A stretch of DNA of 64,000 bases from Rhodospirillaceae bacterium. Lineage in GTDB: Bacteria; Pseudomonadota; Alphaproteobacteria; Rhodospirillales; Rhodospirillaceae. Every line of letters starts with the position of its first letter. Within the stretch, counting starts at the first letter, position 1. The position numbers and the translations under genes are program-made. The stretch spans positions 145,470-209,469 of the forward strand of contig CANJSF010000001.1 of the NCBI GenBank assembly GCA_947476925.1. The letters are read 5' to 3'. Shown here piece after piece: positions 1 through 64,000 of the stretch. The notes under the pieces are model-generated. The model made no database searches. It was not told where the DNA came from and saw nothing but the letters and a program-made list of their open reading frames with translations.

Positions 1-423
1 GGTCAGAATGCGGCGCAAGTCTGGGTGATCGGAAAAGAACACGCCGTACATATCCCACGCCTCGCGCTCGAACCAATTGGCGCAGGGAAACACCCCCGAC
101 ACCGAAGGCACGGGCGATTCTTCATCGGCCGTCAGCTTCACACGCACGCGCTGGTTCTGTTTCATGCTGAGCAGGTGATACACCACCTCAAAGCGCTCTT
201 CCGTATCAGGATAATCGACGCCACAAATGTCGATGAGCTGAGAAAATTGGCAGCTTGTGTCATCGCGCAAATGCATCAGCACTTTAACGATCGAGCTGCG
301 GTGGACGCGAACACTCAGCTCGCCACCTTTGACTTCGGTGCTCAGCACAGCCGTCGGCAAGGCCGAGGCAATGTAACTGCCTAGTTCGCGAAGTGTGTCG
401 AGCGTATCGGGGGTTGTCGTCAT
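1..423 (-). CDS. nuoC: NADH-quinone oxidoreductase subunit C (partial; C-terminus lies beyond the window edge)
   Basis: Not in the ORF track because it runs off the edge. My translation of the minus strand from ATG 423..421 gives MTTTPDTLDTLRELGSYIASALPTAVLSTEVKGGELSVRVHRSS...VFPCANWFEREAWDMYGVFFSDHPDLRRILT, a NuoC/30-kDa subunit signature. It follows nuoA-nuoB directly. Confidence 0.85.
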   Translation of the reverse strand, partial: MTTTPDTLDTLRELGSYIASALPTAVLSTEVKGGELSVRVHRSSIVKVLMHLRDDTSCQFSQLIDICGVDYPDTEERFEVVYHLLSMKQNQRVRVKLTADEESPVPSVSGVFPCANWFEREAWDMYGVFFSDHPDLRRILT

Positions 424-438
424 CGAGAAAAACTGTGC

Positions 439-990
439 TTAACGATCAATGGTGCCGACGCGGCGAATTTTTTTGTGCAGCTGTAGAATTCCGTAGAGCA
501 ATGCCTCGGCCGTAGGCGGGCAGCCAGGGACGTAAATATCGACTGGCACGATGCGGTCGCAGCCGCGCACGACAGAATACGAATAGTGATAATAACCGCC
601 GCCGTTGGCGCAACTGCCCATTGAGATCACCCAGCGGGGCTCGGGCATTTGGTCGTAAACTTTACGCAAGGCGGGCGCCATTTTGTTCGTCAGCGTGCCG
701 GCAACGATCATCACATCGGATTGGCGTGGGCTGGGGCGAAAGACCATGCCAAAACGGTCAAGATCGTAGCGCGCCATGGCCGAGTGCATCATCTCGACCG
801 CACAGCACGCCAAGCCGAACGACATCGGCCACATAGACCCCGTACGACCCCAATTGGCCAGCTTATCGAGCGATGTGAGCAGGAAACCTTTGTTCTGCAG
901 TTCATCAGCCACGCGCGCCATGAACTCGCCATCGGCGGGCGCAGTGGCACGGATCGGATCAATTTTTGCTTGGGCGGGAACGACGTTCAT
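439..990 (-). CDS. nuoB: NADH-quinone oxidoreductase subunit B
   Basis: ORF 439..1041 has the NuoB Fe-S motifs [21 protein letters not shown] and VPGCPP. Start set at ATG 990 (MNVVPAQ), 5 nt past the nuoA stop. The TTG at 1041 would overlap nuoA by 47 nt. Confidence 0.93.
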
Positions 991-994
991 CAGA

Positions 995-1360
995 TCACTC
1001 CCATTCCAGGGCGCCTTTACGCCACTCGTAGACAAAGCCAATCGTGAGCACGCCCAGGAAGATCATCATCGACCAAAATCCGTAGAGGCCAATCTTCCCA
1101 AGGGTCACAGCCCATGGGAACAAGAAGGCCACTTCGAGATCGAAGATGATGAATAAGATTGAGACCAGGTAAAACCGCACGTCGAACTTACCGCGCGCGT
1201 CGTCAAACGCGTCAAAGCCGCACTCGTAGGACGAATTTTTCTCAGGGTCTGGACGGCTGGGCCCAACAATCAGCGACGCAACCACGATGATCAAGGCCAA
1301 GGCAAAAGCCAAGCCAATGAAAATCAGGATCGGCAAATATTCTTTTAGCAGATCATCCAT
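995..1360 (-). CDS. nuoA: NADH-quinone oxidoreductase subunit A
   Basis: ORF 995..1375 has three hydrophobic segments and the [12 protein letters not shown] motif of NuoA/ND3. ATG at 1360 ([12 protein letters not shown]) is preferred over the TTG at 1375. Confidence 0.9.
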
Positions 1361-1630
1361 CGCCACGATCCCCAAACCGCGCCGCTACACCCGTGACCCC
1401 GGGAAAATTATTCTTCATTATCCAGGGCTTAGCCCTGCGTGCGCACGGAAAATTAGGTCCCCTTTCCATGCCGCGTCGAAGTGGCGTGATCTAAGCGGTG
1501 GGCATAGGCCAAGTCAAGCCAAACCCCGACAATAAACGCGTTGACACCATTAGGTTTTTTGCGGGTTTTGGGCATCCAGTCGACCCACTCCCAAAAGGGC
1601 CTGACGAGACGAAGCTCGACAGGCACAGGC

Positions 1631-1706
1631 TGGTGGGCGATGACGGGATCGAACCGCCGACATCTTGCGTGTAAAGCAAGCGCTCTACCAGCTGAGCTAA
1701 TCGCCC
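1631..1706 (-). tRNA. tRNA-Val (anticodon TAC)
   Basis: The reverse complement folds by hand into a cloverleaf: acceptor GGGCGAT/ATCGCCC, D stem GCTC/GAGC, anticodon stem CTTGC/GCAAG with loop TTTACAC, T arm GGCGG-TTCGATC-CCGTC, encoded CCA. Confidence 0.93.
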
Positions 1707-1765
1707 TGGGGTCTCCAGCCGGAGGCAGGAACCTATAGAAGTGCTTTACAGAAAGCTACGCCCCT

Positions 1766-1801
1766 CAAAACAAAAATGCCGACCTTTGGGGTCGGCATTT
1801 T
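1766..1801 (-). terminator. Rho-independent terminator downstream of hupB
   Basis: Perfect hairpin aaaatgccgacc-tttg-ggtcggcatttt. On the minus strand it is followed by a T-rich run (tgttttg). Confidence 0.7.
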
Positions 1802-1823
1802 GCCACGGAAAAGAGAACCTGAA

Positions 1824-2099
1824 TTAGCGGTTCACGGCGTCCTTAAGGGCCTTACCAGCCGAGAATTTCGGGCGCTTGGAGGCGGGAATTTTGATTGCCT
1901 CGCCTGTACGCGGGTTGCGACCTTCGCTGGCGGCACGTTTGGCGACCGTAAAGGTGCCGAAACCAACAAGGCGGACCTCGGTTTGTTTCTTCAAAGAATC
2001 GGTAATCGAGTCCAGCACGGCATCGACAGCCTTTGCTGCATCAGCTTTTGTCAGGCCCGTTGTGTCAGCGACAGCTGCGATCAGATCATTTTTATTCAT
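1824..2099 (-). CDS. hupB: HU family DNA-binding protein
   Basis: 91 aa, [11 protein letters not shown]...[49 protein letters not shown], a classic HU/IHF beta-arm signature. Confidence 0.95.
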
Positions 2100-2340
2100 T
2101 TGGTTTGACCCTTTAAATCGACGTGGTGAGCAGTGGGAAAAGACGACATCCGGTAGCGGCGTAAACTAATCCGGCGCGCCGAAGCGCCGCGACACCTAGG
2201 AAAACTGCCATGTTCCGAATGGTGAGGTCAGTTTAAGCCCCGGATTCATTGGGCGTCAACGATTTGACCGTGAAAAATTGGGGATAACTCTGGGTTTTCG
2301 GGCCTGAGTAGGTGGTGGATCGAATTAAGGGCGGCGGAAC

Positions 2341-2385
2341 CCAAAAGAAAGCACCGAAGCTGGCATTGAAGCTGGATTCGGCGCT
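2341..2385 (-). terminator. Candidate terminator downstream of lon
   Basis: On the minus strand AGCGCCGAA...TTCGGTGCT forms a 9-bp stem (one G-U pair) followed by TTCTTTTGG, about 30 nt after the lon stop. Confidence 0.45.
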
Positions 2386-2413
2386 GGAACACAACCGAGT
2401 CGGGAGCGAACTT

Positions 2414-4837
2414 TTAATGAGTTCGGATCCCCTCTTCATCTTCATCAGCCCGTGCTTTGGACTTCCGACTGTCTTTCTCGTCTTCGGGATCGACGTCGTC
2501 CTTTGCCAAAATCGGCACCAAGGGTTTGGTTAGCGCTTTTTCAAGCACCTCATCGACCGTGGATACACTGATGATTTTCATGCCGCGCTTCACGTTGTCG
2601 GGAATTTCTTCCAGATCTTTTTCGTTTTCGCGCGGGATGAGCACGGTCTTGATGCCGCCGCGCAATGCCGCCAACAGCTTTTCTTTCAAGCCGCCGATAG
2701 GAAGCACCCGCCCGCTTAACGTTATTTCGCCGGTCATAGCGACATCTTTACGCACCGGAATACCGGTCAAAATCGAAATGATCGAGGTGCACATCGCAAC
2801 ACCCGCCGAGGGACCGTCTTTCGGTGTCGCCCCTTCGGGCAAGTGCAAGTGTATGTCTTTTTTCTCGAAGGTCTTGGTCTTAATGCCAAACGACAACGCC
2901 CGGCTGCGGACGAACGAACGTGCAGCTTGAATCGATTCCTTCATCACGTCGCCAAGCTGACCCGTGAGCGTAACAGCGCCCTTACCCGGCATTGTCACAG
3001 CTTCGATCGAGAGCAATTCGCCGCCGACTTCGGTCCACGCCAAGCCCGTGGTGATGCCCACCATATCTTCACGCTCGGCCTCGCCATAACGGTACTTCGG
3101 AATGCCCGCAAACTTCTTGAGAGTCTTGCGCGTGACTGCAACACGCTTGAGTTTCTTAAGAATGATTTCCTTGGTCGCTTTGCGCGTTAGATTGGCCAAC
3201 TCGCGCTCGAGGTTACGCACGCCTGCTTCGCGAGTGTAGTAGCGAATCAAGTCGAACAATGCCTCGTCGGAAATCGACCACTCGCCTTTTTTCAAGCCAT
3301 GCGCTTCAAGCTGCTTGGCAATAAGGTGGCGTTTTGCGATCTCGACTTTTTCTTCTTCAGTGTAGCCGGATACGCGCAAAATTTCCATGCGGTCCAACAG
3401 CGGTTGGGGCATGCGCAGCGTATTGGCGGTGGTGATGAACAACACGTCCGACAAATCGTAGTCGACTTCCAAATAGTGATCTTGGAACGTGTGGTTCTGC
3501 TCGGGGTCCAACACTTCGAGCAACGCCGACGACGGATCACCGCGCCAATCAGCCCCCAACTTGTCGATTTCATCGAGCAAGAATAGCGGATTGGATGTTT
3601 TGGCCTTGCGCATGCCCTGGATCACTTTACCAGGCATCGAGCCAATGTAAGTTCTCCGGTGACCGCGAATTTCGGCTTCGTCACGAACGCCACCTAGTGA
3701 TACGCGCACGAAGCTGCGACCCGTGGCTGACGCAATCGAACGACCTAACGATGTTTTGCCAACGCCCGGCGGGCCAACGAGGCACAAGATCGGTCCTTTG
3801 AGTTTTTTGGTGCGTGTTTGAACAGCCAAATACTCAACGATACGTTCTTTGACCTTCTCCAGGCCGAAGTGATCTTTGTCCAATTGTGTTTGGGCAGCTT
3901 TAAGGTCGAGTTTAACTTTCGAGCGCTTGTTCCACGGTATCGACGTCAACCAATCAAGGTAGTTGCGCACCACCGTGGCTTCAGCCGACATCGGGCTCAT
4001 GTTCTTGAGCTTCTTGAACTCGGCCAAGGCTTTGTCCTTGGCTTCTTTGCTCATTTTCAGCTTTTTGATTTTGTCTTCCAGCTCGGCGTTTTCATCGCGG
4101 CCTTCATCGTTTTCGCCGAGCTCGCGTTGAATCGCCTTCATCTGTTCGTTCAAGTAATACTCGCGCTGGGTCTTCTCCATCTGGCGCTTCACGCGATTGC
4201 GGATCTTACGCTCGACTTGCAGCACGCTGATTTCAGATTCCATGAACGCATAGATTTTTTCCAAGCGTTCAGTAATGCCTTTGGTTTCAAGCAAATCTTG
4301 CTTGTCGGCAATTTTAAGGCCCAAGTGCGAAGCAATGTTGTCGGCCAGTTTCGACATGTTGTCGATTTGGTTGATCGACACCAAAACTTCAGGCGGAATC
4401 TTTTTATTCAGTTTGATGTACTGCTCAAACTGCGAAACGACAGTGCGCGACAAAGCCTCAAGCTCTTTGTCATCTTCTTTGGCATCGTCAATCAACTCGG
4501 CATAGGCTTCGAAGAACGTATCGTTCTCTTTGTAGCCGGTAATGCGCGCGCGTTGCCCGCCCTCGACCAGCACCTTCACGGTGCCGTCGGGTAGCTTCAA
4601 CAATTGCAGCACGGTTGAAACGGTACCAACCTCGTAGATGTCTTTGGAGGCTGGATCATCCTGCGAGGCGTCTTTTTGAGCGACGAGCAGAATTTGTTTG
4701 TCATCAGCCATCACGTCTTCGAGCGCACGAACGGATTTTTCGCGGCCAACGAACAACGGCACGATCATGTGTGGGAACACAACGATGTCGCGCAACGGCA
4801 GAACAGGGAATAACTTCGCTTTGGAAACGCTCACCAA
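2414..4837 (-). CDS. lon: ATP-dependent Lon protease
   Basis: 807 aa with a Lon N-domain ([20 protein letters not shown]), Walker [10 protein letters not shown] and the protease-site PKDGPSAG. The start is a TTG at 4837; GTG 4834 is an alternative. Confidence 0.97.
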
Positions 4838-4908
4838 TCACCTCTTTACCAACGCCTCATGACGAAGCGTTGAATTCAAATCGCCAAATGCACCGCCGAT
4901 CAGACCGA

Positions 4909-6177
4909 TCAGGCCGGGGTTCCGACATCGCTGCGGCGATCGGCCGCATAGATGTATAACGGCTTGGCGCGTCCCTCGGTCACCTCGGCGTTCACAACCA
5001 CCTCTTCCACGCCTTCAAGGCCGGGGAGGTCGAACATGGTGTCGAGCAGGATGCCTTCCATAATGGAACGCAAGCCGCGGGCCCCGGTCTTACGTGTAAT
5101 GGCCTTGCGGGCCACCGTCTTCAGGGCGTCGTCTGTAAATGTAAGTTGAATGCTCTCCATGTCAAATAGGCGCTGATACTGTTTCGATAGCGCGTTCTTT
5201 GGCTTGGTGAGAATGTCGACGAGTGCTTTTTCGTCCAGGTCGGTCAGCGTCGCTAAAATCGGCAAGCGGCCAACAAACTCGGGGATGAGTCCGTACTTCA
5301 GCAAATCTTCGGGCTCGACTTCTTTCAGCAGTTCGCCGGTTTGACGGTCATCGGCTGATTTCACGTCCGCGCCAAAGCCAATGGCAACACCGCGACCGCG
5401 CTGGGCAATGATCTTTTCCAGGCCGGCAAATGCACCGCCGCAAATAAATAGGATGTTTGTCGTGTCGACTTGCAGAAACTCTTGCTGCGGGTGCTTGCGA
5501 CCACCTTGGGGCGGAACAGACGCAACTGTGCCTTCCATAATCTTCAGCAAAGCTTGCTGCACGCCCTCGCCCGAAACGTCGCGGGTGATCGAGGGGTTAT
5601 CGGATTTACGCGAAATTTTGTCGATTTCGTCGATATACACAATGCCCCGCTGGGCGCGCTCGACGTTGTAGTCGGCAGCTTGCAGCAGCTTCAGGATAAT
5701 GTTCTCGACGTCTTCGCCCACATAACCGGCTTCGGTCAGCGTGGTGGCATCAGCCATCGTAAATGGCACGTCCAGAATGCGCGCCAGCGTTTGGGCCAGC
5801 AGCGTCTTGCCGCAACCGGTGGGGCCGCAGAGCAAGATATTGGATTTCGCAATCTCGACTTCGGCATTCTTGGTCGTGGCCGAAAGGCGCTTGTAGTGGT
5901 TGTGAACGGCGACAGAGAGGACTTTTTTGGCGTAATCCTGCCCGATCACGTAGTCGTCCAAGACCTTGCGGATATCGCGCGGTGAAGGCACGCCTTCACG
6001 TGATTTCACCAAATTGGTCTTGTTTTCCTCACGGATAATATCCATGCACAATTCGACGCATTCATCGCAGATGAACACCGTCGGCCCCGCAATCAACTTG
6101 CGGACTTCGTGCTGGCTCTTACCGCAAAACGAGCAGTAGAGCGTATTCTTCGAATCACCAGTCGATGACTTGGTCAT
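4909..6177 (-). CDS. clpX: ATP-dependent Clp protease ATP-binding subunit ClpX
   Basis: 422 aa with an N-terminal zinc finger (CSFCGKS...CDEC), Walker A GPTGCGKT and an IGF-like loop. Confidence 0.97.
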
Positions 6178-6455
6178 CGTTATTACTCCTGACGGACCTG
6201 CGCCTTGTCGTTGCGGGCCATCTAACCACTATATTTCGTATGTTACCCGAGTTTGAGGCTGACACAACCTCGCAGCCTCTCAGGCCTTTGTCATCAGAAC
6301 ATTAATGCAACATCGCGTATCGCATCGACTCGCGCTCTCAACTGCCGATAGCGATATTCCTGCCGCACGACGCCATTCATGGTGGGATCAGCGATTCAAG
6401 CACCCAGTAATCAACCCACATTAACGAGGGGTACAACGACTCGGTTGCCGCGCCC

Positions 6456-7118
6456 TTAGGCTTTGGCTTCGTCTTTTGCGCCATTTTCGTCTTTTGGCGG
6501 ACGGGGGCGCTCGGTTTCCACTTTGTCGATCAAGCCGAATTCTTGGGCTTCCGACGCGCTCATGAAGTTATCGCGGTCCATGGCATGTTCGACTTGTTCG
6601 AGCGTCTTGTGCGTGTGCTTAACGTAAATGCCATTCAGCCGAGACCGCAGGGTCATGATTTCGCGCGCTTGAATTTCAATATCTGCCGCCTGCCCCTGGA
6701 AGCCGCCGGAAGGCTGGTGGATCATGATGCGGGAATTAGGCAATGCAAACCGCTTGCCTGGAGCGCCGGCCGCCAACAACAACGAACCCATCGAAGCGGC
6801 CTGCCCGACGCATAACGTGGCAACGTCGCAGCGAATGTACTGCATGGTATCATAGATGGCCAAACCGGCCGTTACGACGCCGCCTGGCGAGTTGATGTAA
6901 AAAGCGATGTCTTTGCCCGGATTTTCAGATTCCAAGAACAACAACTGCGCGCAAATCAGCGAAGCGACGTTGTCGTTAACGCCACCAGTCAGGAACACAA
7001 TGCGCTCTTTCAGGAGCCGCGAATAAATATCAAACGATCGCTCGCCACGATTGGTTTGCTCAATAACCATTGGCACGAGGTTGTTATTGTAAACTTCCAT
7101 CGGATCGCGATCACGCAT
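6456..7118 (-). CDS. clpP: ATP-dependent Clp protease proteolytic subunit
   Basis: 220 aa with the GQAASMGS active-site serine and IMIHQPSGG histidine motifs. Confidence 0.97.
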
Positions 7119-7195
7119 GTGTCACCCAAAGCGCCTGCGCCACCAACGGTGGCATGAACTGGCTACATAGTTTGTATTTTTGTCCGCGCAACCCG

Positions 7196-8533
7196 TTACG
7201 CCAAAGCCAGCGGAGTTTCGGGGTCTTTCTGCAATTCTTCGATTGTCACAGTCTTTTCGGAAATCTTCGCAGACCCCAAAATGAAATCGACGACCTTGTC
7301 TTCAAAGGCCGGTGCCCGCAGTGATTCAAGCGCTTCCGGCGTATTCTTGTAATAGTTCACAACCGACTGTTCTTGCCCGGGATAACGGCTGGCCTGTGCA
7401 GCAACCGCTTGGCCTAACTCTTCGGGCGTCACGGCGATGTTGTTCTTTTGACCGACGTCAGACAGCAACAAACCAAGGCGGACACGACGCTCGGCAATCG
7501 CGCGATACTCTTTGCGCAATTCGTCATCGGTTTTCTTGGCGTCATCGGGGTCCATTTGGCCCGAGGTCTTCGCTTGTTCGATTTGGTTCCAAATAGCGTT
7601 GAACTCGGCGTCGACCATGCCTTCGGGAACAGCAAACGTATCGAGTTCGGCCAGCTTATCGAGAAGGTTGCGCTTCAAGCGCAAACGGCTCAGGCGATCA
7701 TAGCTGCCTTGAATGATTTCACGTGTTTTTGCTTTGAGCGTATCAACGCTTTCCTCGCCCATGCGCTTCGCAAAGGCATCGTCCAAGGTCGGCGTTTCAA
7801 GCTCACGTAATTCTTTAACATTCACATTAAACACGACGGCCTGACCGGCCAGGTTTTTCGAGCCGTAGTCCGCCGGGAATGTGACGTTCAGCACCGCCGC
7901 GTCACCGGCTTTCACGCCGATCAGTTGATCTTCAAAGCCTGGAATAAACTGACCCGAACCGAGTTCGAGGTAAGCATCGAACGCGGTGCCGCCTTCAAAG
8001 GCTTCACCATTCAATTTACCAACGTAATCGATCACAACCACATCGCCGTTCTTGGCTTTGCGATCTTCAGCAATCACCTTAGTGGTCCGATTGTTGTCTA
8101 ACAGCTGTTTAATTGCTTTATCGAACTCAGCTTCGTCCGCTTTGACAACCCATTTTTCCAAGGCGACTTTGCCAAAATCAGGCGCAGCGATATCGGGCAA
8201 CACTTCGACCTTCACGTCGAATTCCAGGTCTTTGCCTTCGGCAAAATTCACCAGTTCGATCTTAGGCTGCAAAGCAGGCTTCAAGGCTTTTTGAGAAATC
8301 ACCGACTGTGCGGATTCATTGATCGTCTGATCCAAAATCTCGCCCATGACCGATTGGCCGAACCGCTTACGCAGCAGGTTCATCGGCGCTTTGCCGGGAC
8401 GAAAGCCTGGCAAATTCACTTGCTGACCAACTTCCGACAAGCGCGTTGTCATGCGTTGCTCGATAATCGAAGCGGCGATCACAACGTTGTATTCGCGCTT
8501 CAGCCCTGATGCGGCTTTTTCTGTAATTTGCAT
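7196..8533 (-). CDS. tig: Trigger factor
   Basis: ORF 7196..8554 has the GFRPGKAP ribosome-binding signature and a central FKBP-like domain. ATG 8533 (MQITEK) is preferred over TTG 8554. Confidence 0.95.
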   Translation of the reverse strand: MQITEKAASGLKREYNVVIAASIIEQRMTTRLSEVGQQVNLPGFRPGKAPMNLLRKRFGQSVMGEILDQTINESAQSVISQKALKPALQPKIELVNFAEGKDLEFDVKVEVLPDIAAPDFGKVALEKWVVKADEAEFDKAIKQLLDNNRTTKVIAEDRKAKNGDVVVIDYVGKLNGEAFEGGTAFDAYLELGSGQFIPGFEDQLIGVKAGDAAVLNVTFPADYGSKNLAGQAVVFNVNVKELRELETPTLDDAFAKRMGEESVDTLKAKTREIIQGSYDRLSRLRLKRNLLDKLAELDTFAVPEGMVDAEFNAIWNQIEQAKTSGQMDPDDAKKTDDELRKEYRAIAERRVRLGLLLSDVGQKNNIAVTPEELGQAVAAQASRYPGQEQSVVNYYKNTPEALESLRAPAFEDKVVDFILGSAKISEKTVTIEELQKDPETPLALA

Positions 8534-8648
8534 GGCCTCGTCTCGTGCTCCCAAAATCTGTCTGTCTCAATAAACGCTCGCCGCCGCACTCGCCTTAGCA
8601 CGCGCGCAAGCGCTGACGACCTAAAGCTGATGCGAATTGCGGTCGACG

Positions 8649-8735
8649 TGGTGCGGGTGAAGGGACTCGAACCCCTAAGGCCTTTCAGCCACTAGGACCT
8701 AAACCTAGCGTGTCTACCAGTTCCACCACACCCGC
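8649..8735 (-). tRNA. tRNA-Leu (anticodon TAG)
   Basis: Type II tRNA folded by hand: acceptor GCGGGTG/CACCCGC, anticodon stem CTAGG/CCTAG with loop TTTAGGT, long variable arm, T loop TTCGAGT, encoded CCA. Confidence 0.92.
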
Positions 8736-8892
8736 AAGCCGCCGGGTGCCTCACCCGCTCGAATGCCGCATTCGTTTAATGGGCTGTTACGCATTACACA
8801 AGCCAAAGCAGCGAATTGATGAATTTTGGAATATACGTAGCGCTAAACTTAGATCATGTATTTTATAAGTAAGCTATAATAACTTATTATAA

Positions 8893-10407
8893 TTAAATGT
8901 TTTTAATAACTTCTACCACCGCTGATGGCAGATCTTCTGCAATCAATCCGGGGCCAACTTTGGTTCCGGCTGCCCCATGCAGCCACACCGCGGCATTGGC
9001 CGCGTGCCAGGCTGTCATGCCCTGCGCCAATAGCCCGACAACCAGCCCAGCCAGGACATCGCCTGAACCGCCGGTTGCGAGCCATGGCGAGCCATTGGTG
9101 TTGATGGCGATACGGCCATCGGGGGCGGCGATAAGTGTATCAGCGCCTTTTAAGACGACGACAGCTCCACTCAGCGTTGCGGCCGCGGTGGCACGCTCAA
9201 TTTTGGGCCCATTAACGCCAAAAAGGCGCGCAAACTCACCTTCATGCGGGGTAAGCACGGTCGGTGCCGCGCGCGACTTTATAGCTTCGAAGAGCAAATG
9301 CGGATCAGCCGAGAAACTGGTGAGCGCATCGGCATCCAAAACGACCGCGCGGGCTGTATTTAGCAGCCGCAGCACAAGGCTGCAGGTGGCCGGCCCAACG
9401 CCATAACCCGGGCCAATCAAAATCGCATTCTTGCGATGATCGCTTAGCAGCTCGTCGAGATCATGCGAGGTGTCTACACCGTGTAACAAAGCCCCCGGCT
9501 GGTCAGCGCCATAGGTATTCAAAGCTCGACCGGGAATCGCGTAAGTCAAAAGGCCCGCGCCTACCCGACGCGCGGCAAAACCCGCCAAGCGCCCTGCCCC
9601 GTTCATTTTCGCGCCGCCAAAAACGATGGCATGACCACGCGTGTATTTGTGTGACTGCCAATCGGGATGGGGCAATGACCAAAGGCGCGGGTCGTTCAAA
9701 ACGAGGCGCGGCTTTATGACATTCAAAACTGCATCGGGTATGCCGATGTCGGCCACCACAACCTCGCCACACAGAGCGCGGCCCGGATATAGAACATGCG
9801 CAGGCTTAAGCCTGAAAAAGGTTACAGTCAGGGCGCAATTGGCGGCCAAGCCCGCTTTCCCAGGCTGATTGGTATCGGGCAAAATAAAGCCGGTATCACC
9901 GTGCAGACCGCTCGGAACATCAACTGCAATGCAAGTCAGCTCGAGGTCAGTTACGCGTTGAATTGCCAGTGCGGCTGTGCCCGACAAACCTCGATTTAAG
10001 CCGGCCCCAAATATTGCATCAACAACTAGAGGACGTTGAAGCAGAAGGGCCTCGATACTTTGCGCGTCCAAAGACTCGGTCGTGCCACCGACATCCTGCC
10101 AACGGGCCGCATAGAAAGCTGCATCGCCCTTGAGCGCCAGCACGTCGCCCATCAGCGCAAGCTTTATGGGCCAGCCGGCTTGCATGAGGTGGCGCGCAAC
10201 GACAAAGCCATCGCCTCCATTGTTTCCTGGCCCGCAAAAAATGGCGACGAGTTGGCGGGGCCAACGCTTGATGATTTCGCGGGAAATCGCCGCACCTGCG
10301 GTCTCCATCAGCGCCAAGCTACTAACGCCAGCAGCCACGGCCGCCTGATCAGCGGCATACATTTCAGCCACAGACAGAATATCTTGGGGTTGAGTTTCAT
10401 AGGCCAT
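8893..10407 (-). CDS. nnr: Bifunctional NAD(P)H-hydrate repair enzyme (epimerase / ADP-dependent dehydratase)
   Basis: N-terminal YjeF_N-like part (CGPGNNGGDG) and C-terminal carbohydrate-kinase-like part (GSGDVLAG). Start set at ATG 10407 (MAYETQPQDIL); the ORF extension up to 10551 looks non-coding. Confidence 0.88.
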   Translation of the reverse strand: MAYETQPQDILSVAEMYAADQAAVAAGVSSLALMETAGAAISREIIKRWPRQLVAIFCGPGNNGGDGFVVARHLMQAGWPIKLALMGDVLALKGDAAFYAARWQDVGGTTESLDAQSIEALLLQRPLVVDAIFGAGLNRGLSGTAALAIQRVTDLELTCIAVDVPSGLHGDTGFILPDTNQPGKAGLAANCALTVTFFRLKPAHVLYPGRALCGEVVVADIGIPDAVLNVIKPRLVLNDPRLWSLPHPDWQSHKYTRGHAIVFGGAKMNGAGRLAGFAARRVGAGLLTYAIPGRALNTYGADQPGALLHGVDTSHDLDELLSDHRKNAILIGPGYGVGPATCSLVLRLLNTARAVVLDADALTSFSADPHLLFEAIKSRAAPTVLTPHEGEFARLFGVNGPKIERATAAATLSGAVVVLKGADTLIAAPDGRIAINTNGSPWLATGGSGDVLAGLVVGLLAQGMTAWHAANAAVWLHGAAGTKVGPGLIAEDLPSAVVEVIKNI

Positions 10408-10553
10408 GGGTCGATTACATCGCCTGCTATTATTTATGAGCCCCATGCGAGACGGTTTCCTCGCTTCGGGCAGTTCTATAGACATACCCGAATTGAGGGT
10501 GGCTCGGCACTGACTGTATGGTAGCTGGCCAATATTAGTGTTTGGAGTCACGC

Positions 10554-11810
10554 GTGCACGTTGCGGTCTTAGGCGCCGGAGTCATTGGAACCACGACCGC
10601 CTTGGCTTTGGCCGATGACGGTCATCAGGTATCGGTCATCGATCGTCAACTTGGGCCCGCGTTGGAAACCAGCTTTGCCAACGGCGCACAAATTTCGGCC
10701 TGCCACGCCAAACCTTGGGCCGGGCCCGGAACACCGTGGCAGGCTTTCAAGTGGATGTGGCAGCCCGACGCGCCGTTGCTGTTTCGGCCGTGGCGTTGGG
10801 ACCCGCCCCTATGGGCTTGGGGAATGCGGTTTTTGGCCAATTGCACGACGGGCCGCGCCGCCACAAACATGGAACGCGCGCTGCGCGTCTCGCTTTACAG
10901 CCGACAGGTTCTCGCTTCGCTGCGCCAACGCACGAACATTCAATACGACCAAGTGCTGCAAGGTATTTTGCACATTTACCGAACGCCCGAAGAATTTGCC
11001 GAAGGCCGCCGCAATGCCGAAAATTTGTCGGCCATGGGGCTGCCGCAGGACATTTTAAGCGCCGCAGAATGCCTTCGGCTCGAGCCAGCCCTGGCCCATG
11101 TCGCGCAGCGTGATTTGGTCGGCGGCCTAATGAGCCCGGCCGATGAAAGCGGCGATGCACAAGTATTTGCCACCGAAGTGGCCAAATTAGCTGCCGCGCG
11201 CGGGGTGGCGTTTCGATGGGGCGAAACCATCACGGGCATCGAGGCTGATCGCGGGCACATTCAGCGCGTGCGCACAAATAAGGGCACCGTCGAGGCTGAT
11301 ATCTTTGTTTTGGCCGCCGGTAGTTATAGCCCCATGCTGGCGCGCGACTTAGGGCTGAAATTGCCCGTTTATCCAGCCAAGGGCTACTCGATCACCGTCG
11401 AAATCGACACGCCTGCGGCAGCGCCAACCATCAGCATCACCGACGAAACGCGGTTTATGGTTTTCTCTCGGTTGGGCAATAAAATGCGCGTGGCCGGTAC
11501 CGCAGAGTTGGCGGGTTGGGATACCAAACTTGATCCAGTGCGGGTTGACCCACTCATCCGTAACGCGAAGGAATTATTCCCGGCGGCTTCGGACTACAGG
11601 AACGTAAACCCTTGGTGCGGCCTGCGCCCCGCCACACCTGATTCGGTTCCCATTATCGGGGCAACGCCGATCAACAACCTGATGCTCAACACCGGTCATG
11701 GAACACTCGGTTGGACCATGGCCACAGGCTCGGCCCGCATCATTGCGGATCTCATTTCCGGGCGCACGCCGGAAATTGAAATGACAGGCCTGGGGCTAGA
11801 CAGGTTTTAA
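10554..11810 (+). CDS. FAD-dependent oxidoreductase, D-amino-acid dehydrogenase (DadA)-like
   Basis: N-terminal dinucleotide fold VHVAVLGAGVIGTTTALALADDGHQVSVIDR, DAO-family length and a GHGTLGW-type C-terminus. GTG 10554 is preceded by GGAG; TTG 10542 is an alternative. Confidence 0.8.
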   Translation: MHVAVLGAGVIGTTTALALADDGHQVSVIDRQLGPALETSFANGAQISACHAKPWAGPGTPWQAFKWMWQPDAPLLFRPWRWDPPLWAWGMRFLANCTTGRAATNMERALRVSLYSRQVLASLRQRTNIQYDQVLQGILHIYRTPEEFAEGRRNAENLSAMGLPQDILSAAECLRLEPALAHVAQRDLVGGLMSPADESGDAQVFATEVAKLAAARGVAFRWGETITGIEADRGHIQRVRTNKGTVEADIFVLAAGSYSPMLARDLGLKLPVYPAKGYSITVEIDTPAAAPTISITDETRFMVFSRLGNKMRVAGTAELAGWDTKLDPVRVDPLIRNAKELFPAASDYRNVNPWCGLRPATPDSVPIIGATPINNLMLNTGHGTLGWTMATGSARIIADLISGRTPEIEMTGLGLDRF

Positions 11811-12001
11811 GTGCTTTGGCGCTTGGGCTTTGGCTTGCCATAGCCGCAATCACATTTCGACGATGGCTTCACGACTTTAGCAATGAGTGGCGAGCCTTTG
11901 ACGTTGCGATCACTCGGCTCCCAGCGGAACTCTGCACCGCACTTATCGCAATTCTGGCGGCGCGGTAACTGCGGCTGTTGGTCAACTTGATCTTTCGGCA
12001 T
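11807..12001 (-). CDS. Small Cys4 zinc-ribbon-like protein with a Lys-rich tail, function unknown
   Basis: 64 aa with CDKC...CDCG spacing. It lies 30 nt downstream of the 217-aa gene on the same strand. No family recognised. Confidence 0.45.
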   Translation of the reverse strand: MPKDQVDQQPQLPRRQNCDKCGAEFRWEPSDRNVKGSPLIAKVVKPSSKCDCGYGKPKPKRQST

Positions 12002-12031
12002 AACCCCTCCCCGCGCCTATCACCTTCAATT

Positions 12032-12685
12032 CTAGTGCTTCGATACGCGCTCGACTAATTTTGCAGGCGCGCCGAACGCCAACGCGCGGCACTCAATGCC
12101 CATCTGACCCGTTGTTCCAGTGCGCGGTAACCCGAGCACGACCGACGGCGTTTCAGAATACAACCGGTAAACAATCTGCGGCATCCACATGTCATCTGTC
12201 AGGGCGGTCTTGCCCGCCAATTCGAAGGCGTCGCGGTCGGCAAAAAAATGTGCAGAACCTCCTCCTTTCGCAGGCTTGCCAATGATGACAGCCATCGGAA
12301 AGCCCGGATGCGATAAGAATTCCTTGGCATCGCGAATGACAATGCCGCCGTCAGTCTTGCGCTCAATCGAGATGACACGCGGCACAGATTCTGCGGGATC
12401 GGCATATTTTTCCCTCGTCGCGGCCGCCGCAATCCAGCGCACGGTGTCACGCACAAAGACTTGTGCTTCGGGCTCGAAGAACACACGCCACAAATAGTCG
12501 TAAGCAAAAGTCCGCCGTTGTTCGTCGTTTTTCAAATCCAACCCAGCAGCTTTGACGCCGGGTTTTAGGAACCGATCCGCCGCGCGGCCGAAGTCAGCTT
12601 CCGACAAATAAGTGAACCCATAGCCCTTGGTGTCATGGAGCTTGACCAGGATGACATCGGGGTGGCGGCGGGCGGCGTCAGACAC
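12032..12685 (-). CDS. Hypothetical protein (217 aa), no recognisable domain
   Basis: Long ORF with no comparably long competing ORF on the opposite strand (only ~100-aa ORFs at 12189..12497 and 12199..12507 overlap it). No family recognised from the sequence. Confidence 0.6.
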   Translation of the reverse strand: MSDAARRHPDVILVKLHDTKGYGFTYLSEADFGRAADRFLKPGVKAAGLDLKNDEQRRTFAYDYLWRVFFEPEAQVFVRDTVRWIAAAATREKYADPAESVPRVISIERKTDGGIVIRDAKEFLSHPGFPMAVIIGKPAKGGGSAHFFADRDAFELAGKTALTDDMWMPQIVYRLYSETPSVVLGLPRTGTTGQMGIECRALAFGAPAKLVERVSKH

Positions 12686-12801
12686 GGATGGCGCTCACAA
12701 GCTTAAAAAGACCTACAATTCAGATACTTAGCATAAATGGCAACGTTTGTCGCTACTAATCGTTTGTATTGTGTTGGGGGGGCACAAAGGATGGTGCCTC
12801 G

Positions 12802-13410
12802 ATGCCTCGCGTAAAATGCCTACCCGAAATCAAACCTGCGGAGGTGATCGCCAGTTTTCTATCCGCCATGACCGCAGCTGCCGAGCGAACTTTCCCCATG
12901 TGGAACAAGCTCTACCTGGATGGCCTGGTTGATGTCGCACCGGAAGGCAGCCCACTTTACGACCAACTGGCTGCCCACCAGCCGATTGATGATTTTTACT
13001 ATGCTGGGGTTGTCGCCTATGAGGCCGCCAAGATACGTCGCTACCTCGACCCCGACAACGCGAGCCAACTGCTCTCTGAACTTGCAGCACAAGTTGATCA
13101 CGCGGCGCGGCGATCGGATCGCACTGTATCTGACCTCGTATTTTTTATAATGGGTCGCATCGAATTGGAATCGGGTGCGGAACTGATGACCATGCCCTAC
13201 GACAAGGTCGTGCAAATAATTCTCCAGCGAATTGGCCTTGAGCAACACGATTCCACAAAACCGCTGATGAACGATTTCGCATACCGTCATGGCCTGGGCG
13301 AGCCCCTCGCGCGCGGTATTCCGGCGTGGTGGAAAAATTATGCGGCGCAGATCAAGCGAGCCGCCGTCGCCTCGAACCATTCCGGGAACATTGGCATTGC
13401 CGCAGAGTAA
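12802..13410 (+). CDS. Hypothetical protein (about 202 aa), no recognisable domain
   Basis: ORF 12769..13410. ATG 12802 (MPRVK) follows an AAGGA. It is divergent from the 217-aa gene. No family recognised. Confidence 0.55.
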   Translation: MPRVKCLPEIKPAEVIASFLSAMTAAAERTFPMWNKLYLDGLVDVAPEGSPLYDQLAAHQPIDDFYYAGVVAYEAAKIRRYLDPDNASQLLSELAAQVDHAARRSDRTVSDLVFFIMGRIELESGAELMTMPYDKVVQIILQRIGLEQHDSTKPLMNDFAYRHGLGEPLARGIPAWWKNYAAQIKRAAVASNHSGNIGIAAE

Positions 13411-13412
13411 AG

Positions 13413-14603
13413 CTAGCTGGCTGCACTAAACATCCGGCGAGGCAGCACGAACGAAACGGTCGAAAGAAGTGCGGCCAGAAACATGAAAATGCCTAGCGTG
13501 TTGGGCGTTCCGTCCTGGATGCTGCCTGCAACCTGCGCAAACACCGCCGATAAGGACAGCTGAATGAACGACAGCAAGCCCGATGCTGTGCCCGACAACT
13601 CAGGGTTTACGCTGACGGCGCCGGCAGTTGCGTTTGGCAACGACATACCGTTGGCAATTCCCATCAGCGTGACGGGCGCAAACACAGCCCAAATGTTCCA
13701 ATATCCCGTTTCGAGTAGGCAAAATGTGATGAATGTCGAACTGACGGCAAACAGCAAACCAATGCCGATCATGCGATCAATGCCTAGCCGTTCAGACAAC
13801 CGGTTCGCTGCAACGTTGCCGCCCAAGTATCCGACAGTTGAGAGGATGAATCCGAGACCATACTCGGTGGCCGAATAATGCATCACGGTAATGAGGGCAT
13901 AGGGCGCAGCGGAGAGAAACACGTAAAACGTTGCAATCATGAAAGCGCTCTGTAGCGCGTACGCCATAAATTGAGGTGAGCGTGCCAGATGCGCGTAGCC
14001 AGATACCAAGCTTGTCATATCCGGCAACGCGATAAGCTTGGTGTTCGTCTCGGGCAGACGCGCCGCCGCGAAGGCAAATACTGCACCGACAAAAACCGTG
14101 ATAAAGACAAAGTTGCCACGCCAACCAGTGAGGTCGACGAGCGCACCGCCGACGATAGGTGCCATCATGGGCGCAAGCACCATGACCGCGATTAGCGATG
14201 CTAAGGCTGCAGCGGCTTTCTCACGCCCATAGAGGTCACGTACGATCGCGCGGGAGATCACCACGCATGCCGCGCCACCAAAACCTTGAAACAGGCGCCC
14301 CGCGACCAACGTTTCAATGGTTGGGGCAAACACGCACGCCAAGTTGCCGCAAAAGAACATGGCCAATCCCGACAACATCATCGGACGGCGACCAAACCGA
14401 TCTGACAGGACGCCCCAAAACAAAGTTCCAATCGCAATTGCCATCAGCGGAAGACTGACCGCAAGCTGCACTTGCGCCGGCGAAACATTGAAATATTTTT
14501 GCACCGAGGGAAGTGCTGGCAAAAACACCTGAATGGCAAACGAGCTTGAGGCAATCGTTAGCGCAAGAATCGCTTTCAATAGTTTATGATTTGATTCAGA
14601 CAT
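13413..14603 (-). CDS. MFS transporter, Bcr/CflA drug-resistance-like
   Basis: 396 aa with about 12 hydrophobic segments and the MFS loop 2-3 motif GVLSDRFGRRP. Confidence 0.88.
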   Translation of the reverse strand: MSESNHKLLKAILALTIASSSFAIQVFLPALPSVQKYFNVSPAQVQLAVSLPLMAIAIGTLFWGVLSDRFGRRPMMLSGLAMFFCGNLACVFAPTIETLVAGRLFQGFGGAACVVISRAIVRDLYGREKAAAALASLIAVMVLAPMMAPIVGGALVDLTGWRGNFVFITVFVGAVFAFAAARLPETNTKLIALPDMTSLVSGYAHLARSPQFMAYALQSAFMIATFYVFLSAAPYALITVMHYSATEYGLGFILSTVGYLGGNVAANRLSERLGIDRMIGIGLLFAVSSTFITFCLLETGYWNIWAVFAPVTLMGIANGMSLPNATAGAVSVNPELSGTASGLLSFIQLSLSAVFAQVAGSIQDGTPNTLGIFMFLAALLSTVSFVLPRRMFSAAS

Positions 14604-14638
14604 GAAAAATCAGGTGATCAACGGAAATGACGATGTCG

Positions 14639-15472
14639 CTATTCGGCGGCTGCCGCAATGGCGCACGGCTCGCACGCGACCTCAGTACTCATAGCGACCT
14701 CGCCGACGAGTTGCCGTGCGAGGTTCAACGCACCTTCGCCCGGCGCAGCAAAAGCAAGTTTGCTTTGGCGCACGCCTAACGACAGCAACATTTCTGTCGC
14801 CGCATAACCTGCGGTCATGGGCTCAACAACCGGCACGGCCAGCCGCTGAGCAATCAATGAACCAATCGGCGCCATGCATGTGCAGCCCAAGGCAATCGTA
14901 TCGACGCCCATCTTTGCGATGGCCTGCTCAGCTGCGGCAACAATCCGTTCGATCATCGCCGATTTTGCCCCGCGCATCGCAACCACCGGGTCTTGCTCGG
15001 TCCCGCGCAGCCCCATTTCGGTATCATCGAGAACATTGACCAGCCCGCCGAACCTGGCCGCCATGCCGCACGAGGCCACGCGCTCTTCAAAAATGAAGTT
15101 CAAGCTTTTCGGCCAAATTGTGATAATCGCAAACTTGCGGCCCAGCATGGCTGCCAAACTCATGGCAGATTCACCGGCGCCGACGACTGGAATGCGTAAT
15201 GCTGATTTCAACTCGGTGATGCCGTAATCCCCAAATGTGTTGATTAAGACAGCGTCATAGCCTTCATCTTGCGCGCGAATCCCCGCTTCGATGTAACCCA
15301 ACGCCGCGATACCGCGCTCGTAAGGCGTGCCGGGAAACACCGAAAGCTTGGTCTCTATCAACTCAGGCCGAAACCCAGGTCCAGCGATGGCTGCAATTTC
15401 GCTCGGCGGAATTTTATCCCCGGTTGGCGAAAAGCCCGTCCCGATAATCGCGATCCGCTGAATTGCCACCAC
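14639..15472 (-). CDS. Asp/Glu/hydantoin racemase family protein
   Basis: 277 aa. The pattern AVLINTFGDYG ... IALGCTCM resembles hydantoin-racemase/Asp-Glu-racemase superfamily members with two catalytic Cys regions. It starts 1 nt after the upstream aminotransferase stop. Confidence 0.7.
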   Translation of the reverse strand: MVAIQRIAIIGTGFSPTGDKIPPSEIAAIAGPGFRPELIETKLSVFPGTPYERGIAALGYIEAGIRAQDEGYDAVLINTFGDYGITELKSALRIPVVGAGESAMSLAAMLGRKFAIITIWPKSLNFIFEERVASCGMAARFGGLVNVLDDTEMGLRGTEQDPVVAMRGAKSAMIERIVAAAEQAIAKMGVDTIALGCTCMAPIGSLIAQRLAVPVVEPMTAGYAATEMLLSLGVRQSKLAFAAPGEGALNLARQLVGEVAMSTEVACEPCAIAAAAE

Positions 15473-16615
15473 TTAAGCCTTCTTGAAGTGTGCACGCATG
15501 GCATCGAGGAATTGCGGCATCTGTTCGACACGGCCCATGCTGACGCGGCACCAGGTATCATACGGCGCAAAAGGCCGGCCGACAGCGACACCCTTCTGGC
15601 GCATGGCTATTGAAAACTCACGGAGCGGCTTGCCCGTGTCAAACATTACAAAATTGGCTTGGCTTTTGGTGTAGCGCAGGCCCAACTCGTCGAGTGTTTT
15701 GCAAGTCATGGTCAGGCACTCGCGTACTAGTTTGCGACTGCTCGCCATGAACTCTTTGTCTTGATAGCTGGCGACGCCTGCGACCAAGCCCATCTTGTTG
15801 GGCGAGGACATCCGCACTTCATTCATGCGTTTGATAATGTCTGGTCGTGCCAACGCAAAGCCCAAGCGCAATCCCGCCATGCCATGAATTTTGGAAAATG
15901 TACGGGCGATAATGACATTTTTGCCCGCGCGCACCTGGTCGACCATAGCGCTTCCGGCCGGATCATCGACGAGGTCAATATATGCTTCATCCACCAAGAC
16001 CATCGCCCGCGACGCCGCTACGCCGATAAAACTGCGCAAGTCTTTCGTCTGCACCATGGTAGCCGTGGGGTTGTTGGGATTGCAGATGTAAATCAATCCA
16101 GTCTTGTTAGTGATGCGCCCTTCCATGCCGGCAAGGTCGTGCTTCATGTCTTTGTCGAGATCAACCCACACCAACTGGCCGCCGACTTTTTCTGCGTAGT
16201 CTGGACCTTGCTCGAACGTGGGACGGGCGGCGATCATCTCGCTGCCTTGCGAGCCATAAAGCAATGACACAATACGCAAAACTTCTGCCGACCCTTCGGT
16301 GATGATCACATTATCAGGTGAAAGGCCTTCACGTTCGGCGATCAATTTCGCCAGCGCCGGCATTTCTGCTGTTGCGTATTTCCAGCCTTCGCTCATCGCG
16401 GCCATCATTGCTTGTTTGGCGCTTTCTGATGGTCCGTAGGGATTTTCATTGGCGCTCAGGCGCAACAATTCGCCCCCACCGGCTGGGGGAGTATAACTTT
16501 GGGCACGGGCATTTGGCGCTTGAAGGCCAGCAAGCGCCGCCCCCACAAAAGCGGTTCCGGCAGTGCGGAAAACATCGCGGCGCGAGGCATGCGACGGCAT
16601 GGATAGAGTTTTCAT
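15473..16615 (-). CDS. Class I/II PLP-dependent aminotransferase (histidinol-phosphate aminotransferase-like) with a twin-arginine signal peptide
   Basis: LSANENPYGP and NPNNPT motifs plus an SKIHGMAGLRLG Lys region typical of HisC-like enzymes. The N-terminus MKTLSMPSHASRRDVFRTAGTAFVGAALAGLQAPNARAQ is a textbook Tat leader. Start set at ATG 16615. Confidence 0.8.
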   Translation of the reverse strand: MKTLSMPSHASRRDVFRTAGTAFVGAALAGLQAPNARAQSYTPPAGGGELLRLSANENPYGPSESAKQAMMAAMSEGWKYATAEMPALAKLIAEREGLSPDNVIITEGSAEVLRIVSLLYGSQGSEMIAARPTFEQGPDYAEKVGGQLVWVDLDKDMKHDLAGMEGRITNKTGLIYICNPNNPTATMVQTKDLRSFIGVAASRAMVLVDEAYIDLVDDPAGSAMVDQVRAGKNVIIARTFSKIHGMAGLRLGFALARPDIIKRMNEVRMSSPNKMGLVAGVASYQDKEFMASSRKLVRECLTMTCKTLDELGLRYTKSQANFVMFDTGKPLREFSIAMRQKGVAVGRPFAPYDTWCRVSMGRVEQMPQFLDAMRAHFKKA

Positions 16616-16736
16616 GTGATCAACCTTTTTATTTGGACTGCGCAGGTGAACCTCCACCAGCATGCCGCAGGTCCGGCGCTGCTACAACGGGGGCGAAAGG
16701 CATTATTGGTCGGGAAGTCACTGGGTGGCCCCCCAA

Positions 16737-17171
16737 TCAAGGCCCAGGACTGACCACTATTGCCTGAAAGCCTTGGCTCTGATCCGGGCAAGTAAAAGCC
16801 GCCACGTGGGGATGCGGACTGAGCGCCACGATTAGCCAAATCGCGTCCGGGTCATGAGCCATGGACAGGTCAAATGCGGACGGCGCAGCCGGCCCGTTGG
16901 GATGCGAATGAAAATGCCCGACGATTCGCTGTGGGGTTCCCCGCAACCGTCTTAGGAGATCAAACTGGGCTTGCGGGTCGATCTCAAATCGATGAGTCGG
17001 CTCTGGCGACACATTCTCAGCCTCAAATATCGATTCAACGGTGATATCGCTATGCCCTGAGCCAACGAGTAAGCCGCACCGTTCCTGGTCGGGGCGTTTG
17101 CGAACAGCAGCAAAAATTTGGTCACGGAGAACGGGCGCAATAATCAAGCGATTCGGACACGCCGGCATCAT
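16737..17171 (-). CDS. JAMM/MPN+ family metalloprotease-like protein
   Basis: 144 aa with an upstream Glu (QERCGLLVG) and an intact HFHSHPNGPAAPSAFD (HxHx7Sx2D) motif. Confidence 0.8.
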   Translation of the reverse strand: MMPACPNRLIIAPVLRDQIFAAVRKRPDQERCGLLVGSGHSDITVESIFEAENVSPEPTHRFEIDPQAQFDLLRRLRGTPQRIVGHFHSHPNGPAAPSAFDLSMAHDPDAIWLIVALSPHPHVAAFTCPDQSQGFQAIVVSPGP

Positions 17172-17507
17172 CTAGGGCGCCAATGGCGTGGTATATGTGG
17201 TTGAGAGCAACTTGCCGCTTCGAATGTCAACAACAACGATACGGTCGGGGCGCGAGCCGCCCTTCAGTGTCAAGATTAGCTGTGAGGTGCCAGAAGTTGT
17301 GACAGCCACAATTTCGGTGCCAGATGGCTGGCCAAGGTCGCTGACCGTGGGCGACGCCGGGGACGCCGAGGACACATTCACCGGCTCGCTTTTTGTGCCC
17401 AATCTGACAACACCATACACGACGAAGCCGAGAGCAATGACAATGGCAACGCCCAGAACAATAACGAGCGTTTTGAGAAACGGGGCAGGTTGCATGTGAG
17501 TTGCCAT
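17172..17507 (-). CDS. Small membrane-anchored protein, function unknown
   Basis: One N-terminal TM helix (TLVIVLGVAIVIALGFVVYGVV) then a Ser/Thr-rich beta-like region. Its stop abuts the JAMM gene start. Start set at ATG 17507. Confidence 0.55.
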   Translation of the reverse strand: MATHMQPAPFLKTLVIVLGVAIVIALGFVVYGVVRLGTKSEPVNVSSASPASPTVSDLGQPSGTEIVAVTTSGTSQLILTLKGGSRPDRIVVVDIRSGKLLSTTYTTPLAP

Positions 17508-17593
17508 TTCGCTGCTATATAACGACCAAGGTGACGAACGTTGAAGCACACTGTATCGTCCTCTCACCGTAAATATGAAGTCTGACCTTCGCA

Positions 17594-18622
17594 ATGGCCG
17601 CCACACAATCTCACGCCCTCAGCGGCACAACGCGCCAATTCACCAGTGATGATGAAGGTGTAGGTCAGCGCCTTGATCGCTGGCTGACCAGCCAAAACCC
17701 AGATTTGTCGCGCTCACGCGTCAAGCAACTCATCGACTCAGGCCAGGTTCGGGTTGTTGGGCAAAGAGACATTGATGCCTCGATGGTTCTCAAGTTCGGT
17801 CAGCAGATTGAACTCACGATCCCGGCCCCAATCGAGACCCATATCGCTGCGCAAGCAATTGACCTTGAAGTCATCTTTGAAGATGCACACGTTATTGTCG
17901 TTAACAAACCGGCTGGGCTGGTTGTTCATCCAGCCGCTGGCAACCCCGACCACACGTTAGTGAACGCCCTACTCGCTCACTGTGGCGATAGCCTGCGTGG
18001 CATTGGCGGCGAATTGCGCCCCGGCATCGTGCACCGCCTGGATAAAGATACCAGCGGGCTCTTGGTTGCGGCAAAAAGTGGTCATGCGCATGCCGAACTG
18101 GCCGAGCAATTCGCGGCTCACACCATCGCACGCACGTACGATGCATTGGTCTGGGGAAGCCCAACTCCGCGCAAAGGTATCATCATGGGTGACATCGGAC
18201 GAAGCCCCAATGATCGCAAAAAAATGGCGTTGCGAAAAATTGGCGGCAAACACGCCGAGACCCATTTTGAGACGCTGGAATCGTTTGGAACTGTCAGTGC
18301 CTGGGTACGCTGCACTTTGAAAACGGGGCGCACACATCAAATTCGTGTGCACATGACCTCGCGTGGGCATTCCCTCATTGGCGATAAAACTTATGGGTCG
18401 GCGCCCGGTCAGCTGGCCAGCGTCCTTGGCAAAGAAGCTGCCAACATCGCTCGCGCGTTCCCGCGGCAAGCTTTACATGCGCGCTTGCTCGGCTTTAAGC
18501 ACCCGATTTCAGGAAAAATGATGCGCTTCGAGCAAGATCCGCCCGATGATTTTCAGAATTTAGTGGCGTTGCTACGCGCGGCGTCGAAAAAGAATTCAAA
18601 AGCTAAGCCAAAGAAGCGTTAG
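17594..18622 (+). CDS. rluD: RluA/RluD-family 23S rRNA pseudouridine synthase
   Basis: An S4 domain (RLDRWL), the catalytic HRLDKDTSGLLV motif and a RTHQIRVH motif. Confidence 0.92.
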   Translation: MAATQSHALSGTTRQFTSDDEGVGQRLDRWLTSQNPDLSRSRVKQLIDSGQVRVVGQRDIDASMVLKFGQQIELTIPAPIETHIAAQAIDLEVIFEDAHVIVVNKPAGLVVHPAAGNPDHTLVNALLAHCGDSLRGIGGELRPGIVHRLDKDTSGLLVAAKSGHAHAELAEQFAAHTIARTYDALVWGSPTPRKGIIMGDIGRSPNDRKKMALRKIGGKHAETHFETLESFGTVSAWVRCTLKTGRTHQIRVHMTSRGHSLIGDKTYGSAPGQLASVLGKEAANIARAFPRQALHARLLGFKHPISGKMMRFEQDPPDDFQNLVALLRAASKKNSKAKPKKR

Positions 18623-19127
18623 ACAGACCTGAATTCGCTTTGTCTTTTTTCTCGGGCTCGTACACCGACTCAACTTCGGGGCCCCATTTTTGCACCAGTT
18701 CTTTTTGCTGGTCTCGCAAGGCCGCAATACGACGCCCTGCCCCCATGGCCATAAATGATCCCAGCAATGCTGGCATGGTCGAGTAAATGGCCCAGCCAAA
18801 CCCGGCCGCGCTATAGATCACCATGTAGGCCCAGACATTGGTGATGACATCAATTGCGCCATCAACAGTGTGATTGTGAATCCAAAGATCGGTGAGGTAT
18901 GGCGCTGCCCCCGCCAAATTCAGACTGCCAACGGTTACGCCGCAGTGCCACCCCTTGCCGCGCTCAACCAAAAACGCCACGCCAGTCGGCAGCAGCGCCA
19001 CCGAAAGCACAACGATTGTTGGTATAATCGCGAACGAAACGCCGGTAGCAATTAGCACATACAAAAATGCGTTGCTTTTTGTACTTGCTGGCGGTGGCAT
19101 AGACTTAGCGACAGGTGCTTTGGCCAT
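18603..19127 (-). CDS. Polytopic (about 4 TM) membrane protein, function unknown, coupled to the upstream kinase-like gene
   Basis: ORF 18603..19154 with hydrophobic segments FLYVLIATGVSFAIIPTIVVLSVALL and VWAYMVIYSAAGFGWAIY. ATG 19127 lies 7 nt after the upstream stop. Confidence 0.6.
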   Translation of the reverse strand: MAKAPVAKSMPPPASTKSNAFLYVLIATGVSFAIIPTIVVLSVALLPTGVAFLVERGKGWHCGVTVGSLNLAGAAPYLTDLWIHNHTVDGAIDVITNVWAYMVIYSAAGFGWAIYSTMPALLGSFMAMGAGRRIAALRDQQKELVQKWGPEVESVYEPEKKDKANSGLSNASLA

Positions 19128-19134
19128 TGCGCCC

Positions 19135-21264
19135 TCAGAAAAGATTTGAGACAAGAAAGCCGGTGTACGTCAGCAACATGATGACAACAGCGGCTATGGC
19201 GCCGGACTTTTGACCAGACTTGATGGCCGATTCTTGACGATCAATCTGGCCGTGCTCGAGATCAAAAGCTTGCTTTTCAGCAGCGGCGTATTCAGCTTTC
19301 GCCCAGGCAAACCCCTCGGCGTCGCGCTGCCGCTCTTCCGGATTGTCGAGAAAATTGTAGATTTCCGCCAAGTTCCCCTTGCGGATCAGCTTTGGCATTT
19401 CGCGCTCAATCTCTTTGCGCTTCGGTCGGCTTTGGTAGGCGTTAATCACAGTGCCCATCAAGCCGCCAACCCAACTCGCCAGACCAAATAGTGTTTCGGG
19501 TCCAAGACGCCACTGCACAATTGCCAGCACGCTGAGCATGACAATTGTCGCCCGTTCAGGACGCGGATCGTTCATTGCATAAATTTGTGTCGACACACCC
19601 TTGGCGTAACGAGCCCGCATAAACGCTGCCACGTGGCGATCAACAGGCCACAATTTCGTATTCACAGTTTTCGATGCGACCTCAAGTGCGGGCAGTACGC
19701 CCTTCACTTCCATCACATACTGATCAACGATCAGCGGGCTCAGGCACGGCATCCATTCGGTCAACTCATAGACACAACGCTCGATACCTGCGCCCGAGTT
19801 GGTGTCCTTCAAATAATTGCGTAAGTCTTTGAAGACAGTTTCCCACTGCGCGTTGTCGGCGTGATACTTCGTTTGCGCCGTAATCCAGTGCCGCCATAGT
19901 TCGCGATTAATAAAATCGGTATAGGGCTGAAGTTGTTGCTTCGCCAAAGTGGCGACCGCCAGCGACCCTCCGAAACCTTCAAGCGCGACGCGGAAATCAC
20001 GCATACGAACCGGCGCGCGAGGGTCGAGAATCATCAGCACGCGGCTGAGGGTAATGTCGTCCTGGTCTTTCTGCTGACCGCCAAAAGCGCGAGAGTTTTT
20101 GATCGAACTCGCGATGGCATCGGCAAGATCACCCAATTCCAAGCCACGTCTGATCCAAATTTCGAGCGACCCGTCAGTGATAACGCCAATCGCCTTGTCC
20201 CAGTTTAAATACATCGCGTATGACAAAGGACGGATGGAATGAAATTCCATGTCCGCGAATTTAAACGCGCGTTGCGATTGTGGCTCGGCGCGCGCTTGAA
20301 CAGGCGTTAAGCGCTTTCCCGCCAACCAAAGTTCGATGTTCTCAGGCTTCCACCGCTGTTCCATATCGTCGGTGAGGAGGCCACGAAAGCATTCGATCAA
20401 CGATACGGGGACACGTTCGTCCGAGACCAGCGTCCCGTACGAGCCGTCTTTAATTTTGCGACGAATAATTTCGGCATCCGGAACATTTTGAAGCGCATTG
20501 CGCCCAATTGCCAAAATCAAAAGCGTTGCGCCCAACGCATACATATCGTCAGCAAAGGTGCCCGATCCCCGCGCCGATGGCACGCACATGCCTGACTCGA
20601 TGGGCTCTAACACAACTGGTTGATCGTTGGCCGGAACGCAAGTGACACAATCACCAAGCACAATGTTGGTGCGGGCTTCGTCCATATAATAAAGATTATC
20701 GGGGCGAATAGCGCGATGCGTGATGCCCTTCAATCCAAGCTCAATCAAAGCATCCGCCAGCGGCTTGATAATCGTTTTAGGAAACAGGTGATCAGGGATT
20801 CGCTTCCCACCACCGGCCATCGATTCCATCAATCGCCCGCCCAACGGGCGATGATAAATAACGATGGCGCATTTCCGATCAATCGGCGGCCACTCGGCAA
20901 TGCCCCAATCAACCATTGGCAACATATGAGCCATCTCGTGACCTTTGAGGGCACGCATCACAGACACACGCGGAAGCATTTCAGGTTTACAGATCAGCGC
21001 GTAAAGCGGACGCCCTTCTTGCTTACGGTCCGTGACCTCGAATGCTTGCGCGTTCGGCATATCGAGACTGGGGATCGGTTTGTCGCAATACAACGTGTAT
21101 CGGTCGCGAACGATGATGAAGCTGCCAGGGGCAGCTTGTCCGGCCATACGTGGAGGAGCTGTCGCGGGCGGTGGAGGAGCTGCTGGTGGCGGCGCAGCCT
21201 GAGGCGCTTCAGCGGCACTCGGGCGCGCTGGCGCTTCTTTCAGGTCTGTAGCCGCTTCGGCCAT
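19135..21264 (-). CDS. Membrane-anchored Ser/Thr-kinase-like protein, predicted pseudokinase
   Basis: 709 aa. Kinase-fold landmarks by eye: YALICKP (VAIK-like), GITHRAIRPDNLYY (HRD loop with Asp replaced by Ala), LGDCV in place of DFG, DDMYALGATLLILAIG (subdomain IX). A long helical C-terminal half ends in a TM segment (AIAAVVIMLLTYTGFLV). Confidence 0.7.
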   Translation of the reverse strand: MAEAATDLKEAPARPSAAEAPQAAPPPAAPPPPATAPPRMAGQAAPGSFIIVRDRYTLYCDKPIPSLDMPNAQAFEVTDRKQEGRPLYALICKPEMLPRVSVMRALKGHEMAHMLPMVDWGIAEWPPIDRKCAIVIYHRPLGGRLMESMAGGGKRIPDHLFPKTIIKPLADALIELGLKGITHRAIRPDNLYYMDEARTNIVLGDCVTCVPANDQPVVLEPIESGMCVPSARGSGTFADDMYALGATLLILAIGRNALQNVPDAEIIRRKIKDGSYGTLVSDERVPVSLIECFRGLLTDDMEQRWKPENIELWLAGKRLTPVQARAEPQSQRAFKFADMEFHSIRPLSYAMYLNWDKAIGVITDGSLEIWIRRGLELGDLADAIASSIKNSRAFGGQQKDQDDITLSRVLMILDPRAPVRMRDFRVALEGFGGSLAVATLAKQQLQPYTDFINRELWRHWITAQTKYHADNAQWETVFKDLRNYLKDTNSGAGIERCVYELTEWMPCLSPLIVDQYVMEVKGVLPALEVASKTVNTKLWPVDRHVAAFMRARYAKGVSTQIYAMNDPRPERATIVMLSVLAIVQWRLGPETLFGLASWVGGLMGTVINAYQSRPKRKEIEREMPKLIRKGNLAEIYNFLDNPEERQRDAEGFAWAKAEYAAAEKQAFDLEHGQIDRQESAIKSGQKSGAIAAVVIMLLTYTGFLVSNLF

Positions 21265-21453
21265 GGGATTCTGCCCCTATCCACGACCCGCCATTCTGCC
21301 GAGTCGGCAGCCATTGTACGGGACCAGACAAAACAGCACAACGCAGTTAGCGGTCCGTTAACGATTTAGGAGCAGCGCCTTTCGGGGCCACTTAAGCCCA
21401 TTAATCTTTAGCTTTGCCACGACCAACTCAACCCTAAGTTAGGTAGAGCCGGT

Positions 21454-22743
<1,290 letters not shown>

Positions 22744-22761
22744 GTCCAACCTTCCGAATTT

Positions 22762-23901
22762 TTAGCTCACTGCGACAGCGTCGCTGGATTTCAGGATATG
22801 CGTGCATTTCAATCTTTTTGCCTCGGTCGTATCATCGACGCCTGCCGACAAACCAACCACCACGATCCAGCCTTTATCTTGCCAAGTGGCCACCACAGCA
22901 CGGCTTGTACCATTTGAGACAAATAGCCTCCGTGCGGTCGCGGTATTTGGCACGACCGGCAGCAATGCGTCGATCAGCAGTGTGGCACCTGTTGCCGCCT
23001 CACCTGAGACTAATTTATAACGCCCGCCTCGGCCAATTTCGCGCTGCGAAGCGGCGGTGAATACCGAGAAGGTAATACCTGTGTGATACTCAAAGCCGCG
23101 GTTCTCGACGGCATCGACAGTAATCGCCACATTGGGAATCGCAGCGCGCAGCGCTCGCGCCACATGCTCAAGTGCAGCCCACTCTGCTTTGGCAGCAGGC
23201 GGCAAAGCGAGCGTTGCCACCTGGGCCATAGCACGATCAACAGGCCCTGACGCTTCAATCAATTTTGTCAGAAGGCCCGCAGCCTGCCCCGCATGAGCGT
23301 TAATTTCGGCGACGTCTTTGTGATCGAGTGCAGCCCGAACGCGCGCCGCGGCAGCAACCGATAAGTTAAATCCGGCCAAAATGGCGGGCACTAAAGTTGG
23401 CAACGCCAAGTCAACCGACAGCCCCGGCACGCCGAGTTTTTTCAATGCTTCGGCAACAACAACGATCACTTCAATGTCGGCTGCACCATTGTCGGCGCCA
23501 ATCAATTCAATGCCAGCTTGGGTGAACTGGCGCTCGGGTTCAAGCTGGGTTCCCTTCACCCGCAAAACCGGCCCTGAATATGTCAGCCGCAGGGGGCGCG
23601 CATCGGAAGCGAGGCGCGTGGCGGCAATGCGTGCGATCTGCGTAGTGATGTCGTTGCGAACACCAAGCGTGCGATGCGACGAGGGATCAAGCATGCGGAA
23701 AATGCGTTCGCCCATACCCGCACCGACACCCGAAAGCAGCGTGTCTTCAAACTCGATCAGCGGTGGTTTAACGAGGTTGTAGCCATTCAGCGCGAAGGTG
23801 CGCGTCAACCGCTCCACAACCTCGTTCTCGAACGCGGCATCGGGAGGCAACACATCGCGGAGCCCTTCAGGCAGAAGGGTTTTGGTCGAATTCTCGCTCA
23901 T
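22762..23901 (-). CDS. hisZ: ATP phosphoribosyltransferase regulatory subunit
   Basis: 379 aa HisRS paralogue (LPEGLRDVLP, FRMLDPSS...LGVRNDITTQIAR) with no anticodon-binding domain. Confidence 0.88.
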   Translation of the reverse strand: MSENSTKTLLPEGLRDVLPPDAAFENEVVERLTRTFALNGYNLVKPPLIEFEDTLLSGVGAGMGERIFRMLDPSSHRTLGVRNDITTQIARIAATRLASDARPLRLTYSGPVLRVKGTQLEPERQFTQAGIELIGADNGAADIEVIVVVAEALKKLGVPGLSVDLALPTLVPAILAGFNLSVAAAARVRAALDHKDVAEINAHAGQAAGLLTKLIEASGPVDRAMAQVATLALPPAAKAEWAALEHVARALRAAIPNVAITVDAVENRGFEYHTGITFSVFTAASQREIGRGGRYKLVSGEAATGATLLIDALLPVVPNTATARRLFVSNGTSRAVVATWQDKGWIVVVGLSAGVDDTTEAKRLKCTHILKSSDAVAVS

Positions 23902-23996
23902 CAGAAATATCCCGAGGGGGAATAGCGCGTGTTTATACGCCCCCGCCCCCTAGCCAACAAGGACGGAAAGCGCAGCCAGATCAGCGGCTTGGCTTC

Positions 23997-25580
23997 TTAA
24001 AACGCCAGCGCCTGGCTTTGGCGTACGTGTGGCAGGGCCTGCACTTTTGCCAGCACGGTCTCGGACACAGGCTGATCAAGGTTCAGCAATGCAATCGCAT
24101 CGCCACCACCCGACGGACGCCCCAGATGGAACGACGCAATGTTCACCCCAGCTTGCCCCAATGTCGTGCCCAGCGCACCAATGAATCCGGGTTTGTCGTC
24201 ATTGATAACGTAAAGCATAAACGGACCGACTTCAGCCTCGATGTGAATGTCATTAACATCGACGAGACGTGGCAAGCTGCCGCCAAATAGCGTGCCCGAG
24301 ACGGAACGCGTTTGCCGCTCGGTTGTGACGGTGAGCTTGATCAATGTTTGATACAGATCGTGCTCACCTTTTTTGATTTCGGTGATTTCAATCCCGCGTT
24401 CGCGCGCAATGGTTGGCGCGTTGACCATGTTAACGCTGTCCATCAACGGGCCCAATAAACTCGCAACCGCAATGGCCGTGAGCGGGCGCGTGTTCAGCTC
24501 GGCCACATGGCCAGCATATTCCAAGGTCACAGCCTTAATGCCAGATTGGGTAATCTGTCCGGCAAAGCTGCCCAGTTGTTCGACCAATTTCATGTATGGC
24601 TTCAGCTTCGGTGCATCTTCCGCCGAGACCGAGGCCATGTTGAGGGCGTTTGAAACCGCGCCCGACAGCAGAAAATCTGCCATCTGTTCGGCCACTTGCA
24701 ATGCTACGTTTTCTTGCGCCTCATTCGTTGACGCACCCAAGTGTGGCGTACAGACAACATTTTCGTAGGCGAATAAGGGGTTGGACTTGGCGGGTTCTTC
24801 TTCAAACACGTCTAACGCCGCACCGGCGACATGACCGCTATCAAGCGCCGCTTTGAGATCGGCCTCGGACACCAACCCGCCGCGCGCGCAATTGATAATG
24901 CGCACACCTTTTTTCATCTTCGCCATGGCTTTGGCGTCGATGATGTTCTTGGTGTTCTCAGTTAGCGGTGTATGCAACGTAATAAAGTCTGAACGCGTGA
25001 AAATCCCATCCAAATCAACTTTCTCCACGCCCAGATCACGCGCGCGATCAGCAGACAAGAATGGATCGAACGCAACGACTTTCATTTTCAAGCCCAGCGC
25101 TCGGTCAGCGACAATCGAGCCGATGTTTCCGCACCCAATCACGCCCAGGGTTTTGCCGAAAAGCTCGACGCCCATAAACTTGGACTTTTCCCACTTGCCT
25201 GCTTGCGTCGACGTATTGGCGGTCGGAATCTGGCGTGCCAACGCCATCATCATTGAAATGGCATGTTCGGCTGTTGTGATGGCATTGCCGAAAGGTGTGT
25301 TCATCACAACAACACCGCGCGCCGTTGCCGCTTCAACATCAACGTTATCAACGCCAATGCCGGCGCGACCAACCACCCTGAGACGCGGCGCGACGGCCAT
25401 GACATCGGCCGTCACTTTTGTGGATGAGCGAACAGCCAGTCCATCATAGTCTTTGATGATCGCTTTCAACTCGTCTGGCTTCAGGCCGGTTTTAACATCA
25501 ACATCAACCCCGCGCGTTTTGAAAATTTCAACGGCAGCCGCGCTCAGTTTATCGCTGATCAAAACTTTTGGTTTAGACAT
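23997..25580 (-). CDS. serA: D-3-phosphoglycerate dehydrogenase
   Basis: 2-hydroxyacid dehydrogenase core (GVIGCGNIGS, CTPHLGAST) plus ASB/ACT C-terminal domains. Start set at ATG 25580 (MSKPKVLISD). Confidence 0.95.
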   Translation of the reverse strand: MSKPKVLISDKLSAAAVEIFKTRGVDVDVKTGLKPDELKAIIKDYDGLAVRSSTKVTADVMAVAPRLRVVGRAGIGVDNVDVEAATARGVVVMNTPFGNAITTAEHAISMMMALARQIPTANTSTQAGKWEKSKFMGVELFGKTLGVIGCGNIGSIVADRALGLKMKVVAFDPFLSADRARDLGVEKVDLDGIFTRSDFITLHTPLTENTKNIIDAKAMAKMKKGVRIINCARGGLVSEADLKAALDSGHVAGAALDVFEEEPAKSNPLFAYENVVCTPHLGASTNEAQENVALQVAEQMADFLLSGAVSNALNMASVSAEDAPKLKPYMKLVEQLGSFAGQITQSGIKAVTLEYAGHVAELNTRPLTAIAVASLLGPLMDSVNMVNAPTIARERGIEITEIKKGEHDLYQTLIKLTVTTERQTRSVSGTLFGGSLPRLVDVNDIHIEAEVGPFMLYVINDDKPGFIGALGTTLGQAGVNIASFHLGRPSGGGDAIALLNLDQPVSETVLAKVQALPHVRQSQALAF

Positions 25581-25609
25581 TCGCTCAATCCCCACCACGT
25601 ACGTTTAAT

Positions 25610-26770
25610 TTAGGCCGCTTTCACTTCGTTATGTGCCCACTCTAGCCAGGGCAACAACGCTTGAAGATCAGTGGCTTCGACTGTTGCACCACCCCAAATA
25701 CGCAAGCCCGGTGGCGCATCGCGATACGATGCGATATCCAGCGCAACGCCTTCGGCTTCAAGCAAGCTCGCCATTTTTTTGGCCACATCGGCCTGCTTCT
25801 CGGCAGGCAACGCAGTAAACCAATCTGCCGTGATCTTCAGGCAAATTGAAGTGCATGACCTTGTCTCAGGCTTTTCAGCCAAAAAGCCCACCCAGTTTTT
25901 TTGTGCAACCCAATCAGCGATGACTTTGAGGTTGCCTTCAGAGCGTGCAATCAAGCCCTTCAATCCACCAGCCTGTTCGGCCCAGTTCAATCCATCGACC
26001 GCATCTTCAACGCACAGCATCGATACCGTGTTGATGGTGTCGCCTTCAAAAATCCCGGCCTCGAGTTTTCCACCTTTCGTCAGTCGGAAAATTTTCGGCA
26101 TGGGCCAAGGGGGCGTATAGCTTTCCAGTCGTTCAACGGCGCGCGGGGAAATGATCAGCATGCCGTGCTGCGCCTCTCCGCCCAGCACTTTTTGCCATGA
26201 GTAAGTCACAACATCGAGTTTCGACCACGGCATATCCATGGCAAACACAGCCGAAGTGGCATCGCAGATCGTTAAGCCTTTGCGATCATCCTTGATCCAA
26301 TCGCCATTGGGCACGCGCACGCCCGAGGTGGTGCCGTTCCAAGTAAAGACCACGTCATGATCGAAATTAATTTGGCTTAAGTCAGGCAACTTCCCGTAAT
26401 CAGATTTAATGACGCGCGTGTCTTTTAACTTCAGCTGCTTGACAACATCCGTGACCCAACCTTCGCCAAAACTTTCCCAAGCAACCATATCGACCGGGCG
26501 TTGACCAAGCGTGTGCCACAGCATCATCTCGACCGCGCCGGTGTCTGACGCTGGAACGATGGCGATTTTATAGTCGGCAGGCACACCTAAAATGGCGCGC
26601 GTTTTATCAATGACCGCTTTGATTCGCGCCTTGGCTGGCTTGGCACGATGCGAACGACCCACCAACGCGCCCTTTAGCGCATCGAGCGTCCACCCCGGGC
26701 GTTTAGCGCAAGGACCGGACGAAAATTGGGCGCGCGCCGGGCGAACCGACGGTTTCGGGCTGGCAGACAT
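25610..26770 (-). CDS. serC: Phosphoserine aminotransferase
   Basis: 386 aa. N-terminus [18 protein letters not shown] and a [10 protein letters not shown] Lys region, as in alphaproteobacterial-type SerC. It sits adjacent to serA. Confidence 0.88.
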
Positions 26771-26881
26771 GGGCTAAAAATTCCTCTGGCGGGATGGTTT
26801 TTAAAGAACTGCAAAAGTGGGAACTTTCGCGAGCGGCGCGGAGTTTAGGAACGTGGGCCTAACCCGTCAATGCACGGAAAG

Positions 26882-27679
26882 CTATTGATTCACAACCGTA
26901 TGGGCATGGTTCAGGGGCCCATGGCCCTGGCCCAATCCGGGTGCCGTCTCAAGCGCCTTGCGGACGTAGATTCGAGCCCGGCTGACGGCGTCTTCGAGCG
27001 ATAACTTTTGCGCCAATCCTGCGGCAATGGCCGAGGCTAAAGTGCAGCCTGTGCCATGGGTGGAACGTGTATCGATGCGTGAATCTTCATAGATTTTCAC
27101 GTCGTCGCGCGTAATGAGCATATCGACCAAATGGTGGCCTTCCAGGTGCCCGCCCTTGAGTAATACGGCGTCCGCGCCGAGTGCCTTTAGCGGCTCGACG
27201 GCGGCGTGCATGTCAGCGATGGTTTTAATGGGCTGGCCGATCAACACCTCGGCCTCGGGCAGGTTGGGCGTCACGACAGCTGCCCCCCGCACCATGCGCG
27301 CAATCAAAGTCTTAGCGGCATCATCAGCCAGCAACGGGTGGCCACCCTTTGCTCTCATGACAGGGTCAACGACACGAGGGATACGCAGCGCAATGCGATC
27401 TATACAATCAGCGACCACGTTGATCATGGACACTGTTGCAAGCATACCCGTTTTAATGACATCCGCCCCAATATCCGACAGCACGACTTCAATTTGCTGA
27501 GCAACAAGCGCTGTGGGAATTTCGTGGATATTGAAAACACCCATGGTGTTTTGCACAGTAATGGCCGTGACGGCCGTTGCCGCAAACGCGTTCAAGCACG
27601 TGACTGCTTTGATGTCCGCTTGGATTCCGGCGCCGCCGCCGGAGTCCGACCCCGCGATAATCAATACCCGCCCGCGCAT
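26882..27679 (-). CDS. thiD: Hydroxymethylpyrimidine / phosphomethylpyrimidine kinase
   Basis: VLIIAGSDSGGGAGIQADIK and THGTGCTLASAIAA motifs. ATG 27679 (MRGRVL) lies just past the glmM stop. Confidence 0.93.
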   Translation of the reverse strand: MRGRVLIIAGSDSGGGAGIQADIKAVTCLNAFAATAVTAITVQNTMGVFNIHEIPTALVAQQIEVVLSDIGADVIKTGMLATVSMINVVADCIDRIALRIPRVVDPVMRAKGGHPLLADDAAKTLIARMVRGAAVVTPNLPEAEVLIGQPIKTIADMHAAVEPLKALGADAVLLKGGHLEGHHLVDMLITRDDVKIYEDSRIDTRSTHGTGCTLASAIAAGLAQKLSLEDAVSRARIYVRKALETAPGLGQGHGPLNHAHTVVNQ

Positions 27680-27683
27680 CAAC

Positions 27684-29045
27684 TTAGGCCGCAGCCTTGG
27701 ATATTGTCTCGGCCAGCGATGCAATAACCGTGTCGACTTCTTTAGCGTCGTCAGCCTCGGCCATAATGCGGATCAAAGGCTCGGTCCCCGACTTACGAAT
27801 CAGCAAACGCCCCTTACCTTGCAAACGTTTTTCAACACTTGCAATCGCGGCTTTGACACCGCTGAGTTCGAGGATCGCTTTAGCGTCCACCCCCTCGCCC
27901 AGCCGCACATTCTTCAATTTCTGCGGCACGGCCGAGAAGACCCGCAACGTTTGGCTGGCAGGCTTGCCGCTTTGAACTAAAGCCGCCAATACCTGAAGTG
28001 CTGCGATGATACCATCCCCGGTCGTCGAATGATCGCTCAGGATGATGTGTCCCGATTGCTCGCCACCCAAATTATATCCACCCGTTCGCATGTCTTCGAC
28101 GACATAGCGATCGCCGACATTGGCGCGCTTTAATTGAAGCCCCAAACCGGTCAAATACCGCTCAAGCCCTAAGTTGCTCATGACAGTCGCAACCACACCG
28201 TCACCTTTAAGTAGCTTCTCGGCTTGCCATTGGCGCGCAATCACGCCTAACACTTGATCGCCATCAATCATGTCGCCGCGCTCGTCACAGAACAACACAC
28301 GGTCGGCATCACCATCGAGTGCCAAGCCCAAATGCGCGTTGTGGCTCACGACCATTTCGCGCAAGCGATCAGGAGCCGTTGAGCCGCAGCCCAGGTTGAT
28401 ATTAAAACCGTCGGGATCAACACCAACTTTGATCACCTGAGCGCCGAGCTCCCAAAAAACCGCTGGCGCGATTTTGTAGGCCGCGCCATTGGCGCAATCG
28501 ACCACGATCTTCAGGCCATCAAGCCGCAACCCGCGTGGTAAACTGGATTTTGCAAACTCAATGTAGCGGCCTGCCGCATCGTCTAATCGTTTCGCGCGAC
28601 CAAGTTTGGCAGATTCGACGCGCGTGGCGGACACATCGCCATCCATGAGGTTCTCAATTTCAATCTCAGCGGCATCCGACAGCTTGTAACCATCCGGCCC
28701 AAACAGTTTTATGCCATTGTCGTGAAATGGATTGTGCGATGCGGAGATCATGACACCTAAGTCGGCCCGCAACGAACGTGTGAGCATAGCAATCCCCGGC
28801 GTCGGAATCGGCCCCACCAGCACCACATCCATGCCAACCGACACAAAGCCGGCGGTCAGGGCTGGTTCAATCAGGTATCCTGATAACCGCGTGTCTTTTC
28901 CGATGACAACGCTGTGACGATGGGCGCCGCGCGTAAAAATGTGCCCAGCCGCCATGCCCATGCGTAGCGCCATTTCCGCTGTCATGGGGTCGGTGTTGGC
29001 CAAGCCGCGCACACCATCGGTGCCAAAAAGACGACGGGTACTCAT
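27684..29045 (-). CDS. glmM: Phosphoglucosamine mutase
   Basis: [12 protein letters not shown]-terminus, active-site [17 protein letters not shown] and DGDADR metal loop. Start set at ATG 29045. Confidence 0.96.
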
Positions 29046-29122
29046 AGCCGAAAGACTCGCGTGAGATGAATCATGACATGATGTTTGGAGGATGCGCGAG
29101 ATTGAATCAAGTCTCTCATCGA

Positions 29123-30139
29123 TTACCCTTGTGAGAGGCGTTGCCAAACCGCCAAAGCCTGGCGCGTTTCGGCGACATCGTGCACCCGCTGGATGTGCGC
29201 CCCGCGTTCAGCCGCCATCACGGCCACCACCAGCGAACCCGCCAACCGGGCTTCAGGGCCCTCGCCTTGGCTCATGCGGCTAATGAAACTTTTGCGCGAA
29301 GCCCCAAAGGTCAGCACGCAGCCCAAGCCATGAAACATCGCAAGGTGATCAATGATAGCAGCGTTGTGAACGTCGGTTTTACCAAAGCCAATCCCCGGAT
29401 CGACGGACAAACGATCCATGCTGATCCCCTTTGCCGTGCATAACGCGATGCGTGTTTTTAGAAAATCATACACATCGCCTGGCGCCCACACATACGTGGG
29501 CTCACGCTGCATGGTGCTGGGCTGGCCCTGCATATGCATGATGATCAGCGACGCGGTTGAGGCCGCGATCACGCCAAGCGCTTCGGGATCGGCCAATGCC
29601 GAAACATCATTCACAATCACTGCGCCCGCTGCGATCGCTTCGGCCATAACTTTGGCATGGCGCGTATCGATCGAAATTTTTGCCCCACGCTGGGCCAGCG
29701 CCTTCACCACGGGAACAACACGACGGGCTTCTTCGGTCGGATCGACCGGCGCGGCGCCGGGCCGCGTTGATTCGCCGCCAACGTCGATGATGTCCGCACC
29801 GGCCTGCAACAGCGCCTCGCCATGCGAAATTGCGGCTTCAGTTGATGCATATTTGCCGCCATCGGAAAAGCTGTCGGGCGTGACGTTCAGCACACCCATG
29901 ATCAAAGGCTTGTTTGCAGCCATACCCGCGAAGTCGGGTCTATTGGACGTCAGTTCAGGCGCCACGGCAGTTGCGCTGCCAATTACACTTGAAATCTCGG
30001 CGCCAGAAACACGCGTTTCTTCCATCCGCGTGAAAGTGTTTGGCCCACCGCACAACGCCCAAGCCTCGCCACGCAGGACGAGCGCTTGCGCAACGTTGCC
30101 ATGAACAAAACCACGAGGCGTGAAGTAAGTACGGTCCAC
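29123..30139 (-). CDS. folP: Dihydropteroate synthase (with a possible N-terminal extension of about 70 aa)
   Basis: The core [16 protein letters not shown] ... [10 protein letters not shown] ... DPGIGFGK is unmistakable. The start is uncertain: GTG 30139 gives 338 aa, and the internal [10 protein letters not shown] start would give about 266 aa. Confidence 0.88.
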
Positions 30140-30144
30140 AGCAT

Positions 30145-30180
30145 TCCAAAATCAAAGACCCCGTTCGGCTGAACGGGGTC
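30145..30180 (-). terminator. Rho-independent terminator downstream of ftsH
   Basis: 10-bp perfect stem gaccccgttc-ggct-gaacggggtc. On the minus strand it is followed by TTTGATTTTGG. Confidence 0.7.
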
Positions 30181-30209
30181 CTTTAGTGTTTATCGAACTG
30201 CCTTAACGA

Positions 30210-32141
30210 TCAACCATCCGTTTGCGGGGTGGGTTGCTGGCCAAACCCTGGCGCACGCTGGCCACCCGCGCCGGCAGAGGGAACCGAGCTTCGCTTGCCC
30301 GGATCTCGCGGCTTTGGCGCCGATTTATCGCTGCGGTCGATTTTACCACCTGCAAACAAAGTCTCGATGTCGTCTCGGCTCAGGGTTTCATGTTCGAGTA
30401 GCCCTTGAGCAATGATCTCGAGCTGCTCGCGACCATCCAAGATAATCTTGCGCGCGGTTGCCTCACCTTCCTCGACGAACCGGCGAATTTCTTCATCGAT
30501 CAACAAGGCCGTCGCATCAGAGACGTTTTTGGTTTGTGTCACTGAACGCCCCAGAAACACTTCGCCCGAGTCTTCGTTGTAACGAAGTGGTCCCAATTTT
30601 TCGCTGAAACCAAACTCACTCACCATGCGGCGTGCAATGTCGGTCGCGCGGCGAATGTCGTCGGATGCGCCGGTCGTCACTCTATCCAGGCCAAACGTGA
30701 GTTCTTCAGCAACGCGACCGCCAAACAAACTAGCGAGCTGCGCTTTGATCTCGATTTTCGATTGGCTGTACTTGTCGCGCTCAGGCAACCACATCGTTAA
30801 GCCGAGTGCGCGCCCCCGTGGGATGATCGTGACTTTGTGCAAGGGCTCGTGGCCTGGCACGCGCAGCATCACCAGCGCGTGACCCGCTTCGTGATAGGCC
30901 GTCAGCTTCTTTTCATCTTCGGTCATGACCATCGAGCGTCGCTCGGCACCCATCATGACTTTGTCTTTGGCTTCTTCGAACTCGGCCATCCCGATCACGC
31001 GCTTGGCTTTGCGTGCAGCCAGCAAAGCCGCTTCGTTGACTAAGTTGGCAAGATCAGCGCCGGAAAAGCCGGGCGTGCCTCGCGCAATCACTTTCAGGTC
31101 AACATCAGCACCCAGCGGTGTCTTACGTGAGTGAACATGCAAAATGCGCTCGCGGCCCAAGATGTCGGGGTTCGGCACCACAATTTGGCGGTCGAAGCGA
31201 CCCGGGCGCAGCAATGCCGGATCAAGCACGTCAGGGCGGTTCGTCGCCGCGATCAGGATGACGCCGTCGTTGGCTTCGAAGCCATCCATCTCGACAAGCA
31301 ACTGGTTCAAGGTCTGTTCGCGTTCGTCGTTACCGCCGCCCAAGCCAGCGCCGCGATGGCGACCGACGGCGTCGATTTCATCGATGAAGATAATGCATGG
31401 CGCGTTCTTCTTGCCTTGCTCGAACATATCGCGCACGCGCGACGCGCCAACACCGACGAACATTTCGACGAAGTCAGAGCCCGAGATTGTGAAGAACGGC
31501 ACATTGGCTTCACCCGCAATGGCGCGAGCAAGTAATGTTTTACCGGTTCCCGGCGGGCCCACCAGCAACACGCCCTTAGGGATTTTTCCACCTAAGCGTT
31601 GGAACTTTTGCGGGTCGCGCAAGAACTCGACGATTTCTTCTAAGTCTGATTTGGCTTCTTCAACGCCGGCAACGTCTTCGAACGTGACGCGGCCTTGCTT
31701 CTCGGTGAGCAGCTTTGCGCGCGATTTGCCAAAACCCATGGCCTTGCCGCCGCCCGATTGCATTTGGCGCATGAAGAAAACCCACACACCAATCAGCAGC
31801 AGCATGGGGAACCATGAAATCAGAATGCTCCAGAACGACATTTCCCCGTTGCTTTGCGGCGCAGCCTTTACCACCACGCCACTCGACAACAGCGACGGCA
31901 CGAGGCTGGGGTCTTCCGGCGCATAGGTTCGGAAATCGCCGCCAGACTTGAACTGGCCCAGGATGTTCTGGCCTTGAATCGTGACTTCTTGAATTTCGCT
32001 GCGATCAACGGCCGCGCGGAATTCCGAGAACGGCATTTCCCGCGCTTGGCTGCGCGGACTGCTTCCCTGGAATAAATTGAACAAGGCCACCACGCTCACC
32101 AGAATGATGACCCAAAGCATAAGATTACGGCTGATGTTCAA
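30210..32141 (-). CDS. ftsH: ATP-dependent zinc metalloprotease FtsH
   Basis: Walker A GPPGTGKT, second region of homology, HEAGH zinc site. TTG 32141 ([15 protein letters not shown]) follows AAAGGG. The ORF-track start at 32210 is also TTG but has no SD. Confidence 0.96.
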
Positions 32142-32281
32142 AGTCTTGACCCTTTTGACTGCGGCCTTATCGTCTATAGGCTTAAATAGTGCGCCAAACT
32201 CCTGGCGCAAGCCAATGATTTATCGACAAACAATGTGGTTTATACGGCTGCGACACCGGCCCAGATTTGTCCTAATTCACT

Positions 32282-33646
32282 TCAATCGCCCTGAGTTTGT
32301 GCCGAAAAGCCACCCGATACGCGTTCGGGGCCAAGATGGCGCATTGTAACAATGTCCGTCATATCAGCCCGCCACACCCCGGCATGGGGCATGCCAATGG
32401 GGCCAGCCTGATCTTCAATCACCGGCAGGCTTCGGCGAATACGCGATGGGATATCGGCCAACGCACCCCAACCACCGTGATCTTTCCACCAAATTTTATC
32501 GGCGACATCGTATGGGCGGACTCGCAAAAGTTGCCGCCCAGAAAGTTCTGGACGGAAAGTGAACTCAAAGCGCCCATCCCAAATCATGGGCTGCGATTGC
32601 ACCAGCTCAAAGGCCTCGCGCACGGCCGATGGTTCTCGGCAAAGTGAGATGCTGTCCCCCTCCCGCGAAATGCAGCAGCCATGCAATGTGATGGTCTTCA
32701 CGTGTTGGGCCTGAAGCTTAGCGTGAACACGCCTCAGTGCTTCAAATCGAGGCCCATACGTCTGGCCCCCAACACTTCGCAATAAATCGCTCAGCAGGCG
32801 TAATGAAACATCTTCCGGGGCTGCAAATAGTTTCGAGGCCGAGATCGCAACGCTTCCGTAAAGGCTCCAAATACATGCGGCCGCGTGAAGGTCGCTCACG
32901 AATTGGGACAATGCTGCCTTTGCGCGCTGTAAATGGGCAATGGTGCTCAAAACCCGCTCGCGCGTGAAGCCCTCGGACTCCATGATCGCGCGGGCTCGGC
33001 GGAACCGTGTGCGTGTATACTTGGCGCTATCGTTCGAGGGGTCGTCGATCCAGACCTGATTGGCGGCGCGGCATGTCTCTTCAAGGTCGGATTTGGAAAA
33101 CGCCAATAACGGGCGAATGAGTCTGACTTGATTAAATGATGTAACGACATCCATTCCGCCAAGACCATTCAACCCACTGCCACGCGCCAACCGCATAAAG
33201 AAGGTTTCAACTTGATCATCAGCATGATGTGCCAGCAGCAATGTGTGGCAAGTGTTGGCGCGGCACCATTGGGTGAGCAGGCCCAATCGCGCGTCACGCG
33301 CCGCGTCTTGGGCGCTGCGACCAAGCAGCCGCACAGCCTCTCCGTCGCGCCAATTTAAAATAGTGTGTGCAATGCCCCTGCTCTGCATCCAGGTTCCAAC
33401 TGCTGCAGCCTCAGTGGTTGATGCATCGCGTAAGCGATGATCAACCGTCAGGGCCGTGACCTCAACGCCGGTCCGTTGCGACCATTCGCTGGCAAGCAAA
33501 GTCAGCGCCATGCTGTCGGCGCCGCCTGAAACAGCCACCGCCAGTCGTTTGCCAACCGCAATCGGCTTCATCGCTTCGGCAAAGGCCTCGGCAGAGACCG
33601 GCAGCCCGTGCGAAGCATTTAGAAGCTGCGAGCGACTTACTGACAC
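32282..33646 (-). CDS. tilS: tRNA(Ile)-lysidine synthetase
   Basis: PP-loop AVAVSGGADSMAL. It sits between cpoB and ftsH. Confidence 0.9.
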   Translation of the reverse strand: MSVSRSQLLNASHGLPVSAEAFAEAMKPIAVGKRLAVAVSGGADSMALTLLASEWSQRTGVEVTALTVDHRLRDASTTEAAAVGTWMQSRGIAHTILNWRDGEAVRLLGRSAQDAARDARLGLLTQWCRANTCHTLLLAHHADDQVETFFMRLARGSGLNGLGGMDVVTSFNQVRLIRPLLAFSKSDLEETCRAANQVWIDDPSNDSAKYTRTRFRRARAIMESEGFTRERVLSTIAHLQRAKAALSQFVSDLHAAACIWSLYGSVAISASKLFAAPEDVSLRLLSDLLRSVGGQTYGPRFEALRRVHAKLQAQHVKTITLHGCCISREGDSISLCREPSAVREAFELVQSQPMIWDGRFEFTFRPELSGRQLLRVRPYDVADKIWWKDHGGWGALADIPSRIRRSLPVIEDQAGPIGMPHAGVWRADMTDIVTMRHLGPERVSGGFSAQTQGD

Positions 33647-34794
33647 TTCAGTTTTTGGCGCTCTTGTTGGGCGCTACGGCGAATTTGGTCACCCGCATCG
33701 GCATATTCTTTTGTCAGGCGCCCCAAAGCTGTGCACGCCCCTTGGGTTTGACCAATGTTGGCCATGGCCATGCCCAGTTTCAGCAAGTTGTCGGGGGCTT
33801 TATTGCTTTTCGGGTAGTTTTGATATCCGTTCAGAAATTCAACTGCGGCTTTTTGGTAATCGCCGCGCACGTAATGTGTTTCGCCGAGCCAGTACTGTGC
33901 ATTACCCGCGAGCGGGTCTTTTGGCGAGCGCTTCAGAAACTCGCGAAACGCCGTTTCAGCGCGCGTGTAATCTTGGCGTTTCAAGAAGTCGAACGCGTAA
34001 TCGTATTGCGCCTTGGGCGTGCCTTCAGGCAACACAACATCGCCTGCTGCGCCTCCGGTCACGCCAAGCTGACTGCCGGCCACGGGGCCCGGATTGGGAG
34101 CACGCTGAGGTGCGGGCTGTGCAGGCGGCGTTGTCGTTTGTGGGCGGGGCATGGCTGCAGGCTGATTTGGATCGGCCGGTAAAGGTTTGCCCGACTGATC
34201 TGTCACGATCGCCCCGAATGTATTTTCCCCGGGGGCCGAAGCGCGAACCGAACCATCAGCCAGCGGCGGAGGCGCAACCGGCGCGGGGCCACGTGATGCT
34301 GAAGGCGCTGGCGAAACAGGGCGCGAGAGGACGTTCGGATCATCAGGAATTGGCGCAGGCGCTTGACGTGGTGGCGTTTGCCCGACGCGCGGCGGCGGCG
34401 GCATTTGGCTCGGCGCAGTGCCGCCTTGTGTGCCCAACGACTGCTCTAACACTGCCAAGCGATAGTTGACATCGTTGGAGAGTTGATCGAGTTGCGTGGA
34501 CATTTGGCCGGTCTTGAAGCGTGCTTCCTCGATTTGGCCCGTAAGCTGTTCCACGAGTTGCTCAAGTTTAATGACACGCGCCTGGAGACTTGCGGCTTGC
34601 TCGCTCCCCTGCCCGGGCAATGCTTGTGTGGTCACGCCCCTGCTTGACGCCAAGGTTTGAATTTGCGCTTCAAGCTTGCGAATGCGGTCGTCCAACTCGC
34701 GCGCACTTTGCGCCGAGGCGGGCGTAGCCTGCCATGCCACAGCGCCGATGACGGCAACAAAAACGAAACGTCGGAGTACAGATAGGCGGGTCAT
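33637..34794 (-). CDS. cpoB: Tol-Pal system protein CpoB/YbgF with a long Pro-rich insert
   Basis: Signal peptide, N-terminal coiled coil (DDRIRKLEAQIQ...LEQLVEQLTGQIEE), a Pro-rich linker of about 130 aa, and C-terminal TPRs (YDYAFDFLKRQDY...NAQYWLGETHY). Confidence 0.88.
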   Translation of the reverse strand: MTRLSVLRRFVFVAVIGAVAWQATPASAQSARELDDRIRKLEAQIQTLASSRGVTTQALPGQGSEQAASLQARVIKLEQLVEQLTGQIEEARFKTGQMSTQLDQLSNDVNYRLAVLEQSLGTQGGTAPSQMPPPPRVGQTPPRQAPAPIPDDPNVLSRPVSPAPSASRGPAPVAPPPLADGSVRASAPGENTFGAIVTDQSGKPLPADPNQPAAMPRPQTTTPPAQPAPQRAPNPGPVAGSQLGVTGGAAGDVVLPEGTPKAQYDYAFDFLKRQDYTRAETAFREFLKRSPKDPLAGNAQYWLGETHYVRGDYQKAAVEFLNGYQNYPKSNKAPDNLLKLGMAMANIGQTQGACTALGRLTKEYADAGDQIRRSAQQERQKLKCQ

Positions 34795-34896
34795 TCTCAG
34801 TTATCCTCAGGCGAAGCACGATCGTCGCATCATATTAAAGCAGGAGAATTAAGGCACCAAGGTGTTGGACCTGATCATCCAAGTCCCAGAAACGAC

Positions 34897-34923
34897 TTGG
34901 GCCGCCCTAGCGGGGCGGCCCAA
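34897..34923 (-). terminator. GC-rich hairpin (candidate terminator/attenuator) between pal and cpoB
   Basis: ttgggccgccc-tagcg-gggcggcccaa gives an 11-bp perfect stem 24 nt after the pal stop. The U-tract is weak. Confidence 0.45.
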
Positions 34924-34946
34924 GCGAAACCAACATTCAGTGTTGA

Positions 34947-35438
34947 TTACTGAACAACAGATACGCCACGGCGGTTCTTCGTCCAGCAGCTTTCGTCAGA
35001 GGCGACGCAAGTCGGGCGCTCTTTGCCGTACGAGATCGTCTTGACGCGGCTGGCAGAAACGCCGAGCGAGGTCAGGTATTGCTTGGCGGCATTGGCGCGA
35101 CGTTCGCCCAAGCCCAAGTTGTATTCGCGGGTGCCGCGCTCATCGCAGTGGCCTTCAACGGTCACGGTGCGTGAGGGGTTTTGGTTCAACCAGGCAGCTT
35201 GGCCACGCAGAATGGCTTGAGCGTCAGCACGGAGTTCGAACTTGTCGAAATCGTACATGACGGTATTGCCAACAACGGTGTTGAAGTATTCAACCGAATC
35301 AGGCGCTGGGCCTGTTTTCGGCATCGTTGCAGCCGGCGGTGTTGCGGCTGTTGAGGTCGTGGTGGCTTCTTTCTTCGGGCTGGCGCAAGCAGCGAGCGCG
35401 ACTGCCACGATGACCGCGCTGATAAAGCGGATTTTCAT
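34947..35438 (-). CDS. pal: Peptidoglycan-associated lipoprotein Pal
   Basis: Lipobox VALAAC and the OmpA-like domain TVEGHCDERGTREYNLGLGERRANAAKQYL. Confidence 0.95.
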   Translation of the reverse strand: MKIRFISAVIVAVALAACASPKKEATTTSTAATPPAATMPKTGPAPDSVEYFNTVVGNTVMYDFDKFELRADAQAILRGQAAWLNQNPSRTVTVEGHCDERGTREYNLGLGERRANAAKQYLTSLGVSASRVKTISYGKERPTCVASDESCWTKNRRGVSVVQ

Positions 35439-35612
35439 TTTCTATATCCCCTAGCTGTACTGGAGTTGTCGTTGGTTGAGGTACTTAGCGAAATTGGCGC
35501 GCGAAATCTTTGAATTTCGGGCCCCCTTTTACCAATACCGCAGTGGGACGCAAGACCCTGTCTCTACGAATTGGCTGCATTTTTCTCTTATAACATATAA
35601 AGTTTTGAGGGT

Positions 35613-35648
35613 GTTGCAAAAAAGAATCACCTACCTAAGGTTTGCAAC
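35613..35648. repeat. Inverted repeat GTTGCAAA-N20-TTTGCAAC in the tolB-pal spacer
   Basis: Read directly: gttgcaaa (35613..35620) and tttgcaac (35641..35648) are exact reverse complements. They lie in a relatively AT-rich 268-nt intergenic region. Confidence 0.6.
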
Positions 35649-35706
35649 AACCCCCGAGGTCCTGGCTAAGCATGGCTGGCTATGATTATCGGCGCGCGCG
35701 CAGGAT

Positions 35707-37044
35707 TTACGGAATGAGCGGCGACCATGCCGGATCTGAAGCATCCTGCGGGGTTAAAATTTCCCTTTGATTATAACCAGTTAAGTCAATCGAAAAGAGT
35801 CGCGTCCGCCCGCCCGAGCCGTCAGAAGCGGTTTTGCCTTGGGCGAAATACATCAGCACGCGTCCATTGGGCGCCCAAGTTGGGGCCTCGACAAGATAGC
35901 CTTCTGCCAAAAGGCGCTCGGCGCTTCCGTCAGGCTTCATAACCCCAATGTAAAAGTTGCCTTGGTTAATGCGCGTGAAAGCGATGAGGTCTCCACGCGG
36001 CGACCACACTGGCGTTCCGTACTTTCCTTGCCCGAAGCTGATGCGCTGCACGTTCGAGCCATCGGCATTCATGGTGTAAAGCTGTTGGCTTCCACCTCGA
36101 TCTGAGTTGAACGTCAATTGATCACGATTGGGCGAATAGCTCGGCGAGGTATCAATCGACGGATGATCGGTCAGCCGCGTGGTTTTGCGTGTCCGTAAAT
36201 CCATTTCATAAATGTCAGAGTTGCCGTCTTGAGCCATGCTGAAAACGACTTTGTTGCCGTCTGGCGAAAAGCGCGGCGCGTAACTCATGCCCGGGAAATC
36301 CCCCAACACTTCTTGGCGGCCGGTGTCGATGTTGAACAAATACACGCGCGGTACGTTTCGGAAATACGAAAGATAAGTGATTTCTTGCGACGTGGGCGAA
36401 AACCGTGGCGTGAGAACTAAATTTGCCCCGTCTGTCAGGTAACGATGGTTGGCACCGTCTTGGTCCATAATCGCCAAGCGTTTGAGGCGTTTAATCGCAG
36501 GCCCGCTTTCGGCGATGTACACAATGCGCGTATCGAAGTAGCCGGTTTCACCCGTAATCGCCGTGTAAATGGCATCGGACATAATATGCGCCACACGCCG
36601 CCAATTTTCCGGCTGCGTGACATAAGCTTGGCCGACCATTTGCTGGCCGCCGTAAACATCCCACAACCGAAATGCGATGCGCAGCTGGCCCGAGGGCTGC
36701 GGCTCCACAACCCCTTGCACTAACGCTTGCGCGGCCAACGTCCGCCAGTCAGGAAAACGCGGCTGCACTTCCAGTGACGTCAGTTCCTGCATAAAGCCCT
36801 TCGGATCAAGCGGGCGGAACAAGCCCGAGCGTTCGAGGTTTTTGGAAATCACTTCGCTGACATCGCGGCCCACTTGCTTGCTTTGATCGTTCGAGCCCGC
36901 GAATACCGTGATGGCAATGGGCATCGGCTCGACGCGGCCACGCGTGATGTCGATCTTGACTTGAGCATGAACCGCCGAAATAGAGCTGAACGACATCATC
37001 GCCAGCACGGCCAGGGCAATAGCTACGAAGCGATTCATCATCAC
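35707..37044 (-). CDS. tolB: Tol-Pal system beta-propeller protein TolB
   Basis: 445 aa with a signal peptide and repeated propeller motifs ([48 protein letters not shown]). Confidence 0.96.
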
Positions 37045-37053
37045 GTCACCTAT

Positions 37054-37875
37054 CTAGTTAATTCGACCCTGAGGCCGGAACGTAAACTCAAGATCTTTAA
37101 GCTCATTATACCGCTGCAGAGGAATAGGAAGCTTCCCGCAACTTAATACAGCATTGCGCGCACTATTTGCGAATGTTCGAAATGCTGAATCAGAGAGATA
37201 GCGCCCCATGTCTACAATTTGTGCCTGCTGAACTGATCCGTCGGGATTGATAAAAACACGGATGTCGGCAGACAACTCTTCAACCCCCTCCGTGCCAGGA
37301 TCAATGCGCCAGCACGCCTCGATATGCGCAGCAATCGCATCTCGCTCGGTCATGGTCGCTTTTTCGGCAACGTTTGGCGTAATGACTTTCGCCGAATCGT
37401 TTGGCTTCGCCGTAGCAGCCTGCTGTTCTTTTTTGGTTTCTTTTTTCTGTAGGTCTTTCACCAACGACTGCAAATCAGCCCATTCATCTTTCTTAGGTTT
37501 GGGCTTTGGCTTGGGCGGTGGTGGCACCGGCTTGGGCGGCTCGACCTTGGCTTCTTCTTTCTTGAGCGGCTTCTGATCGGGCGGCGGCGGCATTTGGTCA
37601 GGCTGCGGCGGCGCGACCTCGGCCGCTTTGACCGGCTCGGGCTCCGGCTTAGGTTCTGGCTTTTCTTCTGGTGGCGGTGTCGGACGCGGCGGGGCGGCCG
37701 TAATGTCGTCGATGCTCACCAACTCCATAATGATGGGCGTATCGATGGGGCGCTCTTTCGACAGAAAAGGCATGCTCACGTACGTCGCGCCCACAACAGC
37801 AATATGGAACGCAAAGGACATCACCAGCCCTTGCGTTTGGCCTTGCTGAACAGATGTGTATGAGGAACGGCGCAT
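37054..37875 (-). CDS. tolA: Tol-Pal system protein TolA (TonB-like C-terminal domain)
   Basis: N-terminal TM helix, Pro/Lys/Glu-rich spacer (PEPKPEPEP...PPPPKPKPKPKK) and a small C-terminal domain. Its position is between tolR and tolB. Confidence 0.85.
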   Translation of the reverse strand: MRRSSYTSVQQGQTQGLVMSFAFHIAVVGATYVSMPFLSKERPIDTPIIMELVSIDDITAAPPRPTPPPEEKPEPKPEPEPVKAAEVAPPQPDQMPPPPDQKPLKKEEAKVEPPKPVPPPPKPKPKPKKDEWADLQSLVKDLQKKETKKEQQAATAKPNDSAKVITPNVAEKATMTERDAIAAHIEACWRIDPGTEGVEELSADIRVFINPDGSVQQAQIVDMGRYLSDSAFRTFANSARNAVLSCGKLPIPLQRYNELKDLEFTFRPQGRIN

Positions 37876-37901
37876 GCTGATCGAGCTAACTCACTTCATG
37901 G

Positions 37902-38366
37902 TCATCTTGGAGATCTAAGGGATTTTTTAGGCGGATCTGTGACAAAGGCGACCTTGGTAAAACCCGCCGCCTGAACTTCCGACATGGCAATCATCATGGT
38001 GCCGTAGGGTACATCTTTGTCACCGCGCACATAAATATTAAGGTCTGGGTTGGACTGTTTTGCGCTGGCCAACTTGGCGCGCAGGTCCTCCAGCGCCACC
38101 TTGTTCTCCGGATTATTGAGAAAAAAGGTTCCATCCTTTTGTACAAAGATGGTGAGCGGCTTGTTGTCTTGCGGCAGTGGTTTTGACTTCGCGGTTTGCG
38201 GCAAGTTGACGTTCACCCCCTTCGTCAGCAATGGCGCGGTGATGATAAAAATCACCAGCAGCACCAACATAACGTCGACCATGGGCGTGACGTTGATTTC
38301 AGCGATGGGGCTAAATGACCGCCGATTGGTTTTCCCACCGCCCGCCGATTTGATAAACGCGCCCAT
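37902..38366 (-). CDS. tolR: Tol-Pal system protein TolR (ExbD/TolR family)
   Basis: EINVTPMVDVMLVLLVIFIITAP TM helix with the conserved Asp. It follows tolQ. Confidence 0.93.
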   Translation of the reverse strand: MGAFIKSAGGGKTNRRSFSPIAEINVTPMVDVMLVLLVIFIITAPLLTKGVNVNLPQTAKSKPLPQDNKPLTIFVQKDGTFFLNNPENKVALEDLRAKLASAKQSNPDLNIYVRGDKDVPYGTMMIAMSEVQAAGFTKVAFVTDPPKKSLRSPR

Positions 38367-38369
38367 TGT

Positions 38370-39098
38370 CTAAGTACCCCGCACGTCAAGTTGACGCGAC
38401 AAGATGGCTCCAAACTCACCCGCGAAGTTTTCAAGCCGCACCGCATAGCGCCCAAGATCGCTTGAGATTTTGTTATAAGCGATGACCGCCGGAATGGCTG
38501 CGACCAGCCCGATGGCCGTGGCGAACAACGCTTCGGCGATACCCGGCGCAACGGTGGCCAAGCTGGTATCCGACGTCGCTCCGATGGACGTGAAGGTATT
38601 CATAATCCCCCACACCGTACCAAACAGGCCGAGGAACGGCGCGACCGAACCCGTTGATGCCAAAAAGATCATCCGCCGCTGGAGAATATCCATCTCGCGT
38701 TCGAGGCTAATCTTCATTACGCGGTCGAGACGCTCGCCCAATGTGCTAGCATTGCTGACGGCACCGGGCTTAGTGGCCGAACGTTTCCATTCGCGCATCG
38801 CCGCCACAAAAATAGCCGACATTGGTTCGCGCGGTTTTGCGCCAATGCGCTCGTACAGATCTTCCAATGAACTACCAGACCAGAATTTTTCTTCGAAGTC
38901 CTCGGCCTGGCGAAACAGCGAGCGCAAACGCAAAACTTTGTCAAAAATAATCGCCCAGCTCCACAGCGAGGCCAGCAGCAATCCAAGGATCACCGATTTG
39001 ACAATAAGATCGGCCTGTAAAAACAAGCTCCACGCCGACATGTGATTGACGGCATTGACGGCTGCAAATGCCGTTTCTTGAGTAATTGCGTTCTCCAT
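38370..39098 (-). CDS. tolQ: Tol-Pal system protein TolQ (MotA/TolQ/ExbB family)
   Basis: FLGLFGTVWGIMNTF and GIAEALFATAIGLVAAIPAVIAYN motifs. Confidence 0.95.
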   Translation of the reverse strand: MENAITQETAFAAVNAVNHMSAWSLFLQADLIVKSVILGLLLASLWSWAIIFDKVLRLRSLFRQAEDFEEKFWSGSSLEDLYERIGAKPREPMSAIFVAAMREWKRSATKPGAVSNASTLGERLDRVMKISLEREMDILQRRMIFLASTGSVAPFLGLFGTVWGIMNTFTSIGATSDTSLATVAPGIAEALFATAIGLVAAIPAVIAYNKISSDLGRYAVRLENFAGEFGAILSRQLDVRGT

Positions 39099-39119
39099 CT
39101 CTGATCCTACCCTATGCTC

Positions 39120-39596
39120 TTAAACACGTTGTTGCGTGATATATGGTTCTAAAACTTGGCGAAGAGAAGCGGGAAGTCGCGCCGCCCTGCCCTCGGCATT
39201 CATACAAACGACCTGAGAATGAAACTGTACCAAGTCTTCGGTGCGCTCTGGGGCCATACTTCGCCGAATGATTTGGCGGACCTTCATGGATGCTCCGGTG
39301 AGGTCCAATAACTCAGTCTCAACCAGCAAAACGTCATCGAGTTTAGCAGGCTTCATGTAATGCACGTCCGCCTTATAAACCGCAAACGCCAGGCCGGTTT
39401 CGGCGTGCATTTTGTTTTGATGAACTCCGATCATGCGCAACATTTCGGTACGTCCGCGCTCGGCGAAACGCAAATAGTTCGCATGATAGACAATGCCGCC
39501 CGCATCGGTGTCTTCATAATAGACACGCAACGGAAGCACATGGGTTTTGCCCTGCAAGTGACCTGCAACTGGAACATTTGAACTGGGCGTACTCAT
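39120..39596 (-). CDS. ybgC: Tol-Pal-associated acyl-CoA thioesterase YbgC (4HBT family)
   Basis: [30 protein letters not shown] hot-dog motif, in the position upstream of tolQ. Confidence 0.9.
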
Positions 39597-40645
39597 GCCC
39601 CCTCACCGTCCAGCAGATCGAACTGCACATTTTCACGTCGCGGTGCGACGAGCCCAAGATGACGAAACCCCTTGTCACTGACAACGCGGCCGCGCGGCGT
39701 GCGTTGCAGAAACCCTTGCTGGATCAAAAATGGCTCGATGACATCTTCAATCGTCTCTCGTTCTTCCGATAAGGCTGCCGCCAGTGTATCCACACCGACC
39801 GGTCCACCGGCGTAGTTTTCCGCGATGCATGCCATGTACCGCCGGTCCATTGCATCTAGGCCAACCGCATCGACATCCAGCCGCTTCAGGGCCTTGTCAG
39901 CCACATCAACGTCAACTTGAGGTGCACCGGCGACCGAGGCAAAATCGCGCACGCGGCGCAGCAGTCGGCCCGCCACGCGTGGCGTACCGCGCGAGCGTTT
40001 CGCAATTTCAATGGCACCATCGTCGCTCATTGTGACGTCCAATACTCTGGACCCGCGCCGCACAATTTCGACCAACTCGTCGGGCGAATAGAATTCCAAC
40101 CGTAAGGGAATGCCGAAACGGTCGCGCAATGGGGTTGTCAGCAAACCCGAGCGGGTAGTGGCGCCGATCAGGGTGAATGGCTGCAACTCAATGCGAACAG
40201 ACCGCGCGGCTGGCCCCTCGCCAATAATGAGGTCCAGCTGAAAATCTTCCATTGCCGGATACAGCACTTCCTCTATGGCGGGATTAAGGCGATGGATTTC
40301 ATCGATAAACAAAACGTCATTGGCCTCAAGATTGGTCAGGATTGCGGCCAAATCGCCGGCGCGCGCAATCATCGGCCCCGAGGTCGCGCGAAAACCCACG
40401 CCCAATTCGCGAGCCACAATATGCGCCAGCGTGGTTTTGCCCAGGCCCGGAGGCCCGTGCAGTAGCACGTGGTCGAGCGGTTCTTTGCGGGCACGGGCCG
40501 CCGTAATGAACACCTGCAGATTTTCACGCACCGCCATCTGGCCAATAAAATCGGCGAGCTTTTTAGGGCGCATTGTGGCGTCGGCATCGTCCGGTTGGCG
40601 CGTGCCCGCGACCATGCGCTCGGTGTTCGGCTCAACCATCGACAC
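39593..40645 (-). CDS. ruvB: Holliday junction branch migration helicase RuvB
   Basis: Walker [10 protein letters not shown], Walker [10 protein letters not shown] and sensor motifs. Confidence 0.97.
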
Positions 40646-41255
40646 TACCTAATTCGCGCAGCGACAGTTTGATGAGGCCCGCGACATTCGCGCCCGGGTC
40701 ATTTTGGGCTGCGCGCGCCACAGCGCTGTACGCCTCGGTGCGGCCATAGCCTAAGTTCACCAATGCTGAAACCGCATCTTCGGCAAACGAACGCCCGGCG
40801 GCGGCGCTTTGTTTATCTTTCGTCGGCGCGACTAGCTTGGCACCGAGATCAAACGCCATAAGCTTGCCCTTGAGCTCTAGCACAATTCGCGTGGCCAACT
40901 TAGGCCCAACACCCGAGGCACGCTTAAACGCGTTCTGATCTTGCGCCGCAACGGCTTGTGCAATTTGATCGGCCGACAACGACGACATAATTCCCAGGGC
41001 CACTTTTGCGCCCACGCCCTGCACGGTCATTAGTGTCCGAAACACGTCGCGTTCGCGTTGCGACAAAAACGCGTACAAATGAATGTGGTCTTCACGCACA
41101 TGCGTTTCGATGACGAGCTCGATCGCTTCACCAATGGAGGGCATTGCTGCAACTGTGCGCGCGGAACAAAATACTTCGTAACCAACCCCACCGACATCGA
41201 TGACTGCGCCATCTGTTCCGATGTGATCGACGCGGCCCTTTAATTTGCCAATCAT
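40632..41255 (-). CDS. ruvA: Holliday junction DNA-binding protein RuvA
   Basis: [13 protein letters not shown]...[12 protein letters not shown]-terminus and HhH motifs ([24 protein letters not shown]). Start set at ATG 41255. Confidence 0.95.
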
Positions 41256-41776
41256 TCTGCGGCCTCCAACGCGGCCGCCATGCGGCTGCGCGTGGCGCGG
41301 TGGTGGGCATGACAAACCGCCACGGCCAGCGCATCGGCGGCATCCGCCGAACCAGCACGGCTGCTCGGCAGCAAAATTTTAATCATAGCCGCCACTTGCT
41401 CTTTGTCGGCATGGCCGGCTCCCACGACTGATTTTTTGATCAGGTTGGGTTTGTACTCAAACACCGGAATTTGCGCTGCAGCCGGGCCCAGCATCGCTGC
41501 CGCGCGGGCATGGCCAAGCTTCAGCGTCGATACCGGGTTCTTGTTCACAAAAGTATCTTCAATGGCGCACTCGTGCGGCTCGTACTTGGCCACAATTGCT
41601 GACATATGCGAAAACAGATGATGGAGGCGCTCGGCTAGCGTCAAATCTGAATCCGGCTCAACGACACCGTCGGCAACGTGGCTCAGCCGATTGCCAAGGC
41701 TTTCGATGATGCCCCAGCCCGTATGGCGCAAGCCCGGATCGATGCCAAGAATACGTACCGCGCCCGATAAGCGCAC
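41252..41776 (-). CDS. ruvC: Crossover junction endodeoxyribonuclease RuvC
   Basis: RILGIDPGLRHTGWG and ADALAVAVCHAH motifs. The start is uncertain: GTG 41776 or 41782 is preferred, because longer ATG starts would overlap yebC. Confidence 0.9.
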   Translation of the reverse strand: MRLSGAVRILGIDPGLRHTGWGIIESLGNRLSHVADGVVEPDSDLTLAERLHHLFSHMSAIVAKYEPHECAIEDTFVNKNPVSTLKLGHARAAAMLGPAAAQIPVFEYKPNLIKKSVVGAGHADKEQVAAMIKILLPSSRAGSADAADALAVAVCHAHHRATRSRMAAALEAAE

Positions 41777-41813
41777 CGGCACGGCATCAGGCGCATTGCT
41801 TGACGCACGGCGC

Positions 41814-42560
41814 TTAACCGCTGAGGCGGGCCATGACTTCATCAGACATTTCATAATTTGCGGCGACGCGTTGAACGTCGTCGTTATCTTCAAGGGCAGC
41901 AATCAGTTCCAATACGCGTTTGGCCTTGTCGCCATCAACGTCCACCGTGACCGTGGGGCGCCAGTCCAGCCGCGCGCCTTCCGCTTCACCAAGCTTGGCT
42001 TCCAGCGCTTTGGCCACGGCGTGTAAGTTATCGGGTGCGCAATATACCGTATGGCCGTCGGCATCCGACACCACATCGTCGGCGCCGGCCTCGATCGCCG
42101 CTTCCATCATCATGTCTTCGCTGCCGACCGCCGCCTTGTAGACGATCTGCCCGACGCGCTGAAAGTTGAAGGCCACGCTGTTGGTGGCGCCCATGACGCC
42201 GCCGTGTTTGTCGAAAACCGTGCGAAGTTCTGAAGCTGTGCGATTGCGATTGTTGGTCAGGGCTTCGACAATCAAACCGACGTTGCCCGGTGCAAATCCT
42301 TCGTAGCGCGCCTCGTCAAAATTTTCCTGATCAACGCCCGAGCCCTTCTTCATGGCCCGTTCAATGCTGTCTTTGGGCATGCTCTCGGCTTTGGCGGCTG
42401 CAATGGCAGCTTTGAGGCGCGCATTATAAGCCGGGTCAGGCTGGCCCATTTTGGCCGCGACCGTAATTTCGCGGGCAAGCTTGGTAAAAATCTTGCCGCG
42501 CTTGGCGTCGCGTGCGCCCTTTTTGTGTTGAATATTGGCGAAATGAGAATGACCAGCCAT
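41814..42560 (-). CDS. yebC: YebC/PmpR family DNA-binding transcriptional regulator
   Basis: MAGHSHFANIQHKKGARDAKRGKIFTKLAREI is the family N-terminal signature. Confidence 0.95.
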   Translation of the reverse strand: MAGHSHFANIQHKKGARDAKRGKIFTKLAREITVAAKMGQPDPAYNARLKAAIAAAKAESMPKDSIERAMKKGSGVDQENFDEARYEGFAPGNVGLIVEALTNNRNRTASELRTVFDKHGGVMGATNSVAFNFQRVGQIVYKAAVGSEDMMMEAAIEAGADDVVSDADGHTVYCAPDNLHAVAKALEAKLGEAEGARLDWRPTVTVDVDGDKAKRVLELIAALEDNDDVQRVAANYEMSDEVMARLSG

Positions 42561-42674
42561 CGGTGTAACGCCCTGATTTTCCTTTGTTCTGTGACACTAA
42601 AATCGACACAACAAGATGCGGTATAGCAAGCGGCTTATACCAAATGTTGTAAGAAACGCCTAGAGTCGCGAGGT

Positions 42675-43487
42675 TTAGGTCGCCATCGCCTGTTTCAGGG
42701 CGCCACCGATCCGAACCGGCTCGACACGAACAGCTAAACCTGTGGCGTCACTGGTTTCGACATAGACCCCGCACATGGTGCCCTCCCCCGTGGACGGCTC
42801 CAAACGCTGGCCTGGCACGCGATTGGTAAAACGGTGCATTGCCAATTCTTTTTTCATGCCAATGATCGAATCAAAATCGCCACACATTCCCGCGTCCGTC
42901 TGAAAGGCGGTGCCACCCGTCATGATACGGGTATCAGCCGTGGGAATGTGCGAGTGACTGCCCACTGCCAACGACACACGCCCATCTGCTAAATAAGCCA
43001 GCCCGGCCTTCTCGCTGGTGGCCTCGCCGTGAATATCAAGGATCGCCGCATGAACCGTCGCGGGCATGCTTTGCGTATCAATCGCCGCTTTGACAGCGCG
43101 AAACGGATCGTCGGCGGCTTCCATAAACAGACGGCATATGACTTGGGCCACAAAGATCTTCTGGCCGTTCGCAGTTTGATAAAGGCCCGACCCCTGGCCC
43201 GGCGTTCCCGGCGGAAAGTTCAGCGGCCGCAGCAGTTTGGGCTGCTGCTTGATGTACTCAATGATCTCGCGTTGGTCCCAGGCGTGATTTCCCAGCGTAA
43301 TGACATCAACCCCGACCTGGTAAAGCTCCTCGCAAATCGCCACGGTAATGCCAAAGCCATGGGCCGCGTTCTCGCCGCAGGCCACGACGAAGTCGAGGCC
43401 TAAGCGTTCGCGCAAAGGAGGCAGATGGGCCGCGATGGCCTCGCGCCCCGAGCGCCCCATAATGTCGCCGCAATACAGAAGTTTCAT
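42675..43487 (-). CDS. ymdB: YmdB-family (TIGR00282-like) metallophosphoesterase
   Basis: MKLLYCGDIMGRSGREA ... ACGENAAHGFG ... TLGNHAW ... HGEATSEK ... GSHSHIPTAD metal-ligand pattern. Confidence 0.88.
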   Translation of the reverse strand: MKLLYCGDIMGRSGREAIAAHLPPLRERLGLDFVVACGENAAHGFGITVAICEELYQVGVDVITLGNHAWDQREIIEYIKQQPKLLRPLNFPPGTPGQGSGLYQTANGQKIFVAQVICRLFMEAADDPFRAVKAAIDTQSMPATVHAAILDIHGEATSEKAGLAYLADGRVSLAVGSHSHIPTADTRIMTGGTAFQTDAGMCGDFDSIIGMKKELAMHRFTNRVPGQRLEPSTGEGTMCGVYVETSDATGLAVRVEPVRIGGALKQAMAT

Positions 43488-43496
43488 GGGCTGTCT

Positions 43497-44090
43497 TTAC
43501 TGTGCGGGCCCAAAGGTCAGCAAGCGTTTGTCGGTAACTACGCCATCAAGCGCAGCATCGGTTGGCTCGGTTGGGATGAGATCTGTTTCTTGTTCGTCAA
43601 AAGCGATTCCAATTGCCATCACCGATTTGACCGATCTCATCGCGCTGAGCGTTCGATCATAGTACCCCGCGCCATAGCCCAGACGCTGGCCTTTGGCATC
43701 AAAGGCCAGCAACGGAATTAGCAATACGCTGGGTTCAATGACGGCCGCCGATGACCGCGGATGAAAGGTCCCAAAGGGACCCTGCTCCAACGCATCGTCT
43801 GGGGCCCAACGGCGAAACACCAGCCGATCACCGCGTTGACCTGTAATCGGCAAACAAGCCACGGCCCCATTTTGATGCAGCGCTGTGAGGCCTAAGCGGC
43901 AATCGATCTCGGAGCCGATAGGCCAATAGCCTGCTATTATTTTTCCGCGCACGTCGGGGAATTTGGCGGTTAGATTGGCTGCCAAGGCCTGTGCCGCGAC
44001 TGCGCCCCGCGCCGCAAAAACATCGTGGCGAGTGGCCAGGGCACGGCGTCGGAGTTCGATTTTTGCGGATTGTATCGCGGCAAGAGGCAT
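43497..44090 (-). CDS. 5-formyltetrahydrofolate cyclo-ligase
   Basis: LRRRALATR N-terminus and a C-terminal GYGAGYYDRTL motif. ATG 44090 is preferred so that the upstream 6S-like RNA is not overlapped. Confidence 0.88.
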   Translation of the reverse strand: MPLAAIQSAKIELRRRALATRHDVFAARGAVAAQALAANLTAKFPDVRGKIIAGYWPIGSEIDCRLGLTALHQNGAVACLPITGQRGDRLVFRRWAPDDALEQGPFGTFHPRSSAAVIEPSVLLIPLLAFDAKGQRLGYGAGYYDRTLSAMRSVKSVMAIGIAFDEQETDLIPTEPTDAALDGVVTDKRLLTFGPAQ

Positions 44091-44127
44091 TAGAATTGAA
44101 AGCACCGCGTCAATAATCGAAGAAAGT

Positions 44128-44280
44128 GGAGCCGCCAAAGCCGTTGGCTGTCGTGACCGTCCATTGGGCCACGGTGATAGGTGGGCGCCGCGTAACGAGA
44201 CCGGAATCCCGCCAGAGACAGCTCCCTATGAATAAACTATCGCCCCTGGGGTTCACAGGCCTTACGCACCCAGCAGCTCC
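44128..44280 (-). ncRNA. ssrS: Candidate 6S RNA
   Basis: A non-coding stretch of about 153 nt between zapA and the 5-formyl-THF cyclo-ligase gene, the classic zapA-ssrS-ygfA arrangement. The 5' GGAGCUGCUGGG pairs with the 3' UUUGGCGGCUCC as a closing stem, and further complementary blocks (CUGUGA/UCAC-AG, GGGCG/CGCCC) suggest a rod with internal bubbles. Confidence 0.6.
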
Positions 44281-44289
44281 ACCGTCAAC

Positions 44290-44619
44290 TTAAGGTCGTT
44301 CGAGGGCAACCGCAATGTCTTCGATTCGCTTGCTCAAACCATTGAGCAACGACGCAATGCCGGTATCGATTTTGTCCTGAGCGGCTTTGCCCACAGAACT
44401 TTCGGCTTCCAACTTGGCGGTGGCATCAGCTAGCTCGTCAGCGACAGTCAATGCGACCATCACCATCATCATCGTGTCATTGACTGAACCTGTGTTGACC
44501 GCCAGCTGCTGCGACTGTTCATCGAGATAACGGCCCAGCCGGGCCAAATGAGCTTCTTGGCCGTCATCGCAGGCGATCTGGTATTGCCGCCCCCGAATGG
44601 TGATGGAAACCTGGCCCAC
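44290..44619 (-). CDS. zapA: Cell division protein ZapA
   Basis: 109 aa, VSITIRGRQYQIACDDGQEAHLARLGRYLD..., typical ZapA N-terminal beta region followed by a coiled coil. Confidence 0.9.
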   Translation of the reverse strand: MGQVSITIRGRQYQIACDDGQEAHLARLGRYLDEQSQQLAVNTGSVNDTMMMVMVALTVADELADATAKLEAESSVGKAAQDKIDTGIASLLNGLSKRIEDIAVALERP

Positions 44620-44620
44620 T

Positions 44621-44878
44621 CTATTGGTCCTTCAACGCCGTATTGATGCGGCCAATCACCTGATCAAGTCGCGACGAAACACGACCCACGGCCTCGCGCA
44701 AAATGGCATTCTCGCGCTGGCCGGCCGATATCTTCTGCTCAAGCTGAGGAACTTCTGCCAGGCGCGGAAGTTCGGGCGTCAGGCGTTCAGCCGCGCGCTC
44801 AAGGCGCATCACTGCTCGATCGAGTTTCTCGACGGCGGCGGCGACCGGGCTTGGCGGATTGTTTTTTATATCTTTCAA
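44621..44878 (-). CDS. Small coiled-coil protein (DUF4164-like), conserved upstream partner of zapA
   Basis: 85 aa, heptad-rich (VEKLDRAVMRLERAAERL...). Its stop is 1 nt before the zapA start. Confidence 0.6.
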   Translation of the reverse strand: MKDIKNNPPSPVAAAVEKLDRAVMRLERAAERLTPELPRLAEVPQLEQKISAGQRENAILREAVGRVSSRLDQVIGRINTALKDQ

Positions 44879-45053
44879 CGGAATAGCCGAAATTGCTCTT
44901 GTAGCGAATGAGCATAAATTGGGCCGCTGCCGCCGTCAACAAAACCTCATCGCAAGAGACCTAGGCAAGGTGCGGCCTGCCATTTATATGTTCGCCCACA
45001 CTTCAACACTGCGCCGCATTGGCGTTTGTTCTTAAGCAAGGACCAGTCATTCC

Positions 45054-45986
45054 ATGAAAATCTCGACCCGGGTGAAGAAAATCCTCGATTGCTATGACAG
45101 CGATAACCCCGGCACCAAAACAAACCTTGCCCGCATTTTGATGCAGGGAAAGCTCGGCGGCACCGGCAAGTTGGTGATCTTGCCCGTCGATCAAGGTTTT
45201 GAGCACGGCCCCGCGCGCAGCTTTGCGCCCAACCCGGCGGGCTACGCGCCGCACTATCATTGGCAACTGGGCATCGACGCCGGCCTGTCGGCCTTTGCCG
45301 CCCCGTTAGGCATGATTGAAGACGGTGCCAGCACTTTTGCAGGCGCAATTCCGACCATCTTGAAGGTCAATAGCGCCAACTCGCTCAGCACCGAAAAAGA
45401 CGCCCCCACCCAGGCCATTACCGCCGGAGTGCATGATGCGCTTCGTTTGGGCTGTTCGGCCATTGGCTACACGATTTATCCGGGCTCGGATGCGGCTTAC
45501 GACATGATGAACGACTTGCGCGAGCTGACGGCCGAAGCCAAAGCAGCCGGCCTGGCTGTGGTGGTGTGGTCGTACCCTCGCGGCAAAGGCGTGAGCAAAG
45601 ACGGCGAGACCGGCTTTGATGTCGTGGCATATGCGGCGCACATGGTCGCACTCCTGGGTGCGCACATTATCAAAGTGAAACTGCCCACTGCTCACCTCGA
45701 CCAGCCGGAAGCCAAAAAGGTTTACGAGGCCAGCAAAATCCCCAGCAGCACCCTCACAGAGCGCGTGCGCCATGTCGTGCAAAGCTGCTTCAATGGTCGG
45801 CGCATTGTGGTGTTCTCGGGTGGCGGCAAAAAGGGCGAAGACAGCCTGTTTGAAGAAGCCAAAGCCATTCGCGACGGCGGCGGAAACGGCTCGATTATCG
45901 GCCGCAATTCGTTCCAACGCCCCTACGACGAAGCTATGACGCTACTGGGCAAGTTGGTCGATATCTATAAGGGTAAAGAAGATTAA
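45054..45986 (+). CDS. fbaB: Class I fructose-bisphosphate aldolase (FbaB/DhnA-type, DeoC/LacD family)
   Basis: [18 protein letters not shown] and IIKVKLP (Schiff-base Lys region) resemble E. coli FbaB. Confidence 0.85.
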
Positions 45987-46644
45987 CCCCCCAGACCAAC
46001 TCCACCGCTCAAGACTTTATATCCTCACACCACCGGAGATTCCGGATCTAAAGGTCTTTGCGCGCCTGCTCGAGGAGACTCTGGCGGCGGGCGATGTGGC
46101 GTGCCTGCAATTGCGGCTAAAGGGCTGCGACGATACTGCCATTCGAACGGCCGCCCGAGCGCTCATGCCCATCTGCCACGCCAACGACGTGGCTTTCATC
46201 CTGAATGACCGCCCCGACCTGGCGCGCGACTTGGGCTGCGATGGCGTTCACATCGGCCCCGATGACATGCCCTACAAGCAAGCGCGCAGCATGATGGGTG
46301 CGGATGCCATGATTGGCGTGAGCTGCAAGAACTCGCGCCATCTCGCCATGGAGTTTGCCGAGCAAGGGGCCGACTATGTCGCTTTTGGCCCATTCTTTGA
46401 ATCGACGACGAAGAACGTCGCCGACGTTGAGCCCGCCGACCCCGAAGTACTCAACATTTGGGCCGAGACCACCAACGTGCCGTGCGTGGCCATTGGCGGC
46501 ATTACGGTCGCGAATTGCGAGCCCCTGATTGCCGCCGGTGCTGACTTCTTGGCCGTCTCAAGCGGCATCTGGAATTACGCCGACGGACCGGCCGCGGCTG
46601 TCAAAGCCTTCAATGCAAAATTTATAGCGGAACAATCTTCGTAG
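45982..46644 (+). CDS. thiE: Thiamine-phosphate synthase (start codon non-canonical or unresolved)
   Basis: LQLRLKG...[10 protein letters not shown]...GVHIGPDD...GVSC...AFGPFF...AIGGI pattern of ThiE. The conserved first strand RLYILTPPE lies upstream of the only canonical start (GTG 46096). ATT 45982 is proposed as the start; see findings. Confidence 0.8.
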
Positions 46645-46990
46645 CCACCGGGGCCAGGCTCAGCTTCGCCAGCTTCAGGTGCGCCCAGGCGAACGGAAGG
46701 CCGATGATCGTAACCGCCAGGCCCACGGCAGCGATCAGGTGCCCCAGCGCCAGCCACCACCCCGCCAAAAGAAACCAAAGAATATTACCCAACGCGCTCA
46801 GCGCGCCTGGGTCCTGGTCTTGGACCTGACTACCAAAGGGCAGGAGCGTGTATCCGGCGATGCGCAAAGCCGCAGGCGCCCATGGCAAGCCAACAATCGT
46901 AATGGCCATGATCGCGGCAGCGATCAGCCAGCCGATGGCCATCGGCAGCCCACCAAAAACGATCCACAGAATGTTGAGAATGAGGGTCAT
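46622..46990 (-). CDS. yccF: YccF-domain inner membrane protein
   Basis: 122 aa with a duplicated motif ([16 protein letters not shown]...IVGLPWA / [16 protein letters not shown]...IIGLPFA). Confidence 0.88.
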
Positions 46991-47061
46991 CGATCTATCT
47001 CCGCTAACTCAAAAATGAGACTCTACTTCAACGACTTAGAATCAAAACCTCAGAGTTTGAT

Positions 47062-47439
47062 TCAAGAGCGTTTTGGCTTCCGTCTAGCTGCAAGCTTCGA
47101 CTGATTTGCCTTCAGTTGCGCCTTCACCAACTTGGTGATCAGGCCATAGGGAATGGGCTCATCATAGGGAAATTTCAAATTGCCTTTTGGGCCTGCATAA
47201 CGTGCAGCAAGTTTCTTCAGTTTGGGGTCGCGCGTCGGCGGGAAAAGCCCGATGTGGGATTTGAAGGCTGCGAAGTAAGCGACGATACCGCCTTGCTTGT
47301 AAGACGGGATGCGATAGCTAATCCCCTCCTCGGCGTCGGGCACTGCTTTGCGCACAACGCCGCGCACCTTTCTGAGTAGCCTCTGAACCTTGGGCGGAAA
47401 ACCTGAGATGTAAGTCGCAACAGTATCGGATTTTTTCAT
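47062..47439 (-). CDS. DUF1801 (YdhG-like) domain protein
   Basis: VATYISGFPPKVQRLLRKVRGVVRKAVPDAEEGISY...FAAFKSHIGLF pattern. ATG 47439 overlaps the epmA stop. Confidence 0.75.
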   Translation of the reverse strand: MKKSDTVATYISGFPPKVQRLLRKVRGVVRKAVPDAEEGISYRIPSYKQGGIVAYFAAFKSHIGLFPPTRDPKLKKLAARYAGPKGNLKFPYDEPIPYGLITKLVKAQLKANQSKLAARRKPKRS

Positions 47440-48503
47440 GCCACAGGGGCCCACAGAACGTCGGTAATGTCTGACGCATGTGACGCTAGGATAACCAAGC
47501 GGTCAAAGCCGAGTGCGCATCCCGATGAGGGCGGCAAACCGGCATCCAAAGCAGCCAGAAAGTCCTCGTCCATCGCCGGCGCGGTTCCATACAAATCTTG
47601 ATGCATTTTGCGGTCATGGGCAAAGCGGCGGCGCTGCTCAGACACGTCGGTCAATTCGCCAAAGGCGTTGGCGAGTTCGACCCCACAAGCATAAAGCTCG
47701 AAGCGCTCGGCGACACGCGGGTCGGCGGCTTTGCGCTGGGCTAATGCAGCCAGACAGGCCGGGTATTCGTATAAAATGGTTGCCCGCCCCTCGCCCAACT
47801 TGGGTTCGACTTTATCAAGCATCACCCGGAAGAAGATGTCCTCCCAGGTATCCGACACTGACGCCTGAACACCCGCCTGTTTTGCGGCGCTTCGCAAACG
47901 ATCGGGGTTAGGCATCGGCGCGTCGGGGTTATCGATGCTGGCCAGTAAATCAATGCCCGCATACGTGGCAAAGGCCTGTTGAACCGTTAGCCTTTCGGGT
48001 TCCAAGTTCGGGTCGCACACCTTGCCGTGCCATTTCAGCAAGCCATCATGAGCCTGCGTCCGCTGGGCCGCTTTGACTACCATGCCCAGAACGCCTGCGC
48101 AGTCGCGCATCATCGCCTCGTATGTCTCGTTGGCGCGGTACCATTCCAGCATGGTGAATTCGGGGTGGTGCAATGGGCTGCGCTCGCCATCGCGGAAAAC
48201 GCGGGCCATCTGGTAAATCTTGGTCATTCCGCCCACCAGCAGCTTCTTCATGGCAAACTCGGGAGAGGTATGAAGCGCTCGAACGCTGGCCCCTTGCGCC
48301 AAGGGCTCGTGCAGCGTGGTCGTCAGGGCCTGGATATGGCGCTCGATTCCGCCCGAAACTTGCAAAATGGGGGTTTCCACATCGACAAACCCCTCGGCCT
48401 GAAAATAAGCGCGCACGGCCTTGAGCCCAGCGCGGCGGCTGTCGAGGAATGGGCGGCGGCGGGCCAGGCTTTCGGGGTGCCACCAAGGAGATTTCAGGGA
48501 CAT
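47436..48503 (-). CDS. epmA: Elongation factor P--(R)-beta-lysine ligase (EpmA/PoxA/GenX)
   Basis: Class II LysRS catalytic-core paralogue lacking an anticodon domain: FVDVETPIL, LHTSPEFAMKKLL, RVFRDGE...HHPEFTMLEWY, GCALGFDRL. Confidence 0.9.
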   Translation of the reverse strand: MSLKSPWWHPESLARRRPFLDSRRAGLKAVRAYFQAEGFVDVETPILQVSGGIERHIQALTTTLHEPLAQGASVRALHTSPEFAMKKLLVGGMTKIYQMARVFRDGERSPLHHPEFTMLEWYRANETYEAMMRDCAGVLGMVVKAAQRTQAHDGLLKWHGKVCDPNLEPERLTVQQAFATYAGIDLLASIDNPDAPMPNPDRLRSAAKQAGVQASVSDTWEDIFFRVMLDKVEPKLGEGRATILYEYPACLAALAQRKAADPRVAERFELYACGVELANAFGELTDVSEQRRRFAHDRKMHQDLYGTAPAMDEDFLAALDAGLPPSSGCALGFDRLVILASHASDITDVLWAPVA

Positions 48504-48612
48504 AGCCTAGGTTTCTCCTCGGTTGCGCGGGCTAGGTCAACCTGTTACAAGCGCCCCGCTTTTCCCAAGCAAAATCAACGCAAACCTCAATTCTTACTCT
48601 CTAGGCGCACCG

Positions 48613-49179
48613 ATGAAGATTCAAGCCAATACCATGCGCGGCGGCATGGTGATCGAACACCAAGGCAAGCAATGGACTGTTTTGAAAATCCAATTGTTGC
48701 AACCCGGCAAGGGCGGCGCCTTTATTCAGGTGGAAATGCGCGATGTCGCGACCGGTACTAAGTCGCAAGACCGTTGGCGCACCGCCGATACCGTCGAGCG
48801 CCTCGAAGTGCGCGAAATCGATTGTTCGTTCTTGTTCCGCGATGGCGATGTTTTCACCTTTATGGACTCAACCACCTTCGACCAATTCAACGTACCGGGC
48901 GAACTGCTGGGCGAAAAAGCCGCCTTCCTGCAAGACAACATGGAAGTCTCGGTCAACTTCATTGAAGGCAAGGCCGTGGCCGTGAACTTGCCGCAGTCGG
49001 TAACGCTGAGAATTGTTGAGGCCGATCCGGTGGTCAAAGGCCAAACCGCGTCGTCTTCTTACAAGCCCGGCTTGCTTGAAAACGGCTTGAAAATCATGAT
49101 CCCGCCGTTCGTCACATCGGGCGACCGGATTGTGGTGAACACCGAAGACATCACCTACGTCGAACGCGCCAAAGACTAG
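48613..49179 (+). CDS. efp: Elongation factor P
   Basis: MKIQANTMRGGMVIEHQGKQWTVLK...QPGKGGAFIQVEMRD with the modifiable Lys in PGKG. Start set at ATG 48613; the ORF-track extension to 48523 is rejected. Confidence 0.95.
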   Translation: MKIQANTMRGGMVIEHQGKQWTVLKIQLLQPGKGGAFIQVEMRDVATGTKSQDRWRTADTVERLEVREIDCSFLFRDGDVFTFMDSTTFDQFNVPGELLGEKAAFLQDNMEVSVNFIEGKAVAVNLPQSVTLRIVEADPVVKGQTASSSYKPGLLENGLKIMIPPFVTSGDRIVVNTEDITYVERAKD

Positions 49180-49206
49180 CGCAGCGAAACCCGAAGGTAT
49201 TTCAGC

Positions 49207-50001
49207 ATGGCGCTTCGCTCGGCCCTGATGACAGTGATGGTCGCGGCCGCCGAGAAGGCCGCCAAAGCGCTGAAACGCGACTTCGGCGAAGTCGAGCAAT
49301 TGCAGGTCTCGCGCAAAGGGCCCAGCGATTACGTCTCGGCGGCTGACATCAAAACCGAAAAGATGCTGGTGGCGGAGCTGACAAAAGCCCGCCCGCATTT
49401 TGGTTTTGTGCTTGAAGAAGGCGGCACCATTGCAGGAACCGATACCGAGCACCGCTGGATTATCGACCCCATCGACGGCACCACGAACTTTTTGCACGGC
49501 ATTCCACATTTCGCGATGTCGATCGCGCTCCAGCGCGGCGATGAGATTATGGCCGGGGTCGTTTACAACCCGATCACCGAAGATTGGTTCATCGCCGAAA
49601 AAGGCATTGGCGCATTTCACAACAATCGGCGCATGCGCGTCTCGGCCCGCCGAAACTTGGATGATGCGGTAGTGGCCACAGGCATTCCGCACAAAGGCTG
49701 CCCCGGCCATGACGTTTTCATTCAACAATCTCAGCGCGTCATGAGCGCCACGGCCGGCATTCGCCGTTTTGGCACAGCGTCGTTGGATTTAGCATTCGTT
49801 GCGGCTGGGCGCTTTGATGCCTATTGGGAAATGGGCTTGAAGCCCTGGGATATCGCCGCTGGCGTATTGTTGGTCCAAGAAGCTGGTGGCTTTAGCGCTG
49901 ACCTCCATGGCCCCGGTAGCCCCCTGCTGACGGGTAACATCCTGGCCACCAACGCCGACCTACACAGCCCCTTGCGCAAATGCATTTTGGGCCAATCCTG
50001 A
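49207..50001 (+). CDS. suhB: Inositol monophosphatase family protein (SuhB-like)
   Basis: WIIDPIDGTTNF and WDIAAG motifs. Confidence 0.92.
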   Translation: MALRSALMTVMVAAAEKAAKALKRDFGEVEQLQVSRKGPSDYVSAADIKTEKMLVAELTKARPHFGFVLEEGGTIAGTDTEHRWIIDPIDGTTNFLHGIPHFAMSIALQRGDEIMAGVVYNPITEDWFIAEKGIGAFHNNRRMRVSARRNLDDAVVATGIPHKGCPGHDVFIQQSQRVMSATAGIRRFGTASLDLAFVAAGRFDAYWEMGLKPWDIAAGVLLVQEAGGFSADLHGPGSPLLTGNILATNADLHSPLRKCILGQS

Positions 50002-50211
50002 CCTTGGATTGCGCAGCACCCCTCGTCATAATTAAGCCCTAGGTTTCGTACATAACTGCTTAATATGTTTAAGATAACTGAGTTTGGGGATTTGTGTGGG
50101 TTGTACCGCGTGAAGGCCCTGATGTACGGTGAGCATGGGCATACCCGGCCGCCGCAAATAATGCTGGGGGCGCGTGTGACGGGCAATAACCAAGGCCAAC
50201 GACAGTTGACG

Positions 50212-51237
50212 ATGACAATGAGCAAGCCATCGAAATCTTTCTTATCCACGTTGATGCTGGGAACAGCCCTCGCCTGTTTCAGCGGTGGGGCGTTCGCGCA
50301 ATCATCGTCCGCGGTCACAGTTGACCTCAGCGCCATTGATCCGCCACCGGCCGCGACGTCAGGTCGCATCGTTTTGCGCCCGCCTATGGGCACAGCTCCG
50401 GTGACCAATCTGCTGTCTCTGCGCGCTCCCGAGCCAGTAAAAGCTGTCGAACCCGTAAAGAAAGCCGCACCAAAACCAAAGCCGGTTGTTGCGCAAGCCG
50501 AGCCGGCGCCGATGCCCGCAGTTGAGCCCGCGCCAGCTAAGAAGCCCGAACCTGCGGCTGTGGCTGCAACGCCTACCCCGGCACCGGCCGCAAAAGAGCC
50601 CAAGCCTGCTGCCCCCCTGACCCCGCCAGCGCCCGTTGCACCTGTTGCCGCAACGGCGGCAAAGCCAGCGCCAGCGCCTGCTCCGGCTCCGGCTCCTGCC
50701 CCAGCTCCTGTAGCATCTCCCGTGGCTGCAAAACCTGCGCCAGTGCCGCCATCGGCTGCGCCAACAAGCAACGCAACGGTAGCAGTGCCGTCGGCTGCGG
50801 CTGCGCGCAGCGCCAAGCAAGAACCCGTCGGCCCAGTGGCCTCGCCTTTGCCCGACAATCAGCAAACAGCGGCTCTGCCGGCCCAAACAAAAGCGCAAGT
50901 GATTACAACGCCGGCTGAAGATATTGCAGCCTCGCTCACTATTCCTTTTGCGCCGGGTATCATCGAGATCGATGTGAGCCGCCAAGGCACAGTGAAAGAC
51001 TTGGCCCAGCGCATGAGCGCCGATAAGTCGTTGCGCGTGCAGTTGATGGCCTACGCCACGGACCCCGAGAAAAACACCAGCAAGGCGCGCCGGTTAGCAC
51101 TTGATCGCGCCATCGCCATTCGCAACATGCTGATTGAATCCGGTGTTGAACGCACACGCATCGAAGTGCGCGCACTGGGCGACCAGGGCGAAGGCGGTAA
51201 TCTCGACCGAGTTGATGCGGTTGCCATCAAACGTTAG
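50212..51237 (+). CDS. Secreted Pro/Ala-rich protein with a C-terminal OmpA-like domain
   Basis: Signal peptide MTMSKPSKSFLSTLMLGTALACFSGGAFAQ, about 170 aa of P/A/K-rich low complexity including an APAPAPAPAPAPAP run, and a C-terminal SKARRLALDRAIAIRNMLIESGVERTRIEVRALG (OmpA_C-like). Start set at ATG 50212. Confidence 0.7.
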   Translation: MTMSKPSKSFLSTLMLGTALACFSGGAFAQSSSAVTVDLSAIDPPPAATSGRIVLRPPMGTAPVTNLLSLRAPEPVKAVEPVKKAAPKPKPVVAQAEPAPMPAVEPAPAKKPEPAAVAATPTPAPAAKEPKPAAPLTPPAPVAPVAATAAKPAPAPAPAPAPAPAPVASPVAAKPAPVPPSAAPTSNATVAVPSAAAARSAKQEPVGPVASPLPDNQQTAALPAQTKAQVITTPAEDIAASLTIPFAPGIIEIDVSRQGTVKDLAQRMSADKSLRVQLMAYATDPEKNTSKARRLALDRAIAIRNMLIESGVERTRIEVRALGDQGEGGNLDRVDAVAIKR

Positions 51238-51284
51238 GACTAAACTCAGCGGTCGTTCTTTAACAACGCGAGATCAAACACGCG

Positions 51285-52481
51285 ATGACGAGTAGCAAGA
51301 CCTACCTCACGCGCATGGTGCTGTTTCTGATTGTCGTCGGTCTTGGCGCCGCACTGATGGCCGAGAGATTGCTCGGGATTTTCTTGGTCAACCCGCTGCT
51401 CAACGGCGCCATTTTTGGCGTCATCCTTGTCGGCATCATCTTGAACTTTCGCCAAGTGATTTTGCTGGGCCCCGAGATGCGCTGGCTGGACAATTTCCGC
51501 AGCTCGCTGGCCACCGATAGCACCATGCTTTCTGAGCAGCGCACTGACACCTCGGAAGATAAAATTCAGTTGCTCTCGCCCATGGCTCGCATGTTGGCCG
51601 ACAGGCGCGGTAAAGGGCGCATAAGCCTCAGTGCCCCTGCCCTGCGAACGTTGCTCGATGGCATTTCATCGCGCTTGGGCGAAAGCCGCGATTTGGGGCG
51701 TTACTTCACAAGCCTTTGTATTTTTCTCGGATTGCTTGGCACTTTCTGGGGTTTGCTGGGTACGATCAACGCTGTCAGCGACGTGATCAAAAGCCTGACC
51801 GTGTCCGGCACCGATGTCACCGCCATGTTTGACGAGTTGAAAACCGGCCTTGAAGCGCCGTTGTCGGGCATGGGCACCGCGTTTTCGTCGTCGCTCTTCG
51901 GGTTAGCGGGCTCTTTGGTTTTGGGCTTTCTCGATTTGCAATCGGGCCAGGCCCAGAACGCATTTTTCAACGACCTGGAAGAATGGCTGTCGGGACTCAC
52001 CCGATTATCGTCGGGCACCGCGGTTAGCGAAGGCGAGCAAAGCGTGTCGGCTTATACCGAGGCGTTATTGGAACAGACCGCCGAAAGCCTAGATCAATTG
52101 CAACGCATTTTGGCGCGCACCGAACAAAGTCGTGTGGCATCGAACGAACACTTTATCGCGATGAACGAAAAGCTCACGACCCTCACGGAACAAATGCGTA
52201 TTGAAACGCAAGTTCTGCTGCGATTGGCCGAAAACCAAAAAGAACTTACGCCGATTCTGAAGCGAATGAACGAAACGCCGCTTGTCCAAAGCCAAAGCGC
52301 AGGCATGGACGAAGCCACGCGCAACCATATCCGCAATATCGATGGCGCGCTTGTGCGGTTGGCTAACAATCTCGAATCTGGCCGCGAAGACATGGTGCGC
52401 GAGATGCGCTCAGAGATCAAATTGCTGGCCAAGACCCTTGCGGCCAACGAGCGCCGCGACGACGCGACGAGCGACGATTAA
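51285..52481 (+). CDS. MotA/TolQ/ExbB-family proton-channel protein with a long C-terminal coiled-coil tail
   Basis: Two N-terminal TM helices and a second TM pair carrying CIFLGLLGTFWGLLGT and GMGTAFSSSLFGLAGSLVLGF (compare TolQ in this window). These are followed by about 150 aa of heptad-rich sequence. Confidence 0.8.
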   Translation: MTSSKTYLTRMVLFLIVVGLGAALMAERLLGIFLVNPLLNGAIFGVILVGIILNFRQVILLGPEMRWLDNFRSSLATDSTMLSEQRTDTSEDKIQLLSPMARMLADRRGKGRISLSAPALRTLLDGISSRLGESRDLGRYFTSLCIFLGLLGTFWGLLGTINAVSDVIKSLTVSGTDVTAMFDELKTGLEAPLSGMGTAFSSSLFGLAGSLVLGFLDLQSGQAQNAFFNDLEEWLSGLTRLSSGTAVSEGEQSVSAYTEALLEQTAESLDQLQRILARTEQSRVASNEHFIAMNEKLTTLTEQMRIETQVLLRLAENQKELTPILKRMNETPLVQSQSAGMDEATRNHIRNIDGALVRLANNLESGREDMVREMRSEIKLLAKTLAANERRDDATSDD

Positions 52482-52494
52482 GGGAACAGCATCG

Positions 52495-53697
52495 GTGCGC
52501 GCCACTCATCGTCGGCCCCATGAGGTCATCAACATTTGGCCCGGATGGGTTGATGCCCTATCGACGTTGCTCATCATTTTTATCTTCGTGTTGCTGGTTT
52601 TTGTGTTGGGTCAGTTCTTTCTGGGCCAAGCATTGTCGGGCCGCGAGCAAGCCCTGAGCATCTTGAACAAGCGGGTCGCCGAAATGGGCGAGATGCTGTC
52701 GATGGAACGCCAAAACCGCAGCGAACTTGAAGGCAGCGTTGCGCGTTTGTCCGATCAATTACGCGTGGCCAATCAAGATCTCGGCATGTTGACCCAACTG
52801 CGCATCGACTATCGCGATTTGGAAGGTCGGTTCGCTGAAACCTCCACGCAGGCCGGCCAACTTAAATCGTCGCTGGATGCGGCCGTCAAACAAGCGGCGA
52901 GCGATAGCAGCACATTGGCCAAGCAAGCCGAACAACTGGCCTTGATGCAAAATCAAGTCAAAGCGCTTGAAGCTCTGAAGTCGGAGTTAGAAAAACAAGT
53001 TGCCGGCTTGGGTGCGAAAACAGCGACTAGCGACAGCGCGATTGCCGCCGAACGCCGCCTGACAGCCGATGCGCAGGCCCAAGCCGCGCTGATGAGCCAA
53101 CAGTTACAAGAGGTGCAACAAGAGCTGGCGCGCTTAGCCGCAACCTTGGACGCCTCCGACAAACTCTCGGCGGCTCAAAAGGCGCAAATTTCGGATCTGG
53201 GCAAACGCATGAACCGCGCGCTGGCGGGAAAAGTGCAAGAACTGCAGCGCTATCGCTCGGAGTTTTTTGGCAAATTGCGCGATATCTTGGGCACGAGACC
53301 CGGCGTCTCGGTTGTCGGCGACAGATTTGTCTTTCAGTCCGAGGTGTTATTTGCTTCCGGATCGTCGGAACTGGGCGTCGAAGGTCAGCGACAGTTAGTG
53401 CAATTGGCCCAGACGCTGATTGAGATCAGCAAGCAAATCCCCGCCGAGGTGAATTGGATTTTACGCGTCGATGGCCACACCGACACTGTTCCCATTTCAA
53501 CGGCCGTTTTCCCCTCGAATTGGGAACTCTCGGCGGCCCGCGCGCTATCGGTGGTGAAGTTCTTGGCCGCCCAGGGCATCCCGGCCGAGCGACTAGCCGC
53601 GGCCGGCTTTGGGGAATTCCAGCCCCTCGACAAGACCAACACCCCCCAGGCACGAGCCAAAAACCGCAGAATTGAGCTAAAATTGGACCAACGCTAA
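52495..53697 (+). CDS. MotB/OmpA-like peptidoglycan-binding protein with a coiled-coil linker of about 230 aa
   Basis: GTG 52495 follows AGGGA, 14 nt after the upstream stop. Single TM helix with Asp (WPGWVDALSTLLIIFIFVLLVF), a long coiled coil, and a C-terminal OmpA/MotB domain (NWELSAARALSVVKFL...NRRIELKL). The ORF-track extension to 52282 overlaps the upstream gene. Confidence 0.8.
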   Translation: MRATHRRPHEVINIWPGWVDALSTLLIIFIFVLLVFVLGQFFLGQALSGREQALSILNKRVAEMGEMLSMERQNRSELEGSVARLSDQLRVANQDLGMLTQLRIDYRDLEGRFAETSTQAGQLKSSLDAAVKQAASDSSTLAKQAEQLALMQNQVKALEALKSELEKQVAGLGAKTATSDSAIAAERRLTADAQAQAALMSQQLQEVQQELARLAATLDASDKLSAAQKAQISDLGKRMNRALAGKVQELQRYRSEFFGKLRDILGTRPGVSVVGDRFVFQSEVLFASGSSELGVEGQRQLVQLAQTLIEISKQIPAEVNWILRVDGHTDTVPISTAVFPSNWELSAARALSVVKFLAAQGIPAERLAAAGFGEFQPLDKTNTPQARAKNRRIELKLDQR

Positions 53698-53813
53698 ACC
53701 CTCAACCGAGCCTTGAACCGGCTGGGCTGAGCCTGTATAAGGCGCGCTCTTTTGCCGGATTGAGCCGTGCAAATCAGCCAATATAAGGTGCCCTTGCGGC
53801 ACGGGATTAGACG

Positions 53814-54038
53814 ATGAAAAAAGACATTCACCCCGATTATCACGATATCAAAGTCGTCATGACCGATGGCACCGAATACATGACCCGCTCGACATACGGC
53901 AAAGCCGGCGATGTGCTGCGATTGGAAATTGACCCCAAAACTCACCCAGCGTGGACCGGTGTTCATCGCCTGAACGACGCTGGCGGTCAGTTGGCCAAGT
54001 TCAATAAGCGCTTCAAGGGCTTTGGCGAGAAAAAGTAG
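53814..54038 (+). CDS. rpmE: 50S ribosomal protein L31
   Basis: [19 protein letters not shown]...[10 protein letters not shown]...KFNKRF, the Cys-less form. Confidence 0.95.
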
Positions 54039-54065
54039 TTAATCAATACAACTACTACATATAGT

Positions 54066-54095
54066 GGCCGCATCGGTATCGATGCGGCCTTTTTT
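54066..54095 (+). terminator. Rho-independent terminator of rpmE
   Basis: ggccgcatcg-gtat-cgatgcggcc gives a 10-bp perfect stem followed by tttttt. Confidence 0.85.
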
Positions 54096-54257
54096 GTGTT
54101 ATTTTGCAACCGCGAATAGGCCAAAACGTTAATAGTCATCAAAACGCCATTTGAATCCGAACAAATGGGGTGACCGAACAAAGGGTCAACGACGGCCGCG
54201 TTGTTTGAGGATGACTGAAACGTTGTTAACGGAGAGCCCTGCGGGGTCCAGACCGCC

Positions 54258-56162
54258 ATGTGCGCGTTGCTTGCGATAGTTCAATTTGAAGTTCATTTTT
54301 TCCAAGACGGCCGCTGGATGCTGCAATCCCGGTTTCCGGGAGATGAACGCCAGGCAGCTATTCGCGATGCCGTCAGCGTCGAAGCCAGCACGCGCCGCCC
54401 AACCAAGGTCGTCAAAGAAACTTACATTCCGCACGAAAACCGCAGTGAAACTGTGACGATCTATACCGGGCCGTTGCTGAAAGCCGCGATGGATAAATCC
54501 AAAGCGCTTCAAGGCATTCCCCCTCCTGCTCGCGTGATGTCCCGTCCGGGAAAAAGCGTGCCGCAAACAACACATGCTAAAACAGCAGCGCCAAGACTGG
54601 GACCCAACATCGGCGACCTATTCTGGCGCAGCATCATCTCGATGGGCCTGAGCCTCACGGCCGCGACAATCGTCACAGCAATGGTGTCGTGGTTGATGAC
54701 CCACCTGCCCGATTTTGGGATCGCCATTGATGCTGGTAAATCCTCGGCGATCCTGACGCTCACGTACGCCGTGGTTTTTTTGCTGGGCGTCATGTCGATG
54801 TTCCGTTTTGGGACGCCAATTAAGCGGCTCATATCGAATCTATGGCAAAGCGCCTACACCGAAACAACGCAGGCAAAACAAACTCTGCGGGCCAAGCTTC
54901 CGGGCTTGCGTCTAAAGTCAAAACGCTCGACGCAGGCCGCTTTCGAACAACAGCAAACTTTGGCCGAAATGAAGTTGCGCCGGGGTGACCCAGCCCCAAC
55001 GGTAGACGATGACCATGCGAACCTTGATGTGGTCGTGATTGATGAAATGCCAAGTGCTGTCCAACAACTCAGCAAAGCAGCACCCGAGCCCGCTCAACAG
55101 CAAGCAGCATCACCTCAAGAGGCACAGTTTACGCCCCTTCCAGCTAAGCTCGAAGTCGAGTTGCCCAAACCACTTGATGACAGTGCTGAAGCATCGTTCG
55201 AAGCCGGCCAGGTGAGCCCAGCCGCTCCACTGCCGCCTACGGCGAAAGGTGTAGTGCCGCCTTCAGCGACATTTAGCCCAGCTATAAATGAACTTCAGCG
55301 CAGCATGGCTCTGCGCTTCGTCACCGAAGTCATTTTACCGCAGATTGGCCGCGCGCAAGATGACCCAGTGGCGCGTCGTGGCGCCGCGCTTTTCCTGACT
55401 GGTGCAATGACTCAGCTCGCCGGCAGTTCGAACCTCAACCCGCCATTGACGATGAATCTGATTTCAACGTCGGTCATGGCCGCCCTACCGCGACATGCCT
55501 TTGATGCATTTATGAACCAATACGACACGCATGTATCTAATCCCAGCAATGGCGCAATTATTGATGATGGCCGGCAAGCGATGTCGCGGTTTCTTGGCGG
55601 TCAAAAAAATGAAGGCGCTTTGGCGCTTAGCCTCAAGGCATGGCGCGTTCCCATGCCTGCGGTCCTTGCGCCATCGCAGGCAAATCGCGCGAATAATTCC
55701 GCTACCCCAACGGACTATTATTTGCTTACCGAATTTAGAAACAGCGACGCGTTCATGATGGATTTCCACAACCATATTGTTCGCCAAGCCGTCGAGACAA
55801 GCGATGGGCGTGAAATCAAACATACCGGTCGGGGCATCCTTGCGCGTTTCGAGTACGCCGATTTAGCGATACAAGCCGCGATGTCGATTGCCGCGAAAAT
55901 CAAATCCTCACCCGGCGTACCTCAAGGCGTGTTTGTCGCTGTGGCGTTAAACGCAGGGTTCGGTGCCGTCGACGACCCGCTTCTCTCGTCAACCATCACG
56001 AAAAGCGCGCAAACCGTTCTTGATACCGTCGCCTCAGGTTCAGTTGTGTGCGACGCGCACGTGCTTGCAAACGCCCACGCGACTTCACATTTGGTCAGCC
56101 GCCCGTTGACTGGCAATTGGCTCTTATTGAACGAGAAGTCGCTCGTCACTGCCGTTGGTTAA
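54258..56162 (+). CDS. Membrane-anchored class III nucleotidyl-cyclase-like protein with a degenerate active site
   Basis: 634 aa with the same architecture as the downstream paralogue. C-terminal GREIKHTGRGILARF and AVALNAGFG align to GREVKHTGDGIMAVF and RIGINAGEA, but the second metal Asp is Arg and FTD is TEF. Two TM helices lie near residues 130-190. Confidence 0.7.
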   Translation: MCALLAIVQFEVHFFQDGRWMLQSRFPGDERQAAIRDAVSVEASTRRPTKVVKETYIPHENRSETVTIYTGPLLKAAMDKSKALQGIPPPARVMSRPGKSVPQTTHAKTAAPRLGPNIGDLFWRSIISMGLSLTAATIVTAMVSWLMTHLPDFGIAIDAGKSSAILTLTYAVVFLLGVMSMFRFGTPIKRLISNLWQSAYTETTQAKQTLRAKLPGLRLKSKRSTQAAFEQQQTLAEMKLRRGDPAPTVDDDHANLDVVVIDEMPSAVQQLSKAAPEPAQQQAASPQEAQFTPLPAKLEVELPKPLDDSAEASFEAGQVSPAAPLPPTAKGVVPPSATFSPAINELQRSMALRFVTEVILPQIGRAQDDPVARRGAALFLTGAMTQLAGSSNLNPPLTMNLISTSVMAALPRHAFDAFMNQYDTHVSNPSNGAIIDDGRQAMSRFLGGQKNEGALALSLKAWRVPMPAVLAPSQANRANNSATPTDYYLLTEFRNSDAFMMDFHNHIVRQAVETSDGREIKHTGRGILARFEYADLAIQAAMSIAAKIKSSPGVPQGVFVAVALNAGFGAVDDPLLSSTITKSAQTVLDTVASGSVVCDAHVLANAHATSHLVSRPLTGNWLLLNEKSLVTAVG

Positions 56163-56529
56163 GTGGCATGATCTGAGGCGCATTTAAAACGTGAAACTTC
56201 GTCCGCAGCAGTTCATTAAGAGCATGATTTCCAGAGCTTTTTTGGGTGTCTGCTCGCCTCAAGATCGAAGAAAGCCGCCAAGCAAGTTAATTCGCCCAAT
56301 GGTTGAATAATGGTCTGGCGTATGGCAGTTTCCGAGGCGAATGGGAGTTCTCTATCTGATGGAGGTCGTTACTTAAGCGATCCTTAGAGATTTTATAACA
56401 CCTTCAATAGAAGTGTCTGAGGCAAAAAAGGCCCGGAATATGTAGGGTTGGCTTAGCGTCTGTAGGTCGTGATACGTCACGCCGCAAAGCTTTCAACTCA
56501 AAATTTAAAATAGGCGTCTTGATCGGGCC

Positions 56530-58425
56530 ATGGCTCGCGACAGCTACGAAGTTTACTACTACCAAAACAGTCGCTGGTCGGTTCACGCCAGCTACGAAGC
56601 AGACGCGCGAGAGGAATCCGTCGCCGAGGCGATGAACGTCGAAGCGAAGTTCGGCTATCCGTGTCGAGTCATCAAAGAGACATTTTTTCCCGAGACAAAC
56701 ACGTCTGAAGAAGTGGTCGTTTGGCAAAGTGCAAAAGCCAAAAAGATGGCCGATTCAGACAATATGTTTGGCAACAAGCAACAGGCTGCGCCTGCCAAAC
56801 CCGCTGCCAAAAAAAGCCCCCCTCCGCCGCCGCCGCCAAAGCGCGACGAGAAAAAGCCAAAACGCCCGCCGCCGAGTCCGATCAAAAAATCAACGGGCAA
56901 GGCCAAGAAGAAGAAAACGAAAAAAGGCTTTTTCGGAAAATTGCTGACATCGATCAGCATCAGCGCCGCCGTTGCTATCGGTTCGGCCGCGTTTACCGTG
57001 TTGTTGATTTTGTATCTGCAAGATCAATCGTACATCGCCCCCGAGAATCGTACGCCGATCATTTTCGGTACATTTGTGACGGTGTTTTTCGTCACGTTGC
57101 TCTACTCATTGAACCGAGAGTTCAGCCTGCTTGGCACAGCTTTGAAATCTGAAGCCGCGCCGGCGCGCGCCAGTTCCGCAATGCAAAGTCCCATGATGCG
57201 CGCCGCAGCAGCCCCGCCGACGCAAGATGCTGAGTTCGACCAAGTTGAGATCGAACGGGGACAAGAAATAGACGAAGAATTTGAAACCGAAACCGCCGAG
57301 GACGAAGACGCAGAGTTGCCGGCCGAACTTGATGCGGACATGACAGAGACGACGGAACCTGAGGCCTCGCAGCCAGCGTCGGAGCCAGAACCTGAACCAC
57401 AGCCTGAGCCAGTACGAGCGGAACCTCAACCAGCGCCTCAAGCTGTTTCGAAGCCTGAGCCAAAAGCGGAGAAAAAGCCGCCTGAGCAAAGCCCGAACGA
57501 CGATGAAGCTCGGCAACTGTTTGCGGGCTTTGTCAATCAAGCGAACGCAACCGTGGCCAAAGAATTGGGTGAACTCAATGCTTTCTCACGTTTTGGGATG
57601 AGCCTGTTGCTGGCCGGCGCGGTGTCATCTCTCGGTCAATCCAAACGCCTCGGGCGCGAGCCTCAGCTCGCCGTGCTGAAACAAGGACTCAGCGGTATCG
57701 GCAATACGCCTGACCGGACGCAAACCTTCTGCGCCGAGCTACCCGGTTACGGCAAGAACCCGCGCTATACAGGTATGATTCAAAGCGGATCTAAATCCAT
57801 GACCGCCTATTTGAAAGGCGATTCCAACGCCACCAATGGGATGGGAGCAATGTTGGCCGACTGGTCGAAGCCCGAAAAACGCCCGTCAGTGCCATCCGTC
57901 TTCACATTCCTCTTTACCGATATTGCAGGCTCGACCGCAATGACGCAGCAATTGGGCAATGCTGGCGCGCAAAAAGTAGTTCGTGCGCACAACACAGCGG
58001 TGCGCGGCGCGATTGCCAAAGTCAAAGGTCGCGAAGTCAAACATACAGGCGACGGCATCATGGCCGTGTTTAGTGATGCGGCCTCAGCAGTGAACGCATC
58101 AATCCAGATGCAGCGCGATATTGCCGCTCATAACAAAGCCAACCCATCACTTCCGTTAGTTGTGCGCATTGGGATCAACGCTGGTGAAGCTGTTGAAGAA
58201 GAAAACGATTTCTTTGGCGCTGCAGTGCAAATGACTGCGCGAACATGCTCAAAAGCCACCGATGGAAACATTTGGGTCACTCAGTCCGTCGTTGATGGCT
58301 GCAAAGGACAACGCTTGGGCTTTATCCCGCGCGGAAAGTTTGAAATGAAGGGCATCCAAGGTGCCCGCCCGCTTTATGAGGTCGGCTGGACCGAGAAGCA
58401 CAAGAACGAACTGGCAGATCTTTAG
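56530..58425 (+). CDS. Membrane-anchored class III adenylate/guanylate cyclase
   Basis: The C-terminal FTFLFTDIAGSTAM ... KHTGDGIMAVF ... VRIGINAGEAV...DFFGAAVQMTAR ... MKGIQGARPLYEV is a class III cyclase domain. There are two TM helices, an acidic EPEPEPQPEP linker and an N-terminal domain of about 70 aa shared with the upstream paralogue. Confidence 0.85.
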   Translation: MARDSYEVYYYQNSRWSVHASYEADAREESVAEAMNVEAKFGYPCRVIKETFFPETNTSEEVVVWQSAKAKKMADSDNMFGNKQQAAPAKPAAKKSPPPPPPPKRDEKKPKRPPPSPIKKSTGKAKKKKTKKGFFGKLLTSISISAAVAIGSAAFTVLLILYLQDQSYIAPENRTPIIFGTFVTVFFVTLLYSLNREFSLLGTALKSEAAPARASSAMQSPMMRAAAAPPTQDAEFDQVEIERGQEIDEEFETETAEDEDAELPAELDADMTETTEPEASQPASEPEPEPQPEPVRAEPQPAPQAVSKPEPKAEKKPPEQSPNDDEARQLFAGFVNQANATVAKELGELNAFSRFGMSLLLAGAVSSLGQSKRLGREPQLAVLKQGLSGIGNTPDRTQTFCAELPGYGKNPRYTGMIQSGSKSMTAYLKGDSNATNGMGAMLADWSKPEKRPSVPSVFTFLFTDIAGSTAMTQQLGNAGAQKVVRAHNTAVRGAIAKVKGREVKHTGDGIMAVFSDAASAVNASIQMQRDIAAHNKANPSLPLVVRIGINAGEAVEEENDFFGAAVQMTARTCSKATDGNIWVTQSVVDGCKGQRLGFIPRGKFEMKGIQGARPLYEVGWTEKHKNELADL

Positions 58426-58604
58426 CTTTTAAAAAAGCCTTCAGCGCCCTGTTTGGCTTTGCTCTTCTTTACGATTTCAGTTTCAGCGCGATTAATTTCG
58501 GCTTTAAGCTCGCCGATATATTCCAGCAAATCACCCACCGACATACGACCGAGGTCCTTTTTCTGTGGCTTCTTTTTAATGGGGTCAAGATCGTCCGTAT
58601 CCAT
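58422..58604 (-). CDS. DUF1192-like small coiled-coil protein
   Basis: 60 aa, DLGRMSVGDLLEYIGELKAEINRAETEI, the pattern typical of the alphaproteobacterial DUF1192 family. Confidence 0.75.
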   Translation of the reverse strand: MDTDDLDPIKKKPQKKDLGRMSVGDLLEYIGELKAEINRAETEIVKKSKAKQGAEGFFKS

Positions 58605-58676
58605 TTGATCCTCGCCGTCTTGTGCATCTGCGTTGCCCGTTTATAAATGCCGCTTCTCAAAAAAGGAACGCTGCGA

Positions 58677-59681
58677 ATGGCCCCTACTCCGATTCCAAAC
58701 CTCATGAGCGCGATTGAGATTAAAGCTCCGGGCGGGCCGGAGCAGTTAGTTCCGGCGCAGCGGCCTGTGCCAATTCCAAAACCGAACGAAGTGCTGATCC
58801 GCGTTCATGCTGCCGGGGTGAACCGCCCCGATGTTGTTCAGCGCTTGGGCCAATACCCCGCCCCACCTGGCGCCTCGGATTTGCCCGGGTTGGAAGTTGC
58901 TGGAACAATCGCAATCGTTGGCAGCAACGTGACCGGACTTGCGCTCGGCGACAAAGTTTGCGCGCTGTTGGCCGGTGGTGGCTACGCGGAGTATGCCGTC
59001 GCCGATGCAGGTTCGTGCTTGCCGATACCTGATGGATTTTCGTTCGTCGAAGCCGCTGCTGTCCCTGAAACCTTCATGACCGTCTGGCACAATGTTTTTG
59101 AGCGTGGCGGTCTGAAACCAGGCGAAGTTTTTTTAGTGCATGGTGGAACCAGCGGCATTGGCACAGCAGCTATTCAAATAGCCAAGCTTAAAGGGGCCAC
59201 AGTCGTTGCCACAGCCGGGAGCGATGAAAAATGCGACGCCTGCACCAAACTTGGGGCCGACACAGTCATCAACTATCGCACCCAAGATTTTGTCGACGTT
59301 GCGCGGAACCTTCCCAGCAAAGGGGTGGATGTCATCCTCGACATGGTGGGCGGTGATTACTTTGGGCGGAATCTCAAATGCCTGAAACCTGATGGACGGC
59401 TGGTGATCATCGCGTTTTTAAACGGCGCCAAAACCGAGGTCGACCTTGCGGCAATCATGATGAAGCGCCTGGTGGTCACCGGCTCGACCCTTCGCGCACG
59501 CGACCTAAATTTTAAGGCGGGTTTGGCGAAAGCGATCAAACGCGAGCTTTGGCCTGCTTTTACCGCCCGCCAAATGCCCCCCCTCATCCACACGACATTA
59601 TCCCTGGCTGAGGCCGCCACAGCTCACCGGCTGATGGAAAGCAGCGCGCATATCGGCAAAATTGTCCTAAAAATCGAATAA
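58677..59681 (+). CDS. qor: NAD(P)H:quinone oxidoreductase (zeta-crystallin/PIG3 type, MDR superfamily)
   Basis: VLIRVHAAGVNRPD, GGYAEY, VHGGTSGIGTAAIQ Rossmann motif, GKIVL C-terminus. ATG 58677 follows AGGA. Confidence 0.9.
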   Translation: MAPTPIPNLMSAIEIKAPGGPEQLVPAQRPVPIPKPNEVLIRVHAAGVNRPDVVQRLGQYPAPPGASDLPGLEVAGTIAIVGSNVTGLALGDKVCALLAGGGYAEYAVADAGSCLPIPDGFSFVEAAAVPETFMTVWHNVFERGGLKPGEVFLVHGGTSGIGTAAIQIAKLKGATVVATAGSDEKCDACTKLGADTVINYRTQDFVDVARNLPSKGVDVILDMVGGDYFGRNLKCLKPDGRLVIIAFLNGAKTEVDLAAIMMKRLVVTGSTLRARDLNFKAGLAKAIKRELWPAFTARQMPPLIHTTLSLAEAATAHRLMESSAHIGKIVLKIE

Positions 59682-59844
59682 TATCAGATATTTGACGAAT
59701 GGTTTGACCCAGCCCGAATAAACCCGATATATACGACCTAACTCCTGTCATCCGGGTCTTGATTAAGCTAGCGACACGCCCGACTACGGCGCCCTACGCG
59801 TTGGTCAAGCCCATGACGCCTCGTTGACCCGAAAGGATTCTGCC

Positions 59845-60495
59845 ATGGTGCTTCCATTGATGCCCAAGGCGACGGCTGTTTGGCTGGTTGAAAACACCGC
59901 CCTGACGTTCGACCAAATTGCCGATTACACCGGCATGCATGAACTTGAAGTCCAAGCCATCGCCGACGGCGAAGTTGCAGTGGGCATTGTTGGCGTTAAT
60001 CCAACGACTAGCGGTCAATTGACGGTCGAGGAAATTGCGCGTTGCGAAGCCGACCCGTCGCTGCGTTTGAAAATGACCAAGACCGACATTCCGCTGCCCA
60101 AGGCACGTTCAAAGGGTGCGCGTTATACCCCGGTCTCGAAACGTCAAGATCGCCCAGACGCCATCAATTGGATTTTGAAGCATCATAACGAACTGACCGA
60201 CGCGCAAATTTCGCGCCTGCTCGGCACAACCAAAGCGACGATTGCCAGCGTGCGTGATCGCACGCACTGGAACGCGACCAACATTAAGCCGCAAAACCCA
60301 GTGACATTAGGCTTGTGCAGCGAAGCAGATTTGGAAAAAGCGGTGGTTTTAGCCCAACGTCGCGTGTCGAATGCGATCAAAGCCGAAGAACGCAAAAAGC
60401 GTCGCGAAGCGCGCGAGGCCTTGGCCGCACAACAAGCCGTGGATGGAAATTCAGCATCAAGTGATGCTGCTCCCGACTCAGCTCCCAGCGCCTGA
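59845..60495 (+). CDS. DUF1013 domain protein (alphaproteobacterial conserved, TrcR-like)
   Basis: MVLPLMPKATAVWLVENTALTFDQIADYTGMHELEVQAIADGEVA is the highly conserved DUF1013 N-terminus. ATG 59845 follows AAGGA. Confidence 0.8.
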   Translation: MVLPLMPKATAVWLVENTALTFDQIADYTGMHELEVQAIADGEVAVGIVGVNPTTSGQLTVEEIARCEADPSLRLKMTKTDIPLPKARSKGARYTPVSKRQDRPDAINWILKHHNELTDAQISRLLGTTKATIASVRDRTHWNATNIKPQNPVTLGLCSEADLEKAVVLAQRRVSNAIKAEERKKRREAREALAAQQAVDGNSASSDAAPDSAPSA

Positions 60496-60501
60496 TCGAC
60501 T

Positions 60502-60531
60502 AAAAAAACGCCCACCTTTTCAGGTGGGCGT
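60502..60531 (-). terminator. Rho-independent terminator (minus-strand orientation) downstream of the 55-aa DUF465 gene
   Basis: acgcccacc-ttttca-ggtgggcgt gives a 9-bp stem, and the minus strand then reads TTTTTTT. It may also stop the plus-strand DUF1013 transcript. Confidence 0.7.
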
Positions 60532-60628
60532 GCAGAGACTTTGGGATCCGACCCCTGTTTCATCGGCCCGCGCATCAGGTATGAGCGTGCGGGCAAGATG
60601 AACGTCTGACGGGACGATGGGGGGGAGG

Positions 60629-60796
60629 TTAGTGAACCGCCATCTTTTGCAGTTCATCTTTTATTTTGAGCTTTTTCCGCTTGAGATCGTGAACGCGTGT
60701 TTCGTCGGGGTGAGGTCGTCTTGCTTCGTCATTGATTTGAGATTCGAGTGCGGCGTGCTTTGCCTTTAAAGACTGAGTTCTCACGTCTTCCATCAT
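60629..60796 (-). CDS. DUF465 (YdcH-like) small protein, 55 aa
   Basis: Below the ORF-track cut-off. My translation is MMEDVRTQSLKAKHAALESQINDEARRPHPDETRVHDLKRKKLKIKDELQKMAVH. The KH..L...I..E..RP.PD......LK..KL..KDE pattern matches DUF465, and GGAGAG precedes the ATG. Confidence 0.75.
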   Translation of the reverse strand: MMEDVRTQSLKAKHAALESQINDEARRPHPDETRVHDLKRKKLKIKDELQKMAVH

Positions 60797-61076
60797 TCGC
60801 TCTCCCTTTGACTGAGTAGCCCCTCATCATAGCCTTTTCGACGAGATCACGGGAGAGCGTGCCTAAGCTATTGACGAAAACAGGTTTTGCACCGCAATAA
60901 AGTTGCGCGGGCCATACGCCAAAACTTGGGTCGGCCATATATCGTGCGGAGTCGCGTGGTATTTGCCCCTAAATCGGGCTTTTTTCGGTGCGTCGACTTC
61001 CCCACCGACGCTGTATAAGGTTTTGCAACGCCATTTAAGCTGGCAGACGATTCAGGGACGCTGAGATTTTCGCCAC

Positions 61077-61280
61077 ATGCAAGGAACGCAAGAACAACTC
61101 AAAGAGAAGTTGGCCCAACTTGAACTGGAGCACCGCGACCTTGATGAAGTGATTCAGACTTTGATGGCGCAGGCAGATTTTGATCAAATCAAACTGTCGC
61201 GTTTAAAAAAGCGCAAGCTGTCGCTGAAAGATCAAATCGCATCGCTGCGTAATCAGATGATCCCCAATATTATCGCCTGA
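61077..61280 (+). CDS. DUF465 (YdcH-like) small protein, 67 aa
   Basis: LELEHRDLDEVIQTL...DQIKLSRLKKRKLSLKDQI matches the DUF465 pattern. Confidence 0.7.
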   Translation: MQGTQEQLKEKLAQLELEHRDLDEVIQTLMAQADFDQIKLSRLKKRKLSLKDQIASLRNQMIPNIIA

Positions 61281-61285
61281 CCGGG

Positions 61286-62098
61286 CTATACGTTGCCGCC
61301 GCGCAGCAAATGATCGGCACGTGCCATGGCTGTCAGCGCACCTTCGTTTGTGCTCAGCACAATAGCGGACACCGACAACACAACCGACATATCAATGCCG
61401 CCGACATTGAAACCCGATTCAAGACAATGATCGCGAACCGTGCGCGAGATGTGCGTCTCGTCAATTGGGCCCGCGGGCAGTTCGGCCAAACCCACCAGCG
61501 ACGAACCGCCGGCAAAGCCAAGGATGCGAAACTTAAACTGGCCCGGACCATGAGCGACGGGTTGGCCAATTCCAGGCTGGAGATGAGGTGACGGCGCAAA
61601 TTCAGCGCGGCTCATGCGTTGGGCAAGATCGGCAAGCAATGTATTGGCGGCCAGCAAACCCGAACTGCGGCGCACATCTTCAAACGTGCTGAGGTAGGCC
61701 ATCACCAAAACCCGCGCCACATCGGTGCTGTTGGGTTCGGATATAATTTGCGAGAGGCGACCAATCAGCTGCTCGGCCGCAATAACCTCACCGTCAGCGG
61801 TTGCCGTTAAATCTCGTTTTGCGGCGTTGGCGCTTTCTAGGCGACGGACGGTCGCACGCATAAAGTTCACTTCGGCGACAAGGCTGGCCAAGGCGGCTTG
61901 GGTGGCGGGTGTAATTTGCTCGGCCGGAATGCCAAGAATAGTGATCCGATCGTCGACCGGTTTGTTCTTGTTGGTCACGCCGTAGGCTGCCGCCACCTTC
62001 TTCGGCGGCGGGCCATCGTCGCGGGCCTTGCCTTGGCTGCGACCTTCGTCGCGTGTTTTAATCAAACCAACGCTGGCTGGTTGCTGAATATCGTTCAT
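61286..62098 (-). CDS. Hypothetical protein with a degenerate GGDEF-like C-terminal domain
   Basis: 270 aa. VLVMAYLSTFEDVRRSSGLLAANTLLADLAQRM ... RILGFAGGSSLVGL ... LSVSAIVL...ALTAMARADHLL follows the GGDEF-domain scaffold, but GGSSL replaces GG(D/E)EF and the metal-site Asp residues are missing. Confidence 0.5.
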   Translation of the reverse strand: MNDIQQPASVGLIKTRDEGRSQGKARDDGPPPKKVAAAYGVTNKNKPVDDRITILGIPAEQITPATQAALASLVAEVNFMRATVRRLESANAAKRDLTATADGEVIAAEQLIGRLSQIISEPNSTDVARVLVMAYLSTFEDVRRSSGLLAANTLLADLAQRMSRAEFAPSPHLQPGIGQPVAHGPGQFKFRILGFAGGSSLVGLAELPAGPIDETHISRTVRDHCLESGFNVGGIDMSVVLSVSAIVLSTNEGALTAMARADHLLRGGNV

Positions 62099-62295
62099 GA
62101 CTTACGCCTTGCGCGAGACTGCACGCTCGCCCGCCATTGAGAGTCGAAACAATCTATCGCAGCATCTCCGGTATTGGTTACTAACTGATAAAGAGCGCGG
62201 TTTGCTTGGCCTGAGGGGATCATTTTGTTGCGGCGGCCAAGGACTTACGGATAGATTGCGCGCTCAATCGCCGCCGCCACAAAGGGCGCCACAGC

Positions 62296-62799
62296 ATGGC
62301 CAAGCCGACGAGCACCAAAGCCGCCCCGACCATCGGCATTATCATGGGAAGCCAGTCCGACTGGGACACCATGAAACACGCTGCCGACATTCTGAAAGAC
62401 CTCAAAGTCACGTTTGAGGCCAAAGTCGTCTCGGCCCACCGCACGCCCGACCGCCTTTATAAGTACGCCACCTCGGCTGCCGGCCGGGGGCTGAAGGTGA
62501 TTATCGCCGGCGCCGGCGGTGCAGCCCACCTGCCCGGCATGACGGCATCCATGACCGCGCTTCCGGTTTTGGGCGTGCCGGTGGAAAGCAAAACGTTGAA
62601 GGGGCTGGATAGTCTGTTGTCGATTGTCCAAATGCCCGGCGGCATTCCGGTGGGAACGCTGGCCATTGGCAACGCCGGTGCCAAAAACGCCGGGCTGTTG
62701 GCGGCGTCGATCATTGCGCTGTCGGACCCCGCTTTGGCCAAACGGTTGGCCGCATGGCGCGCCAAGCAAACCGCATCCGTGCCCGACTCTCCGGCCTAG
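62296..62799 (+). CDS. purE: 5-(carboxyamino)imidazole ribonucleotide mutase
   Basis: [32 protein letters not shown] motifs. Confidence 0.96.
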
Positions 62800-63924
62800 T
62801 TGCACGTCATGGCGGCCTCTAAACCTTTAGCGCCTGGCGCAACGATTGGGATTCTGGGTGGCGGACAGTTGGGCCGCATGCTCGCCTTGGCCGCCGCGCA
62901 GTTTGGTTATCGCACGCACATCTTTTGCCCCGAGGCCGCCAACCCCGCGTCGCTTGTAGCCACCGAAGCCACATTCGCCGACTACACCGATGAAAAGGCC
63001 CTGGCCGCATTTGCTGCGGCGGTCGACGTGGTGACCTACGAGTTCGAGAACGTGCCTGCGGCCACGGCGCTGTTCCTTGAGAAGCACAAAGTGGTGCGGC
63101 CCTCGTGGCGCGCTTTGGAAATCGCCCAAGACCGCGCCAAAGAGAAGACCTTCTTTGCCGAGATCGGCGTGGCCACACCGCCGTGGCGCGCCGTCAACAC
63201 CGAAGCCGAGTTGCGCGCAGCCGTGGCCGACATCGGTTGCCCGGCTGTGCTGAAGACCGCACGCCTCGGCTACGACGGCAAAGGCCAAGCCAAGATCAAG
63301 TCGCCCGATGACATCGCGGCCGCATGGGCTTCGATTGGCGGAGCCAAAGCCAAGACGCACATTGATGGTGGTGCGTTCGCGGTGCTGGAAGGCTTTGTCG
63401 ACTTTGCGTGTGAGGTCTCGGTCATCGTGGCGCGCGGCGTTGACGGCGCGGTGCAAGCCTTCGACCCCACCGAGAACGTTCACACCAACCACATCCTCGA
63501 CACCTCAACCGTGCCCGCGCGCATCAAGCCCGGAACATTGCTCAAAGCCATTACGGCGACAGGCTTGGCGGCCACGCGGCTTGACCTGGTGGGCCTGCTG
63601 GCCGTGGAGTACTTCGTCACCAGGGCCGGTGACATCATGGCCAACGAGATGGCCCCTCGCCCGCACAACTCGGGCCACTGGACGATGGACGCCTGCCAAA
63701 CCGATCAGTTCCAGCAAATGGTGCGCGCGGTGTGCGGCCTGCCGCTGGTGGACCCGGCGCGCTTTGCCAACGTGACGATGAAGAACCTGATTGGCGATGA
63801 CGTGAACGACCTGGCCGCCGACATGGCCAACGCCAATTCTCATGTTCACCTGTATGGCAAGGCCGAGGCACGCGCAGGCCGCAAGATGGGCCACATCAAC
63901 CGCCTGAGCTGGCCCAAGACTTAA
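62800..63924 (+). CDS. purK: 5-(carboxyamino)imidazole ribonucleotide synthase
   Basis: ATP-grasp enzyme (IGILGGGQLGRM, YDGKGQ, NEMAPRPHNSGH) directly after purE. The start is TTG 62800 or ATG 62809. Confidence 0.95.
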   Translation: MHVMAASKPLAPGATIGILGGGQLGRMLALAAAQFGYRTHIFCPEAANPASLVATEATFADYTDEKALAAFAAAVDVVTYEFENVPAATALFLEKHKVVRPSWRALEIAQDRAKEKTFFAEIGVATPPWRAVNTEAELRAAVADIGCPAVLKTARLGYDGKGQAKIKSPDDIAAAWASIGGAKAKTHIDGGAFAVLEGFVDFACEVSVIVARGVDGAVQAFDPTENVHTNHILDTSTVPARIKPGTLLKAITATGLAATRLDLVGLLAVEYFVTRAGDIMANEMAPRPHNSGHWTMDACQTDQFQQMVRAVCGLPLVDPARFANVTMKNLIGDDVNDLAADMANANSHVHLYGKAEARAGRKMGHINRLSWPKT

Positions 63925-64000
63925 AGCGCCGCATTCTGCGTCGCAGCGACCAGTTCTACCAGTTAAGAGTGGCTTTTTACTGGCTGACCCCGCCGCAATG

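What the first reader, a model, noticed from the sequence alone, without database searches (positions are those of the whole stretch)
50212..53697. Orphan MotAB/TolQR/ZorAB-like stator module with coiled-coil extensions on both subunits, next to a Pro/Ala-rich OmpA-like protein
Three co-directional, tightly spaced genes form this cluster. (i) 50212..51237 encodes a secreted protein with a signal peptide, a P/A-rich spacer of about 170 aa (including an AP-repeat run) and an OmpA-like C-terminus. (ii) 51285..52481 encodes a 4-TM protein whose TM3/TM4 block (CIFLGLLGTFWGLLGT ... GMGTAFSSSLFGLAGSLVLGF) parallels the genuine TolQ in this same window (FLGLFGTVWGIMNT ... GIAEALFATAIGLVAAIP). Unlike TolQ, it carries an extra heptad-rich cytoplasmic tail of about 150 aa. 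(iii) 52495..53697 encodes a single-TM protein with the channel Asp (WPGWVDALSTLL; compare TolR MVDVMLVLL), about 230 aa of apparently uninterrupted coiled coil, and an OmpA/MotB peptidoglycan-binding domain. The real tolQ-tolR-tolA-tolB-pal cluster is at 34.9-39.1 kb, so this pair is not Tol. No flagellar, chemotaxis, TonB/receptor, gliding or Zorya effector (zorC/zorD-like) genes flank it; the neighbours are suhB and rpmE. A cytoplasmic tail on the A subunit is the hallmark of ZorA in Zorya anti-phage systems. A very long periplasmic coiled coil on the B subunit is not typical of MotB, ExbD or TolR. My inference is an ion-driven 5:2-type motor with an unknown output, possibly envelope tethering or sensing together with the OmpA-like neighbour.
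Basis: partly seen in the sequence, partly recalled or inferred. Interest (0 to 1): 0.7.

Follow-up and report, generated by a model that had tools for sequence, protein, structure and literature searches.

The report
Conserved alphaproteobacterial ZorAB-like stator pair
The three genes are real, and two of them encode a proton-channel "stator" pair related to flagellar, Tol and Zorya motors that is kept at the same chromosomal spot in several alphaproteobacterial lineages, is mislabelled as flagellar MotA/MotB, and has no known function.

Summary
Observation confirmed.

- **A (51285-52481):** a very divergent MotA/ExbB/TolQ-superfamily protein. Pfam scores it below threshold. All 32 relatives tested match PADLOC ZorA models. 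Foldseek returns only ExbB/TolQ/MotA/PomA chains.
- **B (52495-53697):** has an invariant transmembrane Asp, a long proline-free helical stalk and a MotB-type peptidoglycan-binding domain. It passes NCBIfam NF006543.
- **Conservation:** the pair is not peculiar to this genome. More than 8000 homologues exist. The order efp-suhB-A-B-rpmE recurs in Rhodospirillales, Acetobacteraceae, Rhizobiaceae and SAR116. There is no phage or defence-island context.
- **What it is not:** it is not Tol (the real TolQR is in the window), not flagellar, and not a Zorya system (no effectors, short tail, long B stalk).
- **P1:** the OmpA-like neighbour is an optional lineage-specific partner, found in 45 of 80 loci. 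It carries a conserved N-terminal motif.
- **Experimental data:** the only data found are on Komagataeibacter "motAB", which I infer to be orthologues. Overexpression gave elongated cells and polar foci, and disruption mutants were viable.
- **Best reading:** a housekeeping, peptidoglycan-anchored, proton-driven rotary unit whose length-constrained cytoplasmic tail is the output. The 5:2 stoichiometry, rotation and physiological role are inferred, not shown.

The parts
50212..51237 (+). P1: secreted protein made of a signal peptide, a conserved short motif, an Ala/Pro-rich spacer and a divergent OmpA-like domain. It is an optional, lineage-specific neighbour of the pair.
   Evidence: ORF. Pfam OmpA 39.3 bits at residues 246-325. 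Composition. An OmpA-like C-terminus lies upstream of A in 45/80 loci. The public gene call starts at 50065.
50314..50340 (+). P1 post-signal-peptide motif VTVDLSAID (family pattern VxVDLSV[LI]D)
   Evidence: The motif follows a signal peptide in at least 19 of 35 P1-bearing loci and in 0 of 30 loci without P1. Its partner is unknown.
50947..51186 (+). P1 OmpA-like domain
   Evidence: PF00691 39.3 bits against a cut-off of 27.2. It is not detected by the B-family HMM, so it is a different branch of OmpA-like domains.
51285..52481 (+). A subunit: divergent MotA/ExbB/TolQ-superfamily, ZorA-like membrane protein, 398 aa
   Evidence: PADLOC ZorA1 PDLC00597 E 8.6e-15, residues 138-342, and 32/32 relatives match. 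Pfam MotA_ExbB scores 14.7 bits, below the 22.9 cut-off, for the window protein; the S. meliloti orthologue scores 23.9. The top 50 Foldseek hits are all ExbB/TolQ/MotA/PomA chains.
51699..51944 (+). A channel core: TM3 (FLGLLGTFWG, Thr153), periplasmic loop, TM4 (GMGTAFSSSLFGLAGS, Thr198/Ser203)
   Evidence: These columns are invariant in alignments A1 and A3. hhalign matches TolQ here, and so does the HMM hit to TolQ.
51945..52478 (+). A cytoplasmic helical tail (residues about 221-398), with conserved HIRNID and EIKLLAKT motifs near the end
   Evidence: AF2 helices at 178-244, 256-330 and 343-393. Conservation. Tail length is constrained: 140-196 residues, with 49/73 at 170-179. The proximal tail lies inside the ZorA1 profile match.
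52495..53697 (+). B subunit: MotB/ZorB-like protein, 400 aa, GTG start
   Evidence: NCBIfam NF006543 471.4 bits against a cut-off of 305. An identical 400-aa public protein exists. A and B are adjacent in 78/80 loci.
52537..52629 (+). B transmembrane helix with the channel Asp20 (codon 52552-52554) in WPGWVDALSTLL
   Evidence: W15, P16, G17, V19 and D20 are invariant in 32/32 sequences. Hydropathy segment 14-49.
52630..53289 (+). B periplasmic helical stalk (residues about 46-265)
   Evidence: No Pro between residues 17 and 268. AF2 helices at 17-176, 184-223 and 226-265. Indels of 7 residues in relatives. Length is very variable across the family.
53305..53691 (+). B MotB-type peptidoglycan-binding (OmpA-like) domain
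   Evidence: PF00691 64.8 bits. Sequence hits to PDB MotB, MotS, PomB and TssL domains at about 1e-15. Foldseek TM-scores of 0.77-0.80 to MotS, PomB and the DVU_2228 MotB-like domain. N342, L345 and R349 are invariant.

Best explanation
A and B form a housekeeping stator-type ion-channel complex of Alphaproteobacteria. It is a distant relative of MotAB, TolQR and above all ZorAB.

Inferred mechanism:
1. A B dimer sits inside a ring of A subunits, probably A5B2.
2. B is fixed to the cell wall by its MotB-type domain, which is carried on a long, length-variable helical stalk.
3. Protons pass via B-Asp20, which faces A-Thr153 and A-Ser203.
4. This flow drives the A ring and its length-constrained cytoplasmic tail of about 175 residues around B.
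5. The tail is the output element and acts on an unidentified cytoplasmic or inner-membrane partner.

The physiological role is most likely in envelope, cell-shape or polar organisation. It is not flagellar rotation, Tol-Pal function or phage defence. P1 is an optional periplasmic accessory in some lineages.

Shown here: homology, conserved channel residues, domain architecture, conserved synteny and distribution.
Inferred: stoichiometry, rotation, the tail as output, and the physiological role.
For: A belongs to the superfamily and is nearest to ZorA:
- PADLOC ZorA1 E 8.6e-15, covering TM3-TM4 plus about 120 tail residues. All 32 relatives match ZorA1 and ZorA3 models.
- The S. meliloti orthologue passes the Pfam MotA_ExbB cut-off, and SAR116 members carry precomputed PF01618 hits (marked weak).
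- The top 50 Foldseek hits are only ExbB, TolQ, MotA and PomA chains.
- The family HMM hits the window's TolQ.

Channel residues are invariant: B D20, and A T153, T198 and S203.

B's C-terminal domain is MotB-type and keeps the N..L...R wall-binding residues.

The context is housekeeping, not mobile:
- More than 8000 homologues and 739 clusters at E<=1e-30.
- A and B are adjacent in 78/80 loci, next to efp, suhB and rpmE. The same order occurs in S. meliloti and SAR116.
- There are no phage matches for A.

Tail length is constrained while stalk length is free.

Komagataeibacter hansenii has no flagella, and its 'motA/motB' genes are inferred orthologues (primer-encoded termini against my Acetobacteraceae loci). 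Overexpression elongates cells, GFP fusions are polar, and disruption mutants are viable (PMC6570709; PMC7347698).
Against: - The window's A is below the Pfam gathering score (14.7 against 22.9).
- A family profile finds no solved structure by sequence.
- The AF2 monomer of A has low confidence (pLDDT 59.8), so the Foldseek matches are weak (best E 7e-3).
- No multimer model was possible, so stoichiometry and tail oligomerisation are untested.
- No partner for the tail was identified; the neighbours are unrelated housekeeping genes.
- The Komagataeibacter data come from overexpression and GFP fusions, are mechanistically uninformative, and their orthology is inferred from 7-residue termini only.
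- A stalk of 150-430 helical residues has no obvious role in this model.
Confidence: 0.6

Rival explanations
1. Periplasmic force transducer, Tol/Ton-like in logic. The output is on the periplasmic side. The motor moves or tensions the long B stalk. Together with P1 (N-terminal strand motif, Pro/Ala-rich spacer, OmpA-like anchor), it remodels or tethers the wall and outer membrane.
For: - B has a long helical stalk.
- P1 has a TonB/TolA-like Pro-rich spacer and a conserved strand-like N-terminal motif.
- There is no terminator between P1, A and B.
- Cell-length phenotypes occur in Komagataeibacter.
Against: - P1 is absent from 35/80 loci and from the S. meliloti and SAR116 loci.
- Stalk length is unconstrained (271-598 residues from the WPG motif to the stop), whereas the cytoplasmic tail is tightly constrained.
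- In known 5:2 motors of the MotB/ZorB type, the wall-bound B subunit is the static part (PMC11946911).
Confidence: 0.2
2. Passive inner-membrane-to-wall tether or gated ion channel without rotation. A/B is a structural anchor or leak channel that has lost motor function.
For: - A is very divergent from the working motors.
- B is dominated by a structural coiled coil and a wall-binding domain.
Against: - The Asp and the Thr/Ser that face it in working motors are strictly invariant across lineages.
- The cytoplasmic tail is strongly conserved. Neither feature is needed for a passive tether.
Confidence: 0.1
3. Effector-less or cryptic Zorya-type anti-phage sensor.
For: The best profile matches of A and B are ZorA1/ZorA3 and ZorB3/ZorB1 models. 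A cytoplasmic tail on A is the Zorya hallmark (PMC11946911).
Against: - No ZorC, D, E, F or G-like genes flank the pair. P1 has no PADLOC match, and the neighbours are suhB and rpmE.
- The chromosomal position is fixed across lineages.
- The tail is about 175 residues, whereas the ZorA tail projects about 70 nm. ZorB has no stalk.
- There are no phage or plasmid-borne copies.
Confidence: 0.05
4. Divergent flagellar stator, as many database names say (MotA / chemotaxis protein MotB).
For: - Source annotations give these names.
- B's wall-binding domain is most similar to MotS, MotB and PomB domains.
- A has four predicted transmembrane helices, like MotA.
Against: - A matches no NCBIfam MotA model. 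B's MotD and MotB scores are far below the cut-offs (116 against 283).
- The cytoplasmic loop is only about 78 residues.
- The pair never lies in a flagellar cluster.
- Non-flagellated Komagataeibacter keeps the pair.
- S. meliloti has separate, well-studied flagellar mot genes (established knowledge, not tested here).
Confidence: 0.03

Closest known systems
ZorA-ZorB core of Zorya anti-phage systems (EcZorAB, PDB 8QYD; PMC11946911)
   Same: - The A subunit's two channel helices plus the first part of the cytoplasmic tail match ZorA profiles.
- B has a transmembrane Asp and a MotB-like wall-binding domain. Full-length ZorB chains appear among the Foldseek hits.
- A helical cytoplasmic tail follows the last transmembrane helix.
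   Different: - The tail is about 175 residues; the ZorA tail projects about 70 nm.
- A has four predicted transmembrane helices, not three.
- B has a 150-430-residue helical stalk, whereas the ZorB domain is fused to the helix without a linker.
- There are no effector genes.
- The position is core, syntenic and vertically inherited, not a defence island.
Flagellar stators MotAB / PomAB / MotPS
   Same: - A has four transmembrane helices.
- B has the motif [WY]-x-D-x-[LM]-[ST] around the Asp.
- The wall-binding domain has the MotB fold (TM-score 0.77-0.80).
   Different: - There is no torque-generating cytoplasmic domain.
- No MotA family model is matched.
- There is no flagellar gene context.
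- The pair is present in bacteria without flagella.
TolQR / ExbBD
   Same: - The FLGLLGTxWG helix is shared.
- The best Foldseek matches of the A model are ExbB and TolQ chains.
   Different: - B has no ExbD/TolR fold.
- There is no TolA or TonB partner.
- The genuine TolQR-Pal cluster lies at about 34.9-39.1 kb in the same window.
Komagataeibacter hansenii 'MotA/MotB' (Jacek et al., PMC6570709)
   Same: Inferred orthologues. The primer-encoded termini are VTRPTTY and EFRLTDR-stop. They match Acetobacteraceae members of this family: MTRPTSYLIRM and NRRIEFRLTDR-stop. The genes are adjacent in a non-flagellated alphaproteobacterium.
   Different: They are shorter (348 and 321 aa). The paper interprets them as motility genes. 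No mechanism, structure or point mutants are reported.

Membership tests
MotA/ExbB/TolQ proton-channel superfamily (Pfam PF01618) | Score at or above the Pfam gathering cut-off | tested here: inconclusive
   The window's A scores 14.7 bits against a cut-off of 22.9. The S. meliloti orthologue scores 23.9 bits, and SAR116 members carry precomputed PF01618 hits (marked weak). The family sits on the edge of the model.
MotA/ExbB/TolQ proton-channel superfamily (Pfam PF01618) | Two C-terminal channel helices with conserved Thr/Ser facing the B-subunit Asp, and the overall fold | tested here: met
   T153, T198 and S203 are invariant. hhalign and the HMM match TolQ. The top 50 Foldseek hits are all ExbB, TolQ, MotA or PomA, although the model is of low confidence.
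5:2 ion-driven rotary motors | A5B2 stoichiometry with a B dimer inside an A pentamer | not testable with these tools
   Only single-chain prediction was available.
5:2 ion-driven rotary motors | Universally conserved Asp in the B transmembrane helix | tested here: met
   D20 is invariant in 32/32 sequences. It is also present in the Acetobacteraceae, Azospirillum and Roseospira orthologues.
NCBIfam NF006543 (PRK09039.1-2, peptidoglycan-binding protein) | Score above the curated cut-off over the full length | tested here: met
   471.4 bits against a cut-off of 305, residues 6-400 on profile positions 8-350.
Zorya anti-phage system | ZorA and ZorB profile matches | tested here: met
   PADLOC ZorA1 at 8.6e-15 and ZorB3 at 8.7e-25. 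32/32 members match. The NCBIfam ZorA_4 model scores only 13 bits against a cut-off of 500.
Zorya anti-phage system | Adjacent effector genes (ZorC/ZorD, ZorE, or ZorF/ZorG) | tested here: not met
   The neighbours are suhB, P1 (no PADLOC hit) and rpmE. The same holds in related loci.
Zorya anti-phage system | Very long ZorA tail (about 70 nm) and a ZorB wall-binding domain fused to the helix without a linker | tested here: not met
   The tail is 140-196 residues across the family. B has a helical stalk of about 220 residues. Zorya features are taken from PMC11946911.
Flagellar stator MotAB/PomAB | Match to MotA and MotB family models above cut-off | tested here: not met
   A matches no MotA model at E<=0.1. 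B scores 116 against 283 for MotD and 72 against 301 for MotB.
Flagellar stator MotAB/PomAB | Flagellar or chemotaxis gene context, and dependence of motility on the pair | tested here: not met
   The context is efp, suhB and rpmE in 80 loci. The pair is retained in non-flagellated Komagataeibacter. Dependence of motility on the pair was not tested.
Tol-Pal / Ton | B subunit with the ExbD/TolR fold and a TolA or TonB partner | tested here: not met
   B has no PF02472 hit. The genuine TolR is at 37902-38366.

The most novel reading that the evidence does not exclude
The pair is a housekeeping relative of ZorAB that is widespread in Alphaproteobacteria. It would be a wall-anchored rotary unit that reports or acts on envelope state through a short, probably pentameric, cytoplasmic tail. 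It would therefore be a fourth physiological use of 5:2 motors, besides motility, Ton/Tol and defence. Zorya's sensor module would then be a defence-adapted offshoot of, or sister to, such housekeeping motors.
Probability: 0.2. Interest if true: 0.8.

Novelty: new variant of a known kind. Interest (0 to 1): 0.58.

Why it matters
Ion-driven stator units are known to power flagella, gliding and type IX secretion, Ton and Tol, and most recently Zorya defence. This pair is a further architecture: a short ZorA-like tail plus a long stalk on the B subunit. It is kept at one chromosomal position in several alphaproteobacterial lineages, including abundant marine SAR116 and rhizobia. Yet it is annotated as flagellar MotA/MotB or as a generic peptidoglycan-binding protein, and no mechanistic study was found.

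Working out its output would fill a gap in alphaproteobacterial envelope and cell biology. It would correct a widespread misannotation. It could also show where the Zorya sensor module came from. The family is easy to test, because it occurs in genetically tractable species.

Tried and rejected
- **PDB sequence searches.** Neither the A-family profile nor the TM3-tail fragment found a relative.
- **AF2 monomer of A.** Confidence was low (pLDDT 59.8), so I used only the identity of the Foldseek hits, not the geometry.
- **Literature.** They found no mechanistic paper on this family. 'MotA/TolQ/ExbB' cannot be searched as a phrase because of the slashes. PRK09039 gave only irrelevant hits.
- **S. 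meliloti Rgs/Tol-Pal paper.** I checked it as a lead and found no mention of such proteins.
- **CcfM.** I half-remembered CcfM, a membrane-anchored coiled-coil protein of Magnetospirillum, as a possible B relative. I could not check this because the paper is not held.
- **The listing of cluster members.** It gave no organism names for representative clusters, so taxonomic breadth rests on locus titles and three annotated records.
- **Rejected readings.** I rejected the flagellar stator, Tol/Ton paralogue and Zorya system readings. The reasons are in the membership table.
- **Promoter scan.** It found no sigma-70-like site in 49800-54300, so operon boundaries remain untested.

Full report
**1. 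Observation**

The three co-directional ORFs are present as described.

P1 (50212-51237):
- It begins with a typical signal peptide that ends in AFA|Q.
- Residues 31-230 are 28% Ala and 24% Pro. The underlying DNA holds short 6/12/18-nt tandem repeats at 50664-50710.
- The C-terminus passes the Pfam OmpA cut-off (39.3 bits against 27.2, residues 246-325).
- Public gene calls start this gene at 50065 (390 aa).

A (51285-52481, 398 aa) and B (52495-53697, 400 aa, GTG start) are identical to public gene calls.

The spacers are 47 nt between P1 and A, 13 nt between A and B, and 116 nt between B and rpmE. No terminator-like hairpin separates the three genes. The only strong one follows rpmE at 54066-54089. 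Co-transcription is therefore plausible but untested.

- TolQ at 38370-39098, PF01618 120.8 bits.
- TolR at 37902-38366, ExbD 113.7 bits.
- A Pal-like OmpA domain at 34947-35438.

**2. The A subunit**

A is a real but very divergent member of the MotA/ExbB/TolQ superfamily.

Evidence that it is divergent:
- Pfam MotA_ExbB scores only 14.7 bits against a cut-off of 22.9.
- No NCBIfam MotA, TolQ or ExbB model is matched.
- A profile of 32 family members finds no solved structure by sequence, even at E<=1.

Evidence that it belongs:
- The PADLOC ZorA1 model PDLC00597 matches residues 138-342 at E 8.6e-15. All 32 relatives match ZorA1 and ZorA3 models, the best at 2e-15.
- The S. meliloti orthologue passes the Pfam cut-off with 23.9 bits. 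SAR116 members carry precomputed PF01618 hits (marked weak).
- The family HMM hits only the window's TolQ apart from itself (E 3.6e-5, spanning A's TM2 to TM3). hhalign aligns the FLGLLGTxWG helix.
- The AF2 monomer is poor (pLDDT 59.8). Even so, its 50 best Foldseek matches in the PDB are exclusively ExbB, TolQ, MotA and PomA chains (best E 7e-3).

Predicted topology is four transmembrane helices: about 8-33, 37-60, 140-165 and 195-218. A 78-residue cytoplasmic loop and a 175-residue helical tail complete the protein.

The residues that face the B-subunit Asp in working motors are invariant. These are T153 in TM3, and T198 and S203 in TM4. By direct inspection, S203 aligns with the channel Thr of TolQ's last helix, and T153 with the Thr of FGTVWG.

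**3. The B subunit**

- B passes the NCBIfam equivalog NF006543 (PRK09039.1-2, 'peptidoglycan-binding protein') with 471.4 bits against a cut-off of 305. The family is therefore already catalogued.
- Its transmembrane helix carries the invariant motif W15-P16-G17-x-V19-D20.
- There is no proline between residues 17 and 268.
- AF2 (pLDDT 72) predicts one helix from residue 17 to 176, then helices at 184-223 and 226-265, then an OmpA-like fold at 271-399.
- That domain is of the MotB type. Sequence hits to MotB, MotS, PomB and TssL domains are around 1e-15. Foldseek TM-scores are 0.77-0.80 to MotS, PomB and a Desulfovibrio MotB-like domain, and full-length ZorB chains are also matched.
- The wall-binding residues N342, L345 and R349 are invariant. 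They correspond to the N152, L155 and R159 that were mutated in ZorB (PMC11946911).
- Close relatives are 390, 397, 400 or 407 residues long, with 7-residue indels inside the stalk, as expected of a coiled coil.

**4. P1**

P1 is a partner only in part of the family. An OmpA-like C-terminus lies directly upstream of A in 45 of 80 related loci.

The following loci lack it, and in several of them suhB abuts A:
- Acetobacteraceae and Defluviicoccus.
- S. meliloti.
- SAR116.

Right after the signal peptide comes a strand-like motif, VxVDLSV[LI]D (VTVDLSAID in the window). It occurs in at least 19 of 35 P1-bearing loci and in 0 of 30 loci without P1. The Ala/Pro-rich spacer and the OmpA-like domain follow it.

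The motif's partner is unknown. A docking role by strand addition, as for TonB boxes or the TolB N-terminus, is speculation on my part.

**5. Distribution and context**

- Both A and B saturate the 8000-hit limit of the homologue search.
- A family profile finds 3010 clusters at 50% identity with E<=1e-3, and 739 with E<=1e-30.
- In the 80 best loci, A and B are adjacent in 78; the other two contigs are truncated. efp and suhB lie upstream in 49-54 loci, and rpmE downstream in 32. These loci come from Rhodospirillales, Azospirillum, Acetobacteraceae, Kiloniellales, Defluviicoccus and others.
- S. meliloti shows suhB, A, B, an ABC exporter on the other strand, and rpmE. The order is identical in a SAR116 (Puniceispirillum) genome.
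- Phage genomes hold no match to A. The only matches in the plasmid collection are chromosome-sized records from Shinella and Sinorhizobium.
- This is the signature of an old, vertically inherited housekeeping locus, not of a defence island.

**6. Experimental literature**

Within the searchable library, the only work touching the family is on Komagataeibacter hansenii. This is a non-flagellated acetic acid bacterium whose only 'motility-like' genes are an adjacent motA/motB pair (PMC6570709).

The cloning primers encode a MotA N-terminus of V-T-R-P-T-T-Y and a MotB C-terminus of E-F-R-L-T-D-R-stop. The Acetobacteraceae members of this family in my loci read MTRPTSYLIRM and NRRIEFRLTDR-stop. 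I therefore infer that these are orthologues.

Reported results:
- Overexpression elongates the cells and increases colony spreading.
- GFP fusions are polar.
- Disruption mutants are viable and make denser cellulose.

These data argue against a flagellar role and hint at cell-shape or polar biology. They say nothing about mechanism.

A recent phylogenetic survey of MotAB relatives notes non-flagellar homologues of unknown function, but it left ZorAB out of its trees (PMC12505986).

**7. Mechanism**

Shown here:
- Homology of both subunits to stator units.
- Invariance of the Asp and of the Thr/Ser residues.
- A MotB-type wall-binding domain.
- Conserved synteny.

Inferred: an A5B2 complex in which proton flow through B-D20 turns the A ring around the wall-anchored B dimer.

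The family-wide length statistics point to the cytoplasmic tail as the output:
- The tail after TM4 is 140-196 residues, with 49 of 73 at 170-179.
- B measured from its WPG motif to the stop ranges from 271 to 598 residues (median 386).
- The two lengths are uncorrelated (r = 0.00).

The proximal tail lies inside the ZorA profile match. The distal helix carries strongly conserved polar motifs (HIRNID, EIKLLAKT) in Rhodospirillales, Acetobacteraceae, Azospirillum and Kiloniella. The shorter S. meliloti tail lacks them.

A straight stalk of 150-430 helical residues would measure 22-64 nm. That far exceeds the roughly 9 nm from the inner membrane to the wall quoted for E. coli. The stalk must therefore fold back, tilt or lie in the plane of the wall. 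Its role is unexplained.

**8. Comparison with known systems**

- It works most like ZorAB: a wall-anchored B and a rotating A with a cytoplasmic tail. It fails the defining features of a Zorya system. There are no effector genes. The tail is about 175 residues rather than about 70 nm long. B has a stalk where ZorB has no linker. A has four rather than three predicted transmembrane helices. The locus is core and syntenic.
- It is not a flagellar stator. No MotA model is matched, B is far below the MotB and MotD cut-offs, there is no flagellar context, and the pair is present in a non-flagellated genus.
- It is not Tol or Ton. B lacks the ExbD fold, and the true Tol cluster is in the same window.

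**9. Novelty and interest**

The gene family is known to databases and is widely misnamed, so this is not a new gene. As a machine, it is an uncharacterised variant of the 5:2 stator kind with its own architecture and a broad alphaproteobacterial distribution. I therefore rate it 'new variant of a known kind' and moderately interesting (0.58).

The reasons for not scoring higher are:
- Every functional statement beyond homology is inference.
- The stoichiometry could not be modelled.
- The taxonomic breadth beyond the lineages listed was not established.

Noticed in passing
window 54258-56162 (+) and 56530-58425 (+): Two large paralogous membrane proteins lie downstream of rpmE (28% identity over 214 aa, E 2e-14). 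The second has a class III adenylate/guanylate cyclase domain (PF00211, 58 bits). The first has no Pfam hit. Both recur downstream of rpmE in 11-12 of 80 related loci.
   Followed up: partly
window 50065-50211: Public gene calls extend P1 by 49 residues upstream of its signal peptide (390 aa against 341 aa). This is probably an over-long start call.
   Followed up: partly
L081 8056-9870 and L085 8946-10766, compared with window 53698-53813: In S. meliloti and SAR116, an ABC exporter of about 606 aa sits on the opposite strand between B and rpmE. The window has only a 116-nt spacer there, so this lineage lacks or has moved that gene.
   Followed up: no
window 47436-48503 (-) and 48607-49179 (+): An EpmA/GenX-like tRNA-synt_2 protein is divergently transcribed from efp. 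The pairing is kept in 17 of 80 related loci.
   Followed up: no
window 49821-50858 (-): A 345-aa ORF lies antisense to suhB's end and to the Ala/Pro-rich part of P1. It is Gly/Ala-rich and is most likely a shadow ORF of the GC-rich repeat region.
   Followed up: no
window 52455-52477: An 8-nt tandem repeat (CGCGACGA, 3 copies) encodes the acidic, poorly conserved C-terminal end of A.
   Followed up: no
L082 1006-1525 (window roughly 44-45 kb region upstream): A ZapA gene, preceded by a 62-aa ORF, lies a few kb upstream of the efp-suhB-A-B block. It recurs near the block in SAR116. Its relevance to the cell-length phenotypes is unknown.
   Followed up: no

Follow-up and report, generated by a model that had tools for sequence, protein, structure and literature searches.

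Class III cyclases work as dimers and form their active sites at the interface. In the mammalian membrane adenylate cyclase the C1 domain keeps the metal-binding Asp residues and C2 keeps the Lys/Asp/Asn/Arg set; these halves, located on one chain, are complementary and yield one complete site. The tandem genes reported here, P0001 and P0002, resemble C1/C2 and the alpha/beta subunits of soluble guanylate cyclase in that they encode paralogous class III domains, one of which has a degenerate site. They differ from C1/C2 in being separate genes and in the distribution of the catalytic residues: P0001 lacks both halves, whereas P0002 has both. The closest described cyclase domains, by sequence for P0002 and by fold for P0001, are those of Ma1120 from Mycobacterium avium and Rv1900c (LipJ) from M. 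tuberculosis; they were the best matches of P0002 among PDB sequences (E 2e-22 and 5e-17, respectively). Both are actinobacterial and, unlike P0001 and P0002, have other N-terminal modules, i.e., a soluble form or a lipase fusion. Neither possesses the N-terminal domain, the two-helix membrane hairpin, a helical domain of the kind described below or a dead partner gene.

The pair lies in a window of 64,000 nucleotides, the whole stretch of DNA analysed. The two adjacent reading frames were found as initially annotated: P0001 (54258..56162, 634 aa), a pseudo-cyclase gene, and P0002 (56530..58425, 631 aa), a membrane-anchored class III adenylate cyclase gene. Both, and all features named below except the spacer, are on the + strand. 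They are tandem paralogues, as had been proposed; BLASTP aligns P0001 372-567 with P0002 353-552 at 28% identity over 214 columns (E 2e-14). The common architecture also holds: an N-terminal domain of about 65 aa is followed by a two-helix membrane hairpin, a low-complexity linker, a helical domain of about 120 aa and a domain of class III cyclase fold. By hydropathy each protein has two hydrophobic segments, 125-147 and 161-184 in P0001 (hairpin aa ~121-184, 54618..54809, outside loop of about 13 aa) and 138-165 and 175-195 in P0002 (hairpin aa ~134-195, 56929..57114). Ahead of the first membrane helix P0002 carries a Lys-rich stretch, KKSTGKAKKKKTKKG. Two further paralogues, which retain only the metal Asp residues, are kept in the genus.

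The N-terminal domains (P0001 aa 8-72, 54279..54473; P0002 aa 5-68, 56542..56733) are 32% identical in a family alignment of 32 sequences. The AlphaFold2 model of the P0002 domain (pLDDT 90.7) is a ββαββ arrangement with strands 3-12, 15-23, 45-53 and 58-66 and a helix at 27-41. The initial annotation did not recognise this domain, and it is unassigned: searches of Pfam (E<=10), NCBIfam and PDB sequences came back empty, and no fold in PDB matched better than E 0.036. A Rubisco small-subunit-like fold headed the Foldseek matches in PDB (E 0.036-0.05, TM about 0.45-0.5) and was rejected as not significant. In BFVD all matches were small phage proteins, uncharacterised throughout (best E 7.8e-4, TM 0.71), which carry no function with them. 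We found the domain in 889 representative proteins, N-terminally placed in all of the best 150 listed. The only output domain fused to it was Guanylate_cyc (22 of 60 varied carriers), the other carriers being pseudo-copies or fragments. Judged from this 60-protein sample, the domain appears to occur only in the cyclase family of P0001 and P0002.

The helical domains of P0001 (aa 345-463, 55290..55646; seven helices in the AlphaFold2 model, pLDDT mostly >90) and P0002 (aa 330-452, 57517..57885; a conserved alignment block) are homologous to each other. They had no match in Pfam or NCBIfam, and a profile search of PDB sequences gave nothing significant (best E 0.051). An all-helical domain directly ahead of the cyclase domain is likewise found in cyclases of the Rv1264 type, and Rv1264 holoenzyme structures are among the fold matches of P0001 (ranks 13, 15 and 22). 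Beyond the cyclase domain the superposition fits badly (rmsd 17-19 Å), and neither the Pfam model of the Rv1264-type domain nor PDB sequences matched the helical domain; thus, the two kinds of helical domain cannot be called homologous on this evidence. The N-terminal and helical domains together likely carry the regulatory input of this cAMP system.

The catalytic domain of P0002 (aa 457-620, 57898..58389) is matched by Pfam PF00211 Guanylate_cyc at 459-610 (E 1e-15, 58.3 bits, cut-off 21.9), and 187 relatives were collected at E<=0.001. D464, K504, D508, D560, Q567, R571 and K607 align with Ma1120 and are invariant in 27 aligned relatives; the corresponding seven-residue pattern DKDDQRK is present in 236 of 293 family members. 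P0002 has both metal-binding Asp residues (D464, D508), the substrate-specifying Lys/Asp pair of the ATP type (K504 and D560, the counterparts of K101 and D157 in Ma1120), a feature shared with Ma1120 and Rv1900c, and the transition-state Arg (R571). Where the canonical Asn is expected it has Gln567 (AVQMTAR), invariant in the same 27 sequences. The initial annotation had noted this Gln and considered the activity of P0002 uncertain for that reason. The residue itself stands and is near family-wide; the doubt is weakened by Ma1120, in which the canonical Asn is also replaced, there by Ala. Ma1120 is an active adenylate cyclase, and when the Asn was restored (A164N) this activity fell drastically (PMC4215837). 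By this analogy, replacement of the Asn appears to be tolerated in the subgroup of P0002 and Ma1120. Since Ma1120, the closest solved relative, is active despite its Ala, P0002 likely makes cAMP, and with the full residue set on both faces it should be active as a homodimer.

P0002 shares the class III fold with PycC of the Pycsar defence system, and PADLOC models of PycC matched it weakly and generically (best E 1.7e-10, 38.7 bits), below the scores of generic cyclase models (58-86 bits). A role in Pycsar or another defence system was rejected. Unlike that of PycC, the Lys/Asp pair of P0002 is of the purine type. In place of a cNMP-activated effector and a variable defence island, we found no effector gene nearby and a housekeeping neighbourhood conserved across the order. 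Around the pair lie rpmE, ZorAB-like genes, a Zn-dehydrogenase and TrcR, and the order OmpA, ZorA-like, ZorB-like, then further on the cyclase, and after it the dehydrogenase with TrcR, is kept across Rhodospirillales. The gene for ribosomal protein L31, rpmE (53814..54038; PF01197, E 4e-24), stands between the ZorAB-like genes and the cyclase pair, in the same position in relatives, and is followed by a terminator-like hairpin (54066..54089; a 10-bp stem with 8 G-C pairs, then TTTTTTGTGT). Because rpmE and this strong putative terminator separate the ZorB-like gene from P0001, we regard the arrangement as conserved gene order and not as an operon. A functional link to the ZorAB-like stator genes was dismissed on the same grounds, which apply here and in relatives.

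P0001 presents a different picture. It has no Pfam match, and its C-terminal domain (aa 486-626, 55713..56135) was traced by structure: the confident AlphaFold2 model (pLDDT 88) matched Ma1120 (Foldseek E 4e-7, TM on target 0.61) and the cyclase-homology domain of Rv1900c (E 3e-6). Foldseek returned 126 PDB matches at E<=0.001, and the best 50 of the 126 are all class III cyclases. As modelled, the domain keeps the class III cyclase fold. The loss of the metal site reported in the initial annotation is real: LFTDIAGS has become LLTEFRNS and GDG has become GRG, so that the Asp positions are occupied by E492 and R525. What had escaped notice is that the transition-state Gln/Arg pair is gone as well, replaced by K582 and T586. 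Among 13 clusters of orthologues the second metal position is invariably Arg, once His. Across all pseudo-copies this Asp is R, K, T, H or A, the first metal position is E, D, V, Y, S or a gap, and neither Arg nor Gln/Asn was seen at the transition-state positions. On residue evidence P0001 must be considered catalytically dead, as initially claimed, with the loss of catalytic residues fixed in its orthologues.

These residues bear directly on an earlier proposal, namely that P0001 and P0002 form a working asymmetric enzyme of the C1/C2 type with one competent and one degenerate site. Its attractions are the dimeric nature of class III cyclases with their interface sites, the co-inheritance of the tandem paralogues and the retention of Lys521 in P0001; further, most pseudo-copies have a basic residue (R, K or H) in place of the second metal Asp, and this residue could bind phosphate in a pocket that has no catalytic function. 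Yet the degeneracy is not reciprocal. P0001 has lost the metal Asp residues and the partner-face Gln/Arg, and for this reason would not complement P0002 in the manner of C1 and C2: under the canonical scheme, a mixed dimer would contain no complete site instead of one. P0002 is complete on both faces and should do without such help, and Lys521 is R, T or P in other pseudo-copy lineages. We consider a C1/C2-like enzyme improbable.

Loss of catalytic residues and the absence of a Pfam match might also be taken as signs of a functionless duplicate in decay. This is hardly credible, as the conservation of P0001 already contradicts it. All 13 orthologue clusters (42-59% identity) are intact; four genera of the family have intact P0001-type frames, and so do many MAGs. 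Full-length frames persist across genera at 26-59% identity, with about 100 invariant columns in the genus-level alignment, and the predicted fold is confident. P0001 is under purifying selection. Its helical domain and the cyclase core motifs HN..VR and DG.E.KHTG.G..A.F are conserved in the orthologues.

P0001 and P0002 are inherited together. At every locus with visible context the pseudo-copy is directly upstream of the active copy on the same strand, and no pseudo-copy apart from its active partner was seen in the loci examined. In one genome of the same genus, G002, the P0001 query matched nothing; since this query picks up P0002-type copies too in other genomes, G002 is probably without either gene. 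In the tree 36 of 38 pseudo-copies fall into two neighbouring clades separate from the active copies, and they appear to form essentially one lineage. Their active partners constitute a single clade (26 rows, support 99), and the lineages are grouped in a broadly similar way in the trees of both copies. P0002 ends in the tail HKNELADL (aa 624-631, 58399..58422). It is found in ten partnered cyclases, one of which ends ...ADQ, and in two more that were read separately, whereas it is absent from all of the unpartnered cyclases, about 65 in number. Tail and pseudo-copy both originated on one branch; hence, their joint presence is a single event and not many.

We propose, at a probability of roughly 0.55, that P0001 is a non-catalytic regulatory partner of P0002. 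P0002 would be a membrane-tethered class III adenylate cyclase working as a homodimer. P0001 would stem from a single old tandem duplication of a P0002-type gene; it would have retained the N-terminal domain, the membrane hairpin, the helical domain and the cyclase fold, lost the catalytic residues on both faces of the cyclase domain and then been co-inherited with its active neighbour. The two proteins may pair via the shared dimerising modules, be it the cyclase fold, the helical domain or the hairpin. Because mixed dimers would be without a complete site, P0001 would lower or gate cAMP output, the direction being inferred.

Adjacency and co-inheritance could, of course, reflect duplication history alone. 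The spacer (56163..56529, 367 nt) has a lower GC content (0.48-0.50 versus 0.54-0.57 in the flanks), as had been noted when separate promoters were suggested, and contains neither a terminator nor a sigma-70-like site on the + strand. A regulatory RNA was considered for the spacers and rejected; there was no Rfam match at E<=1. In relatives the spacers measure 125-370 nt, and such lengths permit independent expression of the pair. In addition, the best conserved parts of P0001 over six genomes are the N-terminal domain (mean pairwise identity 0.67) and the hairpin (0.61, compared with 0.41 for that of P0002), the latter with many residues invariant in the orthologues (W123, R124, W145, F153, G154, F182-G185). 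Of the folded domains of P0001, the cyclase fold is under the weakest constraint (0.48 versus 0.84 in P0002). A function unrelated to cyclase pairing would suit this pattern as well: P0001 might use its N-terminal domain and hairpin as a membrane scaffold, as a receptor for nucleotides or cNMPs, or as the partner of some other protein, its location next to P0002 then merely recording its origin. We view this as a tentative and rather unlikely reading, which must contend with the constant presence of the active partner in the loci examined, the probable lack of both genes in G002, the similar grouping of lineages in both trees and the conservation of the helical domain and cyclase core motifs.

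A more elaborate version of the regulatory-partner proposal is speculative and its likelihood low. P0001 and the tail HKNELADL would be the two halves of a lineage-specific switch, with the tail docking on P0001, either at the ββαββ domain or in the metal-free pocket, where Arg525 stands for a metal Asp. A signal received through the N-terminal or helical domains would then assign P0002 either to mixed dimers, which would be inactive, or to active homodimers. With the two paralogues that retain only metal Asp residues taken into account, a small network of mixed cyclase dimers would draw its transition-state Arg from P0002 alone.

Among kinases and GGDEF/EAL proteins, regulation of a live enzyme by its dead paralogue is a familiar theme. 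A literature search produced no description of the P0001/P0002 family or of dead partners of bacterial class III cyclases. The locus offers a clean natural case: in several genera a full-length dead copy always stands beside a live one, whose C-terminus bears a matching, lineage-specific tail. It also defines two unassigned domains, the ββαββ domain at the N-terminus, present in about 900 representative proteins, and the helical domain just before the cyclase domain. The pair is amenable to ordinary biochemistry, and the cAMP system to which it belongs is widespread in Rhodospirillales, including the cultured genera Magnetospirillum, Thalassospira, Novispirillum and Caenispirillum.

The two genes lie on the same strand, that of the upstream protein P0001 at 54258-56162 (634 aa) and that of the downstream protein P0002 at 56530-58425 (631 aa). 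The initial annotation described them as tandem paralogues of the same architecture, and every detail of this description is borne out by the ORFs, by BLASTP and by the hydrophobic segments. BLASTP aligns residues 372-567 of P0001 with residues 353-552 of P0002 at 28% identity (E 2e-14), an interval which spans a helical region and the N-terminal half of the cyclase domain. In an alignment of 32 family sequences the first 70 residues are 32% identical between P0001 and P0002. Both proteins possess two hydrophobic segments with about 13 residues between them. In P0002 a Lys-rich stretch is positioned ahead of the first segment, which by the positive-inside rule would place the N-terminal domain and all parts beyond this membrane hairpin in the cytoplasm. 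The 367-nt spacer between the genes indeed has a lower GC content, 0.48-0.50 versus 0.54-0.57 in the flanks; it contains no terminator, no plus-strand sigma-70-like site and no Rfam match.

Pfam assigns residues 459-610 of P0002 to Guanylate_cyc (E 1e-15). Its nearest solved relatives are Ma1120 from Mycobacterium avium (E 2e-22) and the cyclase domain of Rv1900c/LipJ (E 5e-17). The metal residues D464 and D508, the ATP-type substrate pair K504 and D560, and also R571 and K607 are invariant in P0002 and its relatives (n=27, down to 30% identity). Gln567, which had been pointed out as standing at the position of the canonical Asn, is likewise invariant in these 27 relatives. A wider set of 293 family members (450 aa or longer) contains 236 with the pattern DKDDQRK and four with DKDDNRK, i.e., Asn at the Gln567 position; in one more Asn-bearing sequence the first metal position is occupied by Glu. 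Ma1120 is an active adenylate cyclase in which K101, D157 and R168 are present and Ala164 replaces Asn; the A164N mutation drastically lowered its adenylate cyclase activity (PMC4215837). Because of the conservation within the family and the activity of Ma1120 with Ala164, the Gln is to be considered a family trait in a subgroup which tolerates the loss of Asn. Most probably, P0002 has adenylate cyclase activity.

The upstream copy had been described as catalytically dead, and its orthologues support this. P0001 has no Pfam match. Its 13 clusters of orthologues (42-59% identity) are full-length throughout and share about 100 invariant columns. In all of them Arg replaces the second metal Asp, save for one His, and the first metal position is occupied by E, D or V. 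In remoter pseudo-copies from other genera the second position is K, T or A, and the first Y, S or a gap. The Gln/Arg pair is gone as well: the positions of Gln567 and Arg571 are occupied in P0001 by K582 and T586, neither of which is conserved, and not a single pseudo-copy has Arg at the R571-equivalent position. An AlphaFold2 model of P0001 residues 336-634, generated from 18 sequences (mean pLDDT 88), consists of seven helices followed by a βαβ domain, for which Foldseek retrieved Ma1120 (E 4e-7, TM on target 0.61), Rv1900c (3e-6) and many other class III cyclases. P0001 is therefore a genuine cyclase-fold protein, in which both faces are devoid of catalytic residues.

In class III cyclases the interface site is composed of two metal Asp from one subunit and Lys/Asp/Asn/Arg from the other (Tesmer et al. 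1997 and 1999; Linder and Schultz). In a hypothetical P0001:P0002 dimer one site would have the metal residues of P0002 and lack the transition-state pair, the other would have Lys/Asp/Gln/Arg of P0002 and lack metal ligands; neither mixed site would be complete. In mammalian C1/C2 the losses are reciprocal, whereas those of P0001 and P0002 are not complementary. Thus, the asymmetric C1/C2-type heterodimer which had been proposed for this pair is not supported, and the pseudo-copy is better read as a non-catalytic partner.

Two further paralogues of 477 aa (L016, 3985-5418) and 558 aa (L016, 8355-10031) are encoded on C6, another contig of the same genome. Both possess the same helical domain and cyclase domain, the 558-aa protein also the N-terminal domain. 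Both retain the two metal Asp and lack the transition-state Arg; the pair, 3-4 kb apart, is kept in three more members of the genus (L102, L103, L104). Since among the four paralogues the complete catalytic set is confined to P0002, a C1/C2-like mixed dimer would be more plausible for the two C6 paralogues than for P0001.

A search of 41 related genomes with P0001 as a query showed that the arrangement of pseudo-copy upstream and active copy downstream on one strand recurs in several members of the genus and in three further genera of the family. From another member of the genus, G002, this query retrieved nothing, and this genome therefore probably lacks both genes. A comparison of 80 loci from named genomes showed complete pairs in L017-L021, fragmentary pairs in L022, L023 and L047, tandem copies which are both active in the lineages of L038, L076 and G027, and one active copy each in the remainder. 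The same pair is present on three further metagenome contigs. Other Rhodospirillales lineages, outside the clade bearing the pseudo-cyclase, also have tandem duplicates of this cyclase gene, with all catalytic residues retained in both copies (L038, 6986-8929 and 9119-11029; L076, 4805-6712 and 6986-8992; L014, 3487-5256 and 5393-7516).

Of the 38 pseudo-copies in a 146-sequence maximum-likelihood tree, 36 are placed in two adjoining clades apart from the active copies, and the active partners of pseudo-copies constitute one clade (26 rows, support 99); the grouping of lineages is broadly alike for pseudo-copies and partners. That the pseudo-copies are placed outside every active copy is probably due to a long-branch effect. 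In the simplest scenario the gene was duplicated once at the base of the partnered clade, the upstream copy then degenerated, and the two were inherited jointly from there on.

Over the same six genomes, domain identities for pseudo-copy and active copy, respectively, are 0.67 and 0.70 in the N-terminal domain, 0.61 and 0.41 in the membrane hairpin, 0.56 and 0.71 in the helical domain, and 0.48 and 0.84 in the cyclase fold. Therefore, the pseudo-copy is most constrained in its N-terminal domain and hairpin (54618-54809). This hairpin is better conserved than that of the active copy, and its short outside loop has invariant aromatic and Gly residues, which hints that it may engage in a specific contact inside the membrane.

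The C-terminus of P0002 is HKNELADL (58399-58422). The motif H[KR][ND]E[LI]A[DN]L terminates all ten tabulated partnered cyclases, i.e., active copies with a pseudo-copy directly upstream (one with a final Q), and HKNELADL itself is the C-terminus of the partners in L098 and L100, which makes 12 of 12 partnered cyclases checked. It is absent from all of about 65 unpartnered cyclases, including tandems with two active copies. As tail and pseudo-copy arose on one branch their co-occurrence counts as a single event; nonetheless, a contact specific to the partner would leave a trace of this sort.

The N-terminal domain, not recognised initially, remains unassigned: profile searches of Pfam (even at E<=10), NCBIfam and PDB sequences were empty. 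Its model (pLDDT 90.7) has the order β-β-α-β-β. The best PDB fold matches are Rubisco small-subunit-like but not significant (E 0.036, TM about 0.45-0.5), and resemblances in a viral library were restricted to small uncharacterised phage proteins. Among 1.84 billion representative proteins searched with a profile, 889 carriers were identified. The domain is N-terminal in all of the best 150 of these, no Pfam domain other than Guanylate_cyc recurs in 60 varied carriers, and short matches are fragments. The helical domain has no Pfam match, and PDB sequences gave nothing significant (best E 0.051); Rv1264 holoenzyme structures are among the fold matches, but with rmsd of 17-19 Å, which lends no support to a relationship.

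Upstream of the pair are OmpA-like, ZorA-like and ZorB-like genes (50065-53697), whose location with respect to the cyclase, a Zn-dehydrogenase and TrcR is retained in most of the 80 Rhodospirillales loci. The 560-nt gap from the ZorB-like gene to the pseudo-cyclase accommodates rpmE (ribosomal protein L31, 74 aa; 53814-54038; PF01197, E 4e-24) and a strong terminator (54066-54089), and both intervene in relatives, too. Because of this separation we do not infer a functional link of these genes to the cyclase pair. Two 90-aa minus-strand ORFs which overlap rpmE (53694-53966 and 53987-54259) are probably spurious.

If P0001 pairs with P0002 it would withdraw the latter from active homodimers. 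The best explanation is that P0001 serves a class III adenylate cyclase of the Gln type as a conserved partner without catalytic function; for regulation of the cyclase by such pairing we estimate a probability of 0.55.
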